A stretch of DNA of 64,000 nucleotides, from contig DATKDT010000073.1 in the NCBI GenBank assembly GCA_035512575.1, positions 1,519 through 65,518 on the forward strand, in the 5' to 3' direction. Source of the DNA: Vicinamibacterales bacterium. GTDB taxonomy: Bacteria; Acidobacteriota; Vicinamibacteria; Vicinamibacterales; SCN-69-37. Within the stretch, counting starts at the first letter, position 1; each line of letters opens with the position of its first letter. Under the pieces are notes generated by a model. The model saw nothing but the letters and a program-made list of their open reading frames with translations. It was not told where the DNA came from and did no database searches. The translations under genes were made by a program, and so were the position numbers. Of the stretch, positions 1 to 64,000 are shown in pieces.

Positions 1-59
1 CGTGCTCGCCGACACCCGGTACGCGTCCATGAAGGAGTTGGGAAGGTTATAGGGAGGGG

Positions 60-194
60 AATTGTAAATCGTAAATTGTAAATAGCATTGGCTATCGGGT
101 CATCGATCGGCTCTTGGCCCGGAGGGTGATCCGAACGCCCCTGCGGCTCGATAGCTCAATAGTCAATGCTATTTACAACTTACAATTTACAATT
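60..194. repeat. AT-rich palindromic intergenic element, copy 1 (31-bp terminal inverted repeats built from TGTAAAT/GTAAAT units)
   Basis: Arms 60-90 and 164-194 are reverse complements (29/31 by hand alignment). A homologous copy lies at 3947-4056. The arms are strongly AT-rich in GC-rich DNA. Confidence 0.8.
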
Positions 195-207
195 AGGCGA
201 ACTGCGA

Positions 208-2148
208 ATGTCTCCATCCTTTTACCTCACGACGGCCATCGACTATGTGAACAGCCGTCCGCACCTCGGGACCGCCTACGAGAAGATCGCGGCGGACGTC
301 ATCGCGCGCTACAAGCGGCTGATGGGCGTCGAGACGCGGTTCGTCATGGGCAACGACGAGCATTCGCAGAACGTCTTCAGGAAGGCGCGCGAGCTGGGTC
401 TCGACCCGGTCGCGTACTGCGATCGGATGGAGCAGGAATTCCGCAGCACCTGGGACCGCCTCGATATCTCGTACGACGACTTCATCCGCACGACCGAGCC
501 GCGCCACCGCGCGGGTGTGCAGGAGCTGATGCGGCGCTGCCGCGAGGCGGGCGACATCTACGAGGGCGTCTACGAAGGCTGGTACTGCGTCTCGTGCGAG
601 GCGTTCAAGCAGGAGAAGGATCTGGTCGACGGCAACTGCCCGGTCCACCTGACGAAGCCCGACTGGATTCGCGAGAAGAACTACTTCTTCCGCCTGTCGA
701 AATACACCGCGCCGCTGCGCGCGCACTTCGAGGCGCATCCGGAGTTCCTCGAGCCGGACGTGCGGCGCAACGAGATCCTGCGGCTGCTCGAATCGGGGCT
801 CGAAGACATTTCGGTCAGTCGCGCCGGACAGTCGTGGGGCATTCCGGTGCCGTGGGACGAGGGCAGCGTCGTGTATGTCTGGTTCGACGCGCTCATCAAC
901 TACGCCTCGGCGGTGGGGCTGGGCACCGACGAGGCGATGTTCGCGAAGTGGTGGCCCGCGGATCTGCACGTGATCGGCAAGGACATCACGCGCTTTCACT
1001 GCGTGATCTGGCCGGCGATGCTCATGAGCGCGGGCCTGCCGGTGCCGAAGCAGGTCTTCGGCCACGGCTGGGTGCACACGCGCGGCATGAAGATGAGCAA
1101 GAGCCTCGGGACGGTGATCGATCCGCTCGACGCGTCGGCGAAGTACGGCGCGGATCCGCTTCGGCTCTATCTCACGAAGGAAATCGCGTTCGGATCGGAC
1201 GGCGACTTCACGTGGGAGCGCTTCGAGGAGCGCTACAACGTCGACCTGGCGAACAACTACGGCAACCTGGTGAGCCGCATCGCGGCGATGGCGGATCGCT
1301 ATCGCCAGGGCACGGTCACGGCGACCGGGGCGACGGAAGGGCAGCAGGCTGCGAACACACGCCATTTCGTGGATGAATGGCGGAGAGCGATGGAGTCATT
1401 CGAGCTGGAGCGGGCAGCCGGGGCGGCCTTTCGACTGATCGACAGTACGAACGAGTTCATCGCGGTCCACGAGCCGTGGAAGCTTGCGAAGGATCCGGAG
1501 TGGAGCGCCGCGCTCGACCAGGTGCTGTGGGACGCGTCGGAGGCGCTGCGCGTGGCAACCGTCATGCTCACGCCGTTCATGCCGCGATCGACCGCCGAGA
1601 TTCTGCGCCGGCTGGGTGACGGCGCCCCCGACGCGCGCGCGCTCGAATGGCGCTCGGCCGGGTCGCGCGTCATCGAGAAGGGCGCGAACCTGTGGCCGCG
1701 CATTGATACTGAGGAGAAGACCGTGGAGAACAAGGACCTGAAGCCCGAGATGGTGCCCGGCGTCACGCCTGGCGCGGGTACGCATTCGCCGCAGCAGCCG
1801 GCGGCAGACGCGCCTCCAGCGCCGCGAATCACCATCGACGACTTCATGAAGGTCGATCTGCGCGTGGCGAAGGTACTCGCCGCCGAGCGCGTGCCCAGGT
1901 CGAAGAAGCTGATCAAGCTCACGCTCGATCTCGGCTTCGAGCAGCGCACGCTCGCGGCCGGCATCGCCGAGGCGTACGAGCCGGAAGCCCTGGTCGGCCG
2001 GCACGTCGTCATCGTCGCCAACCTCGAGCCGCGCGCGATCATGGGCATCGAGTCGAACGGCATGGTGCTCGCGGCCAGTCCCGACGGCGGGCAGCCGACG
2101 TTGATCGGCTTCGATGTGCCCCCAGACCTTGGTAGTCGGGTGCGGTGA
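208..2148 (+). CDS. metG: methionyl-tRNA synthetase with C-terminal tRNA-binding (EMAP-like) domain
   Basis: ORF 166-2148, with the start moved to ATG 208 (MSPSFYLTTAIDYVNSRPHLG). Has the class I aaRS HIGH-type motif (PHLG) and KMSKS (KMSKSLG). C-terminal KVDLRVAKVLAAERVP...GMVLAAS matches a tRNA-binding domain. Confidence 0.95.
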   Translation: MSPSFYLTTAIDYVNSRPHLGTAYEKIAADVIARYKRLMGVETRFVMGNDEHSQNVFRKARELGLDPVAYCDRMEQEFRSTWDRLDISYDDFIRTTEPRHRAGVQELMRRCREAGDIYEGVYEGWYCVSCEAFKQEKDLVDGNCPVHLTKPDWIREKNYFFRLSKYTAPLRAHFEAHPEFLEPDVRRNEILRLLESGLEDISVSRAGQSWGIPVPWDEGSVVYVWFDALINYASAVGLGTDEAMFAKWWPADLHVIGKDITRFHCVIWPAMLMSAGLPVPKQVFGHGWVHTRGMKMSKSLGTVIDPLDASAKYGADPLRLYLTKEIAFGSDGDFTWERFEERYNVDLANNYGNLVSRIAAMADRYRQGTVTATGATEGQQAANTRHFVDEWRRAMESFELERAAGAAFRLIDSTNEFIAVHEPWKLAKDPEWSAALDQVLWDASEALRVATVMLTPFMPRSTAEILRRLGDGAPDARALEWRSAGSRVIEKGANLWPRIDTEEKTVENKDLKPEMVPGVTPGAGTHSPQQPAADAPPAPRITIDDFMKVDLRVAKVLAAERVPRSKKLIKLTLDLGFEQRTLAAGIAEAYEPEALVGRHVVIVANLEPRAIMGIESNGMVLAASPDGGQPTLIGFDVPPDLGSRVR

Positions 2149-2933
2149 TCGACAGTCACTGCCACCTGGCCGGCGGGGAGTTCGCCGGCGATCTCGACGC
2201 CATCGTCGCGCGCGCGCAGGCCGCCGGCGTGGCGCGCGCCGTCGTCATTCTCTCGGCCACCGACGATGCGGAGCTGGCGCGGGCCGATGTGGTGAAGGCG
2301 GCCTGGCCGGTGGTGCGGTTCGCGTGCGGCGTGCATCCGCACGAGGCGGGGAAGTTCAGCGAGGCGCCCGAGTCGGCGGCCGGCGCGCTGCGCGCGCTCG
2401 TGGCCGGCCGCGCGGACATCCGGCTCGTCGGGGAGATCGGGCTCGACTATCACTACGACTTCGCGCCGCGCGACATCCAGCAGCGGGTGTTCCGGGCGCA
2501 GGTCGCGGCTGCGCGCCAGCTGGGCATGCCGGTCGTGATCCACACGCGCGAGGCGTGGGCCGACACCGTCGCGATTCTGCGCGAAGAGGGCGCCGGCGAC
2601 GTCGGGGGGATCTTTCACTGCTTCACGGGCAGCGAGGCCGAGGCGCGCGAGGCGCTCGACGCGGGCTTCTGCCTGTCGTTTTCCGGCATCGCCACCTTTC
2701 CCAAAGCCGACACCATCCGCGCCGCGGCACGGCTGACGCCGTCCGATCGGCTGCTCACGGAAACCGATGCCCCGTTCCTGGCGCCCGTGCCGTACCGGGG
2801 CAAGCGGAACGAGCCGGCCTTCGTGGTCGAGGTGACGCGGGCACTGGCCGCGACCCGGGGGGAGCCGATCGAGGCCACGGCGCGGAGCGCCGCGGCTACG
2901 CTCGACTCCCTGTTGGCCCGTCGCGTAAACTGA
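2145..2933 (+). CDS. TatD-family metal-dependent hydrolase/DNase
   Basis: N-terminal IDSHCHL, then GEIGLDYHYD and HCFTG motifs typical of TatD/YcfH. The GTG start overlaps the metG stop (GTGA). Confidence 0.85.
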   Translation: MIDSHCHLAGGEFAGDLDAIVARAQAAGVARAVVILSATDDAELARADVVKAAWPVVRFACGVHPHEAGKFSEAPESAAGALRALVAGRADIRLVGEIGLDYHYDFAPRDIQQRVFRAQVAAARQLGMPVVIHTREAWADTVAILREEGAGDVGGIFHCFTGSEAEAREALDAGFCLSFSGIATFPKADTIRAAARLTPSDRLLTETDAPFLAPVPYRGKRNEPAFVVEVTRALAATRGEPIEATARSAAATLDSLLARRVN

Positions 2934-2938
2934 GCGCA

Positions 2939-3934
<996 letters not shown>

Positions 3935-3946
3935 GCTCGCACACCT

Positions 3947-6118
<2,172 letters not shown>

Positions 6119-6138
6119 TCGAGGCACTGATCGTACCG

Positions 6139-7614
6139 ATGCGCCGTTTCCTTGCCGTTGCCGTCGTCCTCGTGGCCGTCGTGGCCTTCATGGTTGGGCT
6201 GGTTGTCGCCGGCTCCGGCATTCGCATGCCTGCCGGCCCGCTGATGACGATGTCGAAGGGTGGCGTGGCGGCCGGAACGGCCCCGCTGCAGGCCCCGCCG
6301 GCCGTGCTGGCCCCGGCAGGGATGGCGACCGGGATCGACTTCGCGGAAGTGGCGGGGCGGATGAACGCCGCGGTGGTCAACGTCGACGCGAGCTCGCGCT
6401 CGGGCCGCGGGCGCCGCGGCGACCTCGATCAGCAGCGCGAGGGCCCCAGGCAGGGGGCCGGCAGCGGCTTCGTCATCGACGCCGACGGCTACATCCTGAC
6501 GAATTTCCATGTCATCGACGGCGCCGATCGGATCACGATCACGCTGGCCGACGGCCGCGCGCTGCGCGCGCGCGTGGTGGGCACCGACCCGGCGATCGAC
6601 GTCGCGCTGCTGTCGATCGACGCGGGCGCCGCGGCGCGGCTTCCGGTCGCGGAGCTCGGCGACTCCGACCGGCTGCGCGTCGGCGAGTGGGTCTGCGCGA
6701 TCGGCAACCCCCTCGGCTACGTCCATTCGGTCACGGTGGGCGTCGTGTCGTTCATCGGGCGCAAGCTCTTCGACCCGAGCCTCGACGACTACATCCAGAC
6801 CGACGCGGCCATCAATTTCGGCAACAGCGGCGGGCCGCTGATCAACGCGCGCGGCGAGGTGGTCGGCATCAACACCGCCATCAGCTCGCAGGCCAACAAC
6901 ATCGGCTTCGCCATTCCGATCAATCAGGTGCGCGCGGTGCTGCCGCAGCTCAAGAGCCGCGGCCGCGTGGCGCGAGGCTTCATCGGCGTGACGCTCGAGA
7001 CGCTGACGCCGGCGCTGCAGCGCGCGCTCGGGCTCACCACCGGGAGCGGCGCGATCGTACAGGAGGTCACGCCCGACACGCCCGCGGAGCGCGCGGGCCT
7101 GCGCGTGTACGACGTCATCCGCTCGGTGGACGGCCATGACGTCGACTCGAGCGACGAGCTCATTCGCGACGTCTCGGGACGCCAGCCCGGCAGCGTCGCG
7201 CGGCTGCAGGTGGTGCGCGACGGCCGCGAGCAGGACGTGCTCGTCAAGCTGACGGAGCGGCCGCTGACCGACGCCGCCGGCGACGATGTCCGGCGGCCCC
7301 CGCAGCCGGCCGACAGCACGCAGCCGCCGCTCGGCCTCGTCGTGCGCAACGTCGACGCGTCGACGACGCAGCGGTATGGCCTGCCGTCGACGCTGACGGG
7401 CGTGCTGGTGACGCGCATCGAGCCGGCCAGCGTCGCGCAGGTGGCCCGCCTGCGCCGGGGCATGGTGATCCTGGAAATCAACCGGCGGCGCATGACGTCG
7501 GTCGACGACTACGAGCGCACGATCGCGCGCGCGCGGCCCGGCGACGTCCTTGCGCTCTACGTGTACGATCCGCTCGCCGAGCAGCGCTCCATCCTTACCA
7601 TCACGATTGAATGA
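6139..7614 (+). CDS. HtrA/DegP-family periplasmic serine protease with PDZ domains
   Basis: In-frame ATG at 6139 (MRRFLAVAVVLVAVVAF, signal/TM). Trypsin-like motifs FHVIDGA, DVALL and GNSGGPLIN, followed by two PDZ-like C-terminal segments. Confidence 0.85.
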   Translation: MRRFLAVAVVLVAVVAFMVGLVVAGSGIRMPAGPLMTMSKGGVAAGTAPLQAPPAVLAPAGMATGIDFAEVAGRMNAAVVNVDASSRSGRGRRGDLDQQREGPRQGAGSGFVIDADGYILTNFHVIDGADRITITLADGRALRARVVGTDPAIDVALLSIDAGAAARLPVAELGDSDRLRVGEWVCAIGNPLGYVHSVTVGVVSFIGRKLFDPSLDDYIQTDAAINFGNSGGPLINARGEVVGINTAISSQANNIGFAIPINQVRAVLPQLKSRGRVARGFIGVTLETLTPALQRALGLTTGSGAIVQEVTPDTPAERAGLRVYDVIRSVDGHDVDSSDELIRDVSGRQPGSVARLQVVRDGREQDVLVKLTERPLTDAAGDDVRRPPQPADSTQPPLGLVVRNVDASTTQRYGLPSTLTGVLVTRIEPASVAQVARLRRGMVILEINRRRMTSVDDYERTIARARPGDVLALYVYDPLAEQRSILTITIE

Positions 7615-8981
7615 AGCCGCGCATCCTCGTCATCGACGATGAGCAGGGCATCCGCGAGTCCATGCGGATGATCCTCGAATACGAAGGCTACGACGTCCTG
7701 CAGGCCGGATCGGCGCAGGAGGGCATGACGCTCCTCGCGCGCGAGCATCCGGATCTGGTGTTTCTGGACATCAAGATGCCCGGCATGGACGGGCTCGAAG
7801 CGCTCGGCCGCATCAGGGCGGCGCACGACGCGCTGCCGGTGGTGATCGTCTCGGGGCATGGCACCGTGAGCACGGCCGTCGAGGCGACGCGCAAGGGCGC
7901 GTTCGACTTCATCGAGAAGCCGCTCGAGCGCGAGCGCGTGCTGCTGACCATCCGCAACGCGCTCGACCAGAGCCGGCTGCGCGACGAGAACGTCACCCTG
8001 AAGCGCGCCGTCGAAGTGCGCCACCAGATGGTGGGCGAGAGCGCCGGCATGCGCGCCGTCATGGAGCAGGTCGGCCGCGCCGCGCCCAGCAACGCCACGG
8101 TGCTGATCCTGGGCGAGAGCGGCGTCGGCAAGGAGCTGATCGCCCGCGCTATCCACCGCAACTCCAACCGCGCGCGCGAACGGTTCGTGCAGGTCAACTG
8201 CGCGGCGATTCCCGAGGAGCTGATCGAGTCCGAGCTGTTCGGGCACGAGAAGGGATCGTTCACGGGCGCCACCGAGAAGCAGATCGGCAAGTTCGAGCAG
8301 GCCGACAAGGGCACGATCTTTCTCGACGAGGTCGGCGACATGAGTGCGAAGACGCAGGCCAAGGTGCTGCGCGTGCTGCAGGAAGGCGAGGTCGAGCGGC
8401 TCGGGTCGGCGCGCACCATCAAGGTCGACGTGCGCGTGATCGCGGCCACCAACAAGGATCTGGAAGAGGAGATCGCGCAGAACCGCTTCCGCGAGGACCT
8501 GTACTACCGGCTGAAGGTCATTCCGATTGCGGTGCCGCCGCTGCGCGATCGCCCGCAGGACACGCCGCTGCTCATCCGGCACTTCGCGGATCTGTTCAGC
8601 CGCGACAACAACCGCAAGCCCGCGCGCTTCACGCCCGCGGCCATGGACCTGCTGCAGAACCACCGCTGGAAGGGCAACGTGCGCGAGCTGCGCAACACCG
8701 TGGAGCGGCTGATCATCATGTCGCCCGGCGACACGGTGGACGTGCCCGACGTGCGCGGCGTGCTGCGCGTGGAGCCCGGCTCCAGCGCCGACCAGGCGCA
8801 GGGCGACAAGCCCGGTACGCTGCGCGGGTTCAAGGAAACGGCCGAGCGCGCGTTCCTAGTGGACAAGCTCCGCGAACACAACTGGAACATCTCGAAGACC
8901 GCCGAGGTCATCGACACGCCGCGCAGCAATCTCTACAAGAAGCTCGAGCAGTACGGGATCAAGCAAGAAGCGGACGGATAG
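7611..8981 (+). CDS. sigma-54-dependent response regulator (NtrC family)
   Basis: Receiver domain (ILVIDDE...LDIKMPGMDG). AAA+ sigma-54 interaction domain (GESGVGKE, ESELFGHEKGSFTGA, RVIAATN). C-terminal Fis-type HTH (NISKTAEVIDTPRSNLYKKL). ATGA overlap with the upstream protease gene. Confidence 0.9.
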   Translation: MKPRILVIDDEQGIRESMRMILEYEGYDVLQAGSAQEGMTLLAREHPDLVFLDIKMPGMDGLEALGRIRAAHDALPVVIVSGHGTVSTAVEATRKGAFDFIEKPLERERVLLTIRNALDQSRLRDENVTLKRAVEVRHQMVGESAGMRAVMEQVGRAAPSNATVLILGESGVGKELIARAIHRNSNRARERFVQVNCAAIPEELIESELFGHEKGSFTGATEKQIGKFEQADKGTIFLDEVGDMSAKTQAKVLRVLQEGEVERLGSARTIKVDVRVIAATNKDLEEEIAQNRFREDLYYRLKVIPIAVPPLRDRPQDTPLLIRHFADLFSRDNNRKPARFTPAAMDLLQNHRWKGNVRELRNTVERLIIMSPGDTVDVPDVRGVLRVEPGSSADQAQGDKPGTLRGFKETAERAFLVDKLREHNWNISKTAEVIDTPRSNLYKKLEQYGIKQEADG

Positions 8982-8986
8982 GGGCT

Positions 8987-9120
8987 GGTTGTCGGTTGTG
9001 GGTTGCCGGTTGTCGGTGTGAGCCGGCCGCCACAACGGGCGGCCGGCTAGTCTCGATTAGCCGCGCGAGCGTTGTGTCGCGTGGCTCTCACCGGCAACCG
9101 GTTACCGGCTACCGGCAACC
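8987..9120. repeat. inverted pair of 4 x 7-bp tandem arrays (GGTTGYS / GGYWACC) flanking a GC-rich hairpin
   Basis: 8987-9014 reads ggttgtc ggttgtg ggttgcc ggttgtc. 9093-9120 reads ggcaacc ggttacc ggctacc ggcaacc, the complementary units. The hairpin agccggccgcc/ggcggccggct lies at 9021-9048. Confidence 0.8.
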
Positions 9121-9142
9121 GACTGGTATCATTGACCTGCTG

Positions 9143-9569
9143 CAGTGATCCAGACAACCGCCCGCCGTAGCTCGCGCAAGCGAGCGAAGGTGGGAGGAAA
9201 GTCCGAACTCCGATGGGCAGTGCGCCGGGTAACGCCCGGTCAGGGCAACCTGAAGGACAGTGGCACAGAAAACACACCGCTGACGTCCGCCGCAAGGCGG
9301 GCAAGCAAGGGTGAAAAGGTGCGGTAAGAGCGCACCGCGCCGGCCGTAAGGCTCGGCGGCAGGCAAAACCCCGCACGGAGCAAGGCCAAATAGGGAAGTG
9401 TGGACCATAGCCCGCAAGGGCGATGGTCCAAAAGGACGGCCCGTCCGAGACTTCCGGGTAGGCTGCTCGAGCCTGGCAGTAATGCCAGGCCTAGAGGAAT
9501 GGTTGTCGTCCGCCGAAGCTGGCCGCAAGGCCAGCGTAGGTGGAACAGAATTCGGCTTACGGATCGCTG
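9143..9569 (+). ncRNA. rnpB: RNase P RNA, bacterial type A
   Basis: Conserved GGGAGGAAAGTCCG (about 9191), ACAGAAAACACACC, GGTAAGAGCGCACC and 3' ACAGAATTCGGCTTAC. P1 pairing links cagtgatcc (9143) with ggatcgctg (9561-9569). The overlapping ORFs are Arg-rich and not protein-like. Confidence 0.9.
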
Positions 9570-9589
9570 TAGCCTTACAATCTCCTTTC

Positions 9590-10780
9590 ATGCGTCAGCA
9601 CATCTGCGTTCTGGGCGCCGCCGCGCTCGTGGTCTCGACATCCGTGCTCGCAGGCCAGGGCCGCGGGCAGGGCCAGGGCGTGCCGCCGCTGCCCAATGGC
9701 GAGTGCCCGCCCGGGCATACCCTCGTGCGCATCGGGCGCTGCCAGGCGCCCGAGGTGCCGCCGCCCAGCATTCTCGACTACCGGCCGACATCCACGCTCG
9801 TCGTCGACGAGCATGTGGTTCCGAAGGCGAAGTTCCCGGTCGTCGACATCCACAGCCACCAGACGGCGACCGCCGGGAACATGCCGCAGCTGATCGCGGA
9901 GATGGACGCGCTGAACCTCCGTGTGCTCAACAATCTGAGCGGCGGCAGCGGCGCCGAGCTGAAGGCGAAAGTCGACACGATCCGCAGTAGCCCCTACAAG
10001 GACCGTTTCACCGTCTTCGCCAGTCCCGACTTCCGCGGCGTCGCGCCCGGCTGGGGCGCGAAAGCGGCCGCCCAGCTCGAGGAGGATGTGCGCAACGGCG
10101 CCATCGGCCTCAAGATCTTCAAGAACCTCGGCATGACAGCCACGCGGGCCGACGGCTCGCGCCTCGCCGTGGACGATGCGGAGCTCGATCCGCTCTGGGC
10201 GGCCGCCGGCCGGCTCAACGTGCCGGTGCTGATTCATGTCGGCGAGCCGCCGACCTTCTTCCAGCCGCCCGACTACACCAACGAGCGGTGGCTCGAGCTC
10301 GCGCTGTTTCCCAGCCGCCGCAACTACGATCCGTCGAAGGTGAAGTTCGAGCAGCTGATCGCCGAGCGCGATCGCATGTTCGCGAAGCACCCGAAGACGC
10401 GGTTCATCGCCGCGCATTTCGGCTATCACGGCCACGACCTGAAGACGGCCGCGGCGCTGCTCGATCGGCTGCCGAACGTCTATCTCGAAGTGGCGGCCGT
10501 GCTCTACGAATTCGGCCGCCAGCCGCGCACCGCCGCCGCCTTCTTCACGAAGTACCAGGATCGCGTGATGTTCGGCAAGGACACGTACGCGCCGGCGGAA
10601 TACCCGTATTACTGGCGCGTGTTCGAAACGGGCGACGAGTACTTCGACTATTACCGCGACTATCACGCGTTCTGGAAGCTGTACGGGATGGACCTGTCCG
10701 ACGCGGTGCTGCGCAAGCTGTATTACGGCACGGCGCTGGCCGTGACGCCCGGACTGCCGCGCGACGGATGGCCCCGCTAG
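9590..10780 (+). CDS. amidohydrolase-family (TIM-barrel metal hydrolase) protein, secreted
   Basis: In-frame ATG at 9590 (MRQHICVLGAAALVVSTSVLAGQ, signal peptide). VVDIHSHQ metal-binding start, LIHVGEP, and AAHFGYHGHD typical of Amidohydro_2-like proteins. Confidence 0.7.
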   Translation: MRQHICVLGAAALVVSTSVLAGQGRGQGQGVPPLPNGECPPGHTLVRIGRCQAPEVPPPSILDYRPTSTLVVDEHVVPKAKFPVVDIHSHQTATAGNMPQLIAEMDALNLRVLNNLSGGSGAELKAKVDTIRSSPYKDRFTVFASPDFRGVAPGWGAKAAAQLEEDVRNGAIGLKIFKNLGMTATRADGSRLAVDDAELDPLWAAAGRLNVPVLIHVGEPPTFFQPPDYTNERWLELALFPSRRNYDPSKVKFEQLIAERDRMFAKHPKTRFIAAHFGYHGHDLKTAAALLDRLPNVYLEVAAVLYEFGRQPRTAAAFFTKYQDRVMFGKDTYAPAEYPYYWRVFETGDEYFDYYRDYHAFWKLYGMDLSDAVLRKLYYGTALAVTPGLPRDGWPR

Positions 10781-10782
10781 CC

Positions 10783-11745
10783 ATGCGCCGCTGCCTCGTC
10801 ACCGGCGGCGCGGGCTTCATCGGCTCGCATCTCGCCGCGGCGCTGGCGGCCCGCGGCGACCGCGTGCGCATCGCCGACGACTTCTCGACCGGCTACCACC
10901 ACAACCTGGCCGTCAATCCCGGCGCGGAGTTCCTCGAAGGGGACCTCGCGGATCCGGCGTTCGCCGCGCGTGCCGTCGACGGCATGGCGCTCGTCTTTCA
11001 CCAGGCCGCGATTCCGTCCGTGCCGCGTTCGGTGAAGGACCCGGTCGCGTCGCATCGCGCCAACATCGACGCCACGCTCAACGTGCTCGAGGCGTCCCGC
11101 CGCGCCGGCGTGCGGCGCGTCGTGTACGCCGCATCCTCGTCGGCCTACGGCGATACGCCGGTGCTGCCGAAACACGAAGACATGCCGCCCAATCCGCAGT
11201 CGCCCTACGCGCTGCAGAAGCTCGTGGGCGAACAGTACGGGCAGCTGTTCACGCGACTCTACGGGCTCGAGACCGTTTCGATCCGTTATTTCAACGTCTT
11301 CGGGCCGCGACAGGATCCGACGTCGGCCTACTCCGGCGTGATCTCGCAGTTCGCCAGGGCGCTGCTCGACGGCCGGCCGCCCACCATCTACGGCGACGGC
11401 GGGCAGACGCGCGACTTCACGTACATCGACAACGTCGTCGACGGCGTGCTGCGCGCGGCGGATGCGCCGGGCGCAAGCGGGGAAGTGATGAACGTCGCGA
11501 CCGGCGGCCGCATCTCGCTGCTCGAGCTGTTCGCCGCCATGAAGCGCATCACCGGCGCGAACGTCGAGCCGATCTTCACCGATGCGCGGCCTGGCGACGT
11601 GCGCGACTCGCAGGCCGACATCTCCAAGGCGAAGCGCCTGCTCGGCTACGAGCCGGTCGTGCCGTTCGAAGAGGGCCTGCGCCGCACGATACACTGGTAT
11701 CGCGAGTCGATATCGACGCAGCCCGCACCCGCGTCGAAAGCCTAG
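10783..11745 (+). CDS. NAD-dependent nucleotide-sugar epimerase (WbpP/TviC-like UDP-sugar 4-epimerase)
   Basis: In-frame ATG at 10783 ([17 protein letters not shown], Rossmann GxxGxxG). ASSSSAYG and YALQK (YxxxK) catalytic motifs. RYFNVFGPRQDP. Confidence 0.85.
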   Translation: MRRCLVTGGAGFIGSHLAAALAARGDRVRIADDFSTGYHHNLAVNPGAEFLEGDLADPAFAARAVDGMALVFHQAAIPSVPRSVKDPVASHRANIDATLNVLEASRRAGVRRVVYAASSSAYGDTPVLPKHEDMPPNPQSPYALQKLVGEQYGQLFTRLYGLETVSIRYFNVFGPRQDPTSAYSGVISQFARALLDGRPPTIYGDGGQTRDFTYIDNVVDGVLRAADAPGASGEVMNVATGGRISLLELFAAMKRITGANVEPIFTDARPGDVRDSQADISKAKRLLGYEPVVPFEEGLRRTIHWYRESISTQPAPASKA

Positions 11746-12305
11746 AAGGCGATCCGCGCGCGAATGGCGCGCGGGGCGATGCTCAGCGTAAGCCGTGTGC
11801 CGCGCCCGCCGCGCGCCGCGCGGTTCGCGTCGAAGATCGTGTCACGCCCCTTGACACCCGCGTCGATGGCCCACCCCAGCCCCGCGCCAATGAGCGGGAG
11901 CCCCACGAGCGCCGCGGACGATACGGTTTCACACAGGCTCTGCAAGAAATCGTTCGCGCAGTCCCTGCTGGCGACGACCAGCACGCCCACGCCCAATCCG
12001 GCAAGAGCGCCGGTAAGCGCTCCGTTTCCGGCGCCGTCAGGCTTCTGCACCTTGGCAATGTCTGCCATTGCGAGCGTGAGCGGGCCGGAGCGGGTGGCGA
12101 CAATCATCGACGTACCGGTGATGGCGCCTGCGGTGCCCTCGATGCTCTCGCCCCCCGACGTCGTCACGAACACGATCGCGCCGCGCCGGACCTTGCGGGC
12201 CCACTCGGGCGCCTCGGTCTGTGCCGCCACGGCGGCCGGCAGGCTGAGAGAGGCAGACATCAGCAGGATGGTCACTGTGACTGGACGAATGGATGTTCTT
12301 GTCAT
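11742..12305 (-). CDS. hypothetical secreted/outer-membrane protein with Gly-zipper segment (paralog A)
   Basis: Signal peptide (LLMSASLSLPAAVAAQ), Gly/Ala zipper GALTGALAGLGVGVLV, and C-terminal ARIAF. Clearly similar to ORF 12433-12978. Confidence 0.6.
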   Translation of the reverse strand: MTRTSIRPVTVTILLMSASLSLPAAVAAQTEAPEWARKVRRGAIVFVTTSGGESIEGTAGAITGTSMIVATRSGPLTLAMADIAKVQKPDGAGNGALTGALAGLGVGVLVVASRDCANDFLQSLCETVSSAALVGLPLIGAGLGWAIDAGVKGRDTIFDANRAARGGRGTRLTLSIAPRAIRARIAF

Positions 12306-12432
12306 GCGAACCAGTGACGGAACGGCGCTGACTTGTTACAGACGTGATGTCGCTGTTCAGAGAGAGGGCGCCGGCGTATCAATGCGCCGGCGCTTCGAGA
12401 TCCTCAAGCGCCTGACCATGAAGGCCTGGACT

Positions 12433-12978
12433 CTAGAACGCGATACGCGCGTGGATCGTTCTCGGACCGAAGCCGAGCGCGACGCGCCTGCCGCCCTTGT
12501 CTCGCTTCACGTCAAAGATCGTGTCACGGCCCCTGATGGCCGCATCGATGGCCCATCCTATCCCCGCGCCTATGGCTGGAACGACGATGAGGTTGCCGCC
12601 GAACGCGGCGGCTTGACAGGTGGGCGCAATAAGGTCTGAGCCGCAGTCGGTTGTGGCGAACGACAGGACGCCCCCGAGCAGGCCCACCAAAGCGCCGTTC
12701 ATCGCGCCGTTGGCTGCCGAGTCCGGTTTCTGCACCTTCGCTACATCGTCCAGGAGTACTGTCCGCTGGCCCGAGCGGGTGGAAACGACCATCGACGTGC
12801 TGGTGATCTGGCCTGCAGTGCCATCCACGCTCTCACCAGCCGAGGTCGTCACGTAAATGGGCGCGCCAGTCCGCACCTTGCGGGCCCAGTCGGGAACGGT
12901 GGTTTGTGCCAGGGCCGCCGAAGGCACGGCCAGGCCCAGTAGGACGAGAGTGATGTTCACTGTGGTTGTTTTCGTCAT
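12433..12978 (-). CDS. hypothetical secreted/outer-membrane protein with Gly-zipper segment (paralog B)
   Basis: Same architecture as 11742-12305 and colinear with it (PDWARKVRTG...VTTSAGESVDGTAG...VAKVQKPDS...ARIAF). Confidence 0.6.
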   Translation of the reverse strand: MTKTTTVNITLVLLGLAVPSAALAQTTVPDWARKVRTGAPIYVTTSAGESVDGTAGQITSTSMVVSTRSGQRTVLLDDVAKVQKPDSAANGAMNGALVGLLGGVLSFATTDCGSDLIAPTCQAAAFGGNLIVVPAIGAGIGWAIDAAIRGRDTIFDVKRDKGGRRVALGFGPRTIHARIAF

Positions 12979-13044
12979 AGGGCGTAGTGAAGGGATCTCC
13001 GGAGAGCGTTACGGCCCGCAATCGGGCATAATCGCCGTCATTCG

Positions 13045-13914
13045 ATGACCCCACCCAGCCGGCCCCACTCCCGCCTTCTGGCCGCGCTCTGTCTCTGCCT
13101 CGGCGCGGTCGCGCTGCACGCCGCCCAGCCCGCGCCGCTCGACGTCATGTCCTTCAACATCCGCTACGGCACGGCGAACGACGGCGAGAACAGCTGGCCG
13201 GCGCGCCGCGGGCTCCTCTTCGACGTCATACGGGAACAGAACACCGACGTCATCGGCCTGCAGGAGGCGCTCGACTTCCAGATCGACGAGATCGTCGCCG
13301 CGGCGCTGTCGTACGCGGTCGTCGGCGTCGGGCGCGACGATGGGGCAAGAAAAGGCGAGTATGCGGCCATCCTGTTCCGGAAGGACCGCCTGCACGTCGC
13401 GGCTTCCGGCACGTTCTGGTTCTCGGATACGCCTGAAACGGTGGCGTCGAAGACGTGGGGCAACCGCATCACGCGCATCTGCACGTGGGCGCGCCTCGTC
13501 GACCGCGACGGCCGCGCGTTCTGGGTCTACAACGTGCACCTCGATCACGAGTCGCAGCCGTCGCGCGTGAAGAGCGTGGCGCTGCTGCGCGAGCGCATCG
13601 ACGCCCGCGCGTTTCCGGGCGAGCCGGTGATAGTCACGGGCGACTTCAACGTCGGCGAAGCGAATCCCGCGCTCGGCGCGTTGACGGCCGGCGGCGCGTT
13701 CGTGGACACGTTCCGCGTGGCGCACCCGGACGAGAAGACCGCGGGTACATTCACCGGCTTCCGTTACGGGCAGACGGGCGGCGACAAGATCGACTACATC
13801 TTCGTGCAGCCGGGCGCAGCCGTCCTCTCGGCCGCCATCGTCCGGACGAGCCGCGACAACCGCTATCCGTCCGACCACTTCCCGGTGGCCGCGCGCGTCG
13901 CGTTCGGCAACTGA
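13045..13914 (+). CDS. endonuclease/exonuclease/phosphatase (EEP) family protein, secreted
   Basis: Signal peptide. EEP-like motifs SFNIRYG, IGLQE, NVHLDH and SDHFPV. Confidence 0.8.
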   Translation: MTPPSRPHSRLLAALCLCLGAVALHAAQPAPLDVMSFNIRYGTANDGENSWPARRGLLFDVIREQNTDVIGLQEALDFQIDEIVAAALSYAVVGVGRDDGARKGEYAAILFRKDRLHVAASGTFWFSDTPETVASKTWGNRITRICTWARLVDRDGRAFWVYNVHLDHESQPSRVKSVALLRERIDARAFPGEPVIVTGDFNVGEANPALGALTAGGAFVDTFRVAHPDEKTAGTFTGFRYGQTGGDKIDYIFVQPGAAVLSAAIVRTSRDNRYPSDHFPVAARVAFGN

Positions 13915-14016
13915 CGGCATGTCACTGGCGTCCCACACGCGCGTAGGAGCGTACGTCGCTGTCAAGATGGTGCCGGCGCGGCTGGTCGACGGCGATATAC
14001 TCCCGGAACCCGCATA

Positions 14017-16710
14017 GTGAAACACACACCCGGAACCCGCCTGGGGCCGTACGAAGTGATCGCGCCCATTGGCGCCGGCGGCATGGGCGAGGTCTATCGT
14101 GCGCGCGACACGCGATTGAATCGCGACGTCGCGATCAAGGTGCTGCCCGAGATGTTCGCCCTCGATGCCGAGCGCATCGCCCGCTTCGAGCGCGAGGCCC
14201 AGGTACTCGCGTCGCTCAATCACCCTCACATCGCCCAGGTGCACGGCGTCATCGACGCGCCGCCCGCGCTGGTGATGGAATTCGTGGGCGGGGAAGACCT
14301 CGCCGCGCGTCTCCGGCGCGGCCCCATTCCCGTGCCCGAAGCGCTCGCGCTCGCCGCCCAGATCGCCGAGGCGCTTGCCGCGGCGCACGACCGCGGCATC
14401 GTCCACCGCGATCTCAAGCCGGCCAACGTCAAGGTGACTGACGACGGCGTGGTGAAGGTGCTGGACTTCGGGCTGGCCAAAGCGCTCGAGACGCCCGCCG
14501 CGCCAGGGGCCGCGTTGATGGACTCGCCGACCATCACGAGCCCCGCGGCCATGACGCGCATGGGCGTGATTCTCGGCACGGCCGCCTACATGTCGCCGGA
14601 GCAGGCCAGGGGAAAGACCGTCGATCGGTCGGCCGACCTCTGGGCGTTTGGCGCGCTGTTGTACGAGCTGCTGACCGGAAAGGCGGCGTTCGAGGGCGAA
14701 ACCGTCACCGACGTGCTTGCGGCCATTGTCACGCGCGATCCGGACTGGAGCGCGCTGCCGGCAGACACGCCGCCGGGCGTGGTGCGGCTGCTGCGCCGCT
14801 GCCTGAATCGCGATCGGCGCGGCCGCCTCGCTGACGCCGGCGAGGCGCGCTTCCAGATCGAGGAGGCGCTTGCCGCGCCGGCCGCCGGTACAGGCGTGGA
14901 CGACAGCGCGCGCAGGCCGTCGCGCGCCATGGCGCTGGCGCCATGGGGCGTCGCGGCCGTGCTCGCCATCGCCTTGATCGCTGCGCTCTGGCCGCGCCCC
15001 GCGGCGCCGCGCCCGGCGATGACGCACGTCAGCATCGAGGCGCCGCCCCGCGCCGTCGTGTCGACGGTGCTGCGTCCCTCACTCTCCATTTCCAGCGACG
15101 GCAACGCGATCGCGTTCATTGCGACGTCGAGCGGCGTCGACCGTCTGTATGTGCGCGCCGGGGATCAGTTCGAGGCGCGACTGCTCGACGGCACGGAAGG
15201 CGCGTCGAACCCCGCGATTTCGCCCGACGGCCGCTGGGTCGCCTTTTCCACGGCCAGCAAGGTCTACAAAATCCCGGTCACGGGCGGCGCGAAGATCGAG
15301 ATCGCGACCGTCAACGATCCGCGCGGCGTGAGCTGGGACACCGATGCGGCGCTCCTGATCACGCCGAACTGGGTCGGCGGGATCGTTCGCGTGCCGGCGA
15401 ACGGGGGAGCCTCGTCGGTGGTGACGTCGCCGGTCACGGAGAAGGAGCGCACGCACCGCTGGCCCCAGGCGCTGCCGGGCGGCAAGGCCGTGCTCTTCAC
15501 GGTCGGCGACTTCGACAATCCGGACAACTACTTCAACGCGCGCATCGATCTCCATGTGATTGCGACCGGCGAGCGCAAGACGCTGATCAACGGCGCCGAG
15601 ATGGCGAGGTATTCGCCGACCGGCCATCTCGTCTACGGCAGGGACGGGTCGCTGTTCGCCGTGCCGTTCGACGCCCAGCGCCTCGAGGTCGGCGCCGCGT
15701 CCGAGCGCCTCATCCAGGGTGTGTCTGGCGACAACACGAGCGGCGCCGTGCATTTCGACCTCTCGCCGGCGGGCACCCTTGCGTATGTCGCCTCGGGCGG
15801 CAATCAGACGTCGACGCGGCTGGCGTGGGTGGATCGCACGGGGCGCGTCGAGTACCTCGACGTGCCGGCCGGCGCGTACGCCGATCCCGCCATTTCTCCG
15901 GACGGCCGCCGAGTCGCGGTCTCGGTGATCGCGGGCGGCGGGCGCGACATCTGGATCTACAGCCTCGAACGCAGGACCTTCACGCGCGCGACGTTCGGCG
16001 GCCAGAACGCCACGCCGCTGTGGTCGGCCGACGGCGCATGGATTTACTACGTCTCGCTCGACCCGTCCGGGTCGTCGGCGACTATCTGGCGGCGCGCCGC
16101 CGACGGCAGCCGCGATGCCGAATCGCTGGTCAATCTGCCGCACCTGTTGTACCTGAACTCCATCAGCCGCGACGGCCGCGTCGCGTTCTTCGATCACTCG
16201 CACGCCGCGACGAGGGAGTCGGATATCGGATATGTCGCGCTCGAAAAGGAGGCGGCCGAAAGACCGCTGATCTCGACCCCGGCCCCTGAGTACCTGGGTA
16301 TGTTGTCTCCCGACGGGCGCTGGATCGCCTACGAGAGCCACGAATCGTCGCGAGCCGAGACCTACGTCCGTCCTGCCGATCCAGCCGCCAGCGGCCGCTG
16401 GCAGGTCTCCACGACGGGCGGCCGCGAGCCGAAGTGGTCGCGCGACGGCAGGACTCTGTACTACCGGTTCGACAACCTGCTGCTCGCGGTGGACGTGGAT
16501 GCCGCTGGCGCCGGCTTTCAGAGCGGCGTCCCGAGGCAGGTTCTCACGAACGTGTACGATCCGCGGTTCGCAACGGGCCTGGCCTATGACGTCCATCCGG
16601 ACGGGCGCTTCATCATGATTCGGCGCGCCGACGAGGAGTCTGTCAGCAACACGATCCGCCTGATCGTCAACTGGTTCGACGAGCTGAAGCGGATTGGATC
16701 GGGACGATGA
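14017..16710 (+). CDS. Ser/Thr protein kinase with C-terminal TolB-like beta-propeller repeats
   Basis: Hanks kinase motifs GAGGMGEVYRA, VAIK, HRDLKPANV, DFGLA and SPEQ. A TM segment is followed by repeated ISPDGRxVAF-type propeller blades. Confidence 0.9.
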   Translation: MKHTPGTRLGPYEVIAPIGAGGMGEVYRARDTRLNRDVAIKVLPEMFALDAERIARFEREAQVLASLNHPHIAQVHGVIDAPPALVMEFVGGEDLAARLRRGPIPVPEALALAAQIAEALAAAHDRGIVHRDLKPANVKVTDDGVVKVLDFGLAKALETPAAPGAALMDSPTITSPAAMTRMGVILGTAAYMSPEQARGKTVDRSADLWAFGALLYELLTGKAAFEGETVTDVLAAIVTRDPDWSALPADTPPGVVRLLRRCLNRDRRGRLADAGEARFQIEEALAAPAAGTGVDDSARRPSRAMALAPWGVAAVLAIALIAALWPRPAAPRPAMTHVSIEAPPRAVVSTVLRPSLSISSDGNAIAFIATSSGVDRLYVRAGDQFEARLLDGTEGASNPAISPDGRWVAFSTASKVYKIPVTGGAKIEIATVNDPRGVSWDTDAALLITPNWVGGIVRVPANGGASSVVTSPVTEKERTHRWPQALPGGKAVLFTVGDFDNPDNYFNARIDLHVIATGERKTLINGAEMARYSPTGHLVYGRDGSLFAVPFDAQRLEVGAASERLIQGVSGDNTSGAVHFDLSPAGTLAYVASGGNQTSTRLAWVDRTGRVEYLDVPAGAYADPAISPDGRRVAVSVIAGGGRDIWIYSLERRTFTRATFGGQNATPLWSADGAWIYYVSLDPSGSSATIWRRAADGSRDAESLVNLPHLLYLNSISRDGRVAFFDHSHAATRESDIGYVALEKEAAERPLISTPAPEYLGMLSPDGRWIAYESHESSRAETYVRPADPAASGRWQVSTTGGREPKWSRDGRTLYYRFDNLLLAVDVDAAGAGFQSGVPRQVLTNVYDPRFATGLAYDVHPDGRFIMIRRADEESVSNTIRLIVNWFDELKRIGSGR

Positions 16711-19361
16711 CGCTGGCCCCGGGAACACGGCTTGGCCCCTACGAGATCACCGGCGTCGTCGGCGCCGGCGGCATGGGCGAGGTCTATCGCGCGCGTGACG
16801 CCAGGTTGAATCGCGACGTCGCGATCAAGATCCTGCCGGAGTTGTTCGCGGCCGACCCGGAGCGGATGGGCCGATTCGAGCGCGAGGCGCAGGCCGTCGC
16901 CGCGCTGTCGCACCCGAACATCCTCGCCATTCACGATTTCGGCCGCGACGGCGCGACGTCGTACGCCGTGATGGAGCTGCTCGAAGGCGAAACGCTGCGC
17001 GAGCGGATCTCGTCGGCGCCGCAGCCCGTGCGCAGGGCGACGGAGCTGGCCGTCCAGATTGCCCGCGGTCTCGCCGCCGCGCACGAGCGCGGGATCGTGC
17101 ACCGCGATCTCAAGCCCGAGAATCTGTTCGTCACCCGCGACGGCCACGTGAAAATTCTGGACTTCGGGCTGGCGCGCCAGGCCGGCGCGATGGAGCCGTC
17201 GGCTCTCACCGTGCCGGTAACCGATCCCGGCACCGTGCTCGGCACGGTCGGCTACATGTCGCCGGAGCAGGTGCGCGGCCGGCAGGTCGACTCGCGCTCC
17301 GACATCTTCGCGTTCGGCTGCGTGCTCTACGAACTGCTGACGGGCACGCGCGCGTTTGCCCGCGAGAGCGCGGCCGAGACGATGTCGGCCATCGCGCGGG
17401 AAGAGCCGCCCGCGCCCGTCTCGGCGCTGGGCCCCATTCCGCCCTCGCTCGAGCGGATCGTCGCGCGGTGCCTCGAGAAGGATCCTGGCGCCCGTTTCCA
17501 GTCGTGCCACGATCTGGCGTTCGCGCTCGAGAGCGCAAGCGTGGACTCGGCCTCGCACCTGGCATCGGACGCGGCCGCGCCCCTGCGCGACGCGTCCGCG
17601 CGGCGGTACGTGCCGTGGGCAGTGGCGGCACTCGCGGTGATGCTGGCGGGCTGGACCGCGTTCCGGCCGGCGGCGCGCGCCGAGAGCTTCGAGCTCGCGA
17701 TCCCGGCTCCGGCCGGCGCCCGCTTCAAGATCGGCAGCAACTCGGGCAACGTCATCATCTCGCCCGACGGCGCCCGCGTGGCGTTCGTCGCGGCCTCGGA
17801 GGGCAGCCCGCTGCTCTGGGTGCGGTCGCTGGAGCGGGACGACCCGCGCGCGCTGCCGGGGACGGAGGGCGCGTCGTACCCGTTCTGGGCGCCTGACGGC
17901 AGGGCGATTGGATTTTTTGCGCGCGGCAAGCTGCGCACGGTCGACGTCGCCGGCGGCGTGCCGCAGGTGCTGGCCGACGCGCCCGGGGGCCGCGGCGGCA
18001 GTTGGGGCGCAGACGGCACCATCCTGTTCACGCCCGTGGGCGGCGGGACGATCGTCCGCGTCGCGGCCACCGGCGGCGCCGTCACACCGGTGACCACGCG
18101 CGATGAGGCGCGAGGCGAGAACGCGCACTACTGGCCGCACCACCTGCCCGACGGGGTGTCGTTCCTCTATTTCGTCCGGAGCACGCAGCCCGAGAACAAC
18201 GGCATCTATCTGGGCCGGGTCGACGGCTCGCGGCCGCCGGCGCTGCTGGTGTCGTCGCTGTCGAGCGGGCTCTACGCGCCCGACACGACAGGCGGACGCG
18301 GGCACATGCTCTGGGTGCGCAACGACGATCTTGTCGCGCAGCCGTTCGACGCCGGGGAGGGCACGCTCAACGGCACGCCGAAGGTCGTGGCGTCAGGTGT
18401 GCGTGTCGAAGACAGCCAGCGGCTCACCTTTGCCAGTGCCTCGTCGACCGGCACGATGATCTGGGCGGATCCGAGAGCGGCCACATCCGTGCTCATGTGG
18501 ATGGACCGCGACGGACGCCGCGGCACACCGCTGTCGCTGGAGCCCGGCAAGTTCGTGCAGCTCTCCCTCTCGCCCGGCGACGGGCGCCTGCTGTTCTCGC
18601 GTCCGGTCGAAGGGACCGCCGACATCTGGACCTACGACATCGCCTCTGAGATTGCGCGGCGGGTTACCACGCATCCCGACTACGACGAGCTCGGCTTCTG
18701 GTCGCCTGACGGCCGCTCGGTGGTGTATCGCGGGACTCTCGACGGTGAGCAGGCGATTATCCGTGCGGCGCTCGACGGATCGTCGCCGCTCGTGGCCCTC
18801 GTAAAAGGAGAGGTCGAGTCGCTCTCGCAGTGGGCTCCGGGGGGCCACATCCTGTTCGCCGCGAATCGGGGCGGGACGAGCGTGGACCTGTGGGCGGTAC
18901 CCGCGACGGGAAAGGGCGAGGCCGAGAGGGTCACGTCCGATCCGGGCTCTGAATCGGCCGGCGCCATTTCGCCGGACAGCAGATGGGTCGCCTTTCAGTC
19001 GGATCGTACCGGCCGCGACGAGATTTACGTGGCCGCTCTGGCGAACGCCGGCGGCCGTCTCCGGCTCGGCAGCGCGCCCACGCCCGTCTCGGCGTCGGGC
19101 GGCATCCGGCCGGTCTGGCGCGCCGATGGCCGCGAGTTGTTCTTCGGCGCGCCCGACAACACCATCTACGCGGCGCCCATGACGGTGACCAGCGCCGGCC
19201 TGAGCGCCGGCCGCCCCGCCGCGCTGTTCAGGACCAATGGGCAGCTCCCGGACGACTGGACGCCGACGGCCGACGGCAAGCGGTTCATCGTCGTCGATTT
19301 TCCCTACGCTGCCTCGCAGGTCATTCACGTTCTCGTCAACTGGCACGCCCGGCTGCAGTAG
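16707..19361 (+). CDS. Ser/Thr protein kinase with C-terminal TolB-like beta-propeller repeats (paralog)
   Basis: Same motif set (GAGGMGEVYRA, HRDLKPENL, DFGLA). ATGA overlap with the upstream kinase. Propeller repeats of the ISPDGARVAF, WAPDGRAIGF and ISPDSRWVAF type. Confidence 0.9.
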   Translation: MTLAPGTRLGPYEITGVVGAGGMGEVYRARDARLNRDVAIKILPELFAADPERMGRFEREAQAVAALSHPNILAIHDFGRDGATSYAVMELLEGETLRERISSAPQPVRRATELAVQIARGLAAAHERGIVHRDLKPENLFVTRDGHVKILDFGLARQAGAMEPSALTVPVTDPGTVLGTVGYMSPEQVRGRQVDSRSDIFAFGCVLYELLTGTRAFARESAAETMSAIAREEPPAPVSALGPIPPSLERIVARCLEKDPGARFQSCHDLAFALESASVDSASHLASDAAAPLRDASARRYVPWAVAALAVMLAGWTAFRPAARAESFELAIPAPAGARFKIGSNSGNVIISPDGARVAFVAASEGSPLLWVRSLERDDPRALPGTEGASYPFWAPDGRAIGFFARGKLRTVDVAGGVPQVLADAPGGRGGSWGADGTILFTPVGGGTIVRVAATGGAVTPVTTRDEARGENAHYWPHHLPDGVSFLYFVRSTQPENNGIYLGRVDGSRPPALLVSSLSSGLYAPDTTGGRGHMLWVRNDDLVAQPFDAGEGTLNGTPKVVASGVRVEDSQRLTFASASSTGTMIWADPRAATSVLMWMDRDGRRGTPLSLEPGKFVQLSLSPGDGRLLFSRPVEGTADIWTYDIASEIARRVTTHPDYDELGFWSPDGRSVVYRGTLDGEQAIIRAALDGSSPLVALVKGEVESLSQWAPGGHILFAANRGGTSVDLWAVPATGKGEAERVTSDPGSESAGAISPDSRWVAFQSDRTGRDEIYVAALANAGGRLRLGSAPTPVSASGGIRPVWRADGRELFFGAPDNTIYAAPMTVTSAGLSAGRPAALFRTNGQLPDDWTPTADGKRFIVVDFPYAASQVIHVLVNWHARLQ

Positions 19362-19453
19362 CGGCCCGCGCGTCCACTATGATGAGGGCGTGTCTGCGCC
19401 TCTCATCCAAGCCCTCGGCTTCGCCAGCTTCAGCCGCGCCGTGAAGTGAAGAT

Positions 19454-21829
19454 ATGTCGCAGCCGCAATTCGGGCGATACACCGTCCTTGGCGACCTTGG
19501 CGTCGGCGGGATGGGACGTGTGTTTCGCGCGTTTGACCCGGCGCTTCAGCGCGAGGTGGCCATCAAGATCCTTCGCCACGACCTGCCTGGCAAGACCGGT
19601 GATCTGATTGCCGAGGCGCGTGCGGCATCCGCGCTGAACCACGCAAACATCTGCACGATCTTCGATGTGGGTCTGGTCGATGGCTCGCCCTTTGTCGCCA
19701 TGGAGCTTGTCGATGGACATCCGTTAAGCGATTTGCTGAGCAGGGGCGCCCTTCCGCGCGAACGGGTGCTCAGGCTGGGCGTACAAATCGCGGCCGCCCT
19801 GGCCCACGCGCACGAGCAGGGCGTCGTACACGGCGACCTCAAGGGCCAGAATGTGCTGGTCACGCCACGCGACGAAGTGAAGCTGCTGGACTTCGGCCTG
19901 GCGAAGCGCCTGGACCCCGTGTCGGTCGATTCAATCACACGGTCGGCAGACGAAGTCCTGGGAGAGATGGCCGGCACGCTGCCGTTCATGTCGCCGGAGA
20001 CGCTCCGCGGCACACCGGCATCGACGGCATCCGACGTCTGGTCATTCGGCGTGCTGTTGCACGAGATGACGTCGGGAGCCAGACCGTTTGACGGTCCCAC
20101 AGCGGCAGCGACGGCGTCGGCAATCATGAACGACGCGCCACATCCGTTGCCGTCGTCGACCCCTCCGGCCCTGGCCGCGGTGATCGGGCGCTGCCTCGAG
20201 AAGCAGCCGCCCAGGCGATATCGCTCAGCCCGCGAATCTCTCGCTGCGCTCGAACCGCTGGTGTCAGATGCCACGACAGGCGCGCGGAACGTTGACGATC
20301 TGCCGCGCCCTCACTCGACGGGCCGCCGCAGAGCGACACTGGCTCTTGTTGGCATCCTGATCGCCGCGGGAGTTGGCCTGGTCTGGCAGCAGAACGGACC
20401 GAGGTCGCCAGCCGGACCCGCGCTTGGCAAGGTGACATCCCTCATCGTCCTGCCGTTCGACAATCTCTCCGGAAGCGCTGATGAAGATTACTTTGCGGAC
20501 GGGATGACCGAGGCGCTCATCACGGACCTGTCGCGTATCCCATCGCTGACCGTCATTTCGCGCACGTCGTCCATCCGCTACAAGGCGATGGGGAAGACGT
20601 CATCAGAGATGGCATCCGATCTGAGCGTCGGCGCGATCGTCGAGGGCACAGTGCTGCGGTCCGAGGGCCGGGTGCGCATCAGCGTGCGCCTGGTGGACGC
20701 GGCGAGCGATCGCAATGTCTGGGGGCGCGAGTACACCAGGGACTTGAGAGACGTGCTGGCGCTGCAGGGAGAGGTGGCGCGCGCAATCGCGTCGGAAATC
20801 CGCGCGTCGTTCGCGCCGGCTGATGAAGCGCGGCTGGCGGGCGCTGCTCGAGTCAATCCGATCGCACTCGAGGAATTCCTTAAAGGCCGGCACCATTGGA
20901 ACCGGCGAACAACGGAAGGACTCACACAGGCCGCGGATCACTTCCGGCGCGCCATCGGCGTGGATCCCGACTACGGGCCTGCTCACGCCGGCCTCGCGCA
21001 ATGTTACGTGTTGTTTCCGGCTTTCCCGCTCTCGGCGATGTCCCCGTCCGACGCATTGCCACTCGCAGTGAAGGAGGCCGAACTCGCCCTGTCGCTCGAC
21101 GACAGGCTCGTCGATGCCCACGGCGCGCTGGCATATGCCCACCTGCAGATGCTCGACTATCCACGGGCCGAGGAAGGCTTCACGCGCGCGTTGGCGCTCA
21201 ATCCCAACGATGCCACGCTGCACTTCTGGTTTGCCGTGACGCTGGCGTCCATGTCGCGCTTCGATGAATCCATTGAGCACGCCCGTCGCGCGACAGCACT
21301 TGATCCCGTGTCCCCGATCATCGCAAGCGGCCTGTCGTTTGTGCACCACCTGGCCGGGCGGTTCGATCTCGAAGTTGAAGCGGCGCAGGCGGCCCTTCGC
21401 CTGGAGCCGAGCTTCATGATGGGCAGATACCGGCTGGGGATGGGTTACCTGCACCAGAGGCGCATCACGGAAGCCATCGGTGAACTCGAAGCCGCGCGTG
21501 CGGCGTCCGACAATCTTGACCTGCTGGCGACGATGGCGTATGCGAAAGGGCTTGCAGGACAACGCCGAGAAGCGATCGAGGCACTCAAGACCTTGACCAC
21601 CCTTCAGGCTGCAGGCACGCAGTACGTCTCGCCATACGCGATCGCGCTGGTGCACCTCGGGTTGGATCAGCGCGAAGACGCGCTGACGTGGCTCTCGAAA
21701 GCTGTGGATAGCAAAGCATGGGGCGCGGCGTTCCTGGCTGTTGAACCGGTCTGGGATCCGCTGCGCTCCGATCCGAGGTTTGCGGCACTCGTGGCGCGGA
21801 CACAATCCATCAGCCGTGGCGGCCAATAG
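19454..21829 (+). CDS. Ser/Thr protein kinase with TM segment, TolB-N-like module and TPR repeats
   Basis: Kinase motifs GVGGMGRVFRA, HGDLKGQNV and DFGLA. TM segment LALVGILIAAGVGLVW. Then LPFDNLSG...YFADGMTEALITDLS, followed by TPR-like repeats. Confidence 0.85.
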   Translation: MSQPQFGRYTVLGDLGVGGMGRVFRAFDPALQREVAIKILRHDLPGKTGDLIAEARAASALNHANICTIFDVGLVDGSPFVAMELVDGHPLSDLLSRGALPRERVLRLGVQIAAALAHAHEQGVVHGDLKGQNVLVTPRDEVKLLDFGLAKRLDPVSVDSITRSADEVLGEMAGTLPFMSPETLRGTPASTASDVWSFGVLLHEMTSGARPFDGPTAAATASAIMNDAPHPLPSSTPPALAAVIGRCLEKQPPRRYRSARESLAALEPLVSDATTGARNVDDLPRPHSTGRRRATLALVGILIAAGVGLVWQQNGPRSPAGPALGKVTSLIVLPFDNLSGSADEDYFADGMTEALITDLSRIPSLTVISRTSSIRYKAMGKTSSEMASDLSVGAIVEGTVLRSEGRVRISVRLVDAASDRNVWGREYTRDLRDVLALQGEVARAIASEIRASFAPADEARLAGAARVNPIALEEFLKGRHHWNRRTTEGLTQAADHFRRAIGVDPDYGPAHAGLAQCYVLFPAFPLSAMSPSDALPLAVKEAELALSLDDRLVDAHGALAYAHLQMLDYPRAEEGFTRALALNPNDATLHFWFAVTLASMSRFDESIEHARRATALDPVSPIIASGLSFVHHLAGRFDLEVEAAQAALRLEPSFMMGRYRLGMGYLHQRRITEAIGELEAARAASDNLDLLATMAYAKGLAGQRREAIEALKTLTTLQAAGTQYVSPYAIALVHLGLDQREDALTWLSKAVDSKAWGAAFLAVEPVWDPLRSDPRFAALVARTQSISRGGQ

Positions 21830-21869
21830 TGTGAAGGGCGACGGCCCGCGCCTCCACTATGATGGGGCC

Positions 21870-22370
21870 GTGCCTCCGTCTGTGATCCGCGCCCTCGGTC
21901 TCGCCGGCTCCCTCATCTATGCCGCCTTCATCGTCTGGCTCTATGCCACGGGGCCGGCGACGATGGCGGAGGTCACCGGCGGCGTCGCTGCCGGCTTCAA
22001 CGCCTATCGCGCCGACGAGGCGAGCTTTCAGGAGGGGCTTGGTTTGTTTCGCGCCGACAACTTCGAGGCGGCGCGCACCGCGTTCGATCGCGCCGATCCG
22101 GCGAAGCGCGACGCGCGAGCGCAGTTCTATGTGGCGTACAGCTATTACCGGCAGGGATGGGGCCGGCTCTGGAATGACGATGCGCTGTTCAGGAAGGGCC
22201 TGGAGGCGCTCGATCGGGCGGTGAAGGCCGACCCGTCCGGCCGGGTTGTCGTCGCGGACGGCAATCTGGGGATGACGACGTCCGACGAGCTGCGGGCGGA
22301 GCTCGAGGACGGCATCAGGCGCGACGCGTCCGACTACAACCCGCTGCGCGTGATGAGGAAGCGCAAGTGA
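21870..22370 (+). CDS. hypothetical membrane-anchored protein (TPR-like C-terminus)
   Basis: Part of ORF 21741-22370. GTG 21870 is proposed as the start (VPPSVIRALGLAGSLIYAAFIVWLY, a TM segment). The start is uncertain. The 5' end is duplicated at 19361-19429. Confidence 0.4.
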   Translation: MPPSVIRALGLAGSLIYAAFIVWLYATGPATMAEVTGGVAAGFNAYRADEASFQEGLGLFRADNFEAARTAFDRADPAKRDARAQFYVAYSYYRQGWGRLWNDDALFRKGLEALDRAVKADPSGRVVVADGNLGMTTSDELRAELEDGIRRDASDYNPLRVMRKRK

Positions 22371-22946
22371 CGCGCGGCGTGCTGCTCGAGAGTGTCGCGC
22401 TGCCGTGGCTGCTGTTGACGGTGGCGTTGCTGGCCGGCCTGCGCGTGACGGAAGCGGGGGAGCTGAGGTTCCTGGTGCCGCCGCTGCCGTCGCTCGTGGC
22501 GATGCTGCTGCTGATGATGGTGCTCGTGCAGAGCGGCATCGTGCATCCCTGGCTGTTGATGGGCGAGCAGCGGACCGCGCTCGAGAATCTGAGCGGCATG
22601 ATGGTGCTGGCCGCGCTGGCCGCGGCCTCAGCGCAGGTGGTGTCGGCCGTCACCCCCGAGGCCGGGCTGCCGCTGGTGCTGGGTGTGATCTTCCTGTTCG
22701 CGCTGTTCGTGAACACGCTCGCGGCCCGTCCGGGCCGGCAGCACGCCATGCGCGCGCTCTTCGTCGCGTTCTTCGCGGCGTTCACCGTGAAGTTCATCGT
22801 GCTCGACGCGCTCTACGCTCCGGACCGGAGCCTGGGCGGGCGGCTGCTGACGGGGTTGCTCGAGGGCGTCACGCTCGGCACGCTCGACCACGTCGTGTGG
22901 GGAGCGGCCACCGGCTACGTGACGTTCTTCGCGGTGGTGTTGTATT

Positions 22947-23896
<950 letters not shown>

Positions 23897-23897
<1 letters not shown>

Positions 23898-25339
23898 TAC
23901 GCCGCTTTCTGGAATCCGCGAAACAGCGTGAGCCACATGATCTTGATGTCGAGGCCGACCGACCAGTTCTCGATGTAGTAAAGGTCGTATTCGATGCGCT
24001 TCTCGAGCGACGTGTTGCCGCGCCAGCCGTTGACCTGCGCCCAGCCGGTGATGCCGGCCTTCACCTTGTGGCGCAGCATGTACTGCGGGATGCGGTGCTT
24101 GAACTGCTCGACGAAGAACGGGCGCTCAGGGCGCGGGCCGACAATCGACATGTCGCCCTTCAGCACGTTCCAGAACTGCGGCAGTTCGTCCATGTCGAAG
24201 CGCCGCAGCCAGCGTCCCACCGCCGTCGCGCGCGGGTCGTCGTCGCGCGCCCAGACGGGCCCGGTGACTTCCTCGGCGTTGATCGGCATCGACCGGAACT
24301 TCCAGACGTGGAAGGCCTTACCGTCGAGCCCCATGCGTTCCTGGCGGTAGAAGGCGGGGCCGGGCGAGCTCTTCTTGATGAGCAGCGCGATGATGCCGAA
24401 GGGAATCGCGAGCAGCGCGAGGACGGCGCTGCTGAGCGCAATGTCGATCATCCGCTTGATGACGGCGTTGACACCGCGCAGCGGCACTTCGTGGATGCTG
24501 ATGATCGGCACGCCGTCGAGATCCTCGAGGCGGGCGCGCAGCGTCAGGAACTCGAGCAGGTCGGGCACGACGTGCACGTCGATGAATTCGCGGCTCGCGT
24601 ACTCGATGATGCCGAGCATCTTGACGTGCTCGTCGAGCGGCAGCGCGACGTAGATCTGATCGATGCTCTCGCGCGCGCAGACGTCGGGCGTCTCGGCGAG
24701 CGAGCCCAGCACGGGCAGGCCGCGATAGCCGATGCGGTCTCCGGTGGAGTGGTCGTCGACGAAGCCAATGACGCGGAAGCCGAGCTCGCCGTGCTCGAGA
24801 ATCTTGTCGGCGACAATGCGGGCGAGATCGCCGGCGCCCGCGATGAGCACGCGCTTGAGGCCGATGCCCCGGCGGAAGCGGCTCTCGAGCACCCGCCGCA
24901 CCACTTCGCGCGACAGGTACGTGAGCGAGACGTTCAGAACCAGAAACATTGCCCAGACCGGCTGCGAGATTTCGAGCAGGCCCTGATCTTTCGCCGCTTC
25001 CGACAGGTAGTAGGTCTGGACGAACAGGGTGCCGCCCACGCCAAGCACGACGGCGACGATGGAGCCGACGAAGACCGAGAAGAACTCGTCGACGCGCGAG
25101 CGGCCGCGCCGGAGCCGGTAGACGCCCTGCAGCTGAAACGCGGCGGGCACAAGGAGCCCGATGAAGGGCGCCAGCATCAAGTACTGCTCGAGCGGCGGAT
25201 AGCCCTTGGTGACGGGCACCAGGCTTTCCAGCGGAGAGTAGAAGCGAATGAGGTAGGCGAGCAGGAACGCCGACATCGCCAGGAACGCGTCGCCCGCCAC
25301 GTGCAGCCCGATGAGCAGCTGGTTGTGACGCTTTAACAC
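23897..25339 (-). CDS. polyprenyl-phosphate glycosyl-1-phosphate transferase (WbaP/EpsB-type initiating sugar transferase)
   Basis: N-terminal TM bundle and a central Rossmann-like region. C-terminal bacterial sugar transferase motifs [30 protein letters not shown] and GITGWAQV. Confidence 0.9.
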
Positions 25340-26469
25340 TGTCCAGTTCCAGTTCCAGTGCTCAGTTCACGGCCCGAGTGCCGCGCGAGCGTGTCGTCGA
25401 CGATGGCGGTGAAGCCGGTCGCGAACGCTGCCGCCGAGAAACGCTCGGCATTGGCGCGCAATGTCGCGCGGTCCCAGTTGATGCCTTCGGCGCGCGCGAG
25501 GCCGTTGGCAAAGGCCTCGGCCGTCGGCTCGGCGACGTGAACGCCCGTCGCGCCGTCGGTCACCGTCTCGAGCGCGCCGCCGCGGGCGAGCGCGACGACC
25601 GGCGTGCCGCAGGCCTGGGCCTCCACCGGCACGATGCCGAAGTCTTCCTCGCCCGGCAGGAGCACGGCGTGGGCCGCGCGATACAGGTCGCGAATCTCCT
25701 CGTCCGAGGCGGCGCCGGTGAACGTGACCGAGCCATCCGCGCGCCGTTCGAGGCGCGCGCGGTCGGGGCCGTCGCCGGCGACGACCAGCGGCCGGCCGAG
25801 CTGCCGGCAGGCATCGATGGCAAGTTCCACGCGCTTGTAAGGCACCAGGGCTGACACGATCAGATAGTGAGTCCGGGGCCGGGCCGCATCCGGCGTAAAG
25901 AAGTCCGTTTGGACGGGCGGATAAACGACGCTGGCCACGCGATTATAGTATCGGCCGATCCTGCCCGCAACATATTGAGAGTTAGCCACATAGCGGTCCA
26001 CGCGGCCTTCGGTGGCCCGATCCCACTGCGCCAGCCAGGCCATGACCCGCCGCAGCCCGGCTGAGGCGGGCCGTCCCACGCGCGCCTGGCCGAAGTAGGC
26101 CTCGAACTGGTCCCAGGCGTAGCGCATGGGGGAATGGCAGTAGCAGACGTGGGCGGTCCGGCCGGGGACGACCACCGATTTGGCGGCGCAATGACTGCTG
26201 CTGATGACCAGGTCGACATCATCGAAGCCGAACTGCTCGACGGCAAACGGGAACAGCGGCAGATACTCGCGATAGCGCGAGGCCGACAGCGGCAGCCGGT
26301 CGACAATCGACCGGTGCACGCGCCGTCCCTCGATGACCGGCGACACCGATCCCCGGCGGTGCACGAGCGTGTAGAGCTCGGCGCCGGGGAACAGCCCGAA
26401 GACGGCCTCGAGCACCTTCTCGCCGCCCCGCATCCCCGTCAGCCAGTCGTGCACGACGGCTACGCGCAT
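25333..26469 (-). CDS. glycosyltransferase family 4
   Basis: GT-B fold, GT4-type C-terminal motif EEDFGIVPVEAQACGTPVVA. The C-terminus carries GTGTG encoded by the ccagtt hexamer repeat (25343-25360). Confidence 0.8.
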   Translation of the reverse strand: MRVAVVHDWLTGMRGGEKVLEAVFGLFPGAELYTLVHRRGSVSPVIEGRRVHRSIVDRLPLSASRYREYLPLFPFAVEQFGFDDVDLVISSSHCAAKSVVVPGRTAHVCYCHSPMRYAWDQFEAYFGQARVGRPASAGLRRVMAWLAQWDRATEGRVDRYVANSQYVAGRIGRYYNRVASVVYPPVQTDFFTPDAARPRTHYLIVSALVPYKRVELAIDACRQLGRPLVVAGDGPDRARLERRADGSVTFTGAASDEEIRDLYRAAHAVLLPGEEDFGIVPVEAQACGTPVVALARGGALETVTDGATGVHVAEPTAEAFANGLARAEGINWDRATLRANAERFSAAAFATGFTAIVDDTLARHSGRELSTGTGTGQC

Positions 26470-26541
26470 TAGCGGCGGCTCCTGGGGTGGCGGCCGCGAG
26501 GCGATCGGCGCAACGCCCTTCGGGCTCCGCTTCGACGTCCG

Positions 26542-26624
26542 GTAAAACGATGCTCCGGGCTAACGAATGCGCACGGCAGGGGCCCCGAGACCCTGCCGTG
26601 TGGCTGCCCTGCGCATCGTTTTAC
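26542..26624. repeat. ~83-nt hairpin element, copy 1
   Basis: Outer stem gtaaaacgatgc/gcatcgttttac. Inner stem cacggcaggg/ccctgccgtg around gccccgaga. Homologous to the reverse complement of 26759-26843. Confidence 0.75.
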
Positions 26625-26758
26625 GAACGTCTTGACGGACGTCTCAGAGTCGCCCTCAGAACGTTGCGCCGATCGCACAGCGGCCACGAGCGCAGCGAGC
26701 GCTTGCGGATGGCGCGACAACTGTGCCGCCCGACTTTGAGACAGGCCGCGGGTATCAC

Positions 26759-26843
26759 GAAAAACTGCGCGCAGGGGCATCCTCACGGCTGGGTCTCGGG
26801 GCCCCAGCCGTGCAAGCTCGCTAGCCCCGGAGCGCAGTTTTTC
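26759..26843. repeat. ~85-nt hairpin element, copy 2 (inverted relative to copy 1)
   Basis: Outer stem gaaaaactgcgc/gcgcagtttttc. Inner stem cacggctggg/cccagccgtg. Both stems differ from copy 1 by compensated substitutions. Confidence 0.75.
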
Positions 26844-26905
26844 CGGCCTGTCGAGCAGGAGGGCGGCGCAGTTGTCGCGACATCCGTGTAGCGCGAGCCA
26901 CAGGT

Positions 26906-28018
26906 TCACTGCGACCCGACCTCGAGGTAGACGTCTCTGATACGGCGGACGGAGCGCTCCCACGAGAAGCCGTGCGCGCGGGCGAGGCCCTTCTGCACCA
27001 GCGTGCGGCGCAGCGCCTCGTCCGTGAGAATCCGCTCGGTCGCGGCGGCAATGGCTTCCGCGTCGTGCGGATCGACCAGCAGCGCGGCATCGCCGACCAC
27101 TTCCGGCAGCGACGACACGTTCGACGTCACCACCGGCGTCCCGCTGGCCATCGCCTCGAGCGGCGGCAGCCCGAAGCCTTCATAGAGCGACGGGAACACG
27201 AACACGTCGGCCAGTCTGTAGAGAATCGCGAGCGTGGCATCGGGCACGAACCCGAGAAAGCGCACATGCTTGTGCAGCTGGTGCCGGTGCACGGCGCGGC
27301 GCAGCTGGGGACTCTTCGAGATTTCGTCGCCGATGATGACGAGTTTCAGCCGCTCGAAGCCGCGCTTCTTGAGCCGCGCGAACGCCTCGATCACCCGATC
27401 GACATTCTTGTGCGGCTTGATGTTGCCTGCGTACAGCAGGAACGAGTCGTCGAGCTGATAGCGCTGGCGCACCCGGATGACGTCCTCGGCCTCCGGCGGG
27501 TTGTCGAACGCCGGATCGAGGGCGTTGTAGATGACCTCCACCTTCGACGAGGGGACGTGGAAGAAGCGCAGGATGTCGCGCTTGGACGCCTCCGACACCG
27601 TCAGCACCCGCGCCGACCGCCGCGCCGCGATCGTCATGAACGTCCGCGCGTACGCGTACGCGAGCCTGTTCGGCAGGTACTCCGGAAACATCAGATGAAT
27701 GCAGTCGTGAATCGTCACGACGGCCGGACACGGCAGAAACGGCGGCAGCACGTAGTGCGGCGCATGGAACACCTGCGCGCCCGCGCGTTTGAGCGCCAGC
27801 GGCACCCGGATCTGTTCGGCCACCGAATAGTTACCCGACGGCTCGACGACGGCGCGGAAGTTGTCGCCGAGGGCGCGCACGCTGTCGCAGTCCGACGCGC
27901 GGCAGAGCAGGATGTACTCGTTCTCGCGGTCGATGCGCCCGAGCACGCGCAGCACGTTGCGCACGTAGGTGCCGACGCCGAAGTCGCGCAGCTTCCGCGC
28001 GTCAATCGCTATGCGCAT
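26906..28018 (-). CDS. glycosyltransferase family 4
   Basis: GT4/GT1 motif FVFPSLYEGFGLPPLEAMASGTPVVTSN. Confidence 0.85.
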   Translation of the reverse strand: MRIAIDARKLRDFGVGTYVRNVLRVLGRIDRENEYILLCRASDCDSVRALGDNFRAVVEPSGNYSVAEQIRVPLALKRAGAQVFHAPHYVLPPFLPCPAVVTIHDCIHLMFPEYLPNRLAYAYARTFMTIAARRSARVLTVSEASKRDILRFFHVPSSKVEVIYNALDPAFDNPPEAEDVIRVRQRYQLDDSFLLYAGNIKPHKNVDRVIEAFARLKKRGFERLKLVIIGDEISKSPQLRRAVHRHQLHKHVRFLGFVPDATLAILYRLADVFVFPSLYEGFGLPPLEAMASGTPVVTSNVSSLPEVVGDAALLVDPHDAEAIAAATERILTDEALRRTLVQKGLARAHGFSWERSVRRIRDVYLEVGSQ

Positions 28019-28168
28019 CTCGCAACGCCTCTCAACGCGACGGCCTTCCGCAGGCTTTCCTCACCCTCGCTCACGTACACGCTCGGGTGCGGAAACCTGC
28101 TCACGGCCGTCGCTCCAGCAGCGCCGCTGTGGCCGGGCGTTGCGCACTCGCGCCGAGCACCAGCCTGG

Positions 28169-28996
28169 CTATTCACCGCGCTCCTCGAGCTTGATGCCTT
28201 TGAGGCGCATCCACACGCGCAGCAGCGGCACCCAGCGCGGATCGTGCTTGGCGTAGAAGGCGGCATGGCTGCGATGGTACGCGAGACGGGTGGCCGCCGG
28301 CGCGGCTCGGGCGGATCGGCCGCGCAGGTGCACCACTTCGACCGCCGGCGCGAACAGCATGCGCCCGCCGTCGGCGCGCAGGGCGGCGCAGAAATCCACG
28401 TCTTCCTCGTACATGAAATAGCGCTCGTCGAGCAGCCCCGCCTGTTCCGCGGCGGCGCGCCGCACCAGCAGGCAGGCGCCCGTGACCCAGTCAGGATACG
28501 ACTCGCGCCGTGTCGCGCGCTCGACGAATGCCGTGACGCCGGGCACGCGCCGCATGTAGAGCGCATGCAGCGCCATGCGCCCCAGCTCGCGTCCGGGCGT
28601 GAGCATGCGGCCGAACGACCACTCCGCGCGCCCTTCGCCGTCGACCAGCCGCGGTCCCGCCGCGGCCACGTCCGGCTCGCCGAGCAGCCGCGCGGCCAGG
28701 GCGTCGATGGCGCCGGCCGGCACGATCGTGTCGGAGTTGAGCAGCAGGATTAGCTCGCCGTTTCCCGCGCGAATCCCCGCGTTGTTGGCCGCCGCGAACC
28801 CCGCGTTGCGGCCCATGGCCAGCACCTCGACGTCCGGCCAACCGTCGCGCACGGCCTGGACGCTGCCGTCGGTCGAGGCGTTGTCCACCACGATGATGTG
28901 GTGCGGCAGCGACGGCGGCGCCGCATGCAGCGAATAAAGGCACCGCTCCAGATCCGCCCGCGCGTTGTAGCTGACGATGATGATGTCGAGCGTCAT
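28169..28996 (-). CDS. glycosyltransferase family 2
   Basis: In-frame ATG at 28996 (MTLDIIIVSYNARADLERCL). GT2 motifs VVDNASTDGS and LLLNSDT. ATGA overlap with the upstream GT4. The upstream extension of ORF 28169-29344 is Arg/Gly-rich and overlaps the neighbouring gene. Confidence 0.85.
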   Translation of the reverse strand: MTLDIIIVSYNARADLERCLYSLHAAPPSLPHHIIVVDNASTDGSVQAVRDGWPDVEVLAMGRNAGFAAANNAGIRAGNGELILLLNSDTIVPAGAIDALAARLLGEPDVAAAGPRLVDGEGRAEWSFGRMLTPGRELGRMALHALYMRRVPGVTAFVERATRRESYPDWVTGACLLVRRAAAEQAGLLDERYFMYEEDVDFCAALRADGGRMLFAPAVEVVHLRGRSARAAPAATRLAYHRSHAAFYAKHDPRWVPLLRVWMRLKGIKLEERGE

Positions 28997-30090
28997 CGGG
29001 CGGCCTCGCGCAGCACCTGCAGGGTGGCGGCCGCCGCGCGGGGCCAGTCGTAGCGCCCCCACATCGGTTCCGCGCGCGCGACGATGGCCGCGCGCTCGCC
29101 GGGATCGCCGAGCAGCCGCGAGAGCGCCGCGGCGGTGCCCGCGATGTCGCCCTGGCGCACGTAGACGGCCGCGTCGCCGTACACCTCGCGCGCCACCGGC
29201 GTGTCGAGCATCACCGACGGCACGGCGTGCGCCAGCGCCTCGAACGGGGTGAGGGCGAAGCCTTCGTACTCCGACAGGAACGCGCCAACCGACGCGCGCG
29301 ACAACGCGTCGGTAATCCGCGCGCTCGGCGGGCTCTCGAGCCACGTGATGCGCGACGCCACGCCGGAGGCCGCGATGAGCCCGGCGAGATCCTGGTGCGG
29401 CCAGGTGCGGTTGGCGCCCGCAATCAGCAGGCGGGCCTCGGGATGCTCCCCGGCCGCCGCCGCGAACGCGGCAATCAGGTCGGGCACGTGCCGGCGGTTG
29501 AAGATCGATCCCACGAACACGACGAGCGGATCGCGCGCGTCGATGGGGATCGGCGCGCCGTGCCGCGTCGGAGCGCCGGGCGGAATCATCCGAATCCGGC
29601 CGCGCGGGACGCCGAGGCGCGCTTCGATTTCACCCGCCGAGAACTCGGACACCGTGATGACGGCTTTCGCGCGCCGCGCCGATCGCGGCGTGATGAAATT
29701 CCGCCGCACCCGCTCCAGCGGCCTGAACCATTCGGGATGCGCCGCGAACGACACGTCGTGAATGACGACGACCGTGGGAAGGCTGGTGCGGAGGGGGGCG
29801 GAATAGCCTGGCGCGAAGAGGACGTCGGCCATCGCCCCGGCGGCCCCTCCCGGCAGCGTCAGCTGCTCCCACAGCGTGCCGCCCGTGCGGTCCGGCCGCA
29901 CGATGAGATGCGCGCGATCCGCCTCGGGCAGCGCACTGACCTCCGGCGAGAGCTCGCGATGGGCGACGAGCGACACGCGCACATCGTCCCGCGGCAACCA
30001 CTCGCGGAGGAGGTTGAGCAGGTACACGCCGACGCCGGTGACGTGGCCGGCCAGCTCGCGGGCGTCGACGGCGATGTGCAGCGGCGTCAT
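28993..30090 (-). CDS. glycosyltransferase family 4
   Basis: GT4 motif FLSEYEGFALTPFEALAHAVPSV. ATGA overlaps on both sides. Confidence 0.8.
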   Translation of the reverse strand: MTPLHIAVDARELAGHVTGVGVYLLNLLREWLPRDDVRVSLVAHRELSPEVSALPEADRAHLIVRPDRTGGTLWEQLTLPGGAAGAMADVLFAPGYSAPLRTSLPTVVVIHDVSFAAHPEWFRPLERVRRNFITPRSARRAKAVITVSEFSAGEIEARLGVPRGRIRMIPPGAPTRHGAPIPIDARDPLVVFVGSIFNRRHVPDLIAAFAAAAGEHPEARLLIAGANRTWPHQDLAGLIAASGVASRITWLESPPSARITDALSRASVGAFLSEYEGFALTPFEALAHAVPSVMLDTPVAREVYGDAAVYVRQGDIAGTAAALSRLLGDPGERAAIVARAEPMWGRYDWPRAAAATLQVLREAAR

Positions 30091-31199
30091 GAGGCTGGCG
30101 GTTCGGCCGCGGCGGCGCGATAGGCCTCGATGAGACGGGTGGCGCTCCCGGTCCAGGAGTAGCGCGCGGCGCGCTCGCGGCCGGCGGCGGAAAGCCGCGC
30201 ACGCGCGGCCGGGTCGAACGCGGCCGTCAGCAGCGCGCGGGCCAGCGCATCGGCGTCCTCCGGATCGACCAGCAGTCCGGCATCGCCGACCAGCTCGGGA
30301 AGCGAGCCGCGATTGGCGGCGACGACCGGCACGCCGGCAGCCATGGCTTCGAGCGCGGTCAGGCCGAAACCCTCGTGGAAGGACGGCACGACCAGCGCCG
30401 CCGCATCCGCGTAGAGCGCCTGACGCTCCGTGTCGCTGACGTAGCCGAGATGCCTGACGCGGTCCTTGAAGGGCGCATCGAGCAGGCGCGCGAGCACGGG
30501 GCCCGCTTCAGGCGTGGCGCGCCCGGCCAGCACGAGCGGCAGCGCATCTGGCACCAAGGCCAGCACGCGCGCCCACGCGTCGAGCAGCCCGCCGACGTTC
30601 TTGCGCGGCTCGATGGTGCCGAGAAACAGCACGTGCCGTTTCGGCGTGTCGTGTCGCAGGGCCGCCGCCCAGCCGGGCGCGCCGGCGGGGCAGAGCACCA
30701 CGCGGGCGGCGTTCACTCCCAGCCGGCGCTCCACGTCGGCAGCCGTCGCCTGCGAGGAGACGACCACGCGCGACGCGCGCCTGGCGTGCGCGCGGGCGAG
30801 CGCGGGATAGTCGCGGCGGATCTCGCGCGCGGTGCGCTCAGGATGCTCCAGGAAGTCGAGGTCGTGAATCGTGACGAAGCGCGCGCCGCGGCGCGCCGGC
30901 GTCAGCAGCGGATGCGCGCTGTGGACGACGTCGAAGCTGCGGCCGGCCAGGCGCTCTACCGGCGGCCATTCGAGGCGGTGCCACGCGTAATTGAGCAGCG
31001 TCACGGGCACGCGGCGATCGACGATCCGGGCGCCCGGCACCGCCGCGGGATCGAGACGATCGCGCCAGGATGCCGAGAAGAGCGTGAGGCTGTCGCCGGC
31101 GTCGAACGCCGCCGCCACGTGGCGCGCCAGCTCGTGCACGTACTCCCCGACCCCCGATCGCTCGCGCAGAGCGGGGCGATAATCCATCACCGCGTGCAT
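30087..31199 (-). CDS. glycosyltransferase family 4 (first gene of the leftward EPS operon)
   Basis: GT4 motif VVPSFHEGFGLTALEAMAAGVPVVAANRGSLPE. Confidence 0.8.
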   Translation of the reverse strand: MHAVMDYRPALRERSGVGEYVHELARHVAAAFDAGDSLTLFSASWRDRLDPAAVPGARIVDRRVPVTLLNYAWHRLEWPPVERLAGRSFDVVHSAHPLLTPARRGARFVTIHDLDFLEHPERTAREIRRDYPALARAHARRASRVVVSSQATAADVERRLGVNAARVVLCPAGAPGWAAALRHDTPKRHVLFLGTIEPRKNVGGLLDAWARVLALVPDALPLVLAGRATPEAGPVLARLLDAPFKDRVRHLGYVSDTERQALYADAAALVVPSFHEGFGLTALEAMAAGVPVVAANRGSLPELVGDAGLLVDPEDADALARALLTAAFDPAARARLSAAGRERAARYSWTGSATRLIEAYRAAAAEPPAS

Positions 31200-31222
31200 C
31201 TAACTCCTTTGCTGTCTGTAGT

Positions 31223-31252
31223 TTGACACGGTTCAGGCGGGAATGGTAAGGT
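31223..31252 (+). promoter_or_regulatory. candidate sigma-70-type promoter for ugd operon in divergent intergenic region
   Basis: TTGACA (31223-31228), an 18-nt spacer, then TAAGGT (31247-31252), about 34 nt upstream of ATG 31286. Pattern match only. Confidence 0.25.
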
Positions 31253-31285
31253 GAGGAGTTTTATCCGGCCTTTTAAGGACGTTTC

Positions 31286-32590
31286 ATGAAAATCGCGGTT
31301 GTCGGGACAGGATACGTCGGCCTCGTGGTTGGCGCCTGCCTCGCTGAGAACGGCAACGACGTCGTCTGCGTCGACAAGGATGCCGCCAAGGTCCGCGCGC
31401 TGCAGCGCGGCCGAATCCCCATCTATGAGCCCGGCCTCGAGGAATACGTCAAGCGCAATCGCGCCGAGAAGCGGCTCGAGTTCACGACGGCGCTGCCGCG
31501 CGCGGTGCGCGCGGCCGAGGTCATCTTCATCGCGGTCGGCACGCCGATGGGCGAGGACGGATCGGCCGACCTGCAGCACGTGCTCGGCGTCGCGCGGGAA
31601 ATCGCGCGCGCGATGAACGGCTACAAGGTCATCGTCGACAAGAGCACGGTGCCGGTGGGCACCGCCGAGCGCGTCAAGGAAGTCGTCCGCCGCGAAACCA
31701 CGCATCCCTTCAGTGTCGTCAGCAACCCAGAGTTCCTGAAGCAGGGCGCCGCCGTCGACGACTTCATGCGCCCGGATCGCGTCGTCATCGGCGCCGACGA
31801 TCCGCGCGGCGCCGACATCATGACGGCGCTGTACCGCCCGTTCATGCGGACCGGCGCGCCCATCATGATCATGGACACGGCCAGCGCCGAGCTGTGCAAG
31901 TACGCGGCAAACGCGATGCTCGCCACGCGCATCTCGTTCATGAACGAAGTCGCGAACGTGTGCGAGCTGTTCGGCGCCGACGTCGACAAGGTGCGGCTGG
32001 CGATTGCGGCCGACAAGCGCATCGGATCGGCGTTCCTCTTTCCCGGCGTCGGCTACGGCGGCAGCTGTTTCCCGAAGGATGTCAAGGCGCTGATGCACTT
32101 CTCGAGCGCGAAGAAGTACCGCTTCCGCGTGCTCGAGGCGGTCGAGGCGGTCAACGAGCACCAGAAGCTGCGCGTCGTCGAGAAGCTGGAAAAGATCTTC
32201 GGCGCCGGCGGCCTGAAGGGGAAGCGCATCGGCGTCTGGGGGCTGGCGTTCAAGCCCCGCACCGACGACATGCGCGAGGCGCCGTCGATTCCTATCGTCA
32301 ACGGCCTGCTGGCGCGCGGCGCGAAGGTGCAGGTGTTCGATCCGGAGGCGATGCGGATCGCGCGCGGCATCTTCGGCGCGAAGGTGCACTACGCGAAGAA
32401 CGCCTATGACGCGCTGACCGGCGCCGACGCGCTCGCCATCGTCACCGAATGGAACGAGTTCCGCGAGCCGGATCTCGATCGCATGAAGAGTCTGATGAAG
32501 GCGCCGGTGATTGTCGACGGACGCAACCTGTACGACCCGCCGGTGATGCGGGCCAACGGGTTCACGTACCATTCCATCGGACGCGCATGA
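31286..32590 (+). CDS. ugd: UDP-glucose 6-dehydrogenase
   Basis: MKIAVVGTGYVGLV (Rossmann) and the catalytic-Cys region GVGYGGSCFPKDV. The C-terminal UDP-binding domain is also present. Confidence 0.95.
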   Translation: MKIAVVGTGYVGLVVGACLAENGNDVVCVDKDAAKVRALQRGRIPIYEPGLEEYVKRNRAEKRLEFTTALPRAVRAAEVIFIAVGTPMGEDGSADLQHVLGVAREIARAMNGYKVIVDKSTVPVGTAERVKEVVRRETTHPFSVVSNPEFLKQGAAVDDFMRPDRVVIGADDPRGADIMTALYRPFMRTGAPIMIMDTASAELCKYAANAMLATRISFMNEVANVCELFGADVDKVRLAIAADKRIGSAFLFPGVGYGGSCFPKDVKALMHFSSAKKYRFRVLEAVEAVNEHQKLRVVEKLEKIFGAGGLKGKRIGVWGLAFKPRTDDMREAPSIPIVNGLLARGAKVQVFDPEAMRIARGIFGAKVHYAKNAYDALTGADALAIVTEWNEFREPDLDRMKSLMKAPVIVDGRNLYDPPVMRANGFTYHSIGRA

Positions 32591-33600
32591 GCCTGGTGGT
32601 GGTCACCGGCGGCGCGGGCTACGTCGGCAGCCATGCCGTCAAGGCGCTGGCCGCGTCGGGCCGCGACGTCCTCATCGTCGACAACCTGTCGGCCGGGCAT
32701 CGCGAGGCGGTGGCGCGCATTGCCGCCGCGTTTCCCGGCCGCGCGATCGAATTGATCGAGGGCGACACCTCCGACCTGGCGCTGCTCACCAACCTGTTCG
32801 AGCGCGTCGAGCCGGCCGCCGTGATGCACTTCGCGGCATGGCTGTCGGTGCCCGATTCCGTGCGCGACCCGGCAGGCTACTACCGCAACAACGTCATCGG
32901 CACGCTGTCGCTGCTCGAGGCGATGGCCCGCACGGGCGTCTCGCGGCTCGTCTTCTCGTCGACCTGCGCAGTTTTTGGAGAGCCGCGGGCCGTGCCGATC
33001 GACGAGACGCACCCGCGCAGCCCCATCAACGCGTACGGCGACACGAAGCTGGCCATCGAGCGCGCGCTCGGGCACTTCGACACGGCCTACGGCCTCAAGA
33101 GCATCGCGCTGCGGTATTTCAACGCCTCGGGCGCCGACCCGGACGGCCTGCTCGGCGAGGACCATGACCCCGAGATTCACCTGATTCCACGCGCGATCAT
33201 GGCCGCGAACGGCGGGGAGCCGCTGCAGATCTTCGGCGACGACTACCCGACGCCCGACGGCACGTGCCAGCGCGATTTCGTGCACGTCAGCGACCTGGCC
33301 GATGCCCATATGCTGGCGCTTTCGAGGCTGGAGGGGGGCGCCCCCTCCGGGGTCTACAACCTGGGCAATGGAACGCCCATCTCCGTCCGAGAAGTACTAG
33401 ATGCGGTGGAAAGGGTGTCGGGGCGGAAGGTGCCGTTCGTGACGGCGTCGCGGCGGCCGGGCGATCCGGCCAGGCTGGTGGCGTCGAGCGCGCTCGCGCA
33501 CCGCGAACTCGGGTGGCAGCCGCGCCTCGCCTCGATCGACGAGATCGTCGGCACGGCCTGGCGGTGGCACCAGGCGCATCCGCGGGGCTATCAGGGATGA
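32587..33600 (+). CDS. galE: UDP-glucose 4-epimerase
   Basis: In-frame ATG at 32587 (MSLVVVTGGAGYVGSH). FSSTCAVFG, YGDTKLAIE (YxxxK), LRYFNASGADP, and DGTCQRDFVHVSDLA. ATGA overlap with ugd. Confidence 0.9.
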   Translation: MSLVVVTGGAGYVGSHAVKALAASGRDVLIVDNLSAGHREAVARIAAAFPGRAIELIEGDTSDLALLTNLFERVEPAAVMHFAAWLSVPDSVRDPAGYYRNNVIGTLSLLEAMARTGVSRLVFSSTCAVFGEPRAVPIDETHPRSPINAYGDTKLAIERALGHFDTAYGLKSIALRYFNASGADPDGLLGEDHDPEIHLIPRAIMAANGGEPLQIFGDDYPTPDGTCQRDFVHVSDLADAHMLALSRLEGGAPSGVYNLGNGTPISVREVLDAVERVSGRKVPFVTASRRPGDPARLVASSALAHRELGWQPRLASIDEIVGTAWRWHQAHPRGYQG

Positions 33601-35372
33601 ACACCTGGCAGCGGCTCGTCGGCTACGCGCTCCGCTACCGCGGCCGGCTGCTCGTGGCGCTGGTCGCGATGCTCGCGTACGGCGCGGGGTCGCTGGCCAT
33701 GCCGGCGCTGATCAAGCAGGTGCTCGACATCCTGAGCAAGGAACCGCGTGCGGAAGGCATCAACGCCGCGTGGATTGGCGGCCTCATCCTGCTCGCGTAT
33801 TTCGTCAAGGGCATCGGGTCGTACGTGTCGGACTACGAGATGACCTGGGTGGGCCAGCGCGTGGTGATGGATATCCGCGTGAAGCTGTTCCGCCACGTGC
33901 TCGATCAGTCCGCGGCGTTCTTCAGCAAGAAGACGGTCGGCCAGCTCGTGTCGCGCCTCACGGCCGACGTCGCGCACGTGCAGCGCGTCGTCGCCAAGAC
34001 GGTGGCGGAGCTCGCGCGCGAGTCGCTCGCGCTGGTCGGCCTTGCCGGGTATCTGTTCTACATCGACTGGGAGCTTGCCGTTGCCGTCGTGATTACGGCG
34101 CCGCTGGTGGTCTATCCGCTCATTCGCTTCGGACAGCGCGTTCGGAGCACGACACGCAGGAGCCAGGAGGATCAGGAACAGATCGCGCACATCGCGAACG
34201 AGGCGTTCACGGGCCACCGCATCGTGAAGGCCTTCGGCGCCGAACAGTTCGAGGAGACCAAGTTCCACGAGGCGTCGCACCGCCTGTTCCGCACCAACAT
34301 GAAGGTCACCAGCGCCGTGTCGGCGCTGCCGCCACTGATGGAGATCATCGGCGGCTGCGCCGTTGTCGGCCTGCTCTGGTACGGGATGCGCGAGATCCGG
34401 CTCAACAACATGACGGCCGGCGACTTCGGCTCGTTCCTGGCCGCGGCGATTCTGATGTACGGCCCGATGCGCAAACTGAGCCGCGTCAACGCCGACCTGC
34501 AGCAGGGCATGGTGGCCGGCCAGCGGATTTTCGAGCTGATGGACCGGCACACCGAAGTGCGCGAACGCGAGCACGCGCGGCCGCTGCCGCGCCTGCATGA
34601 AGGCGTCACGTTCGACCGCGTCGGCTTCCAGTACGAGGACCACGACGGCCAGCACACGCTGCGCGACGTGTCGTTCGAGGTCGGCGCCGGCCAGGTGGCC
34701 GCCATCGTCGGCCTGAGCGGCGCGGGCAAGACGACGCTGGTGAACCTGATTCCGCGCTTCTACGACGTCACGGAAGGCGCCATCCGCATCGACAATGTCG
34801 ACGTGCGCGACGTCACGCTGCGGTCGCTGCGCGACCAGATTGCGCTCGTGACGCAGGAGACGGTGCTGTTTGACGACACGATTGCCGCCAACATCGCGTT
34901 CGGCCGCCCCGCGGCGTCGCCGGGCGAGATCGAGAGCGCCGCGCGCGCGGCGCACGCGCACGACTTCATCATGGCGCTGCCGCGCGGCTACGACACGTCG
35001 ATCGGCGAGCGCGGCCAGCGCCTCTCGGGCGGCCAGCGCCAGCGGCTCGCCATTGCCCGCGCGCTGGTGCGCGACGCGCCGCTGCTGATCCTCGACGAGG
35101 CGACGTCGTCGCTCGACGCCGAGTCGGAGGGCCTCGTGCAGGACGCGCTCCCGACGCTCATGAAGAACCGGACGACCTTCGTGATTGCGCACCGGCTGTC
35201 CACGGTGCGGCGCGCCGACATGATTATTGCGCTCGACAGGGGACAGGTCGTGGAGATCGGCCGCCACGACGAGTTGGTCGGACGCCCCGGCGGCGTCTAC
35301 GCGCGGCTGTACGCGCTGCAGGCTTTCGACGAGAAGCGCAGCGAGCGGCAGGCGGCAAAGGGCGCATCGTGA
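33597..35372 (+). CDS. ABC exporter, fused permease/ATPase (MsbA-like lipid/polysaccharide exporter)
   Basis: In-frame ATG at 33597 and a six-TM-type N-terminal half. Walker A GLSGAGKTT, signature LSGGQRQR, and Walker B LLILDEATS. Confidence 0.9.
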   Translation: MNTWQRLVGYALRYRGRLLVALVAMLAYGAGSLAMPALIKQVLDILSKEPRAEGINAAWIGGLILLAYFVKGIGSYVSDYEMTWVGQRVVMDIRVKLFRHVLDQSAAFFSKKTVGQLVSRLTADVAHVQRVVAKTVAELARESLALVGLAGYLFYIDWELAVAVVITAPLVVYPLIRFGQRVRSTTRRSQEDQEQIAHIANEAFTGHRIVKAFGAEQFEETKFHEASHRLFRTNMKVTSAVSALPPLMEIIGGCAVVGLLWYGMREIRLNNMTAGDFGSFLAAAILMYGPMRKLSRVNADLQQGMVAGQRIFELMDRHTEVREREHARPLPRLHEGVTFDRVGFQYEDHDGQHTLRDVSFEVGAGQVAAIVGLSGAGKTTLVNLIPRFYDVTEGAIRIDNVDVRDVTLRSLRDQIALVTQETVLFDDTIAANIAFGRPAASPGEIESAARAAHAHDFIMALPRGYDTSIGERGQRLSGGQRQRLAIARALVRDAPLLILDEATSSLDAESEGLVQDALPTLMKNRTTFVIAHRLSTVRRADMIIALDRGQVVEIGRHDELVGRPGGVYARLYALQAFDEKRSERQAAKGAS

Positions 35373-36265
35373 TCAAGTCGATGACCGGGTTCGCGTCGCT
35401 GACGCGCGAGGACGCGGCGGCGACCGTCAGCGTCACCATCAAGTCGGTGAACCACCGCTTTCTGGATCTGCAGCTGCGGCTGCCGTCGATGCTGCAGCAC
35501 CTGGAAGGCGCGCTGCGCGCGCGCGTGCAGGCCGTCGTCGCGCGCGGGCGCGTCGAAGTGGCCGTTTCGATGCAGCTGCGGCACACCGCCTCGTACGCGG
35601 TGGACGTGAACGAATCGGTCGTGGCGGCCCTGTATTCCGCGACGGCGCCGATGCGCGAGGCGGGCATCGTGACCGGGCAGCTGACGCTCGGTGATTTGCT
35701 CAGGATTCCTCAGGCGATCGCGGTGCGCGAGGAAGCGGCCGGGTCGGCAACCGCGGAAGGCGGCACCGTGGCCGACGCGCTCGTGGTGGCCACCGTATCG
35801 GAGGCCCTCGAGGCGCTGGACGTCATGCGGACAACGGAGGGCGATCTGCTGCGCGTCGATCTCGATCAGCGGTGCGCGGGCCTTGCCGCGATCGTCGAGC
35901 GCATCGTCGAGGAGTCGAAGACGGCGCAGGGCACGCTGCAGGCCCGGCTGCAGGAGCGTGTGTCGGGGTTGAACATCGACCCGGCTGGCGATCCGGCGGC
36001 GCTGGCGGCAGAGATCGTCCGCTTCGTCGCGCGCTCCGACATCGAAGAGGAGATCGTCCGCTTCCGCAGCCATGTCAGTCACTGGAAGGCGCTGGCCGAG
36101 TCGGCCGAGCCGTGCGGCCGCAAGCTGGACTTCCTGATTCAGGAAATGAACCGCGAGATCAACACCATGGGTTCGAAGGCCGAGGGGCCGTCGGTGCCGG
36201 CGCATGTGGTGACGGCGAAGGCGGAGCTCGAGCGGCTCCGCGAGCAGGTGCAGAATGTCGAGTAG
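35369..36265 (+). CDS. yicC: YicC-family protein
   Basis: MIKSMTGFAS N-terminus and C-terminal EEIVRFRSH...DFLIQEMNREINTMGSKA, typical of YicC. GTGA overlap with the upstream gene. Confidence 0.85.
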   Translation: MIKSMTGFASLTREDAAATVSVTIKSVNHRFLDLQLRLPSMLQHLEGALRARVQAVVARGRVEVAVSMQLRHTASYAVDVNESVVAALYSATAPMREAGIVTGQLTLGDLLRIPQAIAVREEAAGSATAEGGTVADALVVATVSEALEALDVMRTTEGDLLRVDLDQRCAGLAAIVERIVEESKTAQGTLQARLQERVSGLNIDPAGDPAALAAEIVRFVARSDIEEEIVRFRSHVSHWKALAESAEPCGRKLDFLIQEMNREINTMGSKAEGPSVPAHVVTAKAELERLREQVQNVE

Positions 36266-36280
36266 CGCGGCGGATTGTAA

Positions 36281-36937
36281 ATGGTAAATCGACCCGCAAG
36301 CGCGGATGACTGGGCTTGCCGCCAGGGCCGGGGCATTCTGTTCGTCGTCTCGGCCCCCTCGGGCACGGGAAAGACAACGCTGGTGGAGCGGCTGGTGCGG
36401 GCCGTGCCGGGACTGCAGATGTCGCGGTCGTACACGTCGCGGGCGACGCGGCCGGGCGAGGCGGACGGCGTCGACTATAATTTCATCAGCCGTCAGGACT
36501 TCGAGTCGCGCATCGCGCTCGAGCAGTTCCTGGAATGGGCCGACGTGTTCGGCAACCTCTACGGCACCGGCCTGTCGGACACCGAGCAGCAGCTCGCCAG
36601 CGGCTGCGATCTGGTGCTCACCATCGACGTTCAGGGGGCCAGACAGGTGCGCGCGAAGCCGATTCCCACCGTGGGGGTCTTCGTGCTGCCGCCGTCGTTC
36701 GACGCACTGGAACAGCGGCTGCGCGGACGCAGCAAGGACAGTGAAGAGGCCATCCAGCGCCGGCTCGCGACGGCGCGCGACGAGGTGTCGGCGTTCAGCG
36801 AATACGACTACGTCGTCGTCAACGACGACATCGACGGATGCGTGGAGCGCATGAAGGCGATCGTCATCGCGGAGCGGACGCGGCTCGAACCCGCGCGCGG
36901 GATCGCGGACGGCGTCATAGAGACGTTCAAGAGGTAG
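36281..36937 (+). CDS. gmk: guanylate kinase
   Basis: P-loop SAPSGTGKTTLV, YTSRATRPGE.DGVDYNF, and EWADVFGNLYGT. The exact start is uncertain, because ATG 36281 lies inside a fragment of the TGTAAAT element. Confidence 0.85.
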   Translation: MVNRPASADDWACRQGRGILFVVSAPSGTGKTTLVERLVRAVPGLQMSRSYTSRATRPGEADGVDYNFISRQDFESRIALEQFLEWADVFGNLYGTGLSDTEQQLASGCDLVLTIDVQGARQVRAKPIPTVGVFVLPPSFDALEQRLRGRSKDSEEAIQRRLATARDEVSAFSEYDYVVVNDDIDGCVERMKAIVIAERTRLEPARGIADGVIETFKR

Positions 36938-36941
36938 CAAC

Positions 36942-37124
36942 ATGTCAGATCAGAATCGTTTCGAGTTCGTGACCGTCGCCAGCGCGCGGGCCAGGCAGCT
37001 GCTCGAGGGCTGCACGCCGCGCGTGGAAGGATCGGCCAAGCCGGCGCGCCGCGCCGTGCAGGAAGTGACGGCCGGCGCGGTCAAGGCCGTCGAACCGGAG
37101 ACGAAAGGCAGCGCGGGCCGTTAG
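36942..37124 (+). CDS. rpoZ: DNA-directed RNA polymerase subunit omega
   Basis: Small ORF with NRFEFVTVASARARQL, typical of RpoZ. It sits in the conserved gmk-rpoZ position. Confidence 0.8.
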   Translation: MSDQNRFEFVTVASARARQLLEGCTPRVEGSAKPARRAVQEVTAGAVKAVEPETKGSAGR

Positions 37125-37143
37125 GCCTGCGGACGAATCCACA

Positions 37144-38400
37144 ATGGCGCTGATTGGGCTCGGCGTCGGCGGCGGTATCGGCGCCTACAAGGCGCTCGAG
37201 GTCGCCCGCGGTCTGCAGAAGAACGGCCACGACGTGGTCGCGCTGCTGACGCGCAACGCCCGCCGGTTCATCACGCCGCTCACGTTCGAAGCCATCACGC
37301 ACCGCCCGGTGCTGATGAATCAGTTCGCCCCGGGCGTCAACACCGACATCGAGCACATCGCGGTCGCCAACGACATTGCGCTGCTCGTCGTGGCGCCGGC
37401 GACGGCCAACATCCTCGCCAAATTCGCGCATGGCATCGCCGACGACTACCTCTCGACGCTGTTCCTGGCCACACCGGCGCCCGTGCTGCTGGCGCCGGCG
37501 ATGAACACGCGGATGCTCGAGCATCCCGCCGTGCAGGAGAACGCGCGCATTCTCGCCGCGCGCGGCGTGCGGTTCGTCGATCCCGGCGCGGGATATCTGG
37601 CGTGCGGCTGGATCGGCAAGGGCCGGCTCGCCGAGCCTGCGGAGATCGTGGCCGCCGCCGAGGAGATGCTTGCCGCGAGACGCGACCCGGTTAGATTTCC
37701 CCGGTTCGACATGGCAGAAACGAACCGGGGAAATCTAACCGGGTCGCGTCTCGTCGTCACGGCGGGGCCGACGTTCGAGGACATAGACGCCGTGCGGTTT
37801 ATCGGCAATCGATCGAGCGGCCGGATGGGCTACGCGCTGGCGGCAGAGGCGTCGCGGCGCGGCGCGATGGTGTCGCTGATTTCGGGGCCGACGCATCTGC
37901 CGGCGCCGGAAGGCGTGAGCGTGGAGTCGGTGCGGAGCGCCGCCGAGATGCACGCGGCGGTGACGCGCGCGGCGGCCGGCGCCGACGCCGTCATCATGGC
38001 CGCTGCCGTCGCCGACTACGCGCCCGACGGAGGCGCGATCGGCACCAAGAAGGCGAAAGCCGAGGAGGCGTGGTCGCTGCGGCTGACGCGGACGCGCGAC
38101 ATTCTGGCGGAACTGGGCGCCGCGCGCAACGGCGGCCGGCCGGTGCTCGTGGGCTTCGCCGCCCAGACGGGCGACCCGGTGCCGGCGGCCGTGAAGAAGC
38201 TGGCGTCGAAGCATGCCGACCTGATCGTGGCCAACGACGTCTCGAAGCCGGGCTCTGGGTTCGACGTCGACACGAACGAAATCACCCTGGTCGACGCGCA
38301 CGGCGCCGAGCCGCTGCCGCTCATGTCGAAAGACGATGCCGCGGGCGCGATTCTGGATCGCGTGGCGCGCCTGCTCGCTGCTAAGATCGTCGCGCAGTGA
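37144..38400 (+). CDS. coaBC: bifunctional phosphopantothenoylcysteine decarboxylase / phosphopantothenate-cysteine ligase
   Basis: CoaC flavoprotein half ([14 protein letters not shown]..., PAMNTRM). CoaB half ([30 protein letters not shown]). A 26-codon palindromic insert lies in the interdomain linker. Confidence 0.9.
37676..37753. repeat. perfect 78-bp palindrome (33-bp arms, 12-nt spacer) inside coaBC reading frame
   Basis: 37676-37708 (cgagacgcgacccggttagatttccccggttcg) is the exact reverse complement of 37721-37753. The length is 26 codons with no stop. Confidence 0.95.
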
Positions 38401-39158
38401 CCAACCCGGATCTCTCCGAGCATCTGCGCTGGGCCGAAACGCTCGGCGTGACCGGCTTCTCGCGCGACCCCAAGTGGCGAACGCGCGCCGCAGAGGCAGG
38501 CGCGGCCTCGTCCGGGCCCGCGCGCAGCGTGACAGCCGATCCACCGGCTACCGGCAACCGGTTACCCTCCTCCGCGCTGCGCGCTTCAGAGGGCAGGCCG
38601 GCAACCGATCTGGCCTCCATCCGTTCCGATCTCGGCGACTGCACGCGGTGCAAGCTGTATGCGCTCGGGCGGAAGCAGATCGTGTTCGGCGAGGGCAATC
38701 CCGACGCCGATCTGATGTTCATCGGCGAGGCGCCGGGCGCCGACGAGGACGCGCAGGGCGTGCCGTTCATCGGCCGCGCCGGCCAGCTGTTGACCAGGAT
38801 TATCGAGGCCATCGGCCTCACGCGTGAACAGGTCTACATCGCCAACGTCATCAAGTGCCGGCCGCCCGGCAACCGCAATCCCGAGCCGGATGAGATCGCC
38901 GAGTGCGAGCCGTTCCTGCTGCGGCAGATCGAGAGCGTGCGGCCGAAGGTGATCGTGGCGCTCGGGACGTTCGCCGCGCACACGCTGCTGCGCACCGACG
39001 CGCCCATCTCGAGGCTGCGCGGCACGTTCCACGAATATCACGGCGCGAAACTGCTGCCGACGTTCCATCCTGCCTATCTGCTGCGCAGTCCCGAACGCAA
39101 GCGCGACGTCTGGGACGACATGAAGAAAGTGCGCGCAGTGCTGGCCGGCGAGGCCTAA
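38397..39158 (+). CDS. uracil-DNA glycosylase, family 4
   Basis: CTRCKL Fe-S region, motif [22 protein letters not shown], and motif [14 protein letters not shown] overlap with coaBC. The N-terminal extension contains a 3 x 7-bp repeat. Confidence 0.85.
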
Positions 39159-41579
39159 GTGTCCGCGCGTCATGTGTCTGTGGCGGTGCCGGTGCCCGGC
39201 CTGCCGCCGCTGACCTATCGCGTCCCCGCGCATCTTCCACTCCCCGAACCAGGAACCCGCGTGCTGGTGCCCGTGGGAACTCGAACCGTTACGGGCTGGG
39301 TCGTCCCTCCTGAACCGAACGGGGAACAGGGAACGGGGAACCTCAAGGAACTTCTCGAGGTTCTCGACCCCGAACCGCTGCTGCCGCGCGAAATCGTCGA
39401 CCTGGCGCTGTGGACGGCTGATTACTACCTTGCGGGTCCTGGCGAAGCGCTGGCCGCCGCGATGCCGCCGCAAAGCGCCGTCTTCTCACGGCGCGTCGTC
39501 AGCCTGACGGAGGTGGGCCGCGCCAACGAACTGCAGGTCGGCCTGCGCAGGCGCGCGCTCGATCTGCTCCGCGAGCACGACACGCTGGCGGTCGATTCGC
39601 TGATCAGGAGGCTCGAGGACCGGACGGCAAAAGGGGCGGTGGATGGGCTGCTGCGCGACGGCCTTGTCGCGATCTCGCAGCCGCTCGAAGGACGCCGCGA
39701 GGCGTTTCGCAGCGTGGCGCGCGTGCGCCTCACCGCGCTGGGCGACGATCCCGCCGTCACGCGCCCGAAGCGCCAGGGCGAGCTGCTCGCGCTGCTGCGG
39801 GGCACGCCCGACGGCCTGACCTCGCGCGAGCTCGACGCGAGAGGCATCGGCTGGGACGTCGCCAAACGCCTCGCCGCCTCGGGCCTGGCCGCGATCGATC
39901 AGGTGCGGATCGATCGGAATCCATTTAATGGGGACAGACCCCATTTTTCAGTTTCGGCAACACCGCGCGCGCTCACTGACGAACAGGTTGCCGCCGTCGA
40001 GACCCTGACGGCACTTCTCGCCGCCCGGGCCTTTGCCGTCGGCCTCCTGCACGGCGTCACCGGATCAGGCAAGACGGAGGTCTACCTCCGCCTCGCCGCG
40101 CGCGCGATGGAACAACAGCGCCGCGTGCTGATTCTCGTCCCCGAAATCGCGCTCACGCCGGCCGCCGCCGCGATCTTCCGCGCCGCGTTCGGCGATCGCG
40201 TCGCCATCCAGCACAGCGCCCTCTCGGACGGCGAGCGCCACGATCAGTGGCATCGCATCCGCCGCGGCGACGTCGACGTCGTCGTCGGCACCCGCTCCGC
40301 CGTGTTCGCGCCGCTGCCCAATGTGGGCCTAATTGTCGTGGACGAGGAGCACGACGGCTCCTTCAAGCAGGACGAGTCCCCCCGCTATCACGGCCGCGAC
40401 GTCGCGATCGTGCGGGCCCGCAATGCCGGCGCGCTGATCGTGCTTGGCTCCGCCACGCCCGCGCTCGAAACCTTCGAAAATGCCCGCCAGGGCCGGTATC
40501 GGCTGGTGACGATGGCGCGGAGGGTGATGGATCGGCCGCTGGCGGCGGTGCAGGTCGTGGACATGCAGGGGGAGTTCGCGGAGCGCGGCGCCGACATCGT
40601 CCTGAGCAGGCCGCTCGAGGAGGCGCTGAAGGCGCATCTTGCGCGCGGCGAGCAGGCGGTCGTGCTGCTGAACCGCCGCGGCTTCGCGACGCTGATGTTC
40701 TGCCGGCAGTGCGGCCACTCGCTCGAGTGTCCGAACTGCAGCCTGTCGCTGACCATTCACAAGGCCACGCGGCGGGCGCGCTGCCACTACTGCAACCACG
40801 CGGTGCCGCTGCCCAACAAGTGTGTCAAGTGCGGCGGCGAATTCATGGAGCAGAGCGGCTTCGGCACCGAGCGGGTCGAGGCCGAGATTCGGGCGCTGCT
40901 GCCCGATGCGCGTGTCACGCGCGTCGATCGCGACACGGTCCGCCGGCGGGGCGCCATCAGCGGCGTCCTCGAGGCGATGGCGGCGCGCAAAATCGACGTG
41001 CTCGTGGGCACGCAGATGATCGCGAAAGGGCACGACTTTCCTGAGGTGACGCTGGTGGGCGTCGTGTCGGCCGACGTCGGCCTCGGCATGCCCGACTTCA
41101 GGGCGGGGGAGCGCACGTTTCAGCTCTTGACACAGGTCTCGGGCCGGGCGGGCCGCGGCGACAAGCCGGGTCTGGCCATCGTGCAGACGCTGGTGCCGAA
41201 GCACTACGGCATCCAGCACGCGACACGTCAGGACTATCTTGGGTTTTTCGAGGACGAGATGACCTTCCGGCGCTCGATGCGGTATCCGCCCGCGGCGTCA
41301 CTGATCAATGTCGTCGTGCGTGGGCCGTCGGCGGGCGAGGCAATGGATCTCGCGGCCGACCTCGCGAAGCGCGTCCGTCAGGCGCCGTCGCCCGACATCC
41401 GCGTCCTCGGCCCCGCGCCCGCGCCGCTCGCGCGCATCAAGGGCGAGCACCGCGCGCAGTTCTTCATCAAGGGCACGGCGCGCGGCCGCATGCGCGACGC
41501 GCTGCGCGCGGCCGTCGAGGATCGCGCCGACGCGCGCCGGCGCATCAGCATCGACGTCGATCCACTGTCGGTGCTCTAG
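39159..41579 (+). CDS. priA: primosomal protein N' (replication restart helicase PriA)
   Basis: Walker A GVTGSGKTEVY and DEEHD. Zn-binding CRQCGHSLECPNC...CHYCNH...CVKCGG. C-terminal domain present. Confidence 0.9.
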   Translation: MSARHVSVAVPVPGLPPLTYRVPAHLPLPEPGTRVLVPVGTRTVTGWVVPPEPNGEQGTGNLKELLEVLDPEPLLPREIVDLALWTADYYLAGPGEALAAAMPPQSAVFSRRVVSLTEVGRANELQVGLRRRALDLLREHDTLAVDSLIRRLEDRTAKGAVDGLLRDGLVAISQPLEGRREAFRSVARVRLTALGDDPAVTRPKRQGELLALLRGTPDGLTSRELDARGIGWDVAKRLAASGLAAIDQVRIDRNPFNGDRPHFSVSATPRALTDEQVAAVETLTALLAARAFAVGLLHGVTGSGKTEVYLRLAARAMEQQRRVLILVPEIALTPAAAAIFRAAFGDRVAIQHSALSDGERHDQWHRIRRGDVDVVVGTRSAVFAPLPNVGLIVVDEEHDGSFKQDESPRYHGRDVAIVRARNAGALIVLGSATPALETFENARQGRYRLVTMARRVMDRPLAAVQVVDMQGEFAERGADIVLSRPLEEALKAHLARGEQAVVLLNRRGFATLMFCRQCGHSLECPNCSLSLTIHKATRRARCHYCNHAVPLPNKCVKCGGEFMEQSGFGTERVEAEIRALLPDARVTRVDRDTVRRRGAISGVLEAMAARKIDVLVGTQMIAKGHDFPEVTLVGVVSADVGLGMPDFRAGERTFQLLTQVSGRAGRGDKPGLAIVQTLVPKHYGIQHATRQDYLGFFEDEMTFRRSMRYPPAASLINVVVRGPSAGEAMDLAADLAKRVRQAPSPDIRVLGPAPAPLARIKGEHRAQFFIKGTARGRMRDALRAAVEDRADARRRISIDVDPLSVL

Positions 41580-41717
41580 CAGGCGTTACGTTGGCAAATT
41601 CTGCAACCCGCGTCACTCGGTCCGCCTGCAGGATCTGCGTCCCCTTCCACGTAGTCTCTGATTGCGCGGCGAATCCGCGAGTTAGCGTCCGGCACGCTGT
41701 TCGCAGAGTCCCCGCTT

Positions 41718-42711
41718 GTGGAGACTCCCGCGGGCCACAGCCGTGACCGGCCGCAGACTCTGCTCGCCGCCGTGCGGGCCAGCCTGCGCGCGAAGCACTA
41801 TTCGCCTCGCACAGAAGAGGCCTACGTTGGCTGGATTCGCCGGTTCATCCGGTTCCACGGGAGGCGCCATCCGCGCGAGATGGGCGAGACGGAGGTTGTG
41901 ACGTTTCTCTCATCCCTGGCCGTCGATGGTCATGTTGCGGCGTCGACGCAGAATCAGGCCCTGAGTGCGCTCATCTTTCTGTACGGCGACGTGTTGAACG
42001 TCGAGCTGGACTGGCTCCAGGGGCTTGTGCGAGCGAAGCGCCCCGAGCGCATCCCGGTTGTGCTGACGCGGGACGAAGTCGCCCGGCTTCTGTCCGAGCT
42101 GAATGGCACGGGGTGGTTGATGGCGTCGCTCATGTACGGCGCCGGCCTGCGGCTGCTCGAATGCGCGGAGTTGCGTATCAAGGATCTCGACCTGACGGCA
42201 CGTGAGATTCGTGTCCGCGACGGAAAGGGCCGCAAAGACCGTGTCACAGTCATTCCGGCCAGGCTTGTCGAGCCTCTAGCAGCGAAGCTGGCCGTCACTC
42301 GTGTGCTGCACGGCCGTGATATCGCCGCAGGCGCCGGCTGGGTGTCCCTGCCAGACGCGCTTGGGCGGAAGTTCCCTCGCGCGGGCCGTGAGATCGCGTG
42401 GCAGTGGTTGTTTCCCGCGACTCGGACGTACGTCGACAGGGAAACGGGTCAGCACCGCCGTCATCACCTTACACGAGTCGGTGCTCCAGCGGGCCGTTAA
42501 GGCAGCCGTTGAGCGCGCCGGTCTGACGAAGCGGGCAAGCTGCCATACGTTGCGGCACTCTTTCGCCACGCACCTGCTCGAGGCTGGCTACGATATCCGG
42601 ACGATTCAGGAACTGCTTGGGCATCGCGACGTGAGCACGACGATGATCTATACCCACGTGTTGAACAAGGGCGGGCGAGGCGTGAGGAGCCCTCTTGACG
42701 AGCTGAGATAG
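41718..42711 (+). pseudogene. intI: integron integrase, disrupted by a 1-nt frameshift near 42471
   Basis: ORFs 41718-42500 and 42301-42711 together read like IntI. Matches: HYSPRTEEAYVGWIRRFIRFHG, the IntI-specific patch [24 protein letters not shown]...[15 protein letters not shown], and [52 protein letters not shown]. An extra A between codons CTT and CAC breaks the frame. Confidence 0.9.
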
Positions 42712-42899
42712 CGCGCGCAACATATCCGACTACGCCGACCGGCCTAATCGACCGCTGCGTCTGTCGCCATATCGCCGCAAACCGCGGATTTGTCAGGGTT
42801 TGATTGACACCGGCCACGTGACGGAGCGCCTGTTTAGGCTGCGAGAGCGACCCGGATTGGCAAGTTACTATACGTTATGGAGTCCCAAATGAGGGTCCA

Positions 42900-43361
42900 A
42901 TGGGAGTGTCTTTAGTGCTTGTGTTCGCTCTGCTCGAGACGCTTGCGCCATCGCAGGTGCAAGCGGCGGCGCAAATTCGGACGCTTCGTGACCGATCGAA
43001 CGCGGCGATTGCTCGGCACGATGTGGAGGCTGTCCTGTCGTTCCTGGATGTTGAGTATCAGATCACCGCGGGAAGCGGGAGCCTCTCCAGCGGCCTCGCA
43101 GCAGAGCGTGAGATCTGGAAGGACACCTTTGCGCGCGCAGCTGATGTGGTGTATGTGCGTACCGCGGAATCGATCGAAGTGAGTTCGCCCGCCGTGAGCG
43201 CGGCCGAAATCGGTCGCTGGGTAGGCTCTTGGACGACGCCAGACGGAGTTCGTCGCACCGGTGGGCGCTACGCGGCACACTGGCGCTATGTGAACAGCGC
43301 GTGGAAGATTCGCTCCGAGCTCTTCGTGACGCTGTGGTGCGAAGGTCCCGGCTGCTCGTGA
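42900..43361 (+). CDS. cassette 1: secreted NTF2-like (SnoaL/DUF4440-like) protein
   Basis: Signal peptide. RHDVEAVLSFLD...W...GRYAAHWRYVNSAWKIRSELFV follows the pattern of NTF2-fold proteins. GAGGG Shine-Dalgarno 7 nt upstream. The stop lies 10 nt before attC. Confidence 0.65.
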   Translation: MGVSLVLVFALLETLAPSQVQAAAQIRTLRDRSNAAIARHDVEAVLSFLDVEYQITAGSGSLSSGLAAEREIWKDTFARAADVVYVRTAESIEVSSPAVSAAEIGRWVGSWTTPDGVRRTGGRYAAHWRYVNSAWKIRSELFVTLWCEGPGCS

Positions 43362-43370
43362 CGTTGGGCT

Positions 43371-43446
43371 CCCTAACATCGGCTTGCAGCCGACGGCGGC
43401 GCACGCAAGCATTGATGCCGCCGCGGCTGAAGCCGGCGCGTTAGGC
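43371..43446 (+). other. attC recombination site 1 (76 bp)
   Basis: R'' ccctaac and R' gttaggc. The arm ggctt(G)cagccg(A)cggcggc pairs with gccgccgcggctgaagcc, leaving two unpaired bases in the 5' arm. Confidence 0.8.
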
Positions 43447-43457
43447 GGTGCATTTTT

Positions 43458-44150
43458 ATGACGATCTACAGATACACGCCACAAGAGGCTTGGGTGAAAC
43501 ACGTCAAGCCCGCTCTAAATATAGCCGCGTGGATTGAGGATAGCTCGGCAGTGGGAACCGACATCGACTTGAGTAAGAGAGAGGTACTCTCCCTATTACT
43601 CATTGCTCACGTCCGGCGGGACCAGACCCAAGCGAACTGCCGCATTGGCTATGACACCGAGGGTGTAGAGCCGAATGACGGTTTTGTCGAAGGGAAGGAT
43701 GGGGCGATTCATGTAGAGAGCAAACTGGTCGCTCAATATGACGAGCGACCATTGCTCGACGCGATAAGGGAGACGTATGACAAGTACGAGGGACGCGGAC
43801 CTGCCTACGGAAGCGGCCGAGAACTAATGGTCTTCGCAAACCGCGCTAGCGACCGCCCCGGTCTGACCAGGGTATCGAGCTTACGCGATCACATCTTGAC
43901 CAGAAAAGAGTCGCCGTTCGATCGTGTGCTTCTTGCATACTGCCGTCCACATGGACCGCCGGGGACAATTAGCATTGGAGTAGTCGAAGCCTTTCCTGGC
44001 AAGGGATTCGCGCACGTCAACATCGACGTTACCTCTGGAGAAGCAGGGTTAAGGCTTGTCATTCCGTTCAGTGCCCCCGTCTCGCAAAGCTCCCCAGCCG
44101 ACGCCGACAAGCGGCGCGGCTCAACTTCAAGCATAGGCGGAAAACACTGA
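43458..44150 (+). CDS. cassette 2 gene A: hypothetical protein, possible PD-(D/E)xK nuclease-like core
   Basis: 230-aa ORF starting 12 nt after attC1. The segment EPNDGFVEGKDGAIHVESKLV fits a D...ExK pattern. No family recognised by eye. Lower GC. Confidence 0.6.
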   Translation: MTIYRYTPQEAWVKHVKPALNIAAWIEDSSAVGTDIDLSKREVLSLLLIAHVRRDQTQANCRIGYDTEGVEPNDGFVEGKDGAIHVESKLVAQYDERPLLDAIRETYDKYEGRGPAYGSGRELMVFANRASDRPGLTRVSSLRDHILTRKESPFDRVLLAYCRPHGPPGTISIGVVEAFPGKGFAHVNIDVTSGEAGLRLVIPFSAPVSQSSPADADKRRGSTSSIGGKH

Positions 44151-44175
44151 TGCAGCAGGCATCGGCCTAGAACAA

Positions 44176-44742
44176 ATGTGGTTATCAAAGACCGTTCCCG
44201 TATTCTTGGCAGGGATGTGGCCTGCCAAATTGCAACAACCGGGTAGCGGAACGAAGGTCGCAGTTCTGGATCGCGAAGGTGGAACGGTTCTCTTGCAGGG
44301 TTTCTCGGATGAGGCGGGTTTCTTTGTGGGTCGGTTGTCCGCGTCATGGATTGGAAAGCAAGTCTACATAGTCGTGCGGGAGGTGAGCTTCAAATACGAC
44401 TATTTCAATCCGCTGAAAGTAGAACGTTGGGGCTTGTTTCTAGCGGTACGCCAAGAGAAAGATCTCTTTTATAACGGTACCCAGGGTGCAAAATTGCTGG
44501 ATCCCCGAAGATGGGAAAGCTGGAACGCGACTGCCGAGCACATTAGAGCCTCCGCGGTCATAAACTCAGCAGCAAGGCGAGCCAAGATCGCTTGGCCCAT
44601 TCGTCAGGTGGGCCTGCTCGTAGCCGTAGCAGTTGGTGTCGCCGGCTTCGTCGTGCATCCAATAATAGGATTGGTATTGGGCGTCATAACGTATGGCGGC
44701 ACTGAGGTTCTTGCACATGTGTTGTTGCAGCGAGGGTACTAA
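44176..44742 (+). CDS. cassette 2 gene B: hypothetical protein with soluble N-terminal domain and two C-terminal TM helices
   Basis: 188-aa ORF 25 nt after gene A. C-terminal VGLLVAVAVGVAGFVVHPIIGLVLGVITYGG is hydrophobic. No family recognised by eye. Confidence 0.6.
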   Translation: MWLSKTVPVFLAGMWPAKLQQPGSGTKVAVLDREGGTVLLQGFSDEAGFFVGRLSASWIGKQVYIVVREVSFKYDYFNPLKVERWGLFLAVRQEKDLFYNGTQGAKLLDPRRWESWNATAEHIRASAVINSAARRAKIAWPIRQVGLLVAVAVGVAGFVVHPIIGLVLGVITYGGTEVLAHVLLQRGY

Positions 44743-44771
44743 CGCGAAATGGCACACGGCAAGCGGATACC

Positions 44772-44837
44772 GCCTAACATCACAGTGCACCGGACGCACG
44801 CAAGAACGGCGTGCGCCGGTGACTGTGAACGTTGGGC
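44772..44837 (+). other. attC recombination site 2 (66 bp)
   Basis: R'' gcctaac and R' gttgggc. The arm acagt(G)caccgg(A)cgcac pairs with gtgcgccggtgactgt. The TAACATC spacer and bulge positions are the same as in attC1. Confidence 0.8.
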
Positions 44838-45081
44838 GGACCAGGCCAGAGTCCACGATGTTCTTGGTTTCACTCATTGGCATGACCTTGCCGGTTTCTT
44901 GCCTTGCACTCGCGTAGGTGCTGGCTATTCCGTATGGCTAATGCTGGATGGTTTTCCTGTTGGTTCGAACGTCGCGGTAGCGATCACCGCGTACGATCTC
45001 GGCCCCAAGGTGCTGAAGGCGGATGCTCAGACCCAAAAGTGAGACCGGTCGCATTTTCCGATTGACGACCGATTAGGTCGG

Positions 45082-45139
45082 ATATAACATCCCTCGCTAG
45101 TTGAGAATGTTCTCAGTTAGCGAGGGATTGATGTTCCGG
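45082..45139 (+). other. long hairpin overlapping the Shine-Dalgarno/start of the TonB receptor; possibly a degenerate terminal attC
   Basis: The stem atccctcgcta...tagcgagggat (11 bp) encloses gagaa-tg-ttctc. It begins with ATAACATC, like the two attC sites, but has no bulges and a poor R' (gttccgg). Confidence 0.35.
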
Positions 45140-47569
45140 TCGAGTGCGTGCTGTCTTCTCCTCCTGACGTTCCTGGGTTCCGGCCCCGTTCAGGCCCAGT
45201 CGACAACGCCGACGGGCCTGGTCATCTCGCAATCGGGCGCCCCGGTGCCTGGCGCCGAGCTCACGATTCAGCCTTCCGGCGGCGCGGCATCGTTCGTCAC
45301 GGCTGACGTCACGGGCCGGTTCGACCTGACGATGCTGGCGCCGGGCGAGTATCGAATTTCCGTACGGGCCACCGGCTTCTCGCCCGTCACGGAACGGCTG
45401 ACCGTGCGAGCCGGCCAGCCGGCCGAGGTCACGCTGGTCCTGCCCGAAATCGTGCGCGAGCGCGTCGACGTGGTCGGGCACGCGAGCCTCCGCGACAAGA
45501 TCCCCGGCTCCGCGTGGGTGATCGACCGCGCCGAGATGGAAACCCTCACCGCCGCCACGGGCGACATCCACCGGATGCTGCGGCAGGTGCCCGGCCTGAA
45601 CGTCCAGGAAGAGGAGGGCTACGGCCTGCGCCCGAACATCGGGATGCGCGGCACCGGCACCGACCGCAGCAGCAAGATCACGATGATGGAGGACGGCGTG
45701 CTGATCGCCCCGGCGCCCTATTCGGCTCCGGCGGCCTATTACGCGCCCACGGCCGGGCGGATGGCATCGCTCGAAGTGCGGAAGGGATCGAGCCAGATCA
45801 AGTACGGCCCGATCACGACCGGCGGCGTGCTGAACTACGTCTCGACCAGCATCCCCTCGTCATTGCAGCTTCGCGGCACCGTGACGGCGGGCGCGCACGG
45901 CACCGGGAAGATCACCGCGGCCGCGGGCGACTCGTATCGCCACTTCGGCTGGCTCGCCGAGACGTTCCAGTTCCGCAGCAGCGGCTTCAAGCAACTCGAT
46001 GGCGGCGGCGACACCGGCGTCGAGCTCGCCGATTACCTGGTGAAGGTGCGCTTCAACACCACGCCGACGCCGATGTTCTATCAGGAACTGGAAATCAAGT
46101 TTGGCCGCACCGAGCAGCACGGCGACGAGACGTATCTCGGTCTCACCGACGCAGACTTTTCGACGTCGCCGCTGCGCCGGTATGCGGCCTCGCAGCAGGA
46201 CGTGATCGACACCTCCCACGAGCAGTATCAGGCGCGCCACTTCCTGGCGCGCGGCAACCTGGATCTGACCACGGTTGTGTACCGCAACAACTTCAGCCGC
46301 GCCTGGTACAAGCTGCAGAGCGTGCTGGGCGCGGGCCTGGGCGGCGTGCTCGCGGCGCCCGATCTCAACGCCGAGCGCATGGCCGTGCTCCTGGGCGGCG
46401 ACAGCCCGGCCGACGCCCTCACGGTGCGGAACAACAACCGCAGCTACTTCGGCGCGGGCGCGCAGTCGGTGCTGGGCCTGTCGCTCTCGGCCGGCGGCGT
46501 TCGACACCAGGTCGAAGCCGGCGTCCGCTATCACGAGGATGAGGAAGACCGCTTCCAGCAGGACGATCGCTACCGGATGCTCGGCGGACGCATGCTGCTC
46601 ACGCGGGCAGGCGCGCCCGGCAGCCAGGACAACCGCGTCGTCGGGGCTCGCGCCGTCGCCGGGTTCGTGTCGGACACCATCAGCCGGGGACGGTGGAGCG
46701 TCTCGCCGGGCCTTCGCTACGAAACGATCGATTTGAATCAGACGTCGTATGCGCTGACCGATCCGGCGCGGGGCGGCAATCCGGCGGTTGTTTCCACGGA
46801 GGTCGACGCGCTGATCCCCGGCATCGGCGCGAGCTTCGATCTTCGTCCGGACGCGAGCCTCTTCGGCGGCGTGCACAAGGGGTTCGCCCCGCCCGGGCCG
46901 GGCGCGGCCGAGGGCACCGAGGTCGAGCACAGCGTCAATTACGAGCTCGGTACGCGCGTCCGGCGCAGCGGCCTGCGCGCTGAAGTCATCGGCTTTTTCA
47001 ACGACTACGGCAACCTGCTCGGCCGCGATACGCTCGCGACAGGCGGGACCGGCGACGGGCGGCTGTTCAACGGCGGGAAGGCGCAGGTCTACGGCCTCGA
47101 GACGGCCGTGCAGTGGAATCCCGCGCCCGCGCTCGGGCTTCGGTCAGGTCTGCCCATGCGCCTGGCGTACACGCTGACCCACGCGGAATTCCGCAACACG
47201 TTTCAGAGCCGGTTCGGGCCGTGGGGCAACGTGCGCATCGGCGACGAGCTGCCGTACGTCCCGCGCCACCAGCTCTATGCCAGCATCGAAACGGATCATC
47301 AGTCGTGGCGGGCCCGGCTCGACGGGTATTACGTGGGCCGCATGCGGACGCTGGCGGGCCAGGGCGCGTATGCCGCCGCCGACTCCACCGACGCGCACGT
47401 GGTCATCAATGCGTCGGGAGAGTACGTGCTGACCGGCGGAGCGACGCTGTTTGCGAGCGTGCAGAATCTCGCCGACAGCTCCTACATCGTGGCGCGCCAT
47501 CCGGCCGGCGTCAGGCCCGGGTTGCCGCGCTCGTTCCAGGCGGGTCTCAGAATCGGCCTGGGTCGATAG
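45131..47569 (+). CDS. TonB-dependent outer-membrane receptor with N-terminal carboxypeptidase-regulatory-like domain
   Basis: Start at ATG 45131 (MFRSSACCLLLLTFLGSGPVQAQ). CarboxypepD_reg-like GLVISQSGAPVPGAELTI...GEYRISV. The plug includes IDRAEM...GLNVQEE, a long beta-barrel follows, and the C-terminus ends LRIGLGR. Confidence 0.85.
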   Translation: MFRSSACCLLLLTFLGSGPVQAQSTTPTGLVISQSGAPVPGAELTIQPSGGAASFVTADVTGRFDLTMLAPGEYRISVRATGFSPVTERLTVRAGQPAEVTLVLPEIVRERVDVVGHASLRDKIPGSAWVIDRAEMETLTAATGDIHRMLRQVPGLNVQEEEGYGLRPNIGMRGTGTDRSSKITMMEDGVLIAPAPYSAPAAYYAPTAGRMASLEVRKGSSQIKYGPITTGGVLNYVSTSIPSSLQLRGTVTAGAHGTGKITAAAGDSYRHFGWLAETFQFRSSGFKQLDGGGDTGVELADYLVKVRFNTTPTPMFYQELEIKFGRTEQHGDETYLGLTDADFSTSPLRRYAASQQDVIDTSHEQYQARHFLARGNLDLTTVVYRNNFSRAWYKLQSVLGAGLGGVLAAPDLNAERMAVLLGGDSPADALTVRNNNRSYFGAGAQSVLGLSLSAGGVRHQVEAGVRYHEDEEDRFQQDDRYRMLGGRMLLTRAGAPGSQDNRVVGARAVAGFVSDTISRGRWSVSPGLRYETIDLNQTSYALTDPARGGNPAVVSTEVDALIPGIGASFDLRPDASLFGGVHKGFAPPGPGAAEGTEVEHSVNYELGTRVRRSGLRAEVIGFFNDYGNLLGRDTLATGGTGDGRLFNGGKAQVYGLETAVQWNPAPALGLRSGLPMRLAYTLTHAEFRNTFQSRFGPWGNVRIGDELPYVPRHQLYASIETDHQSWRARLDGYYVGRMRTLAGQGAYAAADSTDAHVVINASGEYVLTGGATLFASVQNLADSSYIVARHPAGVRPGLPRSFQAGLRIGLGR

Positions 47570-48737
47570 CGCGGGCCACGCGCGCGGCTTCGGTTTCGGC
47601 GCGCTCGACCAGCGCCGACACGCCGATGCGCCCGAGGTAGTTGCCGCAGACGCCAAGCCAGGGCGGGAGCGTGGCGGAGGCCTTTGCGGCCTCCGCCACC
47701 GCCTCGTCGTAGATCGGCAGCGCCGCCGTCCAGCCCTGGGCGTGCAGCGCGACGGGGGAGTCGCGCCGTCCGGTGAGCTGCTCGCGATCGCGCTGAACCG
47801 CCGCGTCGATCTCGCGCGCGGGCGCGCCGGCGAGCGCCGCGTCGCCATAAATCCACCGCTCCGATCGCAGCGCGCCGCGGCCGTCGAAAATCTCCGTATT
47901 GAACAGCACGCCCAGCGCGCGCGCACTGCCGCGGGGGAACAGCACGCCGAAGCCGCGGATGTCGTCCGCGTGACGCGCAAAGAACGCCGTCGCCGTGACG
48001 AGCGGCGCGCTGCGGATGCGGGCGGCGGCCCCCGCCAGCGGGGGATGATGCGGCGCAAGCAGCGGCGCCGCGGCGGCCGCGCTGGTACAGACCATCACCG
48101 GCACGCCGGGTTCGAGCGATGTCGCGTGCCGCGCGAAGGTGAATGTGGCGCCGCGCCTCGTCAGCGCGTCCACGAGCGCGGTAATCATCGCGCCCATCCC
48201 GTCGCGCGGGGCGGCCAGCCGGATGCGCTCGCGCTTGCGCGCGATCCCGACGGCCTCGGCCGACAGCTCCGCGGCGGGCGCGCCGTAGATGCCCTGCAGC
48301 GCGGGCGCGAGCAGCGACGCCGTGGCCGCGCGGCCCACCACGCGATCACCCCACGCGGCCACCGACTCTCCGGGGCGAGGCTTGATCCGCCCGCGAAGCC
48401 ACGCGGCCCCGAACCGGCCGAGCGTCGCGGCCGTCTCACCGGCCGTCAGCGGCCAGCGGCGCGGGCGGCCATTCCGGAAAATGTAGCGGCGGCGGCTGGC
48501 CTCGCGCGCGAACATCGGCTCGATGCCCAGCGACTGAAACAGCCTGTCGACGGCCGGCGCCCAGACGAATCCGTTCGCGCCCGTCTCAACCGGCCCCTCG
48601 GGAAGCACAATGGTGTGAATGAGCCCGCCCGGCACGGGCGCGGCTTCGACAATCTCCACGGGAATGCCGCGGCGCGCGAGCGCCCACGCGGCCGACAGGC
48701 CCGACAGGCCCGCGCCGACGACGCGGACGCGCGTCAT
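47547..48737 (-). CDS. hemY: FAD-dependent protoporphyrinogen/coproporphyrinogen oxidase (HemY-type)
   Basis: In-frame ATG at 48737 (MTRVRVVGAGLSGLSAAWALARRG, an FAD dinucleotide fold). ATGA overlap with hemN. The upstream part of ORF 47547-50009 is off-frame over hemN. Confidence 0.75.
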   Translation of the reverse strand: MTRVRVVGAGLSGLSAAWALARRGIPVEIVEAAPVPGGLIHTIVLPEGPVETGANGFVWAPAVDRLFQSLGIEPMFAREASRRRYIFRNGRPRRWPLTAGETAATLGRFGAAWLRGRIKPRPGESVAAWGDRVVGRAATASLLAPALQGIYGAPAAELSAEAVGIARKRERIRLAAPRDGMGAMITALVDALTRRGATFTFARHATSLEPGVPVMVCTSAAAAAPLLAPHHPPLAGAAARIRSAPLVTATAFFARHADDIRGFGVLFPRGSARALGVLFNTEIFDGRGALRSERWIYGDAALAGAPAREIDAAVQRDREQLTGRRDSPVALHAQGWTAALPIYDEAVAEAAKASATLPPWLGVCGNYLGRIGVSALVERAETEAARVARAIDPGRF

Positions 48738-50083
48738 ATCGAGGTCGAGTACACGGGCGCGGCAGGACGCTCGGCCCGGTAGCGATCGTCGAAGAACGCC
48801 GCGATGTTGCGCAGGAACGGCCGGCCGGCGCCGGTGACGCGCAGCTCGCGGTCCAGGACTTCCACGAGGCCGTCTTCGGCAAGCGGCGCAAGGAACGCGC
48901 GCGCGTCCGCGGCGTCGCTGCCGTCGAGCGCCGCGCGAAACGTCGTCATCAGCGACAGAATCTGTTCGCGCCGGCGCTGCTCGACCGCGGTCAGCCGGTG
49001 GCCGCGCAGCGTCGGAATCTCGCCGGCGTCGATGCGCCGGTCGTAGACCGGCAGGACTTTTTCGTTCTGGTGATAGCAGGCGCGCGTCTCGGAAATGGCG
49101 CTCACGCCAAGGCCGAGCAGCACGTCGGTGCGCGCGTCGGCATAGCCCATGAAGTTGCGGTGGAGGGCGCCCTCGGCCGCGGCGCGCGCGAGGCCGTCTT
49201 CGGGCCGCGCGAAGTGATCCATGCCGATCTCGACGTAGCCGGCGGCAAGCAGGCCGTCGCGCGCGATCTCGTACAGCTCGCGCTTGGCGGCCCCGGCGGG
49301 AATCTGATCGTCTCGGAACTTCCGCTGCGCCGGCTTGATCCACGGTACGCGCGCGAAGCTGTAGACCGCCAGGCGATCGGGCGCCAGGCCGGCGATGGCG
49401 CTGGTCAGCACGCGCATCGAGGCGGGCGTCTGTCCCGGCAGGCCGTAAATCAGGTCGACGTTGATCGACTCGTAGCCCAGCGCGCGCGCGTCGCGGCAGA
49501 GGGCCGACGTCAGTGCGAGCGGCTGCCGGCGGTTGACCAGGCGCTGGACTTCCTCGTCGATGTCCTGCACGCCCATGGAGATGCGGCGGAAGCCGCGCCC
49601 CGCCAGCGTCTCGAGGTGGGCCGTCGTCGTCACGCGCGGATCCGCCTCGAACCCCGCCTCGAACGCGCCGGCGCGCGCCGGCAGCCCGCGCGCGATGGCG
49701 TCGGCCAGATGCGCGAGCGTCTCGGGCGCGAGAAACGTCGGCGTGCCGCCGCCGAAATGCACCTGGCGCAGCGGCCGCGCCGCCAGCGCCGGCACGGCGG
49801 CGAGGTACATCTGCAGCTCCGCCAGCACGCGCGCGACGTACGGCCCCTCGCGCCCGTGGTCGCGCGTGATGACGTTGTTGCAGCCGCAGAAGGTGCAGAG
49901 CGACTCGCAGAACGGCAGGTGCACGTAGAGCGCCAGGGACGCGTCGGACGGCTCCAGCGCCGCGCCGAGCGCCCCGATCCAGGCGTCGCCCGACGGCGTG
50001 TCGGTCCACTGCGGCACGGGCGGATAGCTCGTGTAGCGCGGCACCTGCACGTCGTACTTCGCGAACAGATCGCGCGGCGTCAT
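48734..50083 (-). CDS. hemN: oxygen-independent coproporphyrinogen III oxidase (radical SAM, HemN-type)
   Basis: In-frame ATG at 50083 (MTPRDLFAKYDVQVPRYTSYPP). Radical-SAM CxxxCxxC motif in LPFCESLCTFCGCN. Confidence 0.9.
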   Translation of the reverse strand: MTPRDLFAKYDVQVPRYTSYPPVPQWTDTPSGDAWIGALGAALEPSDASLALYVHLPFCESLCTFCGCNNVITRDHGREGPYVARVLAELQMYLAAVPALAARPLRQVHFGGGTPTFLAPETLAHLADAIARGLPARAGAFEAGFEADPRVTTTAHLETLAGRGFRRISMGVQDIDEEVQRLVNRRQPLALTSALCRDARALGYESINVDLIYGLPGQTPASMRVLTSAIAGLAPDRLAVYSFARVPWIKPAQRKFRDDQIPAGAAKRELYEIARDGLLAAGYVEIGMDHFARPEDGLARAAAEGALHRNFMGYADARTDVLLGLGVSAISETRACYHQNEKVLPVYDRRIDAGEIPTLRGHRLTAVEQRRREQILSLMTTFRAALDGSDAADARAFLAPLAEDGLVEVLDRELRVTGAGRPFLRNIAAFFDDRYRAERPAAPVYSTSI

Positions 50084-51105
50084 GCGAACGCCTCGCGTAC
50101 TTCGCGCACGAACAGACGCACGTTCGCTTCCGGCGTGCCCGGCAGCACGCCGTGCCCGAGTCCGCAGATCCAGCCGCGCCGCTCGCCGGCCGTCAGCGCG
50201 CGAATCGGCGCGAGCCACGCGTGGATGGCGGCGCGCAACGCCGGTTCCGGCATCAGCATCAGGGCCTGGTCGAAATTCCCCTGCACGAAGCCGCGCCGAT
50301 CGGAGGCCAGCAGGCGCGCCAGCGACCATCGTGAGTCGACCCCGAGCCCCGCCCAGGACGCCTCCGCGAACGTGGCCGAGGTCATCTGGTCGGGGTGCGA
50401 CGCCTTGGCGTAGTAGCCGATGCGATTGGGAAACGCAGACGCGAGCGCCGCCAGATCCGGCGCGACGGCACCCGCGAAGCACGACGGCGGCAGCTCGCCC
50501 GCGGCCGTGTCGAGCACCATCACGACATCGGCGCCCGCGTCGAGCTGCATGCGGATCGCTTCGGTCAGCAGCGGCACGGCCAGGGCCGCGAAGCCGCGAT
50601 AGAGCGCCGGCGACGACTTCGCGACAGCCAGCGCGCCGGCGTGCGATCCCTCGCACGCATAGACGAACAGCGTCCAGGGGCCGCCCACGAACCCGATCAG
50701 GCCCTTGCCGCGATCGAGCCGCGCGCGCGTCGCCGCGACCGCATCCGCCTGAAAGCGCAGGTGCGGCACGGCCTCCTGCCAGGGCCGCAGGGAGGCCAGT
50801 ACGTCCGGCGTCAGCTTCCGGTCGAGCGCCGGGGGACCGGCGTCGTAGCTGAGCCCGAATCCCAGTGCCTCGAGCGGAAACAGCAGATCGCTGAACAGGA
50901 TCGCCGCATCGAAGTCGAAATCCTCGATGGCGTTCATCGCCACGGCGGCCGCGAGCTCGGGCACGCGGCACAGCCGCTCGAAGCTGTGCTCGCGCCGCAA
51001 GTGCTGATACCGCTGCTGATACCGGCCGGCCTGGCGCATCAGCCAGATCGGCGGCACCGGCTGGCTCTCGCCGCGAAGGGCGCGCGCGAACCGTCCGTCG
51101 CTCAT
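50080..51105 (-). CDS. hemE: uroporphyrinogen decarboxylase
   Basis: PIWLMRQAGRY motif. ATGA overlaps with the response regulator (upstream) and hemN (downstream). Confidence 0.9.
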   Translation of the reverse strand: MSDGRFARALRGESQPVPPIWLMRQAGRYQQRYQHLRREHSFERLCRVPELAAAVAMNAIEDFDFDAAILFSDLLFPLEALGFGLSYDAGPPALDRKLTPDVLASLRPWQEAVPHLRFQADAVAATRARLDRGKGLIGFVGGPWTLFVYACEGSHAGALAVAKSSPALYRGFAALAVPLLTEAIRMQLDAGADVVMVLDTAAGELPPSCFAGAVAPDLAALASAFPNRIGYYAKASHPDQMTSATFAEASWAGLGVDSRWSLARLLASDRRGFVQGNFDQALMLMPEPALRAAIHAWLAPIRALTAGERRGWICGLGHGVLPGTPEANVRLFVREVREAFA

Positions 51106-51773
51106 CGAGCCTCCGCCGCCCATTGATAGCCGATGCCTCGAATGGATCGAATCACGTGCCCCTCATCATCGCCGAGTGCCTGCCGCAGCCGCACGATGGC
51201 GTTGTCGATCGCGCGCGGGGTGGGAAACCGGTTCTCTCCCCAGACGCGATCCAGAATTTCCGAGCGCGGGACGGCCCGCGGCGCCGAATCGATCAGCAGC
51301 TTCAGCACCTGGCAGTCGCGCGCCTGGAGGAACACGCGCGGGTGGCCCGGCCGGTCGACGCTCAGGGCGCCCAGATTGATCTCGCAGCCGCCGGCGTGAA
51401 TCGCGCCCTGCGGGCGCTGCCGCCCGAGCACGTGCCTCACGCGCAGCATGAACTCGCGCAGATGGAACGGCTTCGGCAGGTATTCCTCGGCGCCAATCTC
51501 GAAGCCCTCGAGCCGGTTCTCCGCCGAGTTCAGCGCCGTCATGAACATGATCGGCGTCGCGCTGGTGCCGCGCATCTCGCGCGCCAGGCCGAAGCCCGAT
51601 CCGTCGGGCAGCATCACGTCGACGATGGCCAGGTCCCACGGCCCGGCTTCGAGGTGCGCGCGCGCGTCGCGCAGCGTGCGCGCCCATGCGACCGTGAGTC
51701 CGTCCCGCTCGAGCCGCTCCGCCAGCGTGCCGCCGAGCGATGCGTCGTCCTCGATCAGCAGCACTTTCGCCAT
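51102..51773 (-). CDS. OmpR-family response regulator embedded in heme operon
   Basis: In-frame ATG at 51773 (MAKVLLIEDD...DLAIVDVMLPDGSG). Winged-helix C-terminus (IRSIRGIGYQW). Confidence 0.9.
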   Translation of the reverse strand: MAKVLLIEDDASLGGTLAERLERDGLTVAWARTLRDARAHLEAGPWDLAIVDVMLPDGSGFGLAREMRGTSATPIMFMTALNSAENRLEGFEIGAEEYLPKPFHLREFMLRVRHVLGRQRPQGAIHAGGCEINLGALSVDRPGHPRVFLQARDCQVLKLLIDSAPRAVPRSEILDRVWGENRFPTPRAIDNAIVRLRQALGDDEGHVIRSIRGIGYQWAAEAR

Positions 51774-52657
51774 CAGCAGCTCGCATCGGGAAGATCGACC
51801 ACCAGCGCGAAGCCCTGCGCCGGCGCGGGATCGATCCGGAGGGCGCCGTTCATGCGCGACAGCAGCTGCCGCGAGGTGTACAGGCCCACGCCCGTGCCGC
51901 TCGTGTCGGCGAGGCGCTGGAAGGGTACGTTGATCGCCGCGATCACGCCTTCCGGCGCGCCCTTCCCATCGTCGGCTACGCGCACCGCGACGCGGCCCGG
52001 CCGGTGTTCCGCCGTCACGGTGATCGTGCGCGCCGCGCCATGCAGGGCGGCGTTCTGGATCAGATTCCGCAGCACGCTCTGCAGCGCGCGCTCGTCGGCG
52101 CGCGCGCAGATGCTCTCGTCGACCTGGACGATCATCTCCGGCCAGTCGGCGGCGACGCGGCTGGCGAGCGCCGAGACATCGACCGCCTCGAGATGCAGGC
52201 TGCCGTCCGGCTGCGCGAAGTACAGCGAGTTTTCGAGCTGCAGCTCGAGGCGCACGGCGTCCTTCAACAGCCGCCGCAGATTCGCGCTGCCCGACGCCTC
52301 GGGCAGATCCTCCTGCAGGCTCTCGGCCTGGATGCGCAGACTGGCAAGCGCCGTCTTGAGATCGTGCGTGAACGCCGTGAAGAAGCCCTCCACCTGGCGC
52401 CGCCGCTCGCGTTCGCGCCGGATGGCGACGATGAGCGCGATGCCGCCGGCGAGCAGCAGCGCGATCAGCACGATGCCCTCCCACACGAGCATGCGCTGGA
52501 CGTGGGCCAGCCGGGCGGCCTCGCCGCCCGCGCTCTGCAGCTCGCGCGCCTGTGACAGCCCGAACACGAGCCACCAGGCGGCCAGCGACACCGTGAAGAC
52601 GATCCAGGCCACGCTGAGCACATACCGCAGCGCGTCGCGCGACCGGACGCCGGTCAC
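51773..52657 (-). CDS. sensor histidine kinase (two TM helices, short periplasmic loop)
   Basis: H-box FTHDLKTALASL. N/G boxes LIQNAALHG and GTGVGLYTSRQLL. GTGA overlap with hemL, and a 1-nt overlap with the regulator gene. Confidence 0.85.
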   Translation of the reverse strand: MTGVRSRDALRYVLSVAWIVFTVSLAAWWLVFGLSQARELQSAGGEAARLAHVQRMLVWEGIVLIALLLAGGIALIVAIRRERERRRQVEGFFTAFTHDLKTALASLRIQAESLQEDLPEASGSANLRRLLKDAVRLELQLENSLYFAQPDGSLHLEAVDVSALASRVAADWPEMIVQVDESICARADERALQSVLRNLIQNAALHGAARTITVTAEHRPGRVAVRVADDGKGAPEGVIAAINVPFQRLADTSGTGVGLYTSRQLLSRMNGALRIDPAPAQGFALVVDLPDASC

Positions 52658-53913
52658 GGCTGCGCCGCCGCGTCGGCCGCGGCCGCGAGGACGGCGCCGG
52701 CCGTCTCGAGCGTGCGTGCGTCATGCGCCATCGACAGGAAACACACCTCATACCCCGAGGGGGGCAGGTACACGCCGCCGGCGAGGGCGTGATGAAAGAA
52801 CCGCGCGAACCAGTCCGCGTCCACGCCGTCCCGGCACGTCAGCCAGAAAATGGAGCCGCGCCGGACGATGTCGGGCCGGCCCGGCACCGCCGCGATGGCC
52901 GACGCGAGATCACCGCAAAAGCGATCGGCGCGATCCTCGAGCACGCGCCATCCGTCGATTCGCTCCATCTTTTCGAGGGTTGCCAGACCCGCGCGCACCG
53001 CCACCGGATTCGCGCTCAGCGTGCCGGCCTGATAGACGTCGCCGGCCGGGGCGACCCGATCCATCAGTTCGCGCCGCCCGGCATAGGCGGCCAGCGGAAA
53101 ACCGCCTCCGATCACTTTGCCATAACAGGCGAGGTCGGGCATGATACCGGTCGAGCCGGCCATGCCCGTGAGTCCGACGCGGAAGCCGCTGATGACCTCG
53201 TCGAATATCAGCAGCGCGCCGGCGCGGCGGCAGTGGTCAGCCAGACGTTCGAGAAACGCCTGGCGCTGAGGCAGCAGGCCGTAGTTGGCGGGCAGCGGTT
53301 CGATGATCGCCGCGGCCAGCCGGGACCCGTGCGCCGCGAACACCGCATCCAGCGCGGCGTCATCGTCGAGCGGCGCGACGAGGGTGTCGGCCACGACAGC
53401 GGGCGAGATTCCGGCGCTCGACGCGTCGGCCTGCCCGGCAAGGCCGCTGCCCGCCTTCACGAGCATCGCGTCGGCATGACCGTGATAGCAGCCGTCGAAT
53501 TTGAGCACCGCGGCCCGTCCCGTGGCCGCGCGCGCGACGCGCAGCGCCGACATGACCGCTTCGGTTCCCGACGATACGAATCGCACGCGCTCGAGAAACG
53601 GCAGACGCGCGAGCATCCACTCGGCGAGCCTCACCGAGTACGGCTCCGAGGCGCCGTACGACCAGCCGTCATCGAGCGCGGCGCGCGCCGCGGCGGCCAC
53701 GTCCGCGTCGCCATGGCCGAGAATGAGCGGGCCGAAGCTCATACAGAAATCGATGTACTCGCGGCCGTCGACGTCGATGAGCTGCGCGCCTGTCGCGCGC
53801 GCGACGAACACGGGCACGCCGCCCACGCTGCGGAACGCGCGTACGGGGCTGTGCACGCCTCCGGGCGCGGTCGCGAGCGCGCGCCGGTGCCAGACGTCGT
53901 TGCTGCTCGTCAT
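52654..53913 (-). CDS. hemL: glutamate-1-semialdehyde 2,1-aminomutase
   Basis: In-frame ATG at 53913. GGVHSPVRAFRSVGG, FDEVISGFR, and PLAAYAGRRELMD typical of HemL. Confidence 0.9.
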   Translation of the reverse strand: MTSSNDVWHRRALATAPGGVHSPVRAFRSVGGVPVFVARATGAQLIDVDGREYIDFCMSFGPLILGHGDADVAAAARAALDDGWSYGASEPYSVRLAEWMLARLPFLERVRFVSSGTEAVMSALRVARAATGRAAVLKFDGCYHGHADAMLVKAGSGLAGQADASSAGISPAVVADTLVAPLDDDAALDAVFAAHGSRLAAAIIEPLPANYGLLPQRQAFLERLADHCRRAGALLIFDEVISGFRVGLTGMAGSTGIMPDLACYGKVIGGGFPLAAYAGRRELMDRVAPAGDVYQAGTLSANPVAVRAGLATLEKMERIDGWRVLEDRADRFCGDLASAIAAVPGRPDIVRRGSIFWLTCRDGVDADWFARFFHHALAGGVYLPPSGYEVCFLSMAHDARTLETAGAVLAAAADAAAQP

Positions 53914-54893
53914 GCGGGCACGCCGAGCCTGTGCGCCTGCCGCGCGCCGTAGGTGATCAGATAGGCTGCGCCGGCCCGGCGGAACACATGCCAGGTCTCG
54001 AGTAGCGCGGCATCGAAATTGGTGAGCCCGCGCTCGGCGAGCAGCGTGAGACCGGCGTACTCGCCGCTCACCTGATAGGCGCCGACCGGCATGCCCGTGG
54101 CGTCGCGGATGGGCCCGATCAAATCGATGGAGCTCATGCCCGGCTTCACCATGAGCAGGTCCGCGCCCTCCGCGGCGCATCGCCGGCTCGACGCGATCGC
54201 GTCGGTGCGCGAGCGGACGTCGATCTGATAGTGCCGCCGATCGCCGAACTGCGGCGCCGAATCGGCCGCTTCGCGGAACGGGCCGTACATCTGACTGGCG
54301 AACTTCGTGCTGTAGCTCATGATCGGCACGTGACCGTGGCCGGCCTCGTTGAGCGCCGCCCGAATGCGCGCGGTGCGGCCGTCCATCATGTCGCTCGGGC
54401 TGACGCCGTCGGCGCCCGCCTCCGCCATCGAGACGGCCGACGCCGCGAGCGCCTCGAGCGTGGCGTCGAGATCGATGCGCCCGCGCGCGTCGACGAGCGC
54501 GCAGTGGCCGGTCTCGGTCGACGCGCACAGGCAGACGTCGACCCAGACATGGGCCGCGTCACCCACCGCGCGCTTGACGGCTTCCGCCGCGCGCGCGCCA
54601 TGCGGGCTGCGTCCGCGCGCGTGCTTCGCCGCGGGCACGGGAAAGAGCAGGAAATGCCGCACGCCGGCCTGCACATCGCGCGCGGCCGTTTCGGCGGCCG
54701 CCGCCGGGCCGAGCCGCGCGTTGTCGCCAAGGCCCGGAATGGGCTGCGGCGCGTCGAGGTCCTCGACGACGAAGAGCGGCTGAATGAGGTGCGCGGTGGT
54801 GAACGTGGTTTCCGCGCTGAGGTCGCGCAGGTGCGCCGTCTGGCGCATGCGCAGCCGCGACCATGGCGTGCGTGTCGAGGTGGTCGTGCTCAT
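53910..54893 (-). CDS. hemB: porphobilinogen synthase (delta-aminolevulinate dehydratase)
   Basis: Start at ATG 54893 (ATGA overlap with hemC). DLLMVKPGMSSIDLI and AYQVSGEYA motifs. Confidence 0.9.
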   Translation of the reverse strand: MSTTTSTRTPWSRLRMRQTAHLRDLSAETTFTTAHLIQPLFVVEDLDAPQPIPGLGDNARLGPAAAAETAARDVQAGVRHFLLFPVPAAKHARGRSPHGARAAEAVKRAVGDAAHVWVDVCLCASTETGHCALVDARGRIDLDATLEALAASAVSMAEAGADGVSPSDMMDGRTARIRAALNEAGHGHVPIMSYSTKFASQMYGPFREAADSAPQFGDRRHYQIDVRSRTDAIASSRRCAAEGADLLMVKPGMSSIDLIGPIRDATGMPVGAYQVSGEYAGLTLLAERGLTNFDAALLETWHVFRRAGAAYLITYGARQAHRLGVPA

Positions 54894-56377
54894 GCCGTCA
54901 TGTCCTGAAGCCATTCCTGATATCCGAGGCTCGGCCTGACGCGATCCGCGCCGGCCAGTTCGGTCAGCACCGTGAGCGTGTGTCCGGGGCCCGACGCATG
55001 CCAGCGATCGCGCAGATCGGGAAACGCCGCAAGCGCCCTGCGAAACTCCGTCCCGCTGCGCCAGTAGAAGTGCGTGCGGCGCGGCAGATCGGCGGGCAGC
55101 AGACTGTCCGCCTCATACGTCGGCAGCGCATCGGGTGTGCCGGCGTCCGCGTGCGTGAGCCGGTGCCATCGCATGGCGCGTCCCGTCAGGCAATCGACGG
55201 CGGACGGAGCGAACAGGCCGAGCCCCTCCGACGAGCCGTGCACCCAGATCCCCCGCGACGCCAGCTTGCGCCAGGTCGAGGCGCCGGCGGCCCAGACGAT
55301 CCGATCCGGCCCCACCGTCCACGAGGCGGGCAGCGCCTCGTCGCGCGAGACATAGAGGCCGCGATCGTCCCCGGGATCGCGGACGTCCAGCGGCCGGCGC
55401 GTGACGCCGGCGGTCTCGCCAGGCCCGGGCCAGATGGCGCCCGGCGCCGGTTTCGGCTGTTGCGGCGCGCGCGGGATCAGCGACCAGGTCGACAGCACGT
55501 CGCCCGCGTCGGTGCGGCCGCGCACGCTCGTCACGTCGCCGAACGGCGGCGTGAGAACCGTGGCGCCGATCGCCTGATGGCACCCGCCGCCATACCCCGC
55601 GAGAATCTCGCGCTCGCGGACGACGGCGCGCCAGGTGGCGCCGTGCGAAATCCGCTGCAGCCTGCCGTCGAGCGCCACATTCGATGCGGCGATCTCGAGC
55701 GCCAGCGCGCCCTGCGCGGCGGCCGCCGGGTGTTCGCGCAGCGGCAGCACCATCCAGCGGCAGGCGTCGAGCGCGAGGCGGATCGTCCGCGCCGCGCCGG
55801 GAAACGGAGAATCGGGATCGAGCAGCCGATCGAGCGCGGCTTTCGCCACCACGAGCGCATCGCCCTTGCCCTCGACGAGTTGACGGAGGCGAGTCGGCAC
55901 GTTGCCGCGCACGTCGGCGAACGCCACGTGCTCGACGGGCCACGGCAGCAGGACCGGCAGCAGATCGCCGAGCATCATCGCGCGCCGCGGGGAGGACGTG
56001 AGGGCGGTGAGCCGCGGCGTCCGGCCGGCGGCCGCGTCGCGCCGCACGAGCAGCACGTCACGGGCGTCTTCGCGCGGGAGCGTGGCGGCGACGCGCGTGT
56101 CGCGTCGCGGTTCAACCGGCAGATCCTTCCACGAGTGCACGACGATATCGGCGTCGCCGCGCGCGAGCGCGTCCGACAGGTCGGACGTGAAGGCGCCCTT
56201 GTCGCCGAGCTGCCACAGCGGCGTCTGCCGATCGCGGTCGCCGGCCGACTCGCGCACGGCCGTCACGACGGCGGCATCCGGCCACTCGGCGCGCAGGCGC
56301 CGCGCGACGAGGTCACCCTGCAGGCGCGCGAGATCGCTGCCGCGGGTCAGGATGGTCAGGCGCAAAGGTCGTCCCAC
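54890..56377 (-). CDS. hemC: hydroxymethylbilane synthase with C-terminal HemD-like (uroporphyrinogen-III synthase-like) extension
   Basis: GTG 56377 or TTG 56365 as start (RLTILTRGSDLARLQ). VVHSWKDLP, and the cofactor Cys in GYGGGCHQAIG. About 200 additional C-terminal residues. The HemD assignment is by position and size only. Confidence 0.7.
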   Translation of the reverse strand: MGRPLRLTILTRGSDLARLQGDLVARRLRAEWPDAAVVTAVRESAGDRDRQTPLWQLGDKGAFTSDLSDALARGDADIVVHSWKDLPVEPRRDTRVAATLPREDARDVLLVRRDAAAGRTPRLTALTSSPRRAMMLGDLLPVLLPWPVEHVAFADVRGNVPTRLRQLVEGKGDALVVAKAALDRLLDPDSPFPGAARTIRLALDACRWMVLPLREHPAAAAQGALALEIAASNVALDGRLQRISHGATWRAVVREREILAGYGGGCHQAIGATVLTPPFGDVTSVRGRTDAGDVLSTWSLIPRAPQQPKPAPGAIWPGPGETAGVTRRPLDVRDPGDDRGLYVSRDEALPASWTVGPDRIVWAAGASTWRKLASRGIWVHGSSEGLGLFAPSAVDCLTGRAMRWHRLTHADAGTPDALPTYEADSLLPADLPRRTHFYWRSGTEFRRALAAFPDLRDRWHASGPGHTLTVLTELAGADRVRPSLGYQEWLQDMTA

Positions 56378-57192
56378 CCGAAGGGACGCAGCAGCTGTCT
56401 CCGCTCGAACGCGACGGCGAGATCCACGATGTCGCGCCGGGCGCGCGCGAGCCGCGCCTCGGACGCCGCCGCCGATGTCTCGACGGCCGCAAAGATGTCG
56501 TCCAGCGTGACGACTTCGAGGCCGCCGGCGAACGGCCGGCGCTCTTCGGCGCTTCGCAGGTCGATGACGCGGACCAGGCGCGGATAGCACCGCGCGACCC
56601 GCCCGACCGCCTCGTTCGACACCGGCGCCGCAATGACGATGGCCGCCGGCAGGCTGCACGCCGCGCGGGCGCCCGCCCCGGCGATGTCCTGCCGCGTCCA
56701 CTGGTCGACCCTGCGGCCCTCGGCCAGGTAGGGCAGCAGCTCGGTGGCGAGATGGCCCGCGCCGACAAGCGCCACCGCCTCTGCGCCGTCCAGATGCCGT
56801 CTGACCTCGCTGCCGTAGCAGCGCGAGCCGAGACCGCGCAGATGCCGTTCGCGCACGAGACGTGCGTCGGCCATCAGCTGCCGGCCGATGGCGCCGAGCC
56901 ACGAGGCATCCGCCGGTGCGAGGGAGGCGAGAAACGCACGGAACTGGCCCTGCACCTGCGTTTCGCCGAGCATCGGGGACCGCAGGCCGCAAATGGTCTC
57001 GAGCAGGAAGCCATACGCATCGGCGCCCGCGAGCGGCTCGCCTGCGGCATCCGGATCCGCGCCGGGATCGAGGAACGTCACCTCGCGCAGGCATGTGCGC
57101 CAGGACACGCCGTCGCGGCCGTCACCGGACACCGGAGGCTGGCCGGTCGCGACGGGACGATGGACGATGGCGAAGGACACCACGGGAATCAT
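56356..57192 (-). CDS. hemA: glutamyl-tRNA reductase-like protein (short, divergent)
   Basis: Start taken at MIPVVSFAIVHR (57192). RTCLREV (active-site Cys context), GETQVQGQ, and an NAD(P)-type VALVGAGHLA. At about 278 aa it is shorter than typical HemA. Confidence 0.6.
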   Translation of the reverse strand: MIPVVSFAIVHRPVATGQPPVSGDGRDGVSWRTCLREVTFLDPGADPDAAGEPLAGADAYGFLLETICGLRSPMLGETQVQGQFRAFLASLAPADASWLGAIGRQLMADARLVRERHLRGLGSRCYGSEVRRHLDGAEAVALVGAGHLATELLPYLAEGRRVDQWTRQDIAGAGARAACSLPAAIVIAAPVSNEAVGRVARCYPRLVRVIDLRSAEERRPFAGGLEVVTLDDIFAAVETSAAASEARLARARRDIVDLAVAFERRQLLRPFGWDDLCA

Positions 57193-57266
57193 ATTAAGCC
57201 CGGCCGCGGGAAGTGTCACGGAAGTGTCACAGGCGTTTGCGGGGTCTTCAGCCGTTGCTACGGTGA

Positions 57267-57518
57267 GTCCATGCCGCACGGCCTGGTCCAGGCTTTACCG
57301 CCGACTGTCTCGAGACCATCGAGGAGATGGGCATGACCAACCGGGAGCTGTTTCTGGAGTCGGGCGGCAGCGAGTACCATCTGGTGCCATGTCTCAACGA
57401 TCATCCGGCATGGATCGGCGCGATGGCGTCGCTCGTCGAGCGGGAAGCCGCGGGCTGGGCGCGCGGTGAAAGTCCGGATCACGCGTCTGGACCGCTCGCT
57501 GCCGCTGCCCGCGCGTGA
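57267..57518 (+). pseudogene. hemH: ferrochelatase 3' remnant (about the last 75 codons only)
   Basis: The frame opens right after the stop at 57264. It reads PGPGFTADCLETIEEMGMTNRELFLESGGSEYHLVPCLNDHPAWIGAM, matching the conserved ferrochelatase C-terminal block. No upstream ferrochelatase-like frame exists. Confidence 0.65.
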
Positions 57519-57891
57519 AACCTCGGGCGCAGCAGGCTTCGATCTGTCGGCGTCAGCCGATCTCACCATCGCGCCCGGCGGCATTGCGCTGGTGCCAACC
57601 GGCCTTGTCATCAAAGTTCCCGACGGCTATTTCCTCGGCATCTTCGCGCGCAGCAGCACGCCGCTCAAGCGCGGCCTGATGGTAGCGAACGGCGTCGGGG
57701 TGATCGACACGGATTACTGCGGCCCCGACGATCAGGTCAAGGTGCAGGTCCTGAACTTCACCGGCGCCCCGGTGCACGTGAAGCGCGGCGACCGCATCGC
57801 GCAGGGCATCTTCCTGAAGCACGCACCGCCGGAATGGGACGAAGGCGAGCCGGTGGGCCCCACGCGCGGCGGGTTTGGCTCCACTGGTTAA
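57466..57891 (+). CDS. dut: dUTP diphosphatase
   Basis: AAGFDL, GVIDTDYCG and GDRIAQ, ending in GGFGSTG. Confidence 0.9.
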   Translation: MKVRITRLDRSLPLPARETSGAAGFDLSASADLTIAPGGIALVPTGLVIKVPDGYFLGIFARSSTPLKRGLMVANGVGVIDTDYCGPDDQVKVQVLNFTGAPVHVKRGDRIAQGIFLKHAPPEWDEGEPVGPTRGGFGSTG

Positions 57892-57900
57892 GCAGATGTA

Positions 57901-57925
57901 AAAAATGGGGTCTGTCCCCATTTTT
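57901..57925. terminator. bidirectional rho-independent terminator-like hairpin between convergent genes
   Basis: aaaaatgggg-tctgt-ccccattttt has an A-run and a T-run flanking a 6-bp G/C-containing stem. It lies between the dut stop (57891) and the stop of the leftward OM protein (57925). Confidence 0.65.
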
Positions 57926-59841
57926 CAGAAAATCCACTTTTCAACACCCACCACGGTGCCCGCCGTGACGGCCCAGCGGCCGTCGCGGAGGCCGCGCGCG
58001 ATGTCGAGGCGGAACGTGGGGCCGGCGCCGAGCGCGCGGACCCGCAGGCCGGCGCCCGCGTCGATCTGATGGTCCGACGGGCGGCTGTCGAGCAGCTGCC
58101 ATCCGCGCGCCGCGTCGGCAAACACCGCGGCCTCGACGGTGGCAATCGCCAGGCGCGCGACCGGCCGCGTCCATTCCACCGTGCCGTGCAGCAGACGGCG
58201 GCCCAGCAGCTGTCCCTCGTCCACGTTGATGGTGCCGTGCCGCACGAGCGGATGCGCGCGCAGCAGCGGCGCGCGAAGGTTGCCGTCGCCGGCGCCCGGC
58301 CAGAGGAAAACCGGCGTGCGCCCGTGGACGCCTTCAGTGCCGGCCGAAAGCGCCAGCCGCCCGCCCCACACGCCGGCCGCCGCGCGTGCCAGCGCGCTCA
58401 GGCGCGTCGCGCCGGCGCCGCCCGTCCAGCCCTCCGCCGTGACGTGCGCGTCGAAGCGCGATCCCGCGCTGAGCATCGCGCGCCCCGCCACGTAGAGTTT
58501 TTCGTCGCGGCCGCCCTGCAGGTCCGCCGGCCAGCGCTCGAGCCCGGCGCCGATCGTCCAGCCGAGCGCCGGTGAACTCCAGTCCGTGGCCTGAAAGCCT
58601 CCGCGCTGCCAGCGGCTGCCCGACGTCACGCCGCGCACCGAGTACGCCTCGCGCGCGTCGTACCCGCTCACCTTCCAGACCGCGCCCAGCGGCAGCGGCG
58701 CCGGCGCCTCAACGGCCGCCTCGATGCGCTCGAAGCCCTCGCGGAAGCGCCACGATCCCGTCACGCGCTCGCCTCCGCCGACGAGATTGGTGAAGGAAAG
58801 CTGGACGTCGCGCGAGAAAGGCGCCTTGGCTGCCGCGACGAGCAGTTCGCTCGCGCCCGGTCTGCGCGAGCGCTCGGCAATCGCCGCATCGACCTGCACG
58901 CGGCCGTCCGCGAGCGGCGCATAATCCACGCGCGACGAGGCCGCTGACGGCAGCAGCGCGAGCCTCTTCCTCGCGCGGCCGAGAGCCGAGGCCGTGAGTC
59001 GATCACCGGGCCGCATCCCGATCAAACTCTCAGCGGCCCGGAATCGCGTGCGCGACAGACCCGCGATCTGCACCGTGTCGACGTCGGGCTTGCCGGCACG
59101 ATTCCAGGCCTCGAGCGCCTCCACCTCACGATCCATGACGAACAGCGTCGTCGCCAGCGCGTCCCACGCGGCGGCGCTCGCGGGATCGTTCGTTGTGGCT
59201 TCGGTGGCGATTCGAAGCGCCTCGCGCGTATCGCCGGAGCGCAGCAGAGTCGCGACGGCTGACGCGATCGGTTCCACGGGTTCCACGGGTTCCACGCGTT
59301 CCATGGGTTCCGTGGGTTCGGTTCTGGTTCCGGTTCTGGTTCCGGTTCCCGGCAACAGCAGCAGCATCCAGAAGTTCGCGGCCTGCCAGCGGCGGGCGAA
59401 CTCGGCTCGGGGCATGGTCTGGGACGGGGCGACGGCGGGATCGTGGAACGACACGCGCGCCTCGTCGATCGCCGTGACGACCACATAGTGGAAGCGCGTG
59501 GGACGGTCCTCGATCAGCGCGATGATCGGACGGCCGCGCGAGACGTGCTGGCGCATCACCGCGTCGTCGTCGAAGCCGCCGCGCAGGGGAAAGGCCTGCC
59601 ATCCGCGCCGCTGCAGATCCGCCACGAGCGCGGTGGTGACGATGCCGTCCTGGGCGGGATCGATGAGCGGCGCGAAGTCCTCAGGCCTCGCGTTCGCCGC
59701 GCCCCAGTAGCGCATCACCATCGCGGCCGCGGCCCCGCCGCAGAGCGCCTCGGTCTGCGGCAGGTAGGGCACGGCGCGCGGCAGCGCGACGGCCTGGATG
59801 CCCTGAGTGGCGACGATGAGCGCGATCAGAAGTGCGGGCAT
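57925..59841 (-). CDS. outer-membrane protein: N-terminal C39-like cysteine peptidase domain, TPR-like linker, C-terminal surface-antigen/BamA-type beta-barrel
   Basis: Start at MPALLIALIV (59841). LPQTEALCGGAAAAMVMRYWG resembles C39-like peptidase domains. Low-complexity GTGTRTGTRTEPTEPMERVEPVEPVEP follows. The C-terminal barrel ends in EKWIF. Confidence 0.6.
   Translation of the reverse strand: MPALLIALIVATQGIQAVALPRAVPYLPQTEALCGGAAAAMVMRYWGAANARPEDFAPLIDPAQDGIVTTALVADLQRRGWQAFPLRGGFDDDAVMRQHVSRGRPIIALIEDRPTRFHYVVVTAIDEARVSFHDPAVAPSQTMPRAEFARRWQAANFWMLLLLPGTGTRTGTRTEPTEPMERVEPVEPVEPIASAVATLLRSGDTREALRIATEATTNDPASAAAWDALATTLFVMDREVEALEAWNRAGKPDVDTVQIAGLSRTRFRAAESLIGMRPGDRLTASALGRARKRLALLPSAASSRVDYAPLADGRVQVDAAIAERSRRPGASELLVAAAKAPFSRDVQLSFTNLVGGGERVTGSWRFREGFERIEAAVEAPAPLPLGAVWKVSGYDAREAYSVRGVTSGSRWQRGGFQATDWSSPALGWTIGAGLERWPADLQGGRDEKLYVAGRAMLSAGSRFDAHVTAEGWTGGAGATRLSALARAAAGVWGGRLALSAGTEGVHGRTPVFLWPGAGDGNLRAPLLRAHPLVRHGTINVDEGQLLGRRLLHGTVEWTRPVARLAIATVEAAVFADAARGWQLLDSRPSDHQIDAGAGLRVRALGAGPTFRLDIARGLRDGRWAVTAGTVVGVEKWIF
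59270..59350. repeat. in-frame tandem repeat (9-mers ggttccacg-like x5, then 6-mers ggttcy x6) inside the OM protein gene
   Basis: Direct reading of 59270-59350. It encodes GTGTRTGTRTEPTEPMERVEPVEPVEP on the minus strand. Confidence 0.85.
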
Positions 59842-59897
59842 GAAAAAAGGGCGCTCCCCATGGGAGCGCCCTTCAGTATCTCGCGAAGCGCCGCGCG

Positions 59898-60287
59898 CTA
59901 GGTGACGACGATGAGGATGATGATCAGCAGGGCGATGATGATCAGCCACACCGACAGCGTGAGCGTCTGGCCGCCGGCCAGCGCGTCGTTCACCTGCTGC
60001 GCCTGCGCGGCAGCCTGCGCGAGCTCGACGCCGTCGAGCGTCTGCACCGCGGCGATCGCCTTGTCGAGCGGGAGGCCGGTGCTCTTCGCCACCTGCCGCA
60101 CCTCGTCACGCTGCAACACATCGGCGATCATCTGCCGATTGGCCTGCTTCTTCGCGGCATGCTCGGCCGCGATCACCGACAGGTTCTGCGGGTCGGCTGC
60201 CTGAGCCGCCTGGCCAGCGAAGGCCGCCGAGGGGGCCAGCATCACCGCGAGAAGAATCATCACGACTGAGAAACGGACTTTGTGCAT
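59898..60287 (-). CDS. hypothetical secreted protein with C-terminal hydrophobic anchor
   Basis: Signal peptide (VVMILLAVMLAPSAAFAG), an Ala/Gln-rich helical middle, and C-terminal LSVWLIIIALLIIILIVVT. Confidence 0.5.
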   Translation of the reverse strand: MHKVRFSVVMILLAVMLAPSAAFAGQAAQAADPQNLSVIAAEHAAKKQANRQMIADVLQRDEVRQVAKSTGLPLDKAIAAVQTLDGVELAQAAAQAQQVNDALAGGQTLTLSVWLIIIALLIIILIVVT

Positions 60288-60363
60288 CTACTGCCTCCAG
60301 GTAAGGTCCGCGGTCAGGGGACCGCGCCAGCTGGGCCGAACTGCACAACCCGTGCCCATATGC

Positions 60364-61719
60364 CTACGGCTCAGCCGGTCCCCATGAGCCGGCTGCGTAT
60401 TTAAGAGGATGCGGCGGCGCTTCGAGCAGTGGCTGGAAGAGATCCCAGGATCGCTCGACCCAGTCCGCGCGGACGAAAAGTGTCTGATCTCCCTGCATGA
60501 CGTCGCGCAGGAGCGTTTCATACGCATCGGCCAGTGGCCCGAACGCGTCGGCATATTTGAAGTCGAGATGCTCGGGGCGGACGCGGATGTGTTCGCCGGG
60601 CTCTTTCACGCCGAACGCCAGCGCGAAGCCCTCACTGGGCTGGATGAAAATCGTCAGCCGATCGGGCGCGATGTCGCATCCGGGAATGCCGCTGAACAGT
60701 CGCACCGGCGCGGGCCGGAACTGCACCACGATGCGCGTCGAGCGCTGGCGCAGGCGTTTGCCCGTGCTCAGGACGAACGGCACGCCGTGCCAGCGCCAGT
60801 TGTCGATGCGCGCCGTGATCGCCGCGAACGTGGCGGTCGCCGATGCCGCGTCGACGCCGGGCTCACCGGTGTAGTCCTCGTACTGGCCGAGCACCGCGGC
60901 GTCCGGGCTGATCTGCTGCATGGACTGCAGCACCTTCAGCTTCTCGTCGCGCACCGCGTCGGCATCGAACGTGGCCGGCGGCTCCATCGCGACGTGACAG
61001 AGCAGCTGCATGACGTGGTTCTGCAGCATGTCGCGCACCGCGCCGGCCTGCTCGTAGTAGCCCGCGCGCGTGCCGACGCCTTCCGCTTCGGCGACCGAGA
61101 TGTCGACGCGCTCGATCCGATCGCGGTTCCACTGCGTCTCGAAAATCGGATTCGCGAAACGGAACACCATCAGGTTCCGCACCGTTTCCTTCCCGAGGTA
61201 GTGATCGATGCGGTAGATCTGCTGCTCGTCGAAGTGACGGTGGAGCAGGGCATTGAGCGCACGCGCCGATTCCAGGTCGCGGCCGAACGGTTTTTCGACG
61301 ACCACGCGCGTGAAGCCGGCGCTGCGGTTGAGCCCGGCGGCGCCCAGCGCCTCGATGGTGGGCGCGAACGCCTGCGGCGGCAGCGCGAGATAGAAGATGC
61401 GGTTGCCCGGCAGGCCGTGCTGCCGTTCGAGCTCCGTGATGTCGGCGGCAATGCGCGCGAAATCCGGGGGCGCGCCCTCGCCGATGGGCTGATACTGGAT
61501 CTGCCCCTCATCGAGGCCGGGCAGGGCGTCCGTCGCAATCGCGCGGAACGCCGCGTCGTCGGGATGCGGGTCGCGCGCCACGCCCAGCACCACGAAGGGC
61601 CGCGGCAGCTCGCCGCGCGCGTCGAGGGCGCCGAGCGCCGGCAGCAGCTTCCGGCGGGTCAGGTCGCCGGTCGCGCCGATGATCACCAGCAGCACGGGCG
61701 GCGTCGCGGCGGCCGTCAC
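60364..61719 (-). CDS. zwf: glucose-6-phosphate 1-dehydrogenase
   Basis: GTG start at 61719 (GTGA overlap with gnd). GATGDLTRRKLLPAL and RIDHYLGKE motifs. Confidence 0.9.
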   Translation of the reverse strand: MTAAATPPVLLVIIGATGDLTRRKLLPALGALDARGELPRPFVVLGVARDPHPDDAAFRAIATDALPGLDEGQIQYQPIGEGAPPDFARIAADITELERQHGLPGNRIFYLALPPQAFAPTIEALGAAGLNRSAGFTRVVVEKPFGRDLESARALNALLHRHFDEQQIYRIDHYLGKETVRNLMVFRFANPIFETQWNRDRIERVDISVAEAEGVGTRAGYYEQAGAVRDMLQNHVMQLLCHVAMEPPATFDADAVRDEKLKVLQSMQQISPDAAVLGQYEDYTGEPGVDAASATATFAAITARIDNWRWHGVPFVLSTGKRLRQRSTRIVVQFRPAPVRLFSGIPGCDIAPDRLTIFIQPSEGFALAFGVKEPGEHIRVRPEHLDFKYADAFGPLADAYETLLRDVMQGDQTLFVRADWVERSWDLFQPLLEAPPHPLKYAAGSWGPAEP

Positions 61720-62624
61720 GTGTCCTTCCGGACGGCGTGGCCGCCGAATTCGGCGCGCAGGGCGGCAAGCATGCGGTACCCGAAGCTCTCGCGGTCGCGC
61801 GACTCGAGCCGCGCGATCAGCGCATGCGTGATCACCGGCGCCGCCACGTCGAGATCGATGGCTTCCTTGACGGTGCCGCGCCCGAATCCCGAGTCGTCCA
61901 CCCACGGCGCGATGTCGCCGAGGTCGGCGTCTTTCGCGAGCGCGCGCGCCGACAGGTCGAGCAGCCACGATCGCACGACGCTGCCGTGCTGCCAGATGCC
62001 CGCGATCTGCGCCAGGTCGAGCTGCATCGGCTCTTTCGCTTTCATGATCGCGAAGCCCTCGGCGTACGCCTGCATCAATCCGTACTCGATGCCGTTGTGG
62101 ATCATCTTCACGAAGTGGCCCGCGCCGGACGGGCCGACGTGCCCCCAGCCGCGATCGGGCGCAGGCGCCAGGGCCTGCGCGATCGGCGTGAGGCGCCCGA
62201 CGACGTCGGGGGCGCCGCCCAGCATCAGCGAGTATCCGCCATCGCGGCCCCACACGCCGCCGCTGACGCCGGCGTCGACGTAGCCCAGCCCGAGCGCCGC
62301 GAGCGCGCCTGCGCGCCGCATGCTGTCGCCGTACGCCGAGTTGCCGCCGTCGATCAGGAGATCGCCAGGCGAGAGTATCGGGACGAGCGCATCGATCGTC
62401 GCGTCGACGGCCGCGCCGGCCGGCACCATCATCCACACCGCGCGCGTCGGGGCCAGCGCCGCCGCGAGTGCCTCGAGCGACGCGGCCGGCTCGATGCCGT
62501 CGGCCTCCGCCGCCGCACGCGCGTCAGCCGCGCGATCGTGGCCGACGACGCGATGCCCGTGCGCGACCAGCCGCGCGGCCATGTTCGCGCCCATCCGTCC
62601 GAGTCCAATCATGCCGATGTCCAT
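61716..62624 (-). CDS. gnd: 6-phosphogluconate dehydrogenase, decarboxylating (short ~300-aa type)
   Basis: MDIGMIGLGRMGANMA (Rossmann), GAGHFVKMIHNGIEYG. Confidence 0.9.
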   Translation of the reverse strand: MDIGMIGLGRMGANMAARLVAHGHRVVGHDRAADARAAAEADGIEPAASLEALAAALAPTRAVWMMVPAGAAVDATIDALVPILSPGDLLIDGGNSAYGDSMRRAGALAALGLGYVDAGVSGGVWGRDGGYSLMLGGAPDVVGRLTPIAQALAPAPDRGWGHVGPSGAGHFVKMIHNGIEYGLMQAYAEGFAIMKAKEPMQLDLAQIAGIWQHGSVVRSWLLDLSARALAKDADLGDIAPWVDDSGFGRGTVKEAIDLDVAAPVITHALIARLESRDRESFGYRMLAALRAEFGGHAVRKDT

Positions 62625-62703
62625 GCTGCTCCTTGCGGCCGCCTCTTGTCAGGCCCGGCCATCATCCCTATGCTGGCACGCAGTTCGAACCGCGGCTCCC
62701 AAG

Positions 62704-62895
62704 ATGCCACACAAGACAACGTCGCGACTACGCGAACTTCTCGCACAACTCCAGCGTGCCCAGCACGAATCGGGCGGCCTCGCCGAGCAGGCGAGGCAGG
62801 AGCTTGCCGGCGCGATGAGCGGCGGCGAGCTCAGACCGGCCGGGACGACCGGAGCCAGGCCACGCAAGAAAAAGGCCGGAAAGAAAAAGCGATAG
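62704..62895 (+). CDS. small hypothetical protein with helical N-terminus and Lys/Arg-rich tail
   Basis: In-frame ATG at 62704 within ORF 62320-62895. It reads MPHKTTSRLRELLAQLQRAQHES...RPRKKKAGKKKR. It lies in a region that is otherwise intergenic. Confidence 0.3.
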   Translation: MPHKTTSRLRELLAQLQRAQHESGGLAEQARQELAGAMSGGELRPAGTTGARPRKKKAGKKKR

Positions 62896-62896
62896 G

Positions 62897-63399
62897 CTAT
62901 TTCGTCAGACTCCGGATCAGCCCCAGCACCATGTCGATGGCCACCGCGCGCATCGTCCCCGCTCGGTCGTGTCGCGCTCCAGCCGCCGGATGAACCTGAT
63001 GTCATCGTCGGCATCCACGAAAATCCTGATGTCCATCAGCTCGCGCAGGCGCTTGTCGGCGAACACCAGAATGCCTTCCACGATGAGTGCCGTCCGCGGC
63101 TCGAAGCGCTCCGTGGCGGCCGCGCGCGCGTGGCGCGTGAAGTCGTAGACGGGCGCGTCTATCGCGGCGCCCGCTTTCAGCGCCTCGACATGGCGCACCA
63201 TGACGCCGGTTTCGAGCGAGTCGGGATGGTCGTAGTTGAGCGCGGCGCGCTCTTCCAGCCGCAGCTCCGGATGATCGCGATAGTAGCGGTCGTGATCGAG
63301 CACGGTGACGTGCTCGCCGCCCAGCGACTCGACAATGCGCCGGACGACGGTGGTCTTGCCCGAGCCCGAGCCGCCGGCGAGTCCGATGACGAGAGGCAT
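62897..63399 (-). pseudogene. udk: uridine kinase with internal deletion/frameshift
   Basis: MPLVIGLAGGSGSGKTT...NYDHPDSLE...IVEGIL...RFIRRLERDTTERGR then runs into CARWPSTWCWG-stop. The expected C-terminal helix (RAVAIDMVLGLIRSLTK-stop) is readable in another frame. About 38 residues of the Udk core between the two parts are missing. Confidence 0.6.
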
Positions 63400-63475
63400 C
63401 GCCCGCAATTCTAGCTGGCGTGGAGCGAAACGATGTGCGCCGTGCGGGCTCGCACAGCGAAGGCAGCCCGGCCGG

Positions 63476-63646
63476 CTAGAACAGTTTCGCGGCGGCCCAG
63501 AGCACGGCCCAGATCGCCAGCGCCAGCGGCGCACCGATGGCCAGGATGACGAACGGCACCGCGAGGACGGTCAGGACGAGCCCTGCATCGGCCACGCGCG
63601 CGAACACGCCGGGGCGCGGAATGCGCGCCACCTGGACGTACGCCAT
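63476..63646 (-). CDS. small hypothetical membrane protein
   Basis: Internal ATG at 63646 of ORF 63476-63760 (MAYVQVARIP...LVLTVLAVPFVILAIGAPLALAIWAVLWAAAKLF). Hydrophobic. Overlaps the stop of the upstream small ORF. Confidence 0.35.
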   Translation of the reverse strand: MAYVQVARIPRPGVFARVADAGLVLTVLAVPFVILAIGAPLALAIWAVLWAAAKLF

Positions 63647-63840
63647 CAGTCGCGATCGCGATCGGAGAAGCGGCGCGGGTCGATTTCGCCGTGGTACGGC
63701 GCTTTGCCGGTGCGGTGCAGCAGCTGGCCGATCGTGCCGGTGGGCTGCGCGTTGCGCCACGTGAAAAAGATGAGGGCAAGGCCGCCGGCGGCAAGCGCGG
63801 CGCTGAAAACCATGGTGGTCAGAGAGACATCGGTCAGCAT
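63646..63840 (-). CDS. small hypothetical single-TM protein
   Basis: MLTDVSLTTMVFSAALAAGGLALIFFTW, followed by a charged tail. Confidence 0.35.
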   Translation of the reverse strand: MLTDVSLTTMVFSAALAAGGLALIFFTWRNAQPTGTIGQLLHRTGKAPYHGEIDPRRFSDRDRD

Positions 63841-63854
63841 CGAAACCCTTTGTG

Positions 63855-63941
63855 TGGTGCGGAAGAGAGGACTCGAACCTCCACCCGGTTGCCCGGACTA
63901 GCTCCTGAGGCTAGCGCGTCTGCCAATTCCGCCACTTCCGC
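63855..63941 (-). tRNA. tRNA-Leu (anticodon CAG), long variable arm, CCA encoded
   Basis: The reverse complement is GCGGAAGTGGCGGAATTGGCAGACGCGCTAGCCTCAGGAGCTAGTCCGGGCAACCGGGTGGAGGTTCGAGTCCTCTCTTCCGCACCA. Acceptor stem GCGGAAG/CTTCCGC, anticodon loop CTCAGGA, and T-loop GGTTCGAGTCC. Confidence 0.9.
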
Positions 63942-64000
63942 ACAGAAGGGACGATCGCTCGGGGCAGAAGCCAACAGTATACACTTGATCCGTGGCACTG

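Follow-up and report, generated by a model that had tools for sequence, protein, structure and literature searches.

The palindrome embedded in the coaBC gene of this Vicinamibacterales bacterium is a full-length copy from a family of hairpin repeats dispersed in the genomes of its relatives. The window, meaning the whole 64-kb stretch of DNA that was analysed, carries a single copy of the element. A joint explanation is very probable, in which the palindrome is (i) a copy of a dispersed hairpin element, (ii) situated in frame in the linker of the protein, (iii) translated, (iv) old, and (v) actively kept as a stem. The element would be non-autonomous and spread through genomes of the Vicinamibacterales (Acidobacteriota), each of its arms consisting of an outer segment of ∼10 nt and two CCCGGTT boxes with a variable 7-nt segment between them, and a short loop separating the arms. 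One copy would have landed in the flexible linker between CoaC and CoaB in an ancestor of the clade to which the window belongs, or copies would have landed there repeatedly. The coaBC copy would then have been kept open in frame and translated with the protein, and in the window lineage it would now serve as the linker.

The host gene (37144 to 38400, + strand) encodes a protein of 418 residues made up of a CoaC flavoprotein half and a CoaB ligase half, and its open reading frame is intact through the element. The palindrome occupies 78 bp (37676 to 37753) and encodes residues A178 to L203 of CoaBC. Nucleotides 37676 to 37708 are exactly reverse-complementary to nucleotides 37721 to 37753, giving two 33-nt arms with 100% complementarity that stand 12 nt apart, with the spacer ACATGGCAGAAA. 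The first-pass annotation had described perfect 33-bp arms, a 12-nt spacer and a 78-bp insert in frame and free of stop codons, and this description is accurate. Its judgement that a chance origin is very unlikely is borne out by an expectation of ∼2.6e-12 perfect 33-nt inverted repeats (spacer ≤40 nt) in 64 kb of the window's composition, and the local dip in G+C that it had pointed out is real (57.5% at the palindrome vs ∼70% in the flanks). The hairpin is calculated to fold with −78.8 kcal/mol as RNA (z = −10.5) and with −50 kcal/mol as DNA (z = −11.0).

Read along the + strand, the left arm begins with the outer segment CGAGACGCGA (37676 to 37685), followed by the first CCCGGTT box (37686 to 37692), the variable 7-nt segment, which is AGATTTC in the window (37693 to 37699), and the second CCCGGTT box (37700 to 37706). 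The loop ACATGGCAGAAA occupies 37709 to 37720, and the motif GCAGAAAC lies at 37714 to 37721. The right arm (37721 to 37753) is the reverse complement of the left and reads CG, AACCGGG, GAAATCT, AACCGGG and TCGCGTCTCG. The box pairs thus lie at 37686 to 37706 and, mirrored, at 37723 to 37743, an agreement with the family that is circular, the same pattern having defined the family search. Against the family consensus CGAAATTCTA, the left outer arm matches at six of ten positions, and every one of its four deviations is mirrored in the right outer arm. At the position of an in-frame TAG in the consensus, the right arm of the window has TCG. Membership of the family is read from the perfect inverted repeat, from the alignment of the copies, and from the boxes, loop motif and peptide frame that the window copy has in common with them.

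The first-pass annotation had suggested a search for further copies, and these exist. A comparison of the window with a second coaBC copy, L004, revealed a common core (CCCGGTT-7 nt-CCCGG). A search pattern in which only the four CCCGGTT boxes were fixed, scanned against one genome per species for 185,579 species, yielded 32 loci, 28 of which lie on different contigs of two Vicinamibacterales metagenome-assembled genomes (MAGs), LC085 and LejiaD_66_45, many of them in frame in unrelated genes; the remaining four are unrelated chance matches. The copies measure ∼55-85 bp and conform to the consensus CGAAATTCTn-CCCGGTT-GAwwwTy-CCCGGTT-loop-mirror. The invariance of the boxes is partly imposed, because the search pattern required them, yet the outer arm CGAAATTCTn, the fixed spacing and the TT after box 2 were not imposed by the pattern and are common to the 28 copies. 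The variable segment occurs in at least ten variants, each complementary to its partner in the opposite arm. The loop motif GCAGAAAC of the window copy is frequent in the family: it is found in the loops of L001 (the orthologous coaBC copy), L012, L015 and L029, and in inverted orientation in L036.

A covariance model, R1, was trained on 31 copies. It matches the window copy over model positions 1-80 of 80 with 89 bits (E = 1.7e-25), a score that is partly circular because the window copy is in the training set. The second-best match in the window reaches 13 bits, and AT-rich palindromes at positions 60-194 and 3947-4056, considered as possible relatives, were rejected at 13 bits against R1. 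Outside its training set, the model recovers three shorter palindromes in the coaBC linkers of L087, L006 and L005 at 56, 48 and 38 bits, respectively, and adds one new copy (L013:2218-2308). A metagenome scan with the CoaBC protein returned mostly relatives of ∼60% identity and one new copy of the element, that of L087. A protein search with a 105-residue composite of the observed element peptides gave 12 word-sharing candidates, none of which scored, and an exact look-up found no identical protein to the window CoaBC on record.

Many copies of the element lie within genes. In the two MAGs, 20 copies lie within long open frames whose third codon positions are rich in G+C both before and after the insert, and at least 14 of 29 are in frame inside open reading frames whose Pfam domains flank the insert. 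These hosts are DUF1800, a carboxyltransferase (CT_C_D), two DcuC carriers, an M16 peptidase, a squalene/phytoene synthase (SQS_PSY), two gamma-glutamyltranspeptidases (GGT), two PMT_2-TPR glycosyltransferases, an SBP-permease fusion, cytochrome b, an aldehyde:ferredoxin oxidoreductase (AFOR) and LysE. One further copy supplies the C-terminal tail of COX15, and another two are close to the 5′ ends of truB and ybeY. The other copies sit in tiny intergenic gaps, several of them overlapping the stop codon of the open reading frame upstream. The commonest peptide frame, KF(Y/F)PV(D/E)F(P/S)R…NRG(K)STG(K)NF, recurs among the copies, the window included; the peptide of L012, for example (AAKFYPVDFPRLPVAETNRGKSTGKNFA), resembles that of the window in the frame KF.PVDFPR...NRG.STG.

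In-frame stop codons have been purged from the genic copies. A TAG follows the terminal box in 14 of 22 arms of copies outside the supported genes vs 1 of 18 in genic copies, where it is out of frame (Fisher P = 2e-4). The frame of the left arm that contains TGA (GGT TGA) is unused in the peptides from spanning frames of high third-position G+C. Frames were assigned automatically as the longest spanning open reading frame, which gives the wrong frame for L031 at least. The TAG count is independent of that assignment, and the statement on the left-arm frame is drawn from the peptides of the spanning frames. The rarity of TAG in genic copies and the disuse of the TGA-containing frame indicate that genic copies must stay translatable. 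The insert in coaBC is apparently translated as part of the protein.

At the coaBC site, the insertion is old, as its distribution among relatives indicates. The same element is present in L001, which comes from an independent assembly (GCA_036374455.1) and whose coaBC is 90.1% identical to that of the window at the DNA level. The two copies differ at four positions: two are in the loop, one is a C-to-T change that still allows a G-U pair, and one lies near the end of the stem. Relatives whose CoaBC is 75-82% identical have different long palindromes at the same linker position. L004 has a full copy that differs in its variable segment and loop. The copies of L005, L006 and L087 are tip-deleted, and the arms of the L087 copy are perfect over 26 nt. 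L119, L120 and L121 have solo right arms, the arm of L120 being GGAAATTCAACCGGGTTGAATTTCG and that of L121 being identical to the right arm of L087. Diverged or decayed versions thus occupy the site across the clade down to 75% protein identity. A recent insertion, which the first-pass annotation had offered as one explanation of the perfect arms, is rejected on these grounds: L001 shares the element at only 90.1% identity, and decayed versions are found throughout the clade.

A perfect inverted repeat longer than 9 nt is absent from 78 more distant coaBC linkers (∼60% identity), so the element is a feature of the clade and not of CoaBC linkers generally. The first-pass annotation had proposed that its interpretation would fail if orthologues throughout the phylum carried a similar linker lacking the symmetry, and on this comparison the interpretation stands. 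In a quick neighbour-joining tree of CoaBC, built without support values, the full, tip-deleted, solo-arm and element-free states are interleaved even between close sisters. One ancient insertion followed by repeated decay or recombination is tentatively favoured, because the decayed copies and L004 have the same right junction (TTTCG followed by CCGGnCGCCGC, read F-A-G-R-R); repeated site-specific insertion into the coaBC linker would fit the patchy distribution as well.

The protein itself is a bifunctional CoaBC. Homologues of the window protein carry the Pfam domains PF02441 and PF04127, and among solved structures its best match is M. smegmatis CoaBC (6TGV, 4.6e-65, residues 4-412). In the AlphaFold2 model, the last helix of CoaC spans residues 165-180 and strand beta-1 of CoaB spans residues 202-207, and residues 181-201 between them are coil with a pLDDT of about 33-59. 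Most of the element-encoded peptide is accordingly predicted to be a disordered tether between CoaC and CoaB, and the model is in keeping with the view that the insert is tolerated in the linker. As the strand begins at residue 202, R202 and L203, which are the last codons of the element, are predicted to start beta-1 of CoaB. In the nearest element-free relative, L002 (89% protein identity), the linker is 18 codons long (RGTGDRAAGVGMLAGRRI), and in the window the 26 element codons stand in its place; the native linker has therefore been replaced by the element with a net gain of 8 codons. Of the earlier proposal that 26 codons were added between two intact halves, the position in the linker is upheld. 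Simple addition is not, the 18-codon native linker being gone, and nor is an untouched start of CoaB, given the predicted role of the last element codons.

The outer arm of the window copy departs from the family. The right arm reads NLTGSRL, as against KSTG(K)NF in the family consensus and xLAGRR(V/I/L) in the native motif. Plausibly, selection on the protein drew the right arm closer to the native motif, with the left arm changing in step; alternatively, a deletion may have joined native codons to the element, and the palindrome may later have been extended anew. Read by eye, the right-arm sequence matches the element consensus at 11 of 15 positions and the native sequence at 9 of 15, which does not discriminate between the two. 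The deviant outer arm may thus represent either mirrored substitutions or native sequence captured by extension of the palindrome. L036 shows a two-sided remodelling of the outer arms like that of the window.

Active maintenance of the stem is supported by several comparisons. In the alignment of 31 copies, pairing extends to 93% of arm cells and double changes are seen at 18 of 33 pairs, values that none of 500 shuffles reaches. In the variable segment (columns 19-25), which the search left free, 40 doubly changed cells stand against two unpaired ones. The DcuC, GGT and PMT-TPR genes are orthologous between the two MAGs and have the element at the same site, with flanks that are ∼80-85% identical. 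When these three orthologue pairs and the window/L001 pair are compared, six mirrored differences are observed vs ∼0.6 expected from independent arms (P about 4e-5 at 15% divergence). Of the five differences in the variable segment, four are mirrored. Another 18 differences between orthologues have no counterpart on the partner arm, and most of these are located in the outer arm or beside the loop. Between the loops of L012 and L029, 15 of 20 positions agree when one loop is inverted and 8 of 20 in direct comparison, which points to recombination between the arms. Finally, none of 26 third-codon positions has changed inside the palindrome between the window and L001, vs 94 of 393 outside (24%; P about 8e-4). 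This conservation suggests either that the stem or its sequence is under selection, or that the segment was recently exchanged between lineages, since unbiased arm-to-arm conversion would not slow substitution. The arms would then be perfect because the stem is actively kept and not because the insertion is young. Whereas the first-pass annotation had left the choice between a recent event and active maintenance, it is the latter that the mirrored changes and the third-position constraint favour.

How the arms are held together can be approached from the same comparisons. Arm-to-arm correction is the favoured process: we infer that intrastrand template switching, or recombination within a hairpin or cruciform, would copy one arm onto the other and also flip the loop, possibly in combination with selection on the hairpin. 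The main rival replaces this mechanical correction with host-level selection, such that a functional DNA or RNA hairpin, or the CCCGGTT boxes themselves, would have been domesticated, for example as a translational pause at the domain boundary, as an RNase or protein-binding site, or as a determinant of mRNA stability. In its favour are the unchanged third positions, the strong covariation, and the survival of orthologous copies in different species, their inner stems intact. Three of the four changes between the window and L001 are likewise in the loop or wobble-compatible in the + strand RNA. The clustering of genic copies at domain boundaries and loops also fits a role at such places, but the same location is equally expected from survivorship alone. 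The element moreover occurs in more than 25 unrelated contexts, including intergenic gaps and C-terminal tails; the coaBC of many close relatives retains the gene with solo arms or no element; and the hairpin is accompanied by neither a promoter- or terminator-like signal nor an Rfam family. Domestication is, on balance, unlikely. A related scenario, in which the right arm was co-opted to code for the beginning of the CoaB fold, the left arm was forced to mirror protein-driven changes and the host selected the stem, is similarly doubtful. If it were true, the domesticated stem would be a bacterial case of simultaneous selection on a protein sequence and on a perfect 33-bp stem.

The preferred reading, in which a dispersed element is held together by arm-to-arm correction, has also to be set against a purely local origin. 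Perfect palindromes are known to arise through template switching, and an inverted duplication of the native linker formed in this way would need no copy of a mobile element; the resemblance of the right-arm end NLTGSRL to the native xLAGRR[VIL], and the deviation of the outer 10 nt of each arm from the family consensus, would both be explained. The box pairs, their spacing, the loop motif GCAGAAAC and the peptide, however, match at least 28 copies in unrelated loci, and other variants of the same family occupy the same site in relatives. A de novo palindrome is therefore very improbable as an account of the whole: family membership effectively refutes it for the core of the element, and a local origin would apply to the outer 10 nt at most. 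An assembly or foldback artefact is barely credible even though the source is a MAG and chimeric reads can yield perfect palindromes, since the gene continues in frame on both sides, the independent assembly GCA_036374455.1 has the same element with four substitutions, family members are present at the coaBC site in NCBI, ENA, Logan and JGI assemblies, and 28 other loci are found in two further MAGs.

It is the dispersal of the copies, and this only, that points to mobility, because no transposase, target-site duplication or parent element was found. The flanks were examined for the target duplication that the first-pass annotation had proposed to look for, and none rises above background: the longest word common to the 30-nt flanks averages 5.2 nt vs 5.0 nt in mismatched pairs, a comparison that would miss duplications of 2-4 nt. 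A regular-expression scan for HUH/RAYT/IS200 (TnpA) motifs returned nothing in 345 kb, which is a small sample, and no common flanking motif is evident next to the copies. Searches of plasmids, phages and viral contigs gave no match to the element. At gathering thresholds, Rfam reports tRNAs only, and at permissive thresholds only far-sub-threshold matches to generic miRNA hairpin models; a scan for promoter or terminator signals at the element found none. The element would probably move as a single-stranded hairpin, acted on by an enzyme whose insertions are not flanked by target duplications.

The closest parallel is with the Rickettsia palindromic elements (RPE), RPE-1 to RPE-10, described by Ogata et al. 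(2000, 2002) and summarised in PMC10969869 and PMC3733652. According to these summaries, the RPE are likewise a dispersed palindromic family, of which a large share of copies lies in frame in intact, unrelated housekeeping genes; they too encode a recurring peptide at fold-compatible positions, and the summaries identify no transposase (PMC10969869, PMC3733652). The differences lie in the host, which is a free-living soil Acidobacteriota of ∼69% G+C where the RPE hosts are described as reduced intracellular Alphaproteobacteria, and in the element, which measures 55-85 bp vs the roughly 100-150 bp given for RPE and has four CCCGGTT boxes. Decay to solo arms, inversion of the loop and mirrored evolution of the arms are documented for the hairpin family, unlike RPE. 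The family may thus be called RPE-like by analogy only, set apart from the RPE families by length, host and architecture. The first-pass annotation had named RPE as the closest precedent, and the in-frame genic copies (at least 14 of 29) and the location in a linker bear this out as an analogy, not as membership.

REP and REPIN elements are also comparable. REPINs consist of two inverted units that form one long hairpin, and REPs are mobilised by the RAYT tyrosine transposases (PMC3733652, PMC6006769). Like them, the hairpin family consists of short hairpin-forming repeats with no target duplication, and some of its copies overlap gene ends and supply stop codons, REPs being occasionally intragenic (PMC3733652, PMC6006769). 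In contrast with REPs as defined in PMC3733652, the arms end in CGAAATTCT (in the window, CGAGACGCG) and have no GTAG or CGTC tag; each arm has two boxes in direct orientation rather than forming a small palindrome by itself. REPs are, furthermore, predominantly extragenic, whereas at least half of the copies of the hairpin family are inside genes. As for a cognate RAYT (HUH/Y1) gene with repeats on its flanks, the 345 kb scanned contains no RAYT-like HUH motif, the sample being too small to be conclusive. The missing duplication would fit an IS200/IS605-type system, in which TnpA recognises a hairpin and insertion is adjacent to a fixed short target motif, but for which no TnpA motif is seen in the same small sample of 345 kb and no common flanking motif is evident. 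By analogy, a hairpin with conserved boxes and no duplication is the kind of structure that single-strand systems recognising hairpins, of the RAYT or IS200/IS605 type, could handle (PMC3733652, PMC6006769).

Other small, structured and non-autonomous elements resemble the hairpin family in particular respects. Coxiella QMITE1/2 (in the account given in PMC5896051), intragenic ERIC and Anabaena MITEs (in that given in PMC10969869) are described as sometimes extending or interrupting open reading frames in frame and as able to supply C-terminal tails and stop codons. Typical of classical MITEs are terminal inverted repeats, flanking target-site duplications and an identifiable parent IS; in the hairpin family, the whole element is one hairpin and neither a duplication nor a parent was detected. 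A more distant parallel is provided by the coding palindromes of Nematomorpha mitochondria, which are also long perfect repeats in functional genes, with both arms translated and with protein function and stem pairing preserved together (PMC6649704). The differences are that these are mitochondrial, that their arms encode conserved regions, and that they are not described as one dispersed family (PMC6649704).

A literature search returned no description of such an element in Vicinamibacteria or Acidobacteria. On that search the hairpin family is previously undescribed, and the phenomenon, which would functionally be that of the RPE, is known. Protein-coding palindromic repeats have so far been treated as essentially a peculiarity of Rickettsia, tied to reductive intracellular genomes. 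Here, a compact family with no demonstrated sequence relationship to RPE does likewise in free-living, high-G+C soil Acidobacteriota, in essential and housekeeping hosts such as coaBC, cytochrome b, GGT and transporters. Since orthologous copies have been retained in different species, the family offers a direct view of the co-evolution of hairpin and reading frame (mirrored substitutions, purging of stops and flipping of loops), of decay (tip deletions and solo arms) and of the recruitment of element codons (as a linker and at the start of a beta-strand). In practical terms, such inserts inflate the apparent divergence of proteins and can mimic assembly errors in MAGs, and the covariance model R1 can flag them.

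Copies of the hairpin repeat family to which the 78-bp coaBC element belongs also occupy very short gaps between genes. Such non-genic copies lie at the retrieved loci L018:4442-4519, L025:5898-5976, L037:2282-2362, L038:6100-6177 and L007:5508-5584, and frequently extend over the 3' end of the ORF upstream, whose final residues and stop codon then come from the element. An equivalent arrangement has been described both in some REPs and in Coxiella QMITE2.

The loop can differ between orthologous copies. Those of L012:7745-7824 and L029:6621-6700 lie in opposite orientation: they match at 15 of 20 positions when one is inverted, compared with 8 of 20 in direct alignment. Either the spacer was inverted via recombination between the arms, or a second insertion at this site placed the element the other way round.

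The element ends and outer arms vary as well. Tandem duplications of 8-9 nt are present at the outer end of two copies (AGAATTTAG x2 at L023:4921-4940; CTGAAATT x2 at L035:3325-3345) and may reflect slippage at the element ends. In the gamma-glutamyltranspeptidase (GGT) gene, the copy at L036:6290-6373 has an outer arm, CGGGGATATTCAA, that is mirrored on both sides and similar to the GAATATC subfamily's inner segment; its orthologous counterpart in L026 has the ordinary outer arm. The difference suggests that copies have recombined with each other, or that one copy is nested in another.

The window also holds two copies (60-194 and 3947-4056) of a different palindromic repeat, which is AT-rich (AATTGTAAATCGTAAAT.GTAAATAGCAT…); their arms measure 52 nt (83% complementary) and 36 nt (92%). 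The two copies are intergenic, each shortly upstream of an ORF start (ATG at 208 and 4059). Scoring 13 bits against R1, the covariance model built from 31 family copies, this repeat is unrelated to the coaBC element. Two further inverted repeats are near neighbours in the window: 26482-26695 (68-nt arms, 72% complementarity) and 26759-26843 (20-nt arms, 90%).

Two clade members (CoaBC proteins P0025 and P0029) share a 10-aa insert, SAAG(T/S)PSPRR, in the CoaC half (columns 67-76 of alignment A1), which bears no resemblance to the element peptide. In a distant coaBC (L067:459-1790), the linker comprises 70 aa of EPAR(T/S)-like tandem repeats, an independent route to expansion of the same linker.

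Follow-up and report, generated by a model that had tools for sequence, protein, structure and literature searches.

Class 1 integrons are borne on transposons and plasmids; their intI1 diverges from the cassettes and contains Pc, and control is by LexA. IntI binds the folded bottom strand of attC, and the genes of the cassettes are read from upstream. The classic inverted-integrase example is the integron of Treponema denticola, and Xanthomonas provides an example of chromosomal integrons with an inactivated integrase. The inverted-integrase group of chromosomal integrons belongs to the classification of Boucher et al. 2007, as cited in PMC3575428 and PMC13323075, and both integrase orientations are known integron types (PMC13323075). 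The inverted-integrase arrangement and integrons of Acidobacteria have already been published, and the locus described here is a further example; the type is catalogued in IntegronFinder-based surveys, and the value of this integron is comparative.

The locus lies in a 64-kb window (the whole stretch of DNA analysed) from the MAG of a soil Vicinamibacterales (Acidobacteriota), in which 41718-44837 is very probably a small chromosomal integron of the inverted-integrase (co-oriented) type. It shares with the inverted-integrase group an intI placed upstream, with intI, cassettes and attC top strands on the same strand, and an IntI that clusters with co-oriented IntIs; it differs in its Vicinamibacterales host, its tiny array of two attCs and its frameshifted intI. 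Class 1 integrons have an integrase of the same family and a G|TT crossover, and the plan of attC1 and attC2 is that of the aadA7 attC (RYYYAAC/GTTRRRY cores, 8 nt to the first extrahelical base and 6 bp to the second). However, the first extrahelical base of the bottom strand is G in class 1 and C here, and the present integron is chromosomal and co-oriented, with no sigma-70 Pc found. Chromosomal integrons with an inactivated integrase, such as that of Xanthomonas, are alike in their setting among housekeeping genes, an apparently disabled intI and a presumably static array, whereas the present locus belongs to another phylum, has the other orientation and carries one disabling mutation only. 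A chromosomal location among housekeeping genes is also common to large sedentary chromosomal integrons (SCI, Vibrio type), but these contain tens of cassettes with near-identical attCs at the same site across the host lineage, whereas here there are two attCs of 76 and 66 nt with unlike stems, at a site not so shared among the relatives examined.

Results

Organization and chromosomal setting of the integron

The order on the + strand is intI, an attI region of ~160 nt and two cassettes, each of which ends in an attC (Table 1). The top strands of both attCs, intI and the three credible ORFs are all on the + strand, with intI upstream of the array and attC1 660 nt past the intI stop, that is, within ~4 kb of intI. 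The original prediction of a small chromosomal integron was borne out by the family models, the attC covariance model, the strand scores and 44 related loci, and its placement between priA and a TonB receptor gene by the family and domain matches of the flanks. The integron is set among housekeeping genes, after coaBC, udg and priA and before the TonB-dependent receptor gene, whose real start is likely the ATG at 45131. The coaBC-udg-priA order is kept in metagenomic relatives, and synteny stops after priA.

The G+C content is 0.52-0.58 over 43400-45050 as compared to 0.67-0.73 in priA and the receptor gene, consistent with the low G+C and foreign composition predicted for the cassettes. The low-G+C segment that trails attC2 is either what is left of a cassette or an upstream region that belongs to the receptor gene itself. 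A 97-aa ORF at 44749-45042, which runs over attC2, is probably spurious; it has no family and stands alone in its own cluster. No Rfam family matched the integron region.

Table 1. Features of the integron and its flanks (positions in the window; E-values of the attC sites are rough).
Feature	Position	Strand	Basis or detail
priA, left flank	39159..41579	+	TIGR00595 605.8 bits; PriA_3primeBD, PriA_C, Zn_ribbon_PriA domains
Putative sigma-54-like -24/-12 element CGGCACGCTGTTCGCA, upstream of intI	41690..41705	+	10/12 against TGGCACG-N4-TTGCW
intI, frameshifted as assembled	41718..42711	+	Frame 1, 41718-42500, to stop; C-terminal part in another frame
Extra A (ctt-a-cac), +1 frameshift, just after RRHHL	42471..42471	+	Sequence
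attI region	42722..42880	+	Crossover G|TT at 42874|42875, by comparison with L170, L171, L173, L174
attI conserved block ATATCCGACTACGCCGACCGGCCTAAT	42722-42748	+	Alignment with relatives
attI conserved block TAGGCTGCGAGAG	42835-47	+	Alignment; takes in gtttaggc
attI conserved block GCAAGTTACTATACG|TT	42860-42876	+	Alignment with relatives
Cassette 1, 566 bp	42875..43440	+	Boundaries: attI crossover and R' of attC1
ORF1, 153 aa, DUF4440/SnoaL-like, N-terminal signal-like segment	42900-43361	+	PF14534, E 7e-7
attC1, 76 nt	43371..43446	+	R'' CCCTAAC, R' GTTAGGC; 45.9 bits (+), E 1.3e-9; 17.7 bits (-)
Cassette 2, 1391 bp, two ORFs	43441..44831	+	No attC between ORFs
ORF2, 230 aa, function not assigned, invariant EPNDG..ExK	43458-44150	+	ORF list
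ORF3, 188 aa, function not assigned, hydrophobic C-terminus	44176-44742	+	ORF list
attC2, 66 nt	44772..44837	+	R'' GCCTAAC, R' GTTGGGC; 59.5 bits (+), E 4e-13; 20.9 bits (-)
Trailing low-G+C segment without attC	44832..45100	.	G+C ~0.57
TonB-dependent receptor gene, right flank	45101..47569	+	Plug, TonB_dep_Rec_b-barrel, CarboxypepD_reg; TIGR01783

The attC sites

We scored candidate sites with a home-made attC covariance model (R1), trained solely on 21 attC sites of other loci and giving rough E-values. In this model 85% of cells are paired, and its covariation exceeded that of 500 out of 500 shuffles. Both intervals proposed originally as attC sites scored on the + strand (45.9 and 59.5 bits), by 28-39 bits more than on the - strand, so that the polarity of the sites agrees with the direction of the ORFs, as had been claimed. 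Among all AAC...GTT hairpins of the 64-kb window these two also rank first, and R1 detected no further attC in the window (next best match 15.7 bits, rough E 0.09). When the - strand was folded as ssDNA, attC1 gave -27.7 kcal/mol (z = -3.85) and attC2 gave -25.7 kcal/mol (z = -7.10), and for each site none of 200 shuffles was as good. Both bottom (-) strands have two single-base bulges on the 3' arm, 6 bp apart, the same spacing as in the aadA7 attC. On the top strand the extrahelical bases of attC1 are G and A, which correspond to C and T on the bottom strand, and attC2 has the same bulge geometry. The bulge pattern and a TGCAnCnGAC motif are shared with Acidobacteria relatives, e.g. L010.

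IntI would be expected to bind the folded bottom strand of attC, which is here the - strand of the window. Recombination of this strand with double-stranded attI would insert a cassette beside attI, and recombination of one attC with the other would excise one cassette. We infer this recombination chemistry, and likewise the mode of cassette expression, for the locus.

Cassette content

The array consists of two cassettes, not three, with the second carrying both ORF2 and ORF3. The small ORFs had been described as parted by attC sites; this holds for ORF1 and ORF2, but ORF2 and ORF3 share one cassette, with a gap of 25 nt that lacks an attC. No third attC was found with R1 between ORF2 and ORF3 or after attC2, the best nearby match being a partial one of 14.7 bits (rough E 0.16). 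Cassette 2 most likely arose from the fusion of two cassettes with loss of the intervening attC. In L168/L169, an attC comes after a homologue of ORF3.

A search among 5.8 billion proteins yielded 12 homologues of ORF2 and 24 of ORF3, in unrelated contexts, and none of 80 priA-bearing relatives carries the cassette ORFs, in keeping with the expectation that these are not conserved core genes. Four ORFs were compared with PADLOC and PHROGs, without a match. The EPNDG..ExK motif had raised the idea of a PD-(D/E)xK nuclease for ORF2, but at E <=1e-3 the AlphaFold model (pLDDT 79.8) matched nothing in the PDB, and we do not claim this function. The idea that ORF2 and ORF3 form a two-gene system, for defence or as toxin and antitoxin, was rejected, since nowhere else do homologues of the two lie side by side.

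The attI region and crossover

Alignment of the window with its four closest relatives (L170, L171, L173 and L174) revealed conservation that extends through GTTACTAYACGTT in all five loci and ends directly after it, GTTACTAYACG|TT being invariant. The comparative boundary GTTACTATACG|TT (42874|42875), found in the five loci, points to G|TT at this position as the attI crossover. The octamer gtttaggc, originally the best candidate for the crossover, is indeed present at 42832-42839 but lies within a conserved upstream block, and its tentative assignment was wrong. An unsupervised motif derived from 19 other co-oriented loci had its best match in the window at 42864, with a weak score of 4.3 nats, so that we base the attI call on the alignments to L170, L171, L173 and L174. 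From this comparison, the Vicinamibacteria lineage has GTTACTAYACG|TT as its attI core, together with the conserved upstream blocks.

Orientation of intI in related loci

For comparison of orientation, loci with attCs only downstream and on the intI strand were classed as co-oriented, and those with attCs only upstream and on the opposite strand as classical. A set of 80 IntI relatives contained 19 co-oriented and 21 classical loci, and the four closest loci bring the co-oriented ones to 23, with none mixed. The two arrangements are separated in a neighbour-joining tree of the 80 relatives and the window, which is midpoint-rooted and without support values, and the window falls among the co-oriented IntIs, including those of Planctomycetia and Omnitrophota loci. 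The predicted co-orientation of intI with the cassettes is thus confirmed, and within this lineage of integrases it is the regular arrangement. Co-orientation tracks the integrase tree cleanly among the nearest relatives sampled, and is the rule in the sampled loci of Acidobacteriota, Gemmatimonadota, Eisenbacteria and Planctomycetota.

The nearest integrons occupy other sites, following rpoBC (L170), DUF4440/SelA-like genes (L171), a chromate transporter gene (L173) and a YCII gene (L174). Comparison of the priA-TonB receptor junction had been suggested as a check on the integron. A metagenome scan with the PriA C-terminus detected neither intI nor the cassette ORFs nor the present receptor gene after priA in any of 80 priA-bearing relatives. 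The absence of the cassette ORFs favors the original prediction; the scan returned only distant priA relatives (<=66% identity), and an empty priA-receptor site was therefore not found. Among these distant relatives, the integron does not occupy the same chromosomal site across the host lineage.

The comparison points to Luteitalea sp. TBR-22 (AP024452.2, L171), a complete genome that has the same platform with an intact intI. Luteitalea is a Vicinamibacteria genus. The Luteitalea IntI is 76% identical to that of the window, and the two integrons share their co-orientation, the attI core GTTACTAYACG|TT, the upstream block TAGGCTGCG and a sigma-54-like element before intI. The Luteitalea integron differs in its array, which has at least 10 attCs (50-60 bits, all 75 nt) and contains toxin-antitoxin cassettes and an IS, and in its site, after DUF4440 and SelA-like genes as opposed to priA.

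A frameshift in the assembled intI

The product obtained by removing one base from intI (330 aa) matches TIGR02249 'integron integrase' with 459.5 bits (cutoff 265) over positions 2-315 of 315, matches PF13495 and PF00589 as well, and contains the IntI-specific additional segment of 24 residues. For intI, a conserved GTG at 41772 is the probable start codon. The repaired protein aligns to its relatives without gaps, and deletion of the A at 42471 restores a 15-residue stretch identical to L001, L002, L010 and L011. The original prediction was right as to the identity and + strand direction of intI but overlooked this +1 frameshift. As assembled, intI is not an intact, translatable gene, because frame 1 ends at 42500 and does not reach the HxxR, His and Tyr residues; owing to the extra A, the assembled product therefore lacks the catalytic tyrosine. 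A 242-aa truncated 'integron integrase' (P0095) from the same contig is present at NCBI.

A single-base insertion that cuts IntI short before the HxxR, His and Tyr catalytic residues would be predicted to abolish IntI activity. The platform as assembled could then not drive its own recombination, and the two cassettes would be frozen unless an integrase acts in trans. From its sequence, the integron is small and probably inactive.

Alternative explanations

A potential concern is that the frameshift is known from one metagenome assembly, so that an assembly error could explain it. The same integron would be functional, and full-length IntI made, if the extra A were a minority variant or an error made in sequencing or assembly. 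The data come from a single MAG, and the remainder of intI is undamaged: the repaired frame has every catalytic motif, its score is far above the cutoff, and against intact relatives of 83-84% identity it shows no further stop or indel. However, the site caccttacacgag is not a homopolymer, the names of the sister contigs (k141_...) indicate that this is probably a short-read assembly, in which single-base indels are uncommon, and the deposited record has the same truncation. The presence of two attCs, compared to at least 10-12 in L170 and L171 with their intact intI, also fits a decaying platform. We therefore consider a functional integrase unlikely and retain the reading of a disabled one. 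A larger assembly fault, by which low-G+C cassettes from another organism's integron were joined through conserved attI/attC sequence, is considerably less probable still, and we regard such a chimera as very improbable. Cassette arrays are difficult to assemble, most intI and ORF3 homologues are on very short contigs, and the G+C falls by ~15 points exactly at the cassettes; such a contrast between cassettes and host is, however, normal for integrons, and the attC features shared with Acidobacteria relatives argue against a foreign array. Furthermore, a 1395-bp contig from an independent Logan assembly of SRR8556377 has 100% identity to 43676-45070. This contig, found through ORF3 (the exact-sequence look-ups of PriA, ORF1 and ORF2 gave no contig), joins cassette 2 to attC2 and to the sequence that stops 30 nt short of the receptor gene, so that independent support for the right junction extends only to 45070.

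The IntI product also matches XerC, XerD and XerA models, and hairpins are abundant in G+C-rich genomes, so we considered whether this is a Xer-type or phage tyrosine recombinase that happens to lie beside hairpins of another kind, such as terminators or REP-like repeats, or else a divergent integron of the classical type with its strand misread. The Xer models give 140-172 bits, far below their cutoffs, whereas the integron-integrase model passes its own, and the IntI-specific segment is present; the hairpins fit the attC model (rough E-values of 1e-9 to 4e-13) with the strand preference given above, and all three credible ORFs are on the + strand. The family-model scores and the attC covariance model refute this explanation, to which we attach a negligible probability, leaving the co-oriented integron as the preferred reading.

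Candidate promoters and expression

An element equivalent to the sigma-54-like one upstream of intI (at least 10/12) is found in four of the four closest relatives, where it precedes the codons for the conserved HYSxRTE by 97-107 nt. The position of the element, (T/C)GGCAC(G/C)-N4-T(C/G)GC(A/T), is thus conserved in five of five loci examined, and the DNA around it is not alignable among the window and these relatives. As a background for the match, 83 of 8594 segments of 240 nt reached 10/12. A scan of 41400-45300 for sigma-70 promoters and terminators gave no more than did shuffles, and no sigma-70-type Pc was detected by the promoter scan between intI and ORF1. Because intI is followed on its own strand by attI and the cassettes, with no sigma-70 Pc or convincing terminator detected, the integrase and cassettes could form one transcription unit, and it is possible that the cassettes are expressed by read-through from intI. 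We propose tentatively, and with considerable doubt, that the co-oriented integrons of Vicinamibacteria might transcribe intI from an enhancer-dependent sigma-54 promoter, in one signal-controlled unit with the cassettes. If this were true, an environmental signal would control integrase and cassettes together, as opposed to the SOS/LexA-controlled divergent PintI/Pc pair of classical integrons.

A promoter-like sequence, TTGACG-17-TAACAT, is present at 45062-45090, ahead of the receptor gene. In Luteitalea sp. TBR-22, the putative sigma-54-like element upstream of intI reads TGGCACGGCTCTCGCT.

Organization of the integron and its attC sites

The integron in the window was confirmed as an observation and its interpretation is supported, with three corrections to the original prediction: intI is frameshifted, there are two cassettes rather than three, and the attI crossover is placed at 42874|42875. 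As proposed, priA and a TonB receptor gene, both on the + strand, flank it. Computed G+C bears out the low values counted earlier by hand in the cassette region: 0.67–0.73 in the flanks, 0.64–0.67 in the recombinase gene and 0.59–0.64 in the first ORF, falling to 0.52–0.58 between 43400 and about 45050. The window comes from a Vicinamibacterales MAG. An independent Logan assembly of SRR8556377 is identical to the window over 43676–45070, in support of the continuity of cassette 2, attC2 and the segment preceding the receptor gene. Ordinary housekeeping RNA genes, a bacterial RNase P class A RNA (9142–9574, + strand, 269 bits) and a tRNA-Leu(CAG) (63855–63941, − strand), fit a chromosomal contig.

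Features of the integron and its flanks (window positions unless another locus is named)
Feature	Position	Strand	Basis or score
priA	39159–41579	+	ORF list, family/domain matches
Sigma-54-like element CGGCACGCTGTTCGCA	41690–41705		consensus match
Sigma-54-like element, L170	9973–9988		consensus match
Sigma-54-like element, L171	9937–9952		consensus match
Sigma-54-like element, L173	9922–9937		consensus match
Sigma-54-like element, L174	9921–9936		consensus match
Recombinase gene (intI)	starts 41718	+	ORF list, family/domain matches
Cassette 1	42875–43440	+	putative attI crossover, attC boundaries
ORF1	42900–43361	+	ORF list, credible
attC1	43371–43446	+	R1: + 45.9 bits (E 1.3e-9); − 17.7 bits
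Cassette 2	43441–44831	+	attC boundaries
ORF2	43458–44150	+	ORF list, credible
ORF3	44176–44742	+	ORF list, credible
attC2	44772–44837	+	R1: + 59.5 bits (E 4e-13); − 20.9 bits
TonB-dependent receptor gene	listed from 45101	+	ORF list, family/domain matches

For the attC analysis we collected integrase relatives, one genome per species (80 loci), and picked candidate sites as hairpins with two single-base bulges 6–8 nt apart. The training alignment comprised 21 short hairpins, none from the window; its hand-drawn structure had 85% of cells paired, its covariation exceeded that of all 500 shuffles, and sliding the pairing caused a collapse. The covariance model built from it (R1) was run on the window with filters off. 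The two attC sites on which the original prediction had staked itself were both scored on the + strand, and the best other score was 15.7 bits (E 0.09), so that the window holds exactly two attC sites, with the + strand as top strand. A scan of the whole window, both strands, for AAC...GTT hairpins ranked attC2 first and attC1 second. Folded as single-stranded DNA, the − strands gave −27.7 kcal/mol (z = −3.85, attC1) and −25.7 kcal/mol (z = −7.10, attC2), with a T and a C bulging from the 3' arm of each, separated by six base pairs. This two-bulge geometry is that of the aadA7 attC, although there the first bulge is a G rather than a C. Many of the relatives' sites inspected and aligned here likewise have C on the bottom strand (top-strand G) at this bulge.

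Orientation of intI in related loci

Across the 80 loci R1 found 171 sites. In 19 loci they lay only downstream of intI and on its strand, in 21 only upstream and on the opposite strand, and no locus mixed the two arrangements. Co-oriented loci came from Eisenbacteria, Acidobacteriota, Gemmatimonadota, Nitrospirota, Planctomycetota, Omnitrophota and others, classical ones mostly from Proteobacteria. A neighbour-joining integrase tree (without support values) separated the two arrangements and placed the window among the co-oriented loci. Closer IntI relatives in the protein database were 76–84% identical, and we took the DNA of four: L170, L171 (Luteitalea sp. TBR-22, complete genome AP024452.2), L173 and L174. 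Co-orientation held in each of these, with 10 or more attC sites in both L170 and L171, 4 in L173 and 1 in L174, a short contig. The inverted-integrase arrangement claimed for the window agrees with the + strand attC scores, the close relatives, the tree and a published type. Both orientations have been described, the second as the inverted-integrase integron (PMC13323075; PMC3575428); IntIs of the inverted kind make up a sub-clade within the soil/freshwater clade, and Acidobacteria attC sites have already been modelled (PMC8352920, PMC9176274). The window integron adds to this described type.

Location of attI

We aligned the DNA 3' of the intI stop, from the window, L170 and L171 and then also from L173 and L174. 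All five loci share ATATCCGACTACnCnGACCGGCCTAAT directly after the stop (window 42722–42748) and TAGGCTGCGnGAG (42835–42847). About 40 nt beyond the latter, GCRRGTTACTAYACGTT is invariant in 5/5 loci, directly followed by divergence (ATGGAG, GGGCGG, AGGCAG, AGGCCG, AGCCTG); pairwise identity is 65–80% over the 20 columns preceding the G and drops to 33–44% over the 50 columns following the TT. Because conservation is lost right after GCRRGTTACTAYACGTT, this comparison points to G|TT at 42874|42875, 25 nt before the ORF1 ATG, as the crossover. An unsupervised motif search in the 19 other co-oriented loci independently gave the junction motif TCTAATTATC|GTTAGGCCGA, whose best window match, of weak score, is at 42864, at the same site. 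The octamer gtttaggc (42832–42839), originally put forward as the crossover, instead lies in the conserved upstream block TAGGCTGCGnGAG and is not among the top six window matches of this motif. Accessory integrase-binding repeats occur in attI1, and by analogy the TAGGC block may be such a repeat. ATATCCGACTACnCnGACCGGCCTAAT and TAGGCTGCGnGAG, non-coding and located between the intI stop and the crossover, look similar to an inverse-core and a core site; they could serve as a promoter or as accessory sites of integrase binding.

The integrase gene and its state

The intI frame is broken: 41718–42500 ends in a stop, and the conserved C-terminal part continues to 42711 in another frame. Deleting the single A at 42471 (ctt-a-cac) yields a 330-aa protein that aligns to positions 2–315 of 315 of NCBIfam TIGR02249, 'integron integrase' (459.5 bits, cutoff 265), and contains PF13495 and PF00589; Xer models score far under their own cutoffs. 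The repaired junction peptide is identical in several intact relatives, in a gap-free alignment. The extra A may be either a true mutation or an error in the assembly. It lies outside any homopolymer, and the N-terminal frame shares 100% identity with the NCBI protein P0095 (242 aa, 'integron integrase'; Vicinamibacterales contig of 71,143 bp), indicating that the deposited assembly has the same frameshift.

From what is established for integrons, a cassette would be inserted when IntI recombines the folded − strand of an attC with attI, here at 42874|42875, and excised by IntI-mediated recombination between two attC sites. The truncated product retains the first catalytic Arg and the Lys, without the HxxR, His and Tyr residues; since it ends before the nucleophile, both cassettes are most likely locked in place in this copy. 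Between intI and the cassettes we found no sigma-70 promoter or convincing terminator, so that read-through from intI would be the simplest route of cassette expression.

Upstream of intI, a sigma-54-like −24/−12 element, (T/C)GGCAC(G/C)-N4-T(C/G)GC(A/T), occurs in 5/5 Vicinamibacteria-type loci, with at least 10/12 positions matched in each, 97–107 nt before the conserved HYSxRTE codons and in DNA otherwise unalignable among the five. About 1% of background windows reach 10/12; the scan of further loci, co-oriented or classical, gave 9/12 at most (L017). Our literature search found no paper connecting intI with sigma-54. We regard this consensus match in five related sequences as a lead to a putative promoter.

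Cassette contents

The ORF of cassette 1 codes for a DUF4440/SnoaL-like protein (Pfam E 7e-7). Cassette 2 contains two ORFs 25 nt apart; the ORFs had been described as separated by attC sites, which holds for the two sites found, with none between ORF2 and ORF3. Among 5.8 billion proteins ORF2 has 12 homologues and ORF3 has 24. Genes of the two families were never neighbours among the homologue loci, and an attC (35.4 bits) follows one ORF3 homologue elsewhere; we therefore infer that cassette 2 represents two former cassettes fused via loss of an attC. ORF2 and ORF3 had no match in PADLOC, PHROGs, Pfam or NCBIfam. The invariant EPNDG..ExK (also ...Q) of the ORF2 family is reminiscent of PD-(D/E)xK nucleases; its predicted structure, fairly confident (pLDDT 79.8), had no significant PDB fold match. 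A 97-aa ORF running over attC2 is probably not a gene.

The ORF3 homologue with an attC behind it (35.4 bits) is that of L168 (6024–8700, GCA_043754575.1) and L169, where it comes after a 199-aa Phage_integrase fragment and a 293-aa ORF of no assigned family on the same strand; the locus has the look of a further small integron of the co-oriented type, its cassette holding two ORFs.

Chromosomal site and neighboring elements

The order coaBC-udg-priA is conserved in metagenomic relatives; the genes after priA are not. The alternative that the cassette ORFs are core genes was considered at this junction: 0/80 priA-bearing relatives, all of them distant (at most 66% identity), carry intI, the window's cassette ORFs or its receptor gene after priA. 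The four integrons closest to the window's occupy four other chromosomal sites, indicating that the platform is not fixed at one locus in the lineage.

In L170, a Phage_integrase fragment of 51 aa is found together with three small ORFs at 7678–9718, upstream of the intact intI and directly after rpoBC; a further integron, now decayed, may lie in tandem here. Elsewhere in the window, two hairpins, each about 84 nt long (26542–26624, GTAAAAC...GTTTTAC; 26759–26843, GAAAAAC...GTTTTTC), 135 nt apart, are mutually inverted copies with a 39-nt core 90% identical; the window has no further copies of them, and Rfam gave no match. The receptor gene probably starts at the ATG at 45131, with the signal peptide MFRSSACCLLLL. 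Just upstream, 45062–45126 contains a promoter-like TTGACG-17-TAACAT and directly thereafter a palindrome, CCCTCGCTA-N17-TAGCGAGGG, with GAGAA/TTCTC in the loop, which looks like an operator or leader hairpin.

Follow-up and report, generated by a model that had tools for sequence, protein, structure and literature searches.

The two genes A and B, which share one cassette of an integron in an acidobacterial genome, belong to families that are each independently mobile and self-sufficient: in all related loci that could be reached they occur apart, several times as single-gene cassettes. The cassette that carries both here is, in our judgement and with moderate confidence, a fused or co-packaged unit made of two unrelated autonomous accessory genes, and no two-part defence system. 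This concerns a single 64-kb stretch of DNA, called the window in what follows, and the relatives of its two genes in other genomes, where loci are designated by an L and a number.

The integron and its cassettes

Exact protein matches place the window in a metagenome-assembled genome of the Vicinamibacterales (Acidobacteriota). Between priA and a gene for a TonB-dependent receptor, it holds a small chromosomal integron with two cassettes and a frameshifted integrase, organized as follows.

41718..42711, + strand: intI, the integron integrase (Pfam Phage_int_SAM_4, 4e-29, and Phage_integrase, in two overlapping ORFs)
42712..42899, + strand: presumed attI region and 5' leader of cassette 1, from its position between intI and cassette 1
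about 42834-42841, + strand: GTTTAGGC, in the presumed attI region/leader
42900..43361, + strand: ORF of cassette 1, DUF4440/SnoaL-like (Pfam DUF4440, 7e-07, above the curated cut-off)
43371..43446, + strand: attC1, 76 nt, R'' CCCTAAC and R' GTTAGGC (heuristic scan, covariance models, single-stranded DNA fold)
43458..44150, + strand: gene A, coding for a soluble protein of 230 aa from an orphan family (homologues, alignments, AlphaFold model, hydropathy)
44151..44175, + strand: A-B spacer, 25 nt, with no attC (sequence, covariance models, fold)
44176..44742, + strand: gene B, a 188-aa protein (homologues, alignment, AlphaFold model, Foldseek, hydropathy)
44772..44837, + strand: attC2, 66 nt, R'' GCCTAAC and R' GTTGGGC, the last attC of the array (scan, covariance models, fold)
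44838..45100, no strand assigned: low-GC (54.8%) tail after the last attC, preceding the TonB-dependent receptor gene

The array lies, as integron cassettes should, beside a tyrosine recombinase of the IntI type, though the gene is frameshifted. When the integrase of locus L012 was used as a tblastn query, the alignment spanned the IntI-specific insertion and changed frame exactly between RRHHL and HESVLQ, where one extra base (CTT-A-CAC, near 42472-42474) causes the shift. The gene is transcribed from the same strand as the cassettes, the so-called inverted arrangement; class 1 integrons differ on this count, their integrase being divergent, and the frameshift sets the locus further apart from typical integrons. 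The protein of cassette 1 has a hydrophobic N-terminus that would be a signal peptide. In the tail that follows the last attC we found no convincing ORF and no further attC. A scan for sigma-70 promoters and terminators returned no more than chance, and a search of Rfam nothing.

The boundaries of the second cassette are well defined. A heuristic scan of the 41.5-45.3 kb interval found exactly two attC-like sites, attC1 and attC2, both with the R'' and R' boxes expected of such sites (consensus RYYYAAC and GTTRRRY) and both forming, as bottom-strand single-stranded DNA, an imperfect, long and bulged hairpin (z -3.85 for attC1 and -7.10 for attC2, with none of 200 shuffles folding as well in either case). 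A covariance model, R2, which was built from 10 attC sites taken exclusively from unrelated loci and is independent of the window, was run unfiltered on both strands of the whole 64 kb: the two sites that score highest, on the + strand, were attC2 (50 bits, E 3e-10) and attC1 (17.5 bits, E 0.036). Another model, R1, gave them 65.7 and 46.6 bits, respectively, and the scores of attC1 on the + strand far exceed those on the - strand. Measured from between the G and TT of attC1 to the same point of attC2, the cassette is 1,391 bp long (43441-44831). The 25 nt between its genes contain a 5-bp palindrome, GATGC-AGCAG-GCATC; covariance models detect no attC between A and B, and the fold of the spacer is indistinguishable from that of shuffles. 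The cassette thus departs from the usual rule of one ORF per cassette, holding two over an attC-free interval, and fits the rarer fused or two-gene class.

In other respects the locus resembles what is known of integron cassettes: attC-bounded units with R''/R' boxes and bulged bottom-strand hairpins downstream of intI, small promoterless ORFs, and a GC content that is low for the host. The 1-kb windows of lowest GC in the whole 64 kb start at 43501 (54.5%) and 44001 (55.0%), against 68.7% overall. An earlier note on this DNA had described much of this: two co-directional ORFs of 230 and 188 aa 25 nt apart, a single cassette of about 1.39 kb bounded by attC1 and attC2 without an internal attC, and the lowest GC of the window within it. 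The coordinates, scan, covariance models, folds and composition bear out that description in full.

Distribution of the two families

The same note went further and read A and B as a functional pair, possibly a novel defence or abortive-infection system. It had itself named as grounds for giving up this reading the failure of A and B homologues to co-occur, and in the loci that could be reached this is what we see. We fetched 26 loci, corresponding to 8 distinct A loci and 10 distinct B loci, and searched every ORF of at least 30 aa in them by tblastn and with profiles. No A locus (0 of 8) and no B locus (0 of 10) carried both genes, in a sample that is small and in which three of the ten B loci have only 147-212 nt of upstream sequence. 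The conserved A-B adjacency that would mark a two-component or toxin-antitoxin-like pair is missing from this set, and the PADLOC models, a further check proposed at the time, matched no family to A or B at E values up to 1.

What is found instead is each gene by itself. In L012, B is the first cassette beside a divergent intI and has an attC of its own behind it (4593-4659); the array also holds cassettes for Shedu SduA (PADLOC, 2.4e-92) and DUF6714. This locus is one of three in which B stands alone between attC sites, the others being L026 (573-635 and 1269-1335) and L005/L014 (5849-5937 and 6618-6699), and a single flanking attC was found just upstream of it in L013 and just downstream in L021. 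As for A, it lies alone in L023 between attC-like repeats of 71 nt that are 90% identical, as part of a cassette-like series of ten short co-directional genes. It is also a solo gene, with varied neighbours, in Neptuniibacter, in an uncultured gammaproteobacterium, in Urechidicola and in a fourth genome (L022). Its closest homologue, at 60% identity (L018), is followed 4 nt past the stop codon by the start of an ORF unlike B, and has an ATTGGGC heptamer 12 nt ahead of its own start.

Layouts combining a nuclease with a transmembrane protein recur in defence systems, and one may imagine that A and B evolved together as the two components of a system against phage or for abortive infection, in which a nuclease or sensor and a membrane effector would have to be inherited together. 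The single cassette, its 25-nt spacer and the lack of an internal attC all agree with such a history, and two-gene defence cassettes exist in integrons (10.1101/2024.07.02.601719). This reading is weakened because the two families never co-occur in the 8 A loci and 10 B loci and are each found separately, both genes being known as single-gene cassettes; the gene after the closest A homologue is not B, and PADLOC recognizes neither protein. We hold it to be very improbable.

A looser association can be considered, in which B would be a modular membrane partner of interchangeable nucleases, paired with 'a nuclease' and not with the A family in particular. Four of eleven distinct B loci have, 25-114 nt from B and with no detectable attC, a nuclease-like gene that runs in the same direction. 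In the window, this neighbour is gene A. In Dechloromonas, it codes for a 172-aa HEPN-like protein with the Rx4H motif RNAVAH (PADLOC RTasHEPN, 2.7e-4), in L025 for an Mrr_cat protein (2.3e-7) located 46 nt downstream, and in L020 for a UPF0102/YraN-like protein (6.4e-4). However, of these four nuclease assignments three are weak or fall under the curated cut-offs, the partner precedes B in two loci and follows it in the other two, and both integron arrays and defence islands commonly hold nucleases, which means that adjacency may be due to chance; eleven loci are also too few for statistics. Furthermore, since B exists as a single gene flanked by attC, alone between two sites in three loci and with one flanking site in two more, it needs no linked partner. 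The modular pairing appears to us improbable.

Gene A, a likely nuclease of an orphan family

Twelve homologues of gene A, at 35-60% identity, were found in a collection of 5.8 billion proteins, and an exhaustive profile search brings the family to about 80 clusters at 50% identity. Neither the protein nor 45 members of its family gave anything relevant or meaningful against Pfam, NCBIfam, PHROGs, PADLOC or profiles of PDB sequences. Hydropathy reveals no hydrophobic segment, and the final 19 residues or so extend beyond the conserved part. The alignment of 45 sequences highlights five invariant residues, R41, D74, G75, E87 and Y117, to which may be added E42, kept in 44 of the 45. The D...ExK motif singled out in the earlier note, EPNDGFVEGKDGAIHVESKLV (residues 71-91), is therefore a true family feature as regards D74 and E87; its lysine, K89, is found in 24 of 45 sequences, comprising nearly all of the core family, and is replaced by V or T in a distant branch. 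We considered whether the exchange of K89 for K110 between branches might reflect a 'lysine migration', and discarded the idea: the swap is confounded by phylogeny and counts in effect as a single change, and the core family conserves K109 too.

The PD-(D/E)xK core is characterized by an acidic residue in helix 1, an Asp before strand 2 and an E-x-K in strand 3. In the AlphaFold model of gene A (pLDDT 79.8), helices at residues 40-57 and 96-111 and strands at 62-66, 76-79, 82-93 and 121-129 follow one another in the alpha-beta-beta-beta-alpha-beta order of that core, with R41/E42 in helix 1, D74 ahead of strand 2 and E87-x-K89 in strand 3. The likeness to PD-(D/E)xK nucleases thus extends to the order of core elements and to the positions of E42, D74 and E87-x-K89, and the D...(D/E)-x-K motif of the superfamily is present. 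The differences are that gene A has no significant profile or structure match to any known member, and that the distant branch lacks the lysine. Foldseek searches of the PDB and BFVD returned nothing below 1e-3 (best E about 5e-3, TM at most 0.35), the weak matches including EcoO109I, the endonuclease domain of arenavirus L protein and Cdn1. Comparison by hhalign of the A profile with single Mrr_cat, UPF0102-like and Shedu proteins gave no significant alignment, that with the Mrr_cat protein superimposing D74, E87 and K89 on the D...ExK of Mrr at a non-significant E of 0.1; no curated family was matched in the Pfam and PDB-sequence searches.

Of the suggestion that gene A fits the PD-(D/E)xK nucleases, then, the motif stands and is joined by the secondary-structure order of the model, while membership finds no confirmation in profile or fold matches. 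Gene A is probably, though not demonstrably, a PD-(D/E)xK nuclease. As such it would act in the cytoplasm as a metal-dependent enzyme, with E42, D74 and E87 as its acidic cluster and K89 as its lysine.

Gene B, a predicted membrane protein

The orphan family of gene B is tightly conserved. The homologues of B, 24-40 in number and none of them named, are nearly all 43-63% identical to it (39% for the weakest match) and make up about 40 clusters at 90% identity. The start codon giving 188 aa, upstream of the publicly annotated one giving 175 aa, is backed by the conservation of TVPVFLAGMWP, which lies ahead of the annotated start. No Pfam match was obtained for 24 members of the family, and comparison of gene B and its family with PDB sequences, NCBIfam, PHROGs and PADLOC yielded nothing meaningful.

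The protein is predicted to begin with a beta-sandwich (about residues 6-90), to continue with an amphipathic helix of basic character and to close with a hydrophobic helical hairpin (about 142-182) that ends in a conserved RGY. Its AlphaFold model (pLDDT 87.1) comprises the sandwich at 6-90, with seven predicted strands, and helices at 118-160 and 162-185. The hydrophobic block of about 45 residues (KD19 up to 2.34 over 138-184) is split by a His-Pro into hydrophobic helices at 142-157 and 161-173. That gene B combines a soluble beta-rich N-terminal part with two adjacent hydrophobic helices at its C-terminus was already proposed from its sequence; the model agrees with the former, and hydropathy shows the latter to be present in all full-length relatives, so that B has the two adjacent, family-conserved hydrophobic helices of a two-TM protein, their insertion in the membrane being a prediction.

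The stretch ahead of the first of these helices has three basic residues and no acidic one, and the protein has no signal peptide. Because of these basic residues, the missing signal peptide and the RGY tail, we infer a cytoplasmic sandwich held by a helical-hairpin anchor. Gene B most likely codes for a protein anchored in the inner membrane, its glycine-rich two-helix hairpin lying in the membrane and its conserved sandwich in the cytoplasm, as suggested by the model, hydropathy and the positive-inside rule. Among PDB structures, Foldseek retrieves sandwiches of the CnaB, transthyretin and carboxypeptidase-regulatory-like types as top but weak matches to residues 6-90 or so (probability up to 1.0, E about 5e-3, TMq about 0.33), none having E below 1e-3. 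These domains are usually extracytoplasmic, whereas the charge pattern of gene B places its own in the cytoplasm. The CBASS effector Cap15 has the reverse of the domain order of B, where the beta-sandwich comes first and the two-TM hairpin last.

Origin of the two-gene cassette

The co-packaging of A and B most likely came about along the known 'fused cassette' route. A former A cassette and a former B cassette would have been neighbours, and the attC separating them would have been lost or would have decayed, so that the co-packaging of the genes would owe nothing to their proteins working together. With an integrase supplied in trans, recombination between attC1 and attC2 could excise or capture the unit as a whole and only as a whole, and the unit would be transcribed along with the array. 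Such fusions, in which an attC has been partly or wholly lost, are rare but on record (PMC4670013). The present case is like them in being a two-ORF unit without an internal attC, and differs in that no recognisable remnant of the lost site is demonstrated in the window.

A candidate relic was sought in the 3' tail of A. The non-conserved end of the gene reads through an attC-like stem (hairpin 44097-44125) and then CATAGGC (44134-44140), which might be what is left of the A cassette's site. We rejected it as indistinguishable from chance: its alignments to attC1, attC2 and the attC of L026 are matched by shuffles or by other GC-rich segments of the window, its fold has a z of -1.27, and the covariance model gives at best 4.4 bits in a scan of 44030-44200. 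Sequence comparison says little on whether attC2 is the site that originally went with the B family. The attC sites downstream of B in L012, L026 and L021 are 76-85% identical to one another; attC2 is 61-69% identical to them, and is no closer to them than to unrelated attCs. Since no statistically supported attC relic lies between A and B, it is the distribution of the two families that carries the case for a fusion.

Defence or other cargo

In the small set of loci sampled, defence-type genes recur in the neighbourhoods of both families. In L025, B is surrounded by genes for a SIR2/ThsA-like protein (7e-13), the Mrr_cat protein, a type I restriction-modification system and toxin-antitoxin modules, and the HEPN-like protein with its Rx4H motif is another neighbour of B. 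An Abi_alpha gene (1.4e-11) adjoins A in L015. AAA_16/STAND-like ATPases occur in L016 and L026, one of 695 aa adjoining A and an AAA_16 protein of 1,091 aa near B. The array that contains A in L023 also holds the PADLOC candidates PDC-S45 and PDC-S42. Some A homologues, to be sure, lie among housekeeping genes (L017, L022, L001), and neither gene has a match in the viral contigs of IMG/VR, GenBank phages or the plasmids of PLSDB.

Of the mobile-integron cassettes of unknown function that have been tested, a third or more conferred phage resistance (10.1101/2024.07.02.601719); about a third of the phage-resistance cassettes contain transmembrane helices, and two-gene examples exist (10.1101/2024.07.02.601719). 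Bacteriophage-resistance integron cassettes (BRiCs) and small membrane-associated proteins of defence or abortive infection are small single-gene cassettes, many with transmembrane helices and without recognisable domains, which are also found outside integrons in defence islands. B shares this profile, with a Shedu gene in one of its arrays and SIR2 and Mrr genes adjoining it elsewhere. It differs from them in having no homology to a described BRiC or to a PADLOC model. The neighbourhoods suggest that A and B probably act each on its own in inter-genome conflict or phage defence; an individual defence role for either is, on that basis, plausible but unproven.

A bolder proposal would make of B an undescribed integron-borne single-gene membrane effector of phage defence or abortive infection, for which nucleases are optional and interchangeable, and of A a new family of PD-(D/E)xK defence nucleases. 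The sandwich of B would then be a sensor and its glycine-rich two-TM hairpin the membrane-disrupting part, and the cassette would be a two-gene mini defence island made by cassette fusion. We find this unlikely as a whole.

It is possible, if less than likely, that neither gene is defensive and that both are niche-adaptive or selfish cargo co-packaged by chance. A could for example be a nuclease of DNA repair or recombination, or a non-catalytic relative, and B a protein of membrane or envelope stress. Most cassette genes have no known function, and about two thirds of such cassettes showed no phage phenotype when tested (10.1101/2024.07.02.601719); the A homologues among housekeeping genes and the lack of matches in phage, IMG/VR and plasmid collections go in the same direction. 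Against this reading stand the recurrence of defence-type neighbours for both families and the strong conservation of B across distant lineages, nearly all of its relatives remaining within 43-63% identity.

A probable fusion of two cassettes

The speculative idea of a novel defence system of two genes thus gives way to a more modest and testable picture, that of two orphan cassette families moving independently among the integrons of distant bacteria. Without a role in phage resistance, they would be ordinary integron cargo. Should A or B confer such resistance, it would join the growing list of compact integron-borne defence genes, and B, with its conserved attC partner, is a clean single-gene candidate. 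The locus itself is a natural case of two cassettes travelling as one, which bears on the origins of multi-gene cassettes.

Integron cassettes carrying gene B homologues

Homologues of gene B, which codes for a predicted beta-sandwich protein ending in a putative two-helix membrane hairpin, are followed at their 3' end by attC sites that share 76-85% identity pairwise on three unrelated contigs (L012 4593-4659, L026 1269-1335 and L021 1026-1092). The B gene and its attC have thus moved as a single cassette lineage. The L021 cassette adjoins rnf genes, and the R'' and R' boxes of its site are degenerate.

The L012 locus (2380-8100 of a 370-kb metagenome contig) is a complete integron. Its IntI, of 489 aa, has a long N-terminal extension, and the integron comprises at least five cassettes, each with one attC, the contents of which are as follows:
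the B homologue
a Shedu nuclease, SduA (PADLOC 2.4e-92)
a DUF6714 protein
unknown proteins of 271 aa and more

Neighbourhoods with defence- or nuclease-like genes

At locus L025 (4068-7585), on a contig of 65% GC, the B homologue is surrounded by type I restriction-modification fragments, by genes for a SIR2/ThsA-like and an antitoxin-like protein, and by several PIN/VapB/Phd modules. The next gene downstream, Mrr_cat, is separated from it by 46 nt that contain no attC. The region has the appearance of either a defence island or a cassette array in decay. Another neighbour is found in Dechloromonas (L002/L003):
L003 2108-2626: open reading frame of 172 aa, separated by 62 nt from the B homologue downstream of it
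The product displays the motif RNAVAH (Rx4H) and a weak PADLOC match to RTasHEPN (2.7e-4), and it may be a HEPN RNase.

Lysine positions and 3' tail of gene A

The family of gene A, the predicted PD-(D/E)xK-like protein, falls into two branches that differ at residues 89 and 110, in the numbering of the window protein (alignment A3). The first has K89, with a residue other than lysine, mostly Y, at position 110, whereas the second has V, T or C at position 89 and an invariant K110, located in the following helix. This exchange could reflect relocation of a catalytic lysine, but the two branches represent one phylogenetic split only.

In the non-conserved 3' tail of the gene (window 44097-44140) there is a stem of 10 bp in which a single A is bulged (AGCCG-A-CGCCG / CGGCG-CGGCT); CATAGGC lies 12 nt beyond it. 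A decayed attC was considered there; the resemblance is statistically indistinguishable from chance.

Layout of the window integron

Two further features are:
window 41718-42711: intI, the integron integrase gene, as two overlapping open reading frames split near 42472-42474 by one extra base (CTT-A-CAC)
window 42900-43361: open reading frame of the first cassette, coding for a DUF4440/SnoaL-like protein with a hydrophobic, signal-peptide-like N-terminus (MGVSLVLVFALLETLAPSQVQAAAQ)

Beyond the last attC, some 260 bp (44838-45100) keep a cassette-like low GC content (54.8%), with neither a convincing open reading frame nor a further attC. They could belong to a cassette that is truncated, or mark where the array ends. 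The sole sigma-70-like match of the region lies in this tail (45062-45090), upstream of a TonB-dependent receptor gene.

Throughout 41718-44837 the cassettes and intI share one strand, with attI, the presumed attachment region, downstream of the intI 3' end. Such an order is termed 'inverted'; in class 1 integrons, as in the L012 integron, the layout is divergent. The intI frameshift reflects either a real pseudogene or an assembly error in the metagenome-assembled genome; were the gene truly a pseudogene, the integron would be sedentary.
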